Shown here: piece by piece, positions 1 to 23,520 of the stretch | Layout of the letters: every line of letters begins with the position of its first letter | Numbering within the stretch: the stretch's first letter is position 1 | Notes under the pieces: model-generated | What the model was told of the DNA's origin: nothing | Databases searched by the model: none | What the model saw: only the letters and a program-made list of their open reading frames with translations | NCBI GenBank assembly: GCA_002269645.1 | Contig: NIVC01005179.1 | Coordinates: 1-23,520, forward strand | DNA from: Macrostomum lignano | Taxonomy: Eukaryota | Direction: 5' to 3' | Length of the DNA stretch: 23,520 bases | Program-made: the position numbers and the translations under genes

Positions 1-117
1 TTGCATTTACAGTTGCAGTTACAGTTGCAGTTGCAGTTGAAGTTGCACTTGAAGTTGCAGTTACAGTTACAGTTGCAGTTGCAGTTGCAGTTTCACTTGA
101 AGTTACAGTTACAGTTA
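1..117. repeat. Degenerate hexamer microsatellite (CAGTTG/CAGTTA)n, left part
   Basis: Runs of ttgcag/ttacag/ttgaag from the window start to about 117. The same repeat resumes at 2151, after the retroelement. Confidence 0.95.
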
Positions 118-199
118 AAGTGGAATCCCTGGAATCCGGGGCACGCACGAGCACCTTATCCACTGGATCATGTACATGGTCTCCCATCGTACTGCCACC

Positions 200-930
200 T
201 CGCACCTCCTGGGACACTCCCGCTCTGTGGAGGTCCAGAAAGGCGAACCGCAAGGTGGAGTCCTCAGCCCGATCCTCTGGAATTTAGCCATGGACGAGCT
301 GCTCTGCAGCCCGCATCCGGACCCGGTTCAGATGGTCGGCTATGCGGACGATGTTACCGCCACTGTGGCTGGACCATCACCCGCGGTCCTCAGGGACCTC
401 CTTCAAGCCTTCATCCACCGTGCCGAGCGCTGGGCACATAGCTGCGGTCTCAGGTTCTCTGAGTCTAAAACCGTGGCTATTATGTTCACCAGTCGCCGAA
501 ACTGGAGGATCGAACCGCTCTCCCTCTATGGCAAACCCTTGCCATGGAGAAACAAACCAGATGTCTGGGTGTCACCCTCGACCACAGGTTGAGTTGGACT
601 CCGCACGTCCAATCCAAAGCCCGCAAAGCCCTCGCGACTCTCGCGCAGATCCGCAGAGCTTTCGGCGCCACCTGGGGCCTCACCCCCCGCCGCCTCTGGT
701 GATTTACACTGCCATTGTTAGACCGGCCATCTTCGCCGGCTTCATTTGGAACAGTGCTCTAGAGGTGAAAGGGGTTCTTGAGGCTCTAAATAGGGTGCAA
801 GGCCGCGCTTGTCGAGCTATCATGAGCGCGGCTCCCTCTACGCCCTTCGCTGGGATGAACTCCTTCATGGACATTCCCCCTCGACCTCTTTGTCAGAAAG
901 GAGGCAATGAAGACCACCCGCCGTCTACTT
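200..930 (+). pseudogene. Reverse transcriptase (domains 4-7 and thumb) of the non-LTR element, frameshifted
   Basis: ORF 170..592 carries QGGVLSP and YADD. The continuation switches frame near 560 and again near 700 (tgg tga ttt ac where W-W-I-Y is expected). Confidence 0.88.
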
Positions 931-1134
931 GACGCGGGTGTCCAAATCCAGAAGCAGTTCGCCTTTAGAAAGCGGAACCTATGGCCGCACGGCGACCTCA
1001 GCATGCGAGACCTGGAAGCAGCGGGAGGCCTGCTGACCCTCTCGGACGGAATCCCGTCCACGCTCTGCTCTCCGCTCAAATTCAAAACAGCATTCCACCA
1101 CGTCATGAAGCAAGGGACAACTGGAAATCCCGTG

Positions 1135-1560
1135 AAATCCACTGCTTCACTGACAAGACCCAAATCAACTCCGCCCTGGCTACGGCTACTGCATCGTGTC
1201 TGGAGGGAGAACTGTGGCGACCTTCTCCAGCACACCGGCACCTGCTCCACCGTCTTCCAGAACGAAGTTCTCGCCATCTGCTCCTGTGCCATGGAGCTGT
1301 ACAATCAGCGCGTCTGGGGAAGGAAATTACCCTCCACTCGGACAGTGAAGCTGCTATTCACGCCCTTGAGCGCACCACCACCTGCTCGCGTACAGTCCTT
1401 GACTGCATCGGGCAGCTCAACCGCTTAGGCGCCTCCAACAAGGTGTCCCTAAGGTGGATCCCAGGGCACTCGGACCACCCCGGCAATGAGTTGGCCGATC
1501 GCCTGGCCAAGGATGGCCCAACCGGTTCTTTTACTGGTCCTCTGCCCGTGGCCCCCACCC
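1135..1560 (+). pseudogene. RNase H domain of the non-LTR element
   Basis: Within ORF 981..1724: FTD, E..AI, SDSEAA, WIPGHSDHPGNELADRLAK. Confidence 0.88.
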
Positions 1561-1789
1561 CCACCGCCGTTGTCACCACTCGGATCAACCAGTGGGTGGC
1601 TCAAAGCACAAGGAAATGTGGCCTTACGCCCCAGACTGCCGGGAATCCCGCGCGGCTGTCCCCTGTTCTCCCCGCCCTCCACAGGGCCCTGCTTGGACTC
1701 AACCGCAGGGACATCAGGCGGTGACCATGGCCCTCTCGGGTCATGGCTGTTTTGCCAGGCATCGCTACCTCCAGGGAAAAATCCGCAGT

Positions 1790-1860
1790 GAGGAATGCCC
1801 ATTCTGCCTCTCCGGTGTCGAGAATGCGGAGCACTTTATCTGTGAATGCCCCGCCTTTAC
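1790..1860 (+). pseudogene. C-terminal CCHC zinc knuckle of the non-LTR ORF2
   Basis: CPFCLSGVENAEHFICECP in ORF 1592..2053, typical of non-LTR ORF2 C-termini. Confidence 0.8.
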
Positions 1861-2150
1861 TCAGGACAGGCTCACCCACCTCGGCCCAAACCCGGACCTC
1901 TCCGACGTTTTCAGGCCCGAGAATCTCTGCCAGCTCGTCCGCTACCTAAGGGCTACTGGGCGAGCGGCAGTCCACCTCCTGGACCCTCCGGAGGGGGACC
2001 ACGCTGCGGACATCGGCGCCACCGGAACTCCCTGCGCGACACCGCAGCACTAGCTGCCCGTGGTCGCCAGGGGCTAGCGAAATGGGCAGCAACGCCTCCT
2101 CGCTGTTTCCGGACGCACGGAGCCCGTGCAGCTAAGTCAAGTAAGTCAAG

Positions 2151-2306
2151 TGCAGTTGCAGTTGCAGTTGCAGTTAGAGTTGCATTAACAGTAGCAGTTA
2201 CAGTTGCAGTTGCAGTTGCAGTTAGAGTTGCATTAACAGTAGCAGTTACAGTTGCAGTTGCAGTTACAGTTACAGTTACAGTTGCAGTTGCAGTTGTAGT
2301 TGCAGT
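2151..2306. repeat. Hexamer microsatellite (CAGTTG/CAGTTA)n, right part
   Basis: Same unit as 1..117, starting directly after the element's 3' tail. Confidence 0.95.
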
Positions 2307-2761
2307 AACTAACTAGTGCATTTTGTTTCTAAATAGCTACTTGCATCACATCTGAGCATACAGTCGGGTATCACTATATGGAGAGAACGACTTTAGTTCA
2401 AAATTTTTATTTCGTATAATGGATTTAAATTTGGTTTGCCAACCAAAATATCCCGATTCAAATTACACTGTTTAAATTTGATTTCTTCCCAATCCGCTAA
2501 ACAATCCTATGTACAGGTAGACAGTCCAGATTCCAGGCTCAGTGATCCTTGCACTGCCTGTGCTCATTGGGCGACCCTTCATTCAACTTGCTTGTCAGTT
2601 GTGGCGACTTTTGTAGCAATTGAAGAGATCTTGCTGCCAGAAATCTCCCTCATTTATCATAAATCAGGAGTTTCAATCAACGCCTTGATTTGATGCGTGA
2701 ACTCACATTGAAGTTCTGAATTTTCATTTCATTGGTGCATATATTTTATATTTGGAGTTTG

Positions 2762-3915
2762 GCGTCATGTCAAACATAAAAGACGCGTCATGTCAAACAT
2801 TAAAGACGCGTCATGTCAAACATAAAAGACGCGTCATGTCAAACATAAAAGACGCGTCATGTCAAACATAAAAGACACGTTATGTAAAACATAAAAGACG
2901 CATCATGTCAAACATAAAAGATACGTCATGTCAAAAATAAAAGACATGACATGTTAAACATAAAAGACGCGTCATGTAAAACATAAAACACGCGTCATGT
3001 CAAACATAAAAGATACGTCATGTCAAAAATAAAAGACACGAAATGTTAAACATAAAAGACGCGTCATGTCAAACATAAAAGACGCGTCATGTCAAACATT
3101 AAAGACGCGTCATGTAAAACATAAAAGACGCGTCATGTCAAACATAAAAGATACGTCATGTCAAAAATAAAAGACACGACATGTTAAACAAAAAAAGACG
3201 CGTCATGTAAAACATAAAAGACGCGTCATGTCAAACATAAAAGATACGTCATGTCAAAAATAAAAGACACGACATGTTAAACATAAAAGACGCGTCATGT
3301 CAAACATAAAAGACGCGTCATGTCAAACATAAAAGACGAGTCATGTAAAACATAAAGGACGCGTCATGTCAAACATAAAAGATACGTCATGTCAAACATA
3401 AAGACACGTCATGTCAAACATAAAAGACGCGTCATGTCAAACATAAAAGACGAGTCATGTAAAACATAAAGGACGCGTCATGTCAAACATAAAAGACGCG
3501 TCATGTCAAACATAAAAGACACGTCATGTAAAACATAAAAGACGCGTCATGTCAAACATAAAAGATACGTCATGTCAAAAATAAAAGACACGACATGTTA
3601 AACATAAAAGACGCGTCATGTCAAAAATAAAAGACACGACATGTTAAACATAAAAGACACGACATGTTAAACATAAAACACGCGTCATGTCAAACATAAA
3701 AGATACGTCATGTAAAACATAAAAGACGCGTCATGTCAAACATAAAGGACACGTCATGTAAAACATATATAAGAAGCGTCATGTAATAAATAGACACGTC
3801 ATGTAAAAATAGACACGTCATGTAAAACTTAAAACACACGTCATGTCAAACAAAAGAAGCCCGATGTCAAACAAAAGAAGCGTCATTTCAAATAAAAGAA
3901 GGGTCACGTCAAACA
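2762..3915. repeat. 23-bp tandem satellite (GTCATGTCAAACATAAAAGACGC)n, about 50 copies
   Basis: Direct tandem repeats without spacers, degenerating toward 3900. Confidence 0.97.
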
Positions 3916-4112
3916 TAACTGGCTCGGGGAGGATTGCTAAGATGTCAAAAGTTCATACAGGAATTGATGCAAATCTGTGGCTCATGGGGTTGCTCTGTTG
4001 CTTTTTGAGCCAAAGCACATTGGGGATGCTTTTTTGCCCTAATCGTCATGTTCTTCAAGAAATCAACAATGGTGCCTTTACGAGGTCAAAGCCTATGACT
4101 ATGTACTCGTAG

Positions 4113-4118
4113 TTTATT
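4113..4118 (-). promoter_or_regulatory. Putative polyadenylation signal of ICK-1
   Basis: TTTATT on the + strand (AATAAA on -), about 100 bp downstream of the stop. Confidence 0.45.
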
Positions 4119-4214
4119 TAAAAATAATGTATTTCATTTTTGCTGTCTTCCCAGCGGAAGGAATGCTGACAGACAGCTAATGATATTACGAATAATATTT
4201 GTATGAACTGCAAA

Positions 4215-5178
4215 TTACAAATTTCGGCCCACTCGCACCAGCAACAGGCAGGCCAGTGTTAGCATGGTGACACGCTGGCTGACTTGCAAACCGGAACTTC
4301 TGCCGGATTTGGCTGCCGCGGTCGAGCCGTGAATGCAGTAGCCGAAAGGAAACGCGGGGTTGGCGTCGCAGGCGCCCGAGCAGCAGTCCGGGCCGGTGGT
4401 GCAGGGGTCGCCGCCCTTTCCACAGGGTCGGCTGCCCAGGATTCCGGGAGCTGCTGGGAAGGTAGTGGATTGCTGGGCATACTGAGTTGAACACGGGCTG
4501 GGAAGAGCAACTCTGAGTCTCGCGCCACGACTCCTGGTTCGATTCCTACCAGGATTTTGACTTTCTAACGATTTGATGTGCACCCTGTGTGAGCGTGTGC
4601 ACGAGTGCGTGCCTGAGTACAGTTATTGGCGCTCTTGAGTGTGCTCAGGAGTCAGCTGAATGAGCAGAATTGCCCCAGCGCTGGCTGTGGGTCGATGCCT
4701 CCGAAGGCGTTGCGCCAGGGTGGCTGCAGCCTGCGTACAGTTGTTTTTGTATTTTACACAGTTGGAACAGGCGTGCATGTATGTATTGATAGAGGCAGGG
4801 GCTGTGTGCACGTACGCAGTCACACGCACAGGCACACACTCACACAGGAGTGCACAGCGGCCCTGACTTAATTTATCGTTTCGGCATGTACACTTCCCAC
4901 TTCCTTGAGGGTCGGCCCTCAAAGGGCGTTAATTGCACGAGCAGAGCCGAGCAGAGATTCCAATTCAGGCCCAAATTAAGGCGACTACACTTGGAATCGA
5001 GCCTGGGCCGCTGGCACATCAGAGCACCGCACTGGACCTCTGGGCTGCGCCCCCCACCCCCGTAATAATACAAAGTTCATGAAAGTGGTATTATTAAACA
5101 AAGTATAACTGACTGACCTGTGTGCAGAGCAAGAAAGATTACAAGTCTCAGATAGCGACCTGGTGTGTTGGTTGACAT
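4215..5178 (-). CDS. ICK-1: secreted cystine-knot (knottin) peptide, two exons, join(5178..5118,4450..4215)
   Basis: Exon 1 encodes MSTNTPGRYLRLVIFLALHT+G and ends at donor CAG|GTCAGT (phase 1). Acceptor TTCCCAGCAG|CT at 4451/4450. Spliced product: MSTNTPGRYLRLVIFLALHTAPGILGSRPCGKGGDPCTTGPDCCSGACDANPAFPFGYCIHGSTAAAKSGRSSGLQVSQRVTMLTLACLLLVRVGRNL*. Framework C-X6-C-X5-CC-X3-C-X10-C. AATAAA on the minus strand at 4118-4113. Confidence 0.8.
4577..4856. other. Imperfect ~45-bp inverted repeats bracketing ~280 bp (MITE-like) in the ICK-1 intron
   Basis: Left TGTGCAC-CCTGTGTGAGCGTGTGC matches the reverse complement of the right end, TGTGCACTCCTGTGTGAGTGTGTGC. No clear target-site duplication; the arms are partly low complexity. 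Confidence 0.4.
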
Positions 5179-5405
5179 TTAAAAGAAGATACTCAAAAGC
5201 TGCAAAAATTACCTAAGCCTGAAGACACGCAAGTTGCCAGGCCTGAGGAGCAACTATAGAAATCTAAACAAGTCAACACTGTCTATGGCCACAGCAGCAA
5301 ACTGAATCAAAGTCGCATGGGAATTTGTTAAGGACAAGTAGGAGCATTATTTAAAACGTTGAGCGATATTTGAAAAGCTGACGCTGAGCTGACCGACAAA
5401 GCGCG
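5179..5405. promoter_or_regulatory. Putative bidirectional promoter region between ICK-1 and ICK-2
   Basis: Only 227 bp separate the two divergent ATGs (5178 on -, 5406 on +). TATA-like TATTTAAAA near 5348. Transcription starts are not visible from sequence. Confidence 0.5.
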
Positions 5406-6091
5406 ATGTGGCAGATTGGCTTTCTCTTGTTGGTACTTTTTGCCTCTTTGCTCATGGGTGAGTAAAAAGTGAATTTGTAGTTTCTGACCAAATGGCACCT
5501 GTTTCACCTCCGACAGATGTGACCTTATCCAAACAGATGTGATCTGAGAGATGTGACATCCTAAAGACAGATGTGATCCTCACCAAACAGATGTAACCTA
5601 TACCGAAAAGATGTGACCTCCACCAGACAGATGTGACCTCCACCCAGACAGATGTGACCTCCACCCAGACAGATGTGACTCTCACAAGACAGATGTGACC
5701 ATCACCAGACAAATTTGACCTCCACCCAGACAAATTTGACCTATATCATACAGATGTGATCCCCAGCAGACAGATGTGATCCCCAGCAGACAGATGTGAT
5801 CCCCAGCAGACAGATGTGATCCCCAGCAGACAGATGTGATCCCCAGCAGACAGATGTGATCCCCAGCAGACAGATGTGATCTTTCCCAGACGTAAATTCT
5901 GACTACCATTATCTTTAAGAGCTCACACAATCGCCGCTCCCCTTCGCGCAGCTCCGAGGGAGGCGGCGGGCTGCAGCCGGCAGTGCAACGGCCTTGGCAA
6001 CGTGTGCAGGCGCCGCGCAGACTGCTGCGAGGGTCTCTACTGCATCGGTTTCGACCCCGTTGTTGGTCGATTCGGCCTCTGCACCGATTGA
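5406..6091 (+). CDS. ICK-2: secreted cystine-knot (knottin) peptide, two exons, join(5406..5457,5952..6091)
   Basis: Exon 1 encodes MWQIGFLLLVLFASLLM+G with donor G|GTGAGT (phase 1). Acceptor CCCTTCGCGCAG|CT at 5951/5952. Product: MWQIGFLLLVLFASLLMAPREAAGCSRQCNGLGNVCRRRADCCEGLYCIGFDPVVGRFGLCTD*. Framework C-X6-C-X5-CC-X4-C-X12-C. Absent from the ORF track because exon 2 has no Met. Confidence 0.85.
5512..5891. repeat. 20-21-bp minisatellite (CAGATGTGATCCCCAGCAGA)n in the ICK-2 intron
   Basis: About 18 units, diverged at the 5' side and near-identical from about 5750 to 5880. Confidence 0.93.
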
Positions 6092-6283
6092 CTCCGCTGC
6101 TGCGAGAGTCACGTGACACTTTTTATTGTTTTTTTTCTCTCAGTACGCTGTTCGATAAACTCGGATCAAAATTGTCTGCGTGGGTAATGGTGCATTTCTT
6201 TGAAGAGCGAACGGCGCCTCCAGTTTATATTGCTTAGATATATCGAGTCTTTAAATTATTAAATGTTTGGTTATTCAGTTACT

Positions 6284-6316
6284 TGCTTAGTTAGTTAATT
6301 AGTTAGTCAGTTAGTA

Positions 6317-6348
<32 letters not shown>

Positions 6349-6474
6349 GTTAGTTAGTTGTTAGTTAGTTTTTAGTTAGTTGTTAGTTAGTTGTTAGTTA
6401 GTTAGTTAGTTTTTAGTTAGTTGTTAGTTAGTTGTTAGTTAGTTAGTTGTTAGTTAGTTAGTTGTTAGTTAGTT

Positions 6475-6551
<77 letters not shown>

Positions 6552-6552
6552 C

Positions 6553-6607
<55 letters not shown>

Positions 6608-6620
6608 CAGTTAGTTAGTC

Positions 6621-6653
<33 letters not shown>

Positions 6654-6655
6654 AG
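6284..6655. repeat. (TTAG)n tetranucleotide microsatellite
   Basis: Long TTAG run with occasional TTG/TCAG interruptions. Confidence 0.97.
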
Positions 6656-7137
6656 TCTGCATGCAAACTAAGGAAATCTCCCATTGACCTGTAGCTCCAC
6701 ACTGCACTGTTTGCACACAAGGCAAATATGCATAATGCTATATCCGACTGAAAAACAGACTCCATTTGTTTCTGAGCAAAATTCACACAAGAAAAGCTCA
6801 GGTTAACCCCAACAACTGAGACTTGCTGGCCAACTTAGGTCACGATTGACACACGGAAACTTCCCCTAGTAGAAAGCTACGTAAAAGTCAATACAACAAT
6901 ATGACTACGATAGAACCGGAAGTGATCCATTTCTTGTAAACGACAATACCCCATGAAGATGATGACAATGACGATGAGGCACAAGAGATGCTGGCCAACT
7001 TCTTCATGCAGCTCGGAGGCATCGCTGACAAAGCGAAGGCAGTTTATAAAAAGACAAAAACCCATCAAATGAGACTTTTAGCACCCCCTGTCTGCAGAAT
7101 CCCCATCACCGATTCGATGCTTTCACCGCCAGTCAGA

Positions 7138-8372
7138 ATGAGAATTCTGCAGTCAGTTGCGTTGCTGTTTTGGACTGCCTTCGGCTGTGGCGCCCTGCTC
7201 GCCCTGCCGGCCGTCTCAGCCCAGGCCGTCACGACCTGGAAGCAGCTCCGAGGTGACGTCTCCGAGTACCGGCTGCTCAAATCGATCCGAGCTCAAGGCG
7301 AGACGCACTGCGTCAGCAGCGCTGCGGCGGCCGGGGCTCACGCGGCCTCCTTCGACGCTGCATCGGGCGGCTGCGACCTGCTGGTGTGCGACCGAGGTGG
7401 CCAGGACGGCTGCAGGAAGTGCCGGCATGAGAGCGACCTGAGTCTGCCGATGCTGTGGGTGAGTGAGCTGAGTCTGCCGTTGCTGTGGGTGAGTGAGCTG
7501 AGTCTGCTGATGATGCTGTGGGTGAGTGAGCTGAGTCTGCCGGTGCTGTGAGTGAGTGAGCTGAGTCTGCTGATGATGCTGTGGGTGAGTGAGCTGAGTC
7601 TGCCGATGCTGTGGGTGAGTGAGCTGAGTCTGCCGGTGCTGTAGGTGAGTGAGCTGAGTCCGCCGGTGCTGTGGGTGAGTGAGCTGAGTCTGCCGATGCT
7701 GTGAGTGAGTAAGCTGAGTCTGCTGATGATGCTGTGGGTGAGTGAGCTGAGACTTGGGTCGCTGACTGATGAATCGTCCTGTCTCTCAAACTGCAGATGA
7801 AAGAGCCGTCGGAAACCTGCTGGACGACGTTCCAGCGCAGAGTCGACGGCTCCGTCAGCTTCAACCGTGGCTGGTCGGAGTACGTCAGTGGATTCGGTCA
7901 GGGCGAGAGTCTCAACTACTGGATGGGGCTGGAGCAGCTGCACCAGCTCACCGCCACGGGAGTGTGGAGAGTCCGCTGGGAGTTCAGCGACTGGAACGGC
8001 ACCTGGTACTGGGCTGAGAATGCTCCGTTCTCTGTTGGCCCAGCGACTGACAAGTACAGGTGCTCGATGGGACCGTTGGACGCGAGCAGGTCGAGTGTCG
8101 GACAGCGAACTGATTGGGACTGGTCACCGAACAACTGGCAGTTCAGCACGCCGGATGCTGACAATGACAACTGGCCTGAGGGCAGCTGCGCCCATGACAG
8201 GTCAGCTGGTTGGTGGTTCGGCTGGTGCAATTTCATCAACCCCAACGGAGTGTACCTGGTGCCACCAGCCGCATTTTCAGGCGGAGGAATGTACTATTAT
8301 CTGCACGACGCTGGCCTGGAGCTGACGCTGTTCTACTCGATGAAGAACTTCGAATGCTTGATTCGCCAGTGA
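7138..8372 (+). CDS. FReD-A: secreted fibrinogen-related domain protein (ficolin/FREP-like), join(7138..7458,7797..8372), ~298 aa
   Basis: Signal peptide MRILQSVALLFWTAFGCGALLALPAVSA, then a Cys-containing N-terminal module. Donor TGG|GTGAGT (phase 0), acceptor CTGCAG|ATG. Exon 2 has FReD motifs WTTFQRRVDGSVSFNRGWSEYVSGFG, YWMGLEQLHQLT, FSTPDADNDN, CAH...GWWFGWC...NPNG. Which of the tandem donors is used is inferred. Confidence 0.85.
7438..7751. repeat. 30/33-bp tandem repeat spanning the exon-1 end and 5' splice site of FReD-A, 10 units
   Basis: Unit CTGAGTCTGCCGATGCTGTGG-GTGAGTGAG. Every unit contains GTGAGT. Confidence 0.93.
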
Positions 8373-8389
8373 TGACGGGGGGGAGTTAA

Positions 8390-8809
8390 TCCGTGGAGCT
8401 GAGACTGCATGGATTGAGTCACCCCGTGGAGCTGAGACTGCATGGATTGAGTCAACCCGTGGAGCTGAGACTGCATGGATTGAGTCACCCCGTGGAGCTG
8501 AGACTGCATGGATTGAGTCACCCGTGGAGCTGAGACTGCATGGATTGAGTCACCCGTGGAGCTGAGACTGCATGGATTGAGTCACCCCGTGGAGCTGAGA
8601 CTGCATGGATTGAGTCACCCAGTGGAGCTGAGACTGCATGGATTGAGTCACTCCGTGGAGCTGAGACTGCATGGATTGAGTCAACCCGTGGAGCTGAGAC
8701 TGCATGGATTGAGTCACCCAGTGGAGCTGAGACTGCATGGATTGAGTCACCCAGTGGAGCTGAGACTGCATGGATTGAGTCACCCCGTGGAGCTGAGACT
8801 GCATGGATT
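8390..8809. repeat. 32-33-bp tandem repeat (CCGTGGAGCTGAGACTGCATGGATTGAGTCAC)n directly after the FReD-A stop, about 13 units
   Basis: Starts about 18 bp after the TGA. An inverted copy lies at 18244..18661. Confidence 0.95.
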
Positions 8810-9912
8810 TATGAACTCAACAGACTTAACTTTTTCTTTAGATAGCTTGCTGGCTGTATGCATGTAATATGCCTATTTGGGAGCCCCGATACCTCATTAT
8901 TTATAAAATGACATGATATAGTTTAGTTTAGGTTTATTCAATAATGCGCATATGGGAGCTTCTTGTGAGGAAAATTTTCTTATAAGCTCAGCGGATAGCC
9001 TCGAAAAGGGGAGCTGAAATTGTCGCCACATAAATTGCGTGATGAACTCGTTTTGTTTCGAATGTTTCTTTGTTGTTATTTAATAGTGTTCCATGTCTGC
9101 AAATATTCAAATTAATGTACGAGTCAAGGGATTGCTTTTAGCTCTTACTCTGCCGGGTTTTTGTTTCACATTATTTATACGGTCGAAAGTCTATCTTGAT
9201 GAGCACTTATACGAACTGCACACCTTCTTGCTCCCGTGGCCGTGAAACAACCCTTTTTTGATGAAGTGCCATCTTTGTAAGTAGCCACCGCCAGTGGCTG
9301 CGAACCTTATTCAATTAATTAGTCTTCTGTCTCACCTTCATTCAGAATACTGTGTCACGTAAAAATTCAAAATACTCTGGTGTTCCAAAAGTAATTAGTC
9401 CCCCCCCCAAGGTAACTTCTAAACTGCGGTATATAAATGAATGAAAAATTACACACACACTCATGTATATGGGCCAAGCAGCTATGTAAAGTTTGGGCTC
9501 TCAGTCGAATACTTAAAAGAATCTATCAGGTAGAACGTGAAGCCTATATAATTAATGGTAAAAAACCAGAGCCGTGGTTTAAAAGAATTTTACTGGTGTC
9601 TAAAGTTAGTAGTTGTCTTTCTGTTTTTGAGTTGTCTGCCATACTTTTCTATAGGTAAAATGAGTGAAATACTGAAATGAGTTACAATAAAGAGAAGGTC
9701 AGGTTTTTTGCTTACACGTCAGAACAGCAACTTGGTGTATTTAGATCGATTAGTAATGGACGATATCGATGTAGCGCCCGCTAGGATCGAGTTTATTTTA
9801 ATCAATTCGCAATTGATAATAATCCAGTCAAATATTATGTTGCGATTTCAGGGCCGGTTTTACTGGCTCTGTAATCGGTTTTAGCTGACCGGGGCCGGTG
9901 CCTCTGCCCGCT

Positions 9913-9961
9913 GGGTGGGGGTGGGTGCGGTGTGCGTGGTGTGGGGTGGTGGGGGTTGGGG
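9913..9961 (+). other. G-rich tract with G-quadruplex potential
   Basis: Six runs of 3-5 G with mostly short loops: GGGTGGGGGTGGG...GGGGTGGTGGGGGTTGGGG. Confidence 0.4.
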
Positions 9962-10296
9962 TCGCGCTGGTCCTTTTATTCGCGTGCTCTGCCCTCAGCG
10001 TTGGCATGCTTGGCAAAAAATTTTTTTGGCTACCAAAGATATCGATATCTCACTGCCAATATGCTCCGCGCTGACAATCTAACAGCCAAACAACTCAAGA
10101 ATGAGTGATTCCTGCACGCCGATGAGTGTGTCAATGGCAAAATTGACGCACGATTCTGCCATTGACGCACGAGTCGGCGTGTTGGAATCCCATTGTCGAT
10201 TGACTATTAAGTTGCATCATAAATTTGAGTGAGTGCACAGAGAGGGGTCAAGGGGGCGAAGCCCCCTTGCGGGGGTGTGGGGGCGGAGCCGCGGTG

Positions 10297-10680
10297 GAAC
10301 AAGCCAAGGACTACGCCCGGTACAAAATCCAAGTGGCTGAGCTTTTCGACCGATTCCCAGTGCACCGGGTGGTCCGATTCGACCATGACTACCGCCAGCA
10401 TCGCGCCGCCAACACTCTCCGCTGGGGAAAAGACTGCTCCCAGATGTTTATCAGGTACCTGCTCAGCACCAAGAGTGACCAGCAGAACTAGCAGAACCAG
10501 ACAGCCAGGCGTCCCCAGCCTAAAAATAACCGCATCGTTGGGCCGCGAACATCCTCAGGCCGTGAGCTCTGTCTGTCTTTCAACAGCACCAACGGATGCT
10601 CAAGAACGAACTGCCGCTTTCTGCATGCCTGTCGAGTCTGCGAGGGCAACCACTCCGAGCAGAATCACGCAAAAAACTGA
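10297..10680 (+). pseudogene. gag-like ORF1 C-terminus of the YR retrotransposon
   Basis: YKIQVAELFDRFPVHRVVRFDHDYRQHRAANTLRW, then a premature TAG at 10489-10491, then in the same frame CLSFNSTNGCSRTNCRFLHACRVCEGNH. Confidence 0.72.
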
Positions 10681-10799
10681 GAAAGCGCGCCAATTGCGCG
10701 CGCACAGCCGATTTTACGCCTTCTGATTTTAACAACCTGACGCAGCCTGCCCCAGCGGCAGGCCTCCTCAGGCCGTCTACTCAAATCTCTGATCTGACG

Positions 10800-12300
10800 C
10801 GGCCGTCTGGTGATCTCCGAATCGACGCCTGGCGCCTGGAGCTCGCCGGTGACCACGACGCTGATTTTATTCTTGACGGCATCCCTATGGCTTCCATGGC
10901 TTCCCTATTAAGCATGGCTTCCCTATTGCTGATGACCTTGATTTTACGCCCTGTTTTCTGAGCAACTACAAATCCTCCTACCAAAAGCGCGACCAAGTCC
11001 AAGCAGCCCTAGAAGAAGAAATCCGTCTGGGCAGATACATCCCGGTGGCGGACAAGCCCACGATGGTCTGCAAACTCGGCGCGATTCCTAGGGACAGCGC
11101 CAGCATCTGGCTGATCCACGACTGCTCCGTTCCTCACCGCCAAAGCCTGAACGACCACTACGCACAGCAGCGCAAGCTCCGCTTCACTTCTGTCGATGAG
11201 GCCGTCAGGTTGATGCAGCCGGGCTGGTTCATGGCGAAGGTTGACATCGCATCCGCCTACCGTGCTGTGCCCATTTCTCCGCAGTGCTACCAAGCCACCG
11301 GGATCCACTGGGACTTCGGTGACGGGCGCTCGGCTTACATAGTGGACACGCGGCTACCATTCGGCAGTCGTGCCTCTGTCAGCATCTTCCATCGTCTCAC
11401 TCAAGCGGTTCGGCGTATCATGTGCCGCAAAGGCTTCCTGGCCACCATTGTCTTCATAGATGACTTTCTTGTCATGGCGAGGACAGAAGCTGAGTGCAAC
11501 CGAGCCTACTGCGAGCTGCGTAACCTGCTCACCGAGCTTGGATTCGTCATCATCGAGAGAAAAGCCGTGCCACCAACAACCAAGCTGCGGTTCCTGGGGA
11601 TAGACATCGATACCGTGCAAGCGAGCCTCTCTTTCCCAGCTGACAAAGCCAAGAAGCTTCAGTTCCCACTTCACACCTGCCTGTCGCAGCAAGACGTGTC
11701 GAAGTCTGAGTTGCAGAAGCTGCTAGGGCATCTCAGCCATATGTGCACTACCGCTCAGCACGGTCGAACCTTCCTGCGCCCGCTCATCGATCTCACCAAT
11801 AGCCTGACGCACCCGTCCGACCGTGTTCAAGTTAACGGTGGAGCTCAGGTCTCAGCTGGAGTGGTGGACGATCGCGTTGAGCATTCTGCCGCCAAAGTCC
11901 GCTTGGCCATCGCGTCGGCCGGCCGCCGCTATCGAGTCTGACGCCTGCGTCGCAGGCGGCGTAGCGGTGCTGCACTTCGACGACAGTGACTCGACCTGGC
12001 TTTTTATTAGCTGGCGGTAGCGAGTTCGAAGAGCTCCACATCAAACTCAAGGAGTGCGCCGCCCCTCTGGTCGCTATCCTGAAGCATCAAGAGGCCCTCA
12101 GCGGCCGCTCCGTTGCGGTGTGCACGGACAGCACCGCTGCCTGCGGCATCATCAACTCTAGCTCGGCCAAGCATCGCAGCATCGCCGACCTGCAGAGGCT
12201 CGTCACTCTGACCTGCATCCAGCGTGACATTATCGTGCGCGCGTACCACGTGCCTGGCCGCTTTCAGCTTCTCGCGGACCCGCTATCCAGAGCTAACGAC
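10800..12300 (+). pseudogene. RT/RNase H of the YR retrotransposon, frameshifted
   Basis: AWRLELAGDHDADFILDGI, EEEIRLGRY, AKVDIASAYRAVPI, LPFGSRAS, FIDDFL, FLGIDIDT; then IESDAC, ELHIKLKE, VCTDS, HVPG..QLLADPLSR. Frame changes near 10884, 11835 and 12010. Confidence 0.88.
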
Positions 12301-12399
12301 CCTAGCCAGCTTGCTAACTTTTTTTTCGTTTCTACGGCACCTGCTACGTGCCTACCCGCTTGCTTGCATCTGCTTGCTTGAGTCCTGCCGCTGCTTCTC

Positions 12400-12645
12400 A
12401 CCTTCTTTTTCAGGTCCGCCTCCTGTGCTCTCAGTGCCTAGCTTCAGCTCGTCCGAAACTACTCGTGTGCAACCACCTGGCGGAGCTGGCTAGAAACCGA
12501 CTGTTCTCCGTCAGCAGCCTGTCCTGTCACCTCGCAGCCGTGTCCTGGTTCTACAAGGCGAACGGTGTGGTCGACTCTACCAAGCAGCCACTGGTACAGC
12601 TCGCGCTGCGCGGAGCCCGACGGCTCCTTGGTGCTGCCCCTAAGT
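12400..12645 (+). pseudogene. N-terminal (core-binding/SAM-like) part of a tyrosine recombinase, truncated
   Basis: NHLAELARNRLFSVSSLSCHLAAVSWFYKANGVVDSTKQPLVQLALRGARR, in the position expected after RNase H. Breaks off into AT-rich DNA before the catalytic domain. Confidence 0.72.
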
Positions 12646-12835
12646 TTTAAACGAGTTTTAACCAAGTTTTAACCAACAAAGTTTTAACCAAGTTTTTCTT
12701 GTTTTAAACGCTAATTTCTTTCCCCTAAGCCGTCATGACCCAGAGGAAGAAGGCAGTTATAGATGTCTAGCCAACGTACATGCAACAAATAGGTTTGTTT
12801 TTGTTCTGTTTCAAGTTGTTTTCGTCTAAAGCTGA

Positions 12836-12935
12836 ATGGCCAAGCGCTACTGCGCTGCTCAGGACTGCTCATCTAAGACTGGTGACAGAAAGGAGGACGG
12901 CAGCAAGGTTAGTTTTTTTACTTTCCTATTAAGTC
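12836..12935 (+). pseudogene. THAP-domain-like N-terminal fragment, probably a DNA transposon relic
   Basis: MAKRYCAAQDCSSKTGDRKEDGSKVSFFTF resembles the THAP start (C-x4-C...F.FP). The distal C-x2-H was not found in frame. Confidence 0.4.
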
Positions 12936-13683
12936 AAGCCAGCAACAGCAGTGCGCGAAGGTGTCTCCATGGCTGTGTTTTCCAGATTGTGCTGTTACAT
13001 GGGGTCGAGGAAAATCACAGATATTTATTGCTGCGTGGAATTGCCCAACAATATGTTCAAATCAAGCTGCATCACACAGTGAGGAGACAAAATTTGCTTC
13101 AAACCTTCTCTGCGACGTCAGCTGACTAAAAAATTATGTTTCTTGGTCAGTGACTTCGAATGACCAATGTACCTGCTGTGCCATTTCGAATAGCTCTATA
13201 ATTTTTTCCTTATTTCCTTACTGTTACATTGGATGAGAGTTACGAGGAATAGAAGTGTACAAAGCTACAAAAAGTAACTTGACATTTTTTACTTTTCACT
13301 TTTTGACTAACTTCCCCCCCCCCCACTTATTCAAAGTTCGATCGCTTTATGCTTAGTTGTCTTGTTTGTTATTTGTTATTTGTTTCAATTACTGCCTCCT
13401 TCAATTTTCTCATAATCAGTCAAGTACAAAAAATACAAACTAATGCTGGTCTATCAAGAGGCAAAATTTGTTTACTTTGTTTATTAAATTCCATCAGCCA
13501 ATGAAATTCATGGGGGGGGAATATCCCAATTTTTAGTAGGTTTTGGCCATAGACTCGTTTTCAGATGAGCGATCCTTTCTTTTCCTTCAACCATGCTTAA
13601 AATGCGTCTGTCTAAGTTTTAGACCTTTAATTAAGAGTTATAACGTTCTCAAAAAATCTGAAGCTTATTAATTTGTCAGGAAA

Positions 13684-16600
13684 ATGCTTCGACAATTCAA
13701 TGCTCTGGTCATTGCTCTGGTCATTGCTCTGGTCATTGCTCTGCTCACAGGTGAGAATATATCGCAGTTTAGTTTATTGAACAACTCTTGTTTGCTATTG
13801 TCTATTGTCCTTCAACCCCTTTAATGATTACATTATTCCCATGTTTTTAGCCATATGATCCCTGTGTCACCTGGGATAAACCAGCCATATGATCCCTGTG
13901 TCACCTGGGATAAACCAGCCATATGATCCCTGTGTCACCTGGGATAAACCAGCCATATGATCCCTGTGTCACCTGGGATAAACCAGCCATATGATCCCTG
14001 CGTCACCTGGGATAAACCAGCCATATGATTCCTGTGTCACCGGGGATAAACCAGCCATATGATCCCTGTGTCCCCTGGGATAAACCAGCCATATGATTCC
14101 TGTGTCACCTGGGATAAACCAGCCATATGATTCCTGTGTCACCTGGGATAAACCAGCCATATGATTCCTGTGTCACCTGGGATAAACCAGCCATATGATC
14201 CCTGTGTCACCTGGGATAAACCAGCCATATGATCCCTGCGTCACCTGGGATAAACCAGCCATATGATTCCTGTGTCACCGGGGATAAACCAGCCATATGA
14301 TTCCTGTGTCACCTGGGATAAACCAGCCATATGATCCCTGTGTCACCTGGGATAAACCAGCCATATGATCCCTGCGTCACCTGGGATAAACCAGCCATAT
14401 GATTCCTGTGTCACCTGGGATAAACCAGCCATATGATTCCTGTGTCACCTGGGATAAACCAGCCATATGATCCCTGTGTCACCTGGGATAAACCAGCCAT
14501 ATGATTTCTGTGTCACCTGGGATAAACCAGCCATATGATCCCTGTGTCACCGGGGATAAACCAGCCATATGATCCCTGCGTCACCTGGGATAAACCAGCC
14601 ATATGATCCCTGTGTCACCGGGGATAAACCAGCCATATGATCCCTGTGTCCCCTGGGATAAACCAGCCATATGATTCCTGTGTCACCGGGGATAAACCAG
14701 CCATATGATTCCTGTGTCATCTGGGATAAACCAGCCATATGATCCCTGTGTCACCTGGGATAAACCAGCCATATGATCCCTGTGTCACCTGGGATAAACC
14801 AGCCATATGATCCCTGCGTCACCTGGGATAAACCAGCCATATGATCCCTGTGTCACCTGGGATAAACCAGCCATATGATTCCTGTGTCACCTGGGATAAA
14901 CCAGCCATATGATCCCTGCGTCACCTGGGATAAACCAGCCATATGATTCCTGTGTCACCTGGGATAAACCAGCCATATGATTCCTGTGTCACCTGGGATA
15001 AACCAGCCATATGATTCCTGTGTCACCTGGGATAAACCAGCCATATGATCCCTGTGTCACCTGGGATAAACCAGCCATATGATTTCTGTGTCACCTGGGA
15101 TAAACCAGCCATATGATCCCTGTGTCACCGGGGATAAACCAGCCATATGATCCCTGCGTCACCTGGGATAAACCAGCCATATGATCCCTGTGTCACCGGG
15201 GATAAACCAGCCATATGATCCCTGTGTCCCCTGGGATAAACCAGCCATATGATTCCTGTGTCACCGGGATAAACCAGCCATATGATTCCTGTGTCATCTG
15301 GGATAAACCAGCCATATGATCCCTGTGTCACCTGGGATAAACCAGCCATATGATCCCTGTGTCACCTGGGATAAACCAGCCATATGATCCCTGCGTCACC
15401 TGGGATAAACCAGCCATATGATCCCTGTGTCACCTGGGATAAACCAGCCATATGATTCCTGTGTCACCTGGGATAAACCAGCCATATGATCCCTGCGTCA
15501 CCTGGGATAAACCAGCCATATGATTCCTGCGTCACCTGGGATAAACCAGCCATATGATCCCTGTGTCACCTGGGATAAACCAGCCATATGATTCCTGTGT
15601 CACCTGGGATAAACCAGCCATATGATTCCTGTGTCACCGGGGATAAACCAGCCATATGATCCCTGCGTCACCTGGGATAAACCAGCCATATGATTCATGT
15701 GTCACCTGGGATAAACCAGCCATATGATTCATGTGTCACCTGGGATAAACCAGCCATATGATCCCTGCGTCACCTGGGATAAACCAGCCATATGATCCCT
15801 GTGTCACCTGAGATAAACCAGCCATATGATCCCTGCGTCACCTGGGATAAACCAGCCATATGATCCCTGCGTCACCTGGGATAAACCAGCTATATGATCC
15901 CTGTGTCACCTGGGATAAACCAGCCATATGATTCCTGTGTCACCTGGGATAAACCAGCCATATGATTCCTGTGTCACCTGGGATAAACCAGCCATATGAT
16001 CCCTGTGTCACCTGGGATAAACCAGCCATATGATCCCTGCGTCACCTGGGATAAACCAGCCATATGATCCCTGTGTCACCTGGGATAAACCAGCCATATG
16101 ATTCCTGTGTCACCGGGGATAAACCAGCCATATGATTCCTGTGTCACCTGGGATAAACCAGCCATATGATTCCTGTGTCACCTGGGATAAACCAGCCATA
16201 TGATCCCTGTGTCACTTGGGATAAACCAGCCATATGATCCCTGTGTCACCTGGGATAAACCAGCCATATGATTCCTGTGTCACCTGGGATAAACCAGCCA
16301 TATGATTCCTGTGTCACCGGGGATAAACCAGCCATATGATTCCTGTGTCACCTGGGATAAACCAGCCATATGATTCCTGTGTCACCTGGGATAAACCAGC
16401 CATATGATTCCTGTGTCACCTGGGATAAACCAGCAATATGATCCCTGTGTCACCTGGGATAAACCAGCCATATGATCCCTGCGTCACCGGGGATAAACCA
16501 GCCATATGATCCCTGTGTCACCTGAGATAAACCAGCCATATGATTCCTGTGTCACCTGGGATAAACCAGCCATATGATCCCTGTGTCACCTGGGATAAAC

Positions 16601-16927
16601 CAGCCATATGATTTCTGTGTCACCTGGGATAAACCAGCCATATGATCCCTGTGTCACCTGGGATAAACCAGCCATATGATCCCTGCGTCACCTGGGATAA
16701 ACCAGCCATATGATCCCTGTGTCCCCTGCAGCCAGCCATGCAAGCCTCAAAGGTACAATATAAACAATAAACTGCCACCCTCAGCTCTGCAATGCCAGGT
16801 GGCGGCTCTACCAGACGACTTAGTGAACTGCTTAACCTTCGGTTTCATGTGCAGCTCAAACTCGGACTGCTGCACGAACACCTGTGCCAGAAGATACAGG
16901 TCATTCCAATACGGACAGTGCAAATAG
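13684..16927 (+). CDS. ICK-3: secreted cystine-knot (knottin) peptide, two exons, join(13684..13750,16785..16927)
   Basis: Exon 1 encodes MLRQFNALVIALVIALVIALLT+G with donor CAG|GTGAGA (phase 1). Acceptor CCACCCTCAG|CT at 16784/16785. Product: MLRQFNALVIALVIALVIALLTALQCQVAALPDDLVNCLTFGFMCSSNSDCCTNTCARRYRSFQYGQCK*. Framework C-X6-C-X5-CC-X3-C-X11-C. AATAAA at 16964-16969. Confidence 0.8.
13849..16728. repeat. 34-bp satellite (CTGGGATAAACCAGCCATATGATCCCTGTGTCAC)n, about 85 copies, inside the ICK-3 intron
   Basis: Period 34 (CCATATG at 13851 and 13885). Variant monomers recur every 578 bp. Confidence 0.98.
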
Positions 16928-16963
16928 ACCGAGCTGAAAAGCTTTGCTTTCGTATTCTGTGGC

Positions 16964-16969
16964 AATAAA
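16964..16969 (+). promoter_or_regulatory. Putative polyadenylation signal of ICK-3
   Basis: AATAAA 37 bp after the TAG. Confidence 0.5.
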
Positions 16970-18243
16970 ATTGAAATCCCCAGCTTAAATTGATATTTTT
17001 CACTACTGCTTACTGATATTGATAAGTAGTATGTTTTTGCGCGCGGCGGAATACTGGTAGAAGTTTAGCCTCAAATGCTTCTTTACTCTGGTACAGATAA
17101 ATTATATAGTACTGTATAAATACGAGCTATATAGCGGCTCCATAGTTTCACCCCTGATCACGTGATCAGGATTCCACGAAGAGTGACGTCACTTTTGCAT
17201 GCTCACAGTTAATGTACACGAGTGCTTCTTTAAACATTTTAAGAGCCACTACAGTGTGAGTTTTTACGATCCACACCCTCTGGATCCACCACCTCTTATA
17301 TGATATCATTTTAGCATCCTGAATCTTTACCCGGAGGCCGAATTGAGATTTCGATTCCAGGGATTTAAGCACTTTGTCCATCATGAACTTGGAGAAATGA
17401 TCGTGGAGTCTGCAGGCAGACTTCTGCAACATCTGTTGGTCAGAGAGGCTCAGTGGTGTCAAAGGATTTTGGCAGAGACATAGCTTTTTATTTGATTTTG
17501 TATTTTTTACTTGTATGGCGATATTCGCAATTATCTCAATTTACTAGTAGTAATTTAAGCATTTCTAAAAAAATAGGACAAAAAATTACACTACGAGTAA
17601 TTAATTAAATGAGGTTCACAGGCGGTTGCTATGCTTACAAAGAAGGCATTTTGAGTATTCACAAAAAGAGTAGTATACCACGGGACGAGCAAGAAGGTGC
17701 TTAAGTGTCCACCAAGACAGACTTTCGACCGTCACAATAATGTGAATCATTCACAACAAAACGGGTTCATTACGCAATTTATTATTATAAGAAGTTTCCT
17801 GCAAAAATCTCCCATAAGGGTATTACCAACTAAGCTAACCTACAGTCAAGGACAACTCAAGTAACATATACAGGACGCTACACTCGAAATCGAAGATAAA
17901 TGTTTTGAAGGCAACTTTTCGCCGAAAAATACACTACAGAGATCAGGAGGTTTTACTTTTTTTCAGCACAAAAATTGTCATTGCCTTTGATAGGAGGCAG
18001 ATCCAGTGTTCATCTTTTGATATGTTGTGTCTTTCTTATTGCTCTATCGATATTCATAAAGCTTTTTGTTCAGAAATATTTTTAACGGCAGGTTTAACTG
18101 GAAAAATACACTACGGAGATGGGAAATTTCACGATTTTCAACCCTAAAACAGTGATTGGGTCTCTTAACTAAATAATAAATGAGGTGTTATGAAGCTCTC
18201 GCCTGGACTTATAGCCAACTGTCTAGAAGAAAAGTTACTCAAA

Positions 18244-18661
18244 GTGACTCAATCCATGCAGTCTCAGCTCCACGGGTGACTCAATCCATGCAGTCTCAGC
18301 TCCACGGGTGACTCAATCCATGCAGTCTCAGCTCCACGGGTGACTCAATCCATGCAGTCTCAGCTCCACGGGTGACTCAATCCATGCAGTCTCAGCTCCA
18401 CGGGTGACTCAATCCATGCAGTCTCAGCTCCACGGGTGACTCAATCCATGCAGTCTCAGCTCCACGGGGTGACTCAATCCATGCAGTCTCAGCTCCACGG
18501 GTGACTCAATCCATGCAGTCTCAGCTCCACGGGGTGACTCAATCCATGCAGTCCCAGCTCCACGGGTGACTCAATCCATGCAGTCTCAGCTCCACGGGTT
18601 GACTCAATCCATGCAGTCTCAGCTCCACGGGGTGACTCAATCCATGCAGTCTCAGCTCCAC
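18244..18661. repeat. Inverted copy of the 32-33-bp FReD 3' tandem repeat, about 13 units
   Basis: (GTGACTCAATCCATGCAGTCTCAGCTCCACGG)n, the reverse complement of 8390..8809. Confidence 0.95.
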
Positions 18662-18682
18662 GCGATTGACTCTCCCCCGTCA

Positions 18683-19812
18683 TCACTGGCGAATCAAGCA
18701 TTCGAAGTTCCTCATCGAGTAGAACAGCGTCAGCTCCAGGCCAGCGTCGTGCAGATAATAGTACATACCTCCGCCTGAAAATGCGGCTGGTGGCACCAGG
18801 TACACTCCGTTGGGGTTGATAAAAGTGCACAGGCCGAACCACCAACCAGCTGACCTGTCATGGGCGCAGTTGTTCGCAGCCCAGTTGTCATTGTCAGAAT
18901 CGGGTGTGCTGAACTGCCAGTTGTTCGGTGACCAGTCCGAATAAGTTCGCTGTCCGACACTCGACCTGCTCGCGTCCAACGGTCCCATCGAGCACCTGTA
19001 CTTGTCAGTCGCTGTGCCAACAGAGAACGGAGCATTCTCAGCCCAGTACCAGGTGCCGTTCCAGTCGCTGAACTCCCAGCGGACTCTCCACACTCCCGTG
19101 GCGGTGAGCTGGTGCAGCTGCTCCAGCCCCATCCAGTAGTTGAGACTCTCGCCCTGACCGAATCCACTGACGTACTCCGACCAGCCACGGTTGAAGCTGA
19201 CGGAGCCGTCGACTCTGCGCTGGAACGTCGTCCAGCAGGTTTCCGACGGCTCTTTCATCTGCAGTTTGAGAGACAGGACGATTCATCAGTCAGCGACCCA
19301 AGTCTCAGCTCACTCACCCACAGCATCATCAGCAGACTCAGCTTACTCACTCACAGCATCGGCAGACTCAGCTCACTCACCCACAGCACCGGCGGACTCA
19401 GCTCACTCACCTACAGCACCGGCAGACTCAGCTCACTCACCCACAGCATCGGCAGACTCAGCTCACTCACCCACAGCATCATCAGCAGACTCAGCTCACT
19501 CACCCACAGCATCGGCAGACTCAGGTCGCTCTCATGCCGGCACTTCCTGCAGCCGTCCTTGCCGCCCCGGTCGCAGACCAGCAGGTCGCAGCCGCCCGAT
19601 GCAGCGTCGAAGGAGGCCGCGTGAGCCCCGGCCACCGCAGCGCTGCTGACGCAGTGCGTCTCGGTTTGAGCTCGGATCGAGTTGAGCAGCCGGTACTCGG
19701 AGACGTCGCCTCGGAGCCGCTTCCAGGTCGTGACGGCCTGGGCCGAGACGGCCGGCAGGGCGAGCAGGACGGAGGCGATGGCGCAGAGATGAAGGCTCAG
19801 ATTTGAACTCAT
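18683..19812 (-). CDS. FReD-B: secreted fibrinogen-related domain protein, join(19812..19504,19258..18683), ~294 aa
   Basis: Signal peptide MSSNLSLHLCAIASVLLALPAVSA. Same donor and acceptor as FReD-A. The exon-2 ORF differs from FReD-A at 11 of 191 residues by my count. Confidence 0.85.
19304..19524. repeat. 30/33-bp splice-donor repeat of FReD-B, 7 units
   Basis: Reverse complement of the 7438..7751 array, lacking three units (93 bp). Confidence 0.92.
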
Positions 19813-20974
19813 TCTGTAGCTCAGGTGCTTCTCTGGGAGCTCTGTGGGAATTTTTAAACAGCGCAGTTGGAGCAGTTAGAGATATCTTCTTTATTATACA
19901 GTTTGAGCCATTTTTCTTTCAAATCATTTCATACGATGAAGCATCCAGGGAAACTGCGCTTTCATTCTGAATGAATGACGCAGCCTTTGCATGCCAGTCT
20001 CGCTTGGATTGTCAGATAGACTCCAACCACCAGCATATCTGCAAAACAGCAGTGTTTCTTCTCTCAGAGTAAATATAGCTTTTGCAGCAGAATGCGTCTT
20101 ATTTGCAACTGATTTCGGCAAACGCACGCAAGCAAATGGGTTTAGAGAATTTTCTGGGGTTCATAGTCTATAGAAAACGAATTCGTCACTTTTGCGATAG
20201 ATTTCGGCAAAGCTGACTTGATAACAGACAAAAATTTCATGGCGCAGCCTGGCAACTATGCGTAAATTTCTCGACTCCATCGGCAGAGATTGATCAATGG
20301 AGAGATAGTGCACTTGCAAGCCGTGCTTCAGTCCCATTGTTTAGCGATTTGACGATCATTGTTTGCATTTTCATGCAGAAAAATTCATTACTGCGGATCA
20401 TCAAACAGAAAAGCAATGTAAAGAATCAGCGGTCGCAGCACGTGACAACGATTTGTCTATGGCCAAATCCAAATCCTTGACCATAGACAATCGTTGTTGG
20501 CCAATCAGCTGGGAATAAGGCTTATTCCTTTTTACTCGTAGGTCCGTTCTTGTAGTCTATGGCTAGTTTATCTGGCCGGGCCGGGCAATGGAACACGGTA
20601 GAACGTTTATTTAAGCAACAGGAAACAGTGTACGGTAAAAGTGCAACCAATACCAGAAGGATCCACGTCACCATCGATTAGTGTAGTCGAAAAAATGTCA
20701 GTCAAATTCAACGCGAATCTTGTTTGTCTCACCGCTGGTTTTGATGCGTCGCGCTTTTTTGCCAGATGGCTGCTCAACACACAAAGCGACAGTCGGAGAA
20801 GCTGCTTACATCCGGACAGACTTGACAGGCACAGCTGGTCTGGCCGAATTAATGATGAAGTCTGTAGTAAACCTTTCTTGCTCCACAGAAACGCCGATGT
20901 AACATGGATTCGCCCTGGTCAATAAATGCAGCCCTCAGCCACTCTGGGGACCAAACAAATGAATCCATGGTGAG

Positions 20975-21146
20975 TGATACCAAATACGTCAACAGCCGAC
21001 AGCATCATCTCAGGACATTTCAAGAGACGGGCAGAGTTGAAACGCAGCCAAAAAGAGGGAACCGGCTGAAGGTGATACAAGAAAACATGCAGAAGGCGTT
21101 GTTAAACTGGCTCTCACACAACGGCTACGTCGACCCGAATGCTTGA
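20975..21146 (+). pseudogene. Tc1/IS630-like transposase DNA-binding region fragment
   Basis: LRTFQETGRVETQPKRGNRLKVIQENMQKALLNWL resembles the F.ETG.V..RPR.GR..K linker after the first HTH of Tc1-type transposases. No DDE domain or TIRs seen. Confidence 0.4.
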
Positions 21147-21270
21147 TTTCCTGACTGACCGGTTTCCTGACGCAGATACTACTCATAGTATGACAGGTTG
21201 TGCGATTTTTGCTAGATAAATTCAGTGCTAAAAAATCTGAAAAACCTCCATCTCGCTAATGAACAATGAA

Positions 21271-21384
21271 GATCAGTAAAGATCAGTGAACATCAGTGAA
21301 CATCCGTGAACATCAGTGAACATCCGTGAACATCCGTGAACATCAGTGAACATCCGTGAACATCCGTGAACATCAGTGAACATC
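21271..21384. repeat. 10-bp tandem repeat (CATCAGTGAA/CATCCGTGAA) x11
   Basis: Exact 10-bp period. Confidence 0.95.
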
Positions 21385-21851
21385 TGCTCAGCCGGACTTT
21401 AGGTCTTTAAAAAGTGGCTGTCAGAATTTCCATGATGAGGAATCAAAGCCATTTTATTAAAGCAAATTCACTGCCGATAGGAAACTCAGCTGCACTAGAA
21501 AAAGTAGAAAAGCGAACAGGAAAAAGAACTGGCTAAAAGCACTCAAGCAGACTGGGCGAACAGAGGCAAAAGCAAAGCAATTAACAAAATTCGAAAGCAG
21601 TTATCAGCAAATCGATTTTGTAATCAGGATATCGTAAGGACTTATTGAACAGGACTATTGGGTTAATGGCATAATCAGCACTAAACCGGTAATGTATTTG
21701 CTAACAAAGAGTAAACAGGTAATTGTCACTTTGATACCAAAGCCACTTGAGAAAAATTATTATGGCAAGTCGGTTCTTTTTAAATGAACATTTTTTTGTT
21801 ATTTCTAGCCGCTAAATAATCGCAAATTAACTTTTCATTGATGAATCAACT

Positions 21852-23253
21852 TTATTGCAAGATGGCGAACCGTGTTATTGCAAGATGGCGAACCGTGTTA
21901 TTGCAAGATGGCGCCCCCATGTTACAGCAAGATAGCGCCCCGTGTTACAGCAAGATGGCGCCCCGTGTTATTGCAAGATGGCGCCCCGTGTTATTGCAAC
22001 ATGAGGCCCCGTGTTACTGCAAGATGGCGCCCCCATGTTACAGCAAGATGGCGCCCCGTGTTATTGCAAGATGGCGTCCCGTGTTATTGCAACATGAGGC
22101 CCCGTGTTACTGCAAGATGGCGCCCCGTGTTATTGCAAGATGGCGCCCCGTGTTATTGCAAGATGGCGTCCCGTGTTATTGCAACATGAGGCCCCGTGTT
22201 ACTGCAAGATAGCGCCCCGTGTTATTGCAAGATGGCGTCCCGTGTTATTGCAAGATAGCGCCCCGTGTTACTGCAAGATAGCGCCCCGTGTTATTGCAAG
22301 ATGGCGCCCCGTGTTATTGCAACATGAGGCCCCGTGTTACTGCAAGATGGCGCCCCCATGTTACAGCAAGATGGCGCCCCGTGTTATTGCAAGATGGCGT
22401 CCCGTGTTATTGCAACATGAGGCCCCGTGTTACTGCAAGATGGCGCCCGTATTATTGCAAGATGGCGCCCCGTGTTATTGCAAGATGGCGTCCCGTGTTA
22501 TTGCAACATGAGGCCCCGTGTTACTGCAAGATAGCGCCCTGTGTTATTGCAAGATGGCGCCCCGTGTTACTGCAAGATAGCGCCCCGTGTTATTGCAAGA
22601 TGGCGCCCCGTGTTATTGCAAGATGGCGCCCCGTGTTATTGCAAGATGGCGCCCCGTGTTATTGCAAGATGGTGCCCCGTGTTACTGTAAGATGGCGCCC
22701 CGTGTTATTGCAACATGAGGCCCCGTGTTACTGCAAGATGGCGCCCGTGTTATTGCAAGATGGCGCCCCGTGTTATTGCAAGATGGCGCTCCGTGTTATT
22801 GCAAGATGGCGCTCCGTGTTATTGCAAGATGGCGCCCCGTGTTATTGCAAGATGGCGCTCCGTGTTATTGCAAGATGGCGCCCCGTGTTATTGCAAGATG
22901 GCGCCCCGTGTTATTGCAAGATGGTGCCCGTGTTACTGTAAGATGGCGCCCCGTGTTATTGCAACATGAGGCCCCGTGTTACTGCAAGATGGCGCCCCGT
23001 GTTATTGCAAGATGGCGCCCCGTGTTATTGCAAGATGGCGCTCCGTGTTATTGCAAGATGGCGCCCCGTGTTATTGCAAGATGGCGCTCCGTGTTATTGC
23101 AAGATGGCGCCCCGTGTTACTGTAAGATGGCGCCCCGTGTTATTGCAAGATGGCGCCCCGTGTTATTGCAAGATGGCGCCCCGTGTTATTGCAAGATGGC
23201 GCCCCGTGTTATTGCAAGATGGTGCCCCGTGTTACTGCAAGATGGCGCCCCCA
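21852..23253. repeat. 23-bp satellite (GTTATTGCAAGATGGCGCCCCGT)n, about 60 copies
   Basis: Direct tandem repeats. They generate the repetitive ORFs 21838..23414. Confidence 0.98.
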
Positions 23254-23258
23254 TGGGC

Positions 23259-23520
23259 TCAGTACTCCCACAGGAGGCTTCCGTGATCTCCGTCGGCCCG
23301 AACCGTGCCGTTCTGTTCAGACACGAACGTAGCAGCCGTTGTGGGCGAAGAATGGCCACCCGTGACCGGCTGTGGAACTGGAAGATGAACTCCTCGCGGG
23401 GCTGCGCCCTTTGAACGAGATGCTGAAGTCACCCTGGATGATCCAGTAGCGCCTCGGGCCTTTTGCGGCGCAGATGGGTTTAGGCAGAGTGCTGCTCAAA
23501 ACTGAAGGAGTTTCCTACTG
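23259..23520 (-). pseudogene. Fascin-like C-terminal coding segment with multiple frameshifts
   Basis: Pieced across frames on the minus strand: FSFEQHSA / ICAAKGPRRYWIIQGDFSISFKGRSP / EEFIFQFHSRSRVAI / FAHNGCYVR / SEQNGTVRADGDHGSLLWEY*. This matches the last beta-trefoil of fascin, which ends in LWEY. The gene would continue beyond the window. Confidence 0.75.

Follow-up and report, generated by a model that had tools for sequence, protein, structure and literature searches.

Among described peptides, the arthropod venom inhibitor cystine knots (ICKs) compared here, Xt3a (7rz3), U3-SYTX-Sth1a/h (5fzv, 5fzw), Aca toxin 1 (6nk9), DkTx (7l2m) and Aps III (2m36), resemble the products of three Macrostomum lignano genes (g1, g2 and g3) in their C-x6-C-x5-CC-x3/4-C-xn-C framework, in the glycine of loop 1 and in the acidic residue before the CC pair. 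Unlike them, g1-g3 are each divided into two exons by a phase-1 intron that follows the signal, contain no evident dibasic-bounded propeptide, reach no Pfam toxin threshold, and belong to a diatom-fed flatworm for which a venom gland is not mentioned in the literature consulted. The conotoxin O-superfamily (framework VI/VII; PF02950 and PF08087) has the same cysteine framework and provides the best Pfam matches for g1, both sub-threshold (19.3 and 16.7 bits, under cutoffs of 24.3 and 25.1); g1-g3 lack the conserved O-superfamily signal sequence and differ in gene structure.

Two kinds of insect non-venom knottin were also compared: the endogenous housefly phenoloxidase inhibitor type (Corethrella U5EN92) and the antifungal ALO3 of Acrocinus longimanus (1q3j). 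They share the CC-x3-C core and the aromatic-G-x-C ending with g1-g3 and are the top remote matches in the profile search of 1.8 billion proteins and in searches of the PDB, although the likeness is limited to framework residues; dipteran precursors of the phenoloxidase-inhibitor type contain four to six tandem knots each, against one knot per flatworm gene. CRP-I of Mytilus, a lophotrochozoan, is a non-venom gene family whose short secreted C-C-CC-C-C products are knottins according to AlphaFold predictions; the genes are clustered in the genome and the loops are hypervariable (PMC10138031). The flatworm genes are likewise clustered and encode short secreted C-C-CC-C-C peptides. They have two coding exons and number three per locus, whereas CRP-I genes carry the cysteine array on exon 4, with presence/absence variation affecting many copies (PMC10138031).

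Organization of the three genes

The window, that is, the whole stretch of DNA analysed (23,520 nucleotides), is the complete contig NIVC01005179.1 of the free-living flatworm M. lignano (assembly Mlig_3_7, GCA_002269645.1). Splicing at the coordinates first read from it yields three intact precursors, of 98 (g1), 63 (g2) and 69 (g3) residues. The features are:

5178..5118 + 4450..4215, minus strand: g1 coding sequence, 98 aa, knot CGKGGDPCTTGPDCCSGACDANPAFPFGYC
5118..5178, minus strand: g1 exon 1 coding, MSTNTPGRYLRLVIFLALHT plus first base of an Ala codon; short hydrophobic signal-like segment; donor GTCAGT
4451..5117, minus strand: g1 intron, phase 1, tandem NAGNAG acceptor CAGCAG
4215..4450, minus strand: g1 exon 2 coding, stop TAA 4215-4217, knot domain 4335-4424
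4113..4118, minus strand: AATAAA polyadenylation-signal-like hexamer of g1, 97 nt downstream of the stop
5179..5405, no strand: intergenic region, 227 bp, separating the start codons of the head-to-head pair g1 and g2; TATTTAAA lies some 55 nt before the g2 ATG
5406..5457 + 5952..6094, plus strand: g2 coding sequence, 63 aa, knot CNGLGNVCRRRADCCEGLYCIGFDPVVGRFGLC
5406..5457, plus strand: g2 exon 1 coding, MWQIGFLLLVLFASLLM plus first base of an Ala codon; classical hydrophobic signal; donor GTGAGT
5458..5951, plus strand: g2 intron, phase 1, mainly a 20-bp tandem repeat (5512-5879)
5952..6094, plus strand: g2 exon 2 coding, stop TGA 6092-6094, knot domain 5984-6082
13684..13750 + 16785..16927, plus strand: g3 coding sequence, 69 aa, knot CLTFGFMCSSNSDCCTNTCARRYRSFQYGQC
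13684..13750, plus strand: g3 exon 1 coding, MLRQFNALVIALVIALVIALLT plus first base of an Ala codon; donor GTGAGA
13751..16784, plus strand: g3 intron, phase 1, 3034 bp, with about 85 copies of a 34-bp minisatellite unit at 13849-16728
16785..16927, plus strand: g3 exon 2 coding, stop TAG 16925-16927, knot domain 16829-16921
16964..16969, plus strand: AATAAA polyadenylation-signal-like hexamer of g3, 37 nt downstream of the stop

In each gene, exon 1 encodes a hydrophobic N-terminus resembling a secretion signal and stops one base into a codon (phase 1), and exon 2, starting at CAG|CTC, encodes a short linker and a single six-cysteine domain with the knottin (ICK) framework C-x6-C-x5-CC-x3/4-C-x10/12-C. 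The intron splits an alanine codon, G|CT, in all three. This shared architecture, with its phase-1 GT donor and CAG|CT junction, had been proposed in an earlier note and was reproduced for every gene, as were the invariant non-cysteine residues: a glycine at position 4 of loop 1, an aspartate before CC and the aromatic-G-x-C motif. A six-frame search for the framework found exactly three sites in the window, the knots of g1, g2 and g3, and none in the reversed window sequence; the strict pattern was absent from 300 second-order Markov nulls, and the loose pattern occurred in such nulls with a mean of 0.04. Signal-exon-like open reading frames, defined by an ATG, a hydrophobic stretch and a phase-1 GTRAG donor, number two in the window against 0.32 expected, both being first exons (of g2 and g3). 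Phase-1 introns beside signal peptides are widespread among secreted proteins in general. Pairwise BLASTP matches among the three proteins are weak (E-values of 1e-3, 2e-4 and 0.08), and the nucleotide similarity of exons and promoters is at noise level, so that the case for common descent rests on the framework, the intron position and linkage.

The genes g1 and g2 lie head to head, 227 bp apart, and the region between them is, judging from its sequence, presumed to be a bidirectional promoter; g3 is located 7.6 kb downstream of g2. Genes for secreted fibrinogen-domain (fibrinogen-related, lectin-like) proteins flank g3. The intact frames stand beside reverse-transcriptase remnants that are broken up across frames, as had been described, but for exons of 50-240 bases intact frames are a weak argument for selection. 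The description of the introns as filled with repeats holds for g2 and g3, both of which contain tandem repeats.

Several features add to the first reading. The g2 protein has seven cysteines in total, the extra one upstream of the knot, and g3 has an extra cysteine in its pre/pro region, replaced by serine in a paralogous copy. After its knot, g1 has a tail of 39 residues, with KSGR followed by the hydrophobic MLTLACLLLV and then RVGRNL. Due to the NAGNAG acceptor, g1 exon 2 starts at 4453 (99-residue form) or at 4450 (98-residue form), and two isoforms are annotated, one alanine apart (HTAPG versus HTAAPG).

Annotation and paralogous copies

The family had been thought hidden and unannotated, which is correct for g3 only, as proteins 100% identical to those of g1 and g2 are present in GenBank and UniProt. 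For g1 the identical protein is BOX15_Mlig024669g3 (GenBank hypothetical proteins BOX15_Mlig024669g1-3), and exon 1 belongs to the annotated 98/99-residue proteins PAA92186.1 and PAA45940.1. For g2 it is the hypothetical protein BOX15_Mlig018955g1 (also Mlig019895g3), and exon 1 belongs to the annotated 63-residue protein PAA45939.1/PAA71507.1/PAA92185.1. The GenBank annotation of GCA_002269645.1 was derived from a StringTie/TACO RNA-seq transcriptome (PMC5730564); the proposed junctions 5118/4450 and 5457/5952 are therefore already transcript-supported. An independent MetaClust entry, P0003, has the same g1 junction, with the tail in another reading frame. We consider it very probable that g1 and g2 are real genes for secreted knottin-type peptides.

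Two paralogous loci (L001 and L002) keep the head-to-head order of g1 and g2, and L002 also retains g3. The family was suggested to be diversifying; the sole comparable copies of g1-g3 are 97-100% identical. The g2 intron varies in length across the loci (494, 1123 and 474 bp), and the g3 intron of L002, at 518 bp, is 2.5 kb shorter than that of the window.

For g3 itself, no entry was found among 5.8 billion protein clusters, nor a transcript or protein record. The gene might not be working, either as a decaying duplicate or as a knot exon that an ATG-microsatellite reading frame precedes by chance, in which case only g1 and g2 would be functional. Apart from the missing entry, this is suggested by the 12-bp unit, triplicated, that encodes its signal hydrophobic core, by the 2.9-kb minisatellite of its intron and by the low confidence of its AF2 model. 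Exon 1 is identical in L001; all three g3 differences between the window and L002 are nonsynonymous, and the one in exon 1 (A11D) places an aspartate in the signal core. On the other hand, both g3 copies, in loci with 1-7% divergence and indels in their flanks, have an intact frame and the same knot; g3 agrees with g1 and g2 in its donor, acceptor and split G|CT codon; an AATAAA follows the stop at 37 nt; and a signal-type exon upstream of the knot on the right strand is unlikely to be due to chance, with 0.32 expected per whole window. Models overlapping repeats were filtered out of the GenBank set on purpose (PMC5730564), which could account for the missing entry. We regard a non-working g3 as rather unlikely, and g3 as probably a real secreted knottin-type peptide gene.

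Fold of the six-cysteine domain

The proposal of linked secreted-peptide genes with an ICK framework is supported. Among solved structures, a profile of the three domains matches ICK peptides only (E-values of 2.6e-7 to 9e-4). The top match is Xt3a (2.6e-7), followed by Aca toxin 1, U3-SYTX-Sth1a and DkTx at 1e-4 to 9e-4. In Pfam, no toxin or knottin family reached its gathering score, the best being Toxin_18 (19.3 bits; cutoff 24.3). The AF2 (AlphaFold) model of the g1 knot is confident and knottin-like (pLDDT 82, core near 91), and that of g3 is poor (pLDDT 54). In Foldseek, all 13 matches to the g1 model are knottins or colipase, with E-values all above 0.8, target-normalised TM-scores of up to 0.68 and an rmsd of 1.8 Å over 37 alignment columns to Aps III. 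Single-domain searches of protein databases with g1-g3 found no homologue outside M. lignano.

UniRef calls the g1 proteins A0A267H1P7 and A0A267D9F8 "WAP domain-containing protein" (whey acidic protein, four-disulfide core), and the C-x5-CC-x3-C core is similar to the centre of the WAP signature. However, the g1 domain has six cysteines instead of eight, does not match Pfam WAP even at E <= 10, and in the PDB profile and Foldseek searches is matched by knottins rather than WAP domains, making it highly improbable that g1 is a WAP protein.

Possible roles

The earlier note named venom first among the roles it proposed, and one reading is of neurotoxin-like ligands of ion channels, directed at prey or predators. 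The closest solved profile relatives are indeed channel-acting venom ICKs (Xt3a, DkTx, maurocalcin and psalmotoxin), and Pfam gives sub-threshold matches to conotoxin and spider-toxin families. However, none of these toxin families reaches its threshold, the framework is also common to antimicrobial, inhibitor and signalling knottins, and our literature searches revealed no flatworm ICK toxin. M. lignano is cultured on unicellular diatoms, and a venom apparatus is not mentioned in a review of the species (PMC7053086) or in the other literature consulted on it. We judge the neurotoxin role quite improbable.

The peptides could instead be endogenous regulators, inhibiting enzymes like the housefly phenoloxidase inhibitor or, in the case of a membrane-tethered g1, modulating the animal's own channels or receptors. 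The search of 1.8 billion proteins retrieved multi-knottin proteins, including a Cotesia "venom protein", with dipteran precursors on top; one of these is labelled "putative phenoloxidase inhibitor protein". The best Foldseek match of g1 is SOTI-III, a trypsin-inhibitor knottin. The g1 C-terminus, a hydrophilic spacer and a hydrophobic stretch, is similar to a GPI-attachment signal. Against this, the remote matches owe their scores to summed repeats and have only the generic xDCCSxxC core in common, and the g1 tail, in a different frame in P0003, has a hydrophobic run of only about 10-14 residues with charged residues after it. A regulatory role appears unlikely.

An equally unlikely role is that of reproductive effectors, which cells of the prostate or another genital gland would make and which, received with the ejaculate, would manipulate the partner in the manner of the species' numerous short, fast-evolving seminal fluid proteins. 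In favour are the small size of the peptides, their secretion, their restriction to the lineage and their strong divergence between paralogs, with no homologue found beyond the species at the single-domain level, and M. lignano, a hermaphrodite with prostate glands, is a model for sexual selection (PMC7053086). However, the gene identifiers are absent from the parts covered of the supplements of a Macrostomum reproduction-gene study (PMC7336406) and of PMC5816591. In the portions of the literature and supplements searched, no expression or functional record for g1-g3 was found.

The most likely role, which we put forward tentatively, is host defence or deterrence at a mucosal or body surface, with the peptides as effectors, rather than a prey-capture venom. 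Defence is preferred to venom because of the diatom culture, the lack of any mention of a venom apparatus and the fibrinogen-related, lectin-like neighbour genes. The precursors would enter the secretory pathway and lose their signal near the exon junction, the six-cysteine domain would fold into a compact three-disulfide knot, and the protease-resistant peptide would act outside the cell, with its variable loops binding a target. The structural kind is a known one, to which g1-g3 add new members from a phylum in which we found none described; on balance, we favour the explanation that they are three paralogs, strongly diverged and grouped in one small local cluster, which encode secreted knottin-type peptides with a possible role in surface defence.

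Gene structure, precursors and database records

The genes g1, g2 and g3 each encode a predicted secreted peptide with a six-cysteine domain, the knot, of the form C-x6-C-x5-CC-x3/4-C-x10/12-C. The earlier note had placed their two exons at the coordinates listed here; splicing at these positions yields three precursors and bears out the anatomy claimed for them.

Peptide genes in the window (exons, strand, product)
5178..5118 and 4450..4215, minus strand: g1, 98 residues, knot CGKGGDPCTTGPDCCSGACDANPAFPFGYC
5406..5457 and 5952..6094, plus strand: g2, 63 residues, knot CNGLGNVCRRRADCCEGLYCIGFDPVVGRFGLC
13684..13750 and 16785..16927, plus strand: g3, 69 residues, knot CLTFGFMCSSNSDCCTNTCARRYRSFQYGQC

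The full precursors are MSTNTPGRYLRLVIFLALHTAPGILGSRPCGKGGDPCTTGPDCCSGACDANPAFPFGYCIHGSTAAAKSGRSSGLQVSQRVTMLTLACLLLVRVGRNL (g1), MWQIGFLLLVLFASLLMAPREAAGCSRQCNGLGNVCRRRADCCEGLYCIGFDPVVGRFGLCTD (g2) and MLRQFNALVIALVIALVIALLTALQCQVAALPDDLVNCLTFGFMCSSNSDCCTNTCARRYRSFQYGQCK (g3). In all three, exon 1 stops one base into a codon and is followed by a GT donor, while CAG precedes exon 2, the first bases of which are CTC, giving the split alanine codon G/CT. Each predicted signal region starts with a short N-region that is polar or basic, and small residues lie close to the exon junction; N-terminal hydropathy maxima over 9-10 residues are 2.7 for g1, with its short core, 3.1 for g2 and 3.7 for g3. 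Across the alignment of the three peptides, the residues P, C, G, C, D, C, C, C, F, G and C are invariant.

Two of the genes are already represented in GenBank. The g2 product is identical over all 63 residues to the hypothetical protein BOX15_Mlig018955g1 of Macrostomum lignano, also filed as Mlig019895g3 (PAA45939.1, PAA71507.1, PAA92185.1; UniProt A0A267FEB7), and that of g1 is identical over 98 residues to BOX15_Mlig024669g3 (PAA92186.1). A 99-residue form of g1 (PAA45940.1, PAA71506.1), which is the GenBank model on NIVC01005179.1, the 23,520-bp contig of assembly GCA_002269645.1 (Mlig_3_7) that makes up the whole window, differs by one alanine (HTAAPG instead of HTAPG), as expected from the tandem NAGNAG acceptor (CAGCAG) at 4451-4456 on the minus strand. 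The annotation of the Mlig_3_7 assembly was built from a genome-guided RNA-seq transcriptome using StringTie, TACO, TBONE and TransDecoder, and transcripts overlapping repeat annotations were dropped from its GenBank version (PMC5730564). Being identical to RNA-seq-derived gene models, g1 and g2 have junctions that are already backed by transcripts; the identical g1 junction also occurs in an independent MetaClust protein (P0003, UPI0007A1850F). A tRNA T-arm-like stretch in the g1 intron (4520-4560, GGTTCGATTCC) possibly comes from a tRNA-derived SINE; searches for a tRNA-derived element there with ARAGORN and Rfam found no RNA gene.

For g3, a collection of 5.8 billion protein clusters contains zero matches. 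Its intron consists almost wholly of a 34-bp minisatellite (13849-16728, plus strand, about 85 copies, 2.9 kb), which makes the repeat filter a credible cause of the missing record. It is plausible that g3 is missing from public annotation for this reason; alternatively, g3 may not be expressed. The earlier description of the genes as hidden thus holds for g3, which has no protein record, and fails for g1 and g2.

The g1 precursor continues beyond the knot with a tail (4215-4334, minus strand) of sequence GSTAAAKSGRSSGLQVSQRVTMLTLACLLLVRVGRNL. Judged by its small residues, spacer and hydrophobic run MLTLACLLLV, this tail could be a GPI-type attachment signal; the other possible reading is a C-terminal propeptide, set free at KSGR. 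In UPI0007A1850F the tail DNA is read in another frame after two indels and ends in ...CIHDRGQPNPAEVPVCKSASVSPC, with two extra cysteines.

The knottin framework and its relatives

In g1, g2 and g3, the six cysteines follow the order C-C-CC-C-C, with loops within the length range of knottins. A six-frame scan of the window for the framework returns exactly three sites, the knots of g1, g2 and g3. The strict pattern occurred in none of 300 second-order Markov simulations of the window, the loose pattern occurred on average 0.04 times per simulation (n=300), and the framework is absent from the reversed window sequence; the triplet exceeds chance. Two open reading frames resembling signal exons (ATG, 14-32 codons, a hydrophobic stretch and a phase-1 GTRAG donor) are observed against 0.32 expected, and they correspond to exon 1 of g2 and of g3. 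Exon 1 of g1 escapes this pattern because its donor, GTCAGT, falls outside GTRAG.

A profile made of the three domains has 36 matches at E <= 1 among all PDB sequences, nearly all ICK peptides, the remainder being a few Dickkopf chains and one uncharacterised protein. Eight have E < 0.001: Xt3a (the best, 2.6e-7), MK1-3.6.10, Aca toxin 1, U3-SYTX-Sth1a, U3-SYTX-Sth1h and three DkTx entries; apart from MK1-3.6.10 (8g4y), all seven are arthropod venom ICK peptides. An AlphaFold2 model of g1, calculated from the three-sequence alignment, has a mean pLDDT of 82, rising to about 91 across the knot, with strands at residues 27-29 and 36-38. When the model was compared with the PDB using Foldseek, each of the 13 matches was a knottin or colipase; they include SOTI-III, ALO3, Aps III, maurocalcin, imperatoxin, atracotoxin, PAFP-S and omega-Aga-IVB. 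Target-normalised TM-scores reach 0.68, with an rmsd of 1.8 Å, yet all E-values are 0.86 or higher, as is usual for 35-residue domains. The model of g3 is unreliable (pLDDT 54). The proposal of linked genes for secreted knottin-framework peptides is supported in the case of g1, and across the three genes by their framework and profile.

Against the Pfam toxin families Toxin_18, Conotoxin O-superfamily, Toxin_12, Toxin_27 and Toxin_21, all three peptides stay below the gathering thresholds, with top scores of 19.3, 16.2 and 18.3 bits for cutoffs of 24.3, 21 and 25 bits. The Pfam matches, all sub-threshold and all to families of small toxins, are to Toxin_18 and Conotoxin for g1, Toxin_12 and Dickkopf_N for g2, and Toxin_27 for g3. 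UniProt names g1 a WAP four-disulfide core protein; this assignment is contradicted by the cysteine count (six instead of eight), by the lack of a Pfam WAP match at E <= 10 and by structural and profile neighbours that are knottins.

Searched against 1.84 billion representative proteins, with an E-value cut that single-domain relatives would miss, the profile has 76 matches at E <= 0.001. About 40 of these were examined; the window's own proteins aside, they are multi-repeat proteins whose domains have xDCCSxxC in common. The ten traced to their source include mosquito LOC129747253, a Corethrella 'putative phenoloxidase inhibitor protein', a Cotesia 'venom protein' and a Myxococcota MAG protein. 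Leaders of twin-arginine type suggest that several other matches are bacterial. Seven matches (P0009, P0011, P0015, P0021, P0029, P0053 and P0076), one of them the Myxococcota protein, contain tandem C-x6-C-x5-CC-x3-C repeats and are apparently bacterial. The xDCCSxxC motif is a generic knottin core, and the remote matches do not establish orthology.

Kinship of the three genes and paralogous loci

Pairwise BLASTP similarity is weak (E-values, each from a single comparison, of 1e-3 for g1 and g2, 2e-4 for g1 and g3, and 0.08 for g2 and g3). Nucleotide similarity of exons and promoters among the genes is not above that of shuffled sequences, and an 11-mer common to their nucleotide sequences, TGGCCATAGAC, is within chance. 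Common descent is argued for by the identical framework and lengths of loops 1 and 2, by the matching position, phase and split codon of the intron, by the CAG/CTC acceptor in all three and by tight linkage: the start codons of g1 and g2 are 227 bp apart, and g3 lies 7.6 kb downstream of g2. Secreted proteins often have a phase-1 intron beside the signal peptide, which makes the intron position weaker evidence of kinship than it appears. An old tandem duplication is the most economical reading.

The head-to-head g1/g2 pair is also present at two other loci of the assembly, L001 (on the 1.2-Mb contig NIVC01000061.1) and L002 (NIVC01001160.1). Around the genes, both share 97-100% identity with the window, from which they differ mainly in minisatellite length. 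L002 contains g3 with a knot identical to that of the window copy; L001 has an identical g3 exon 1 and ends just beyond it. The minisatellite in the g3 intron of L002 (18365-18729) measures only about 365 bp, and the whole intron 518 bp, versus 3034 bp in the window; lengths of the g2 intron at the three loci are 494, 1123 and 474 bp. L001 and L002 are recent duplicates of the kind expected in the neopolyploid M. lignano genome. The only coding differences between the g3 copies of the window and L002 are A11D, Q25K and C26S, all upstream of the knot. In the L002 copy, A11D places a charge in the signal core, and C26S shows that the extra cysteine of g3 is outside the framework. With copies 97-100% identical and 0-3 differences per gene, dN/dS is meaningless, and the selection implied by a diversifying family is not resolvable from them.

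Neighbourhood and possible roles

Two fibrinogen-domain genes, inverted with respect to each other, lie on either side of g3 in a repeat-rich contig.

Neighbouring features in the window
6988-8372, plus strand: fibrinogen-domain gene (Pfam Fibrinogen_C, E ~1e-33)
18683-19812, minus strand: fibrinogen-domain gene (Pfam Fibrinogen_C, E ~1e-33)
2762-3918: tandem repeat, 23 bp x 51
6287-6652: tandem repeat, TTAG x 94
8391-8809 and 18244-18662: tandem repeats, 33 bp x 13, an inverted pair adjoining the two fibrinogen-domain genes
21852-23251: tandem repeat, 23 bp x 61, a source of long spurious open reading frames

Degenerate retroelement remnants occupy 170-2053, with RVT_1 (170-592) and RNase_H (981-1724) in different frames, and 11045-12381, where an open reading frame in another frame comes after a second RVT_1 (11045-11941).

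The first exon of each fibrinogen-domain gene resembles a signal-peptide exon, and each gene has an intron that consists of a 30-bp minisatellite, the unit of which contains GTGAGT. An exact-protein lookup of the fibrinogen-domain (FReD) reading frame gave no match, because this frame differs from the full gene product. In invertebrates, secreted fibrinogen-domain proteins are typically innate-immune lectins, so two such genes around g3 lend mild support to a defence context. With low confidence, we rank a host-defence or deterrent effector first among possible roles, followed by a reproductive effector, an endogenous inhibitor or modulator and, last, a neurotoxin. That the peptides serve as a prey-capture venom is opposed by the animal's culture on unicellular diatoms and by a review of M. 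lignano that lists adhesive and prostate glands and no venom apparatus (PMC7053086). Searches of the open literature for flatworm, planarian and Macrostomum knottins found nothing relevant, and that they found no flatworm ICK toxin also speaks against venom. A full-text literature search for the gene identifiers and searches of the supplements of four Macrostomum papers found no expression data.

It is improbable that the genes represent the first knottin/ICK family described in Platyhelminthes, set in an innate-defence neighbourhood with fibrinogen-related lectin genes, with g1 a GPI-tethered 'prototoxin' modulating the worm's own channels or receptors. Such a g1 would be a convergent counterpart, with a different fold, of the Ly6/Lynx1 three-finger proteins. 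Otherwise the case is an ordinary one: one of the commonest scaffolds of small secreted peptides, two of its three genes already in GenBank, and no sign of a new mechanism.

If expressed and folded as predicted, the peptides would add flatworms to the animals with a knottin scaffold; the open-literature searches found no such flatworm peptides described. M. lignano, with in situ hybridisation, RNAi by soaking and transgenesis, offers a direct test of the role of a non-venom animal knottin, which is seldom possible. Other short secreted-peptide genes of its repeat-rich genome may be missing from the annotation for the same reason as g3.
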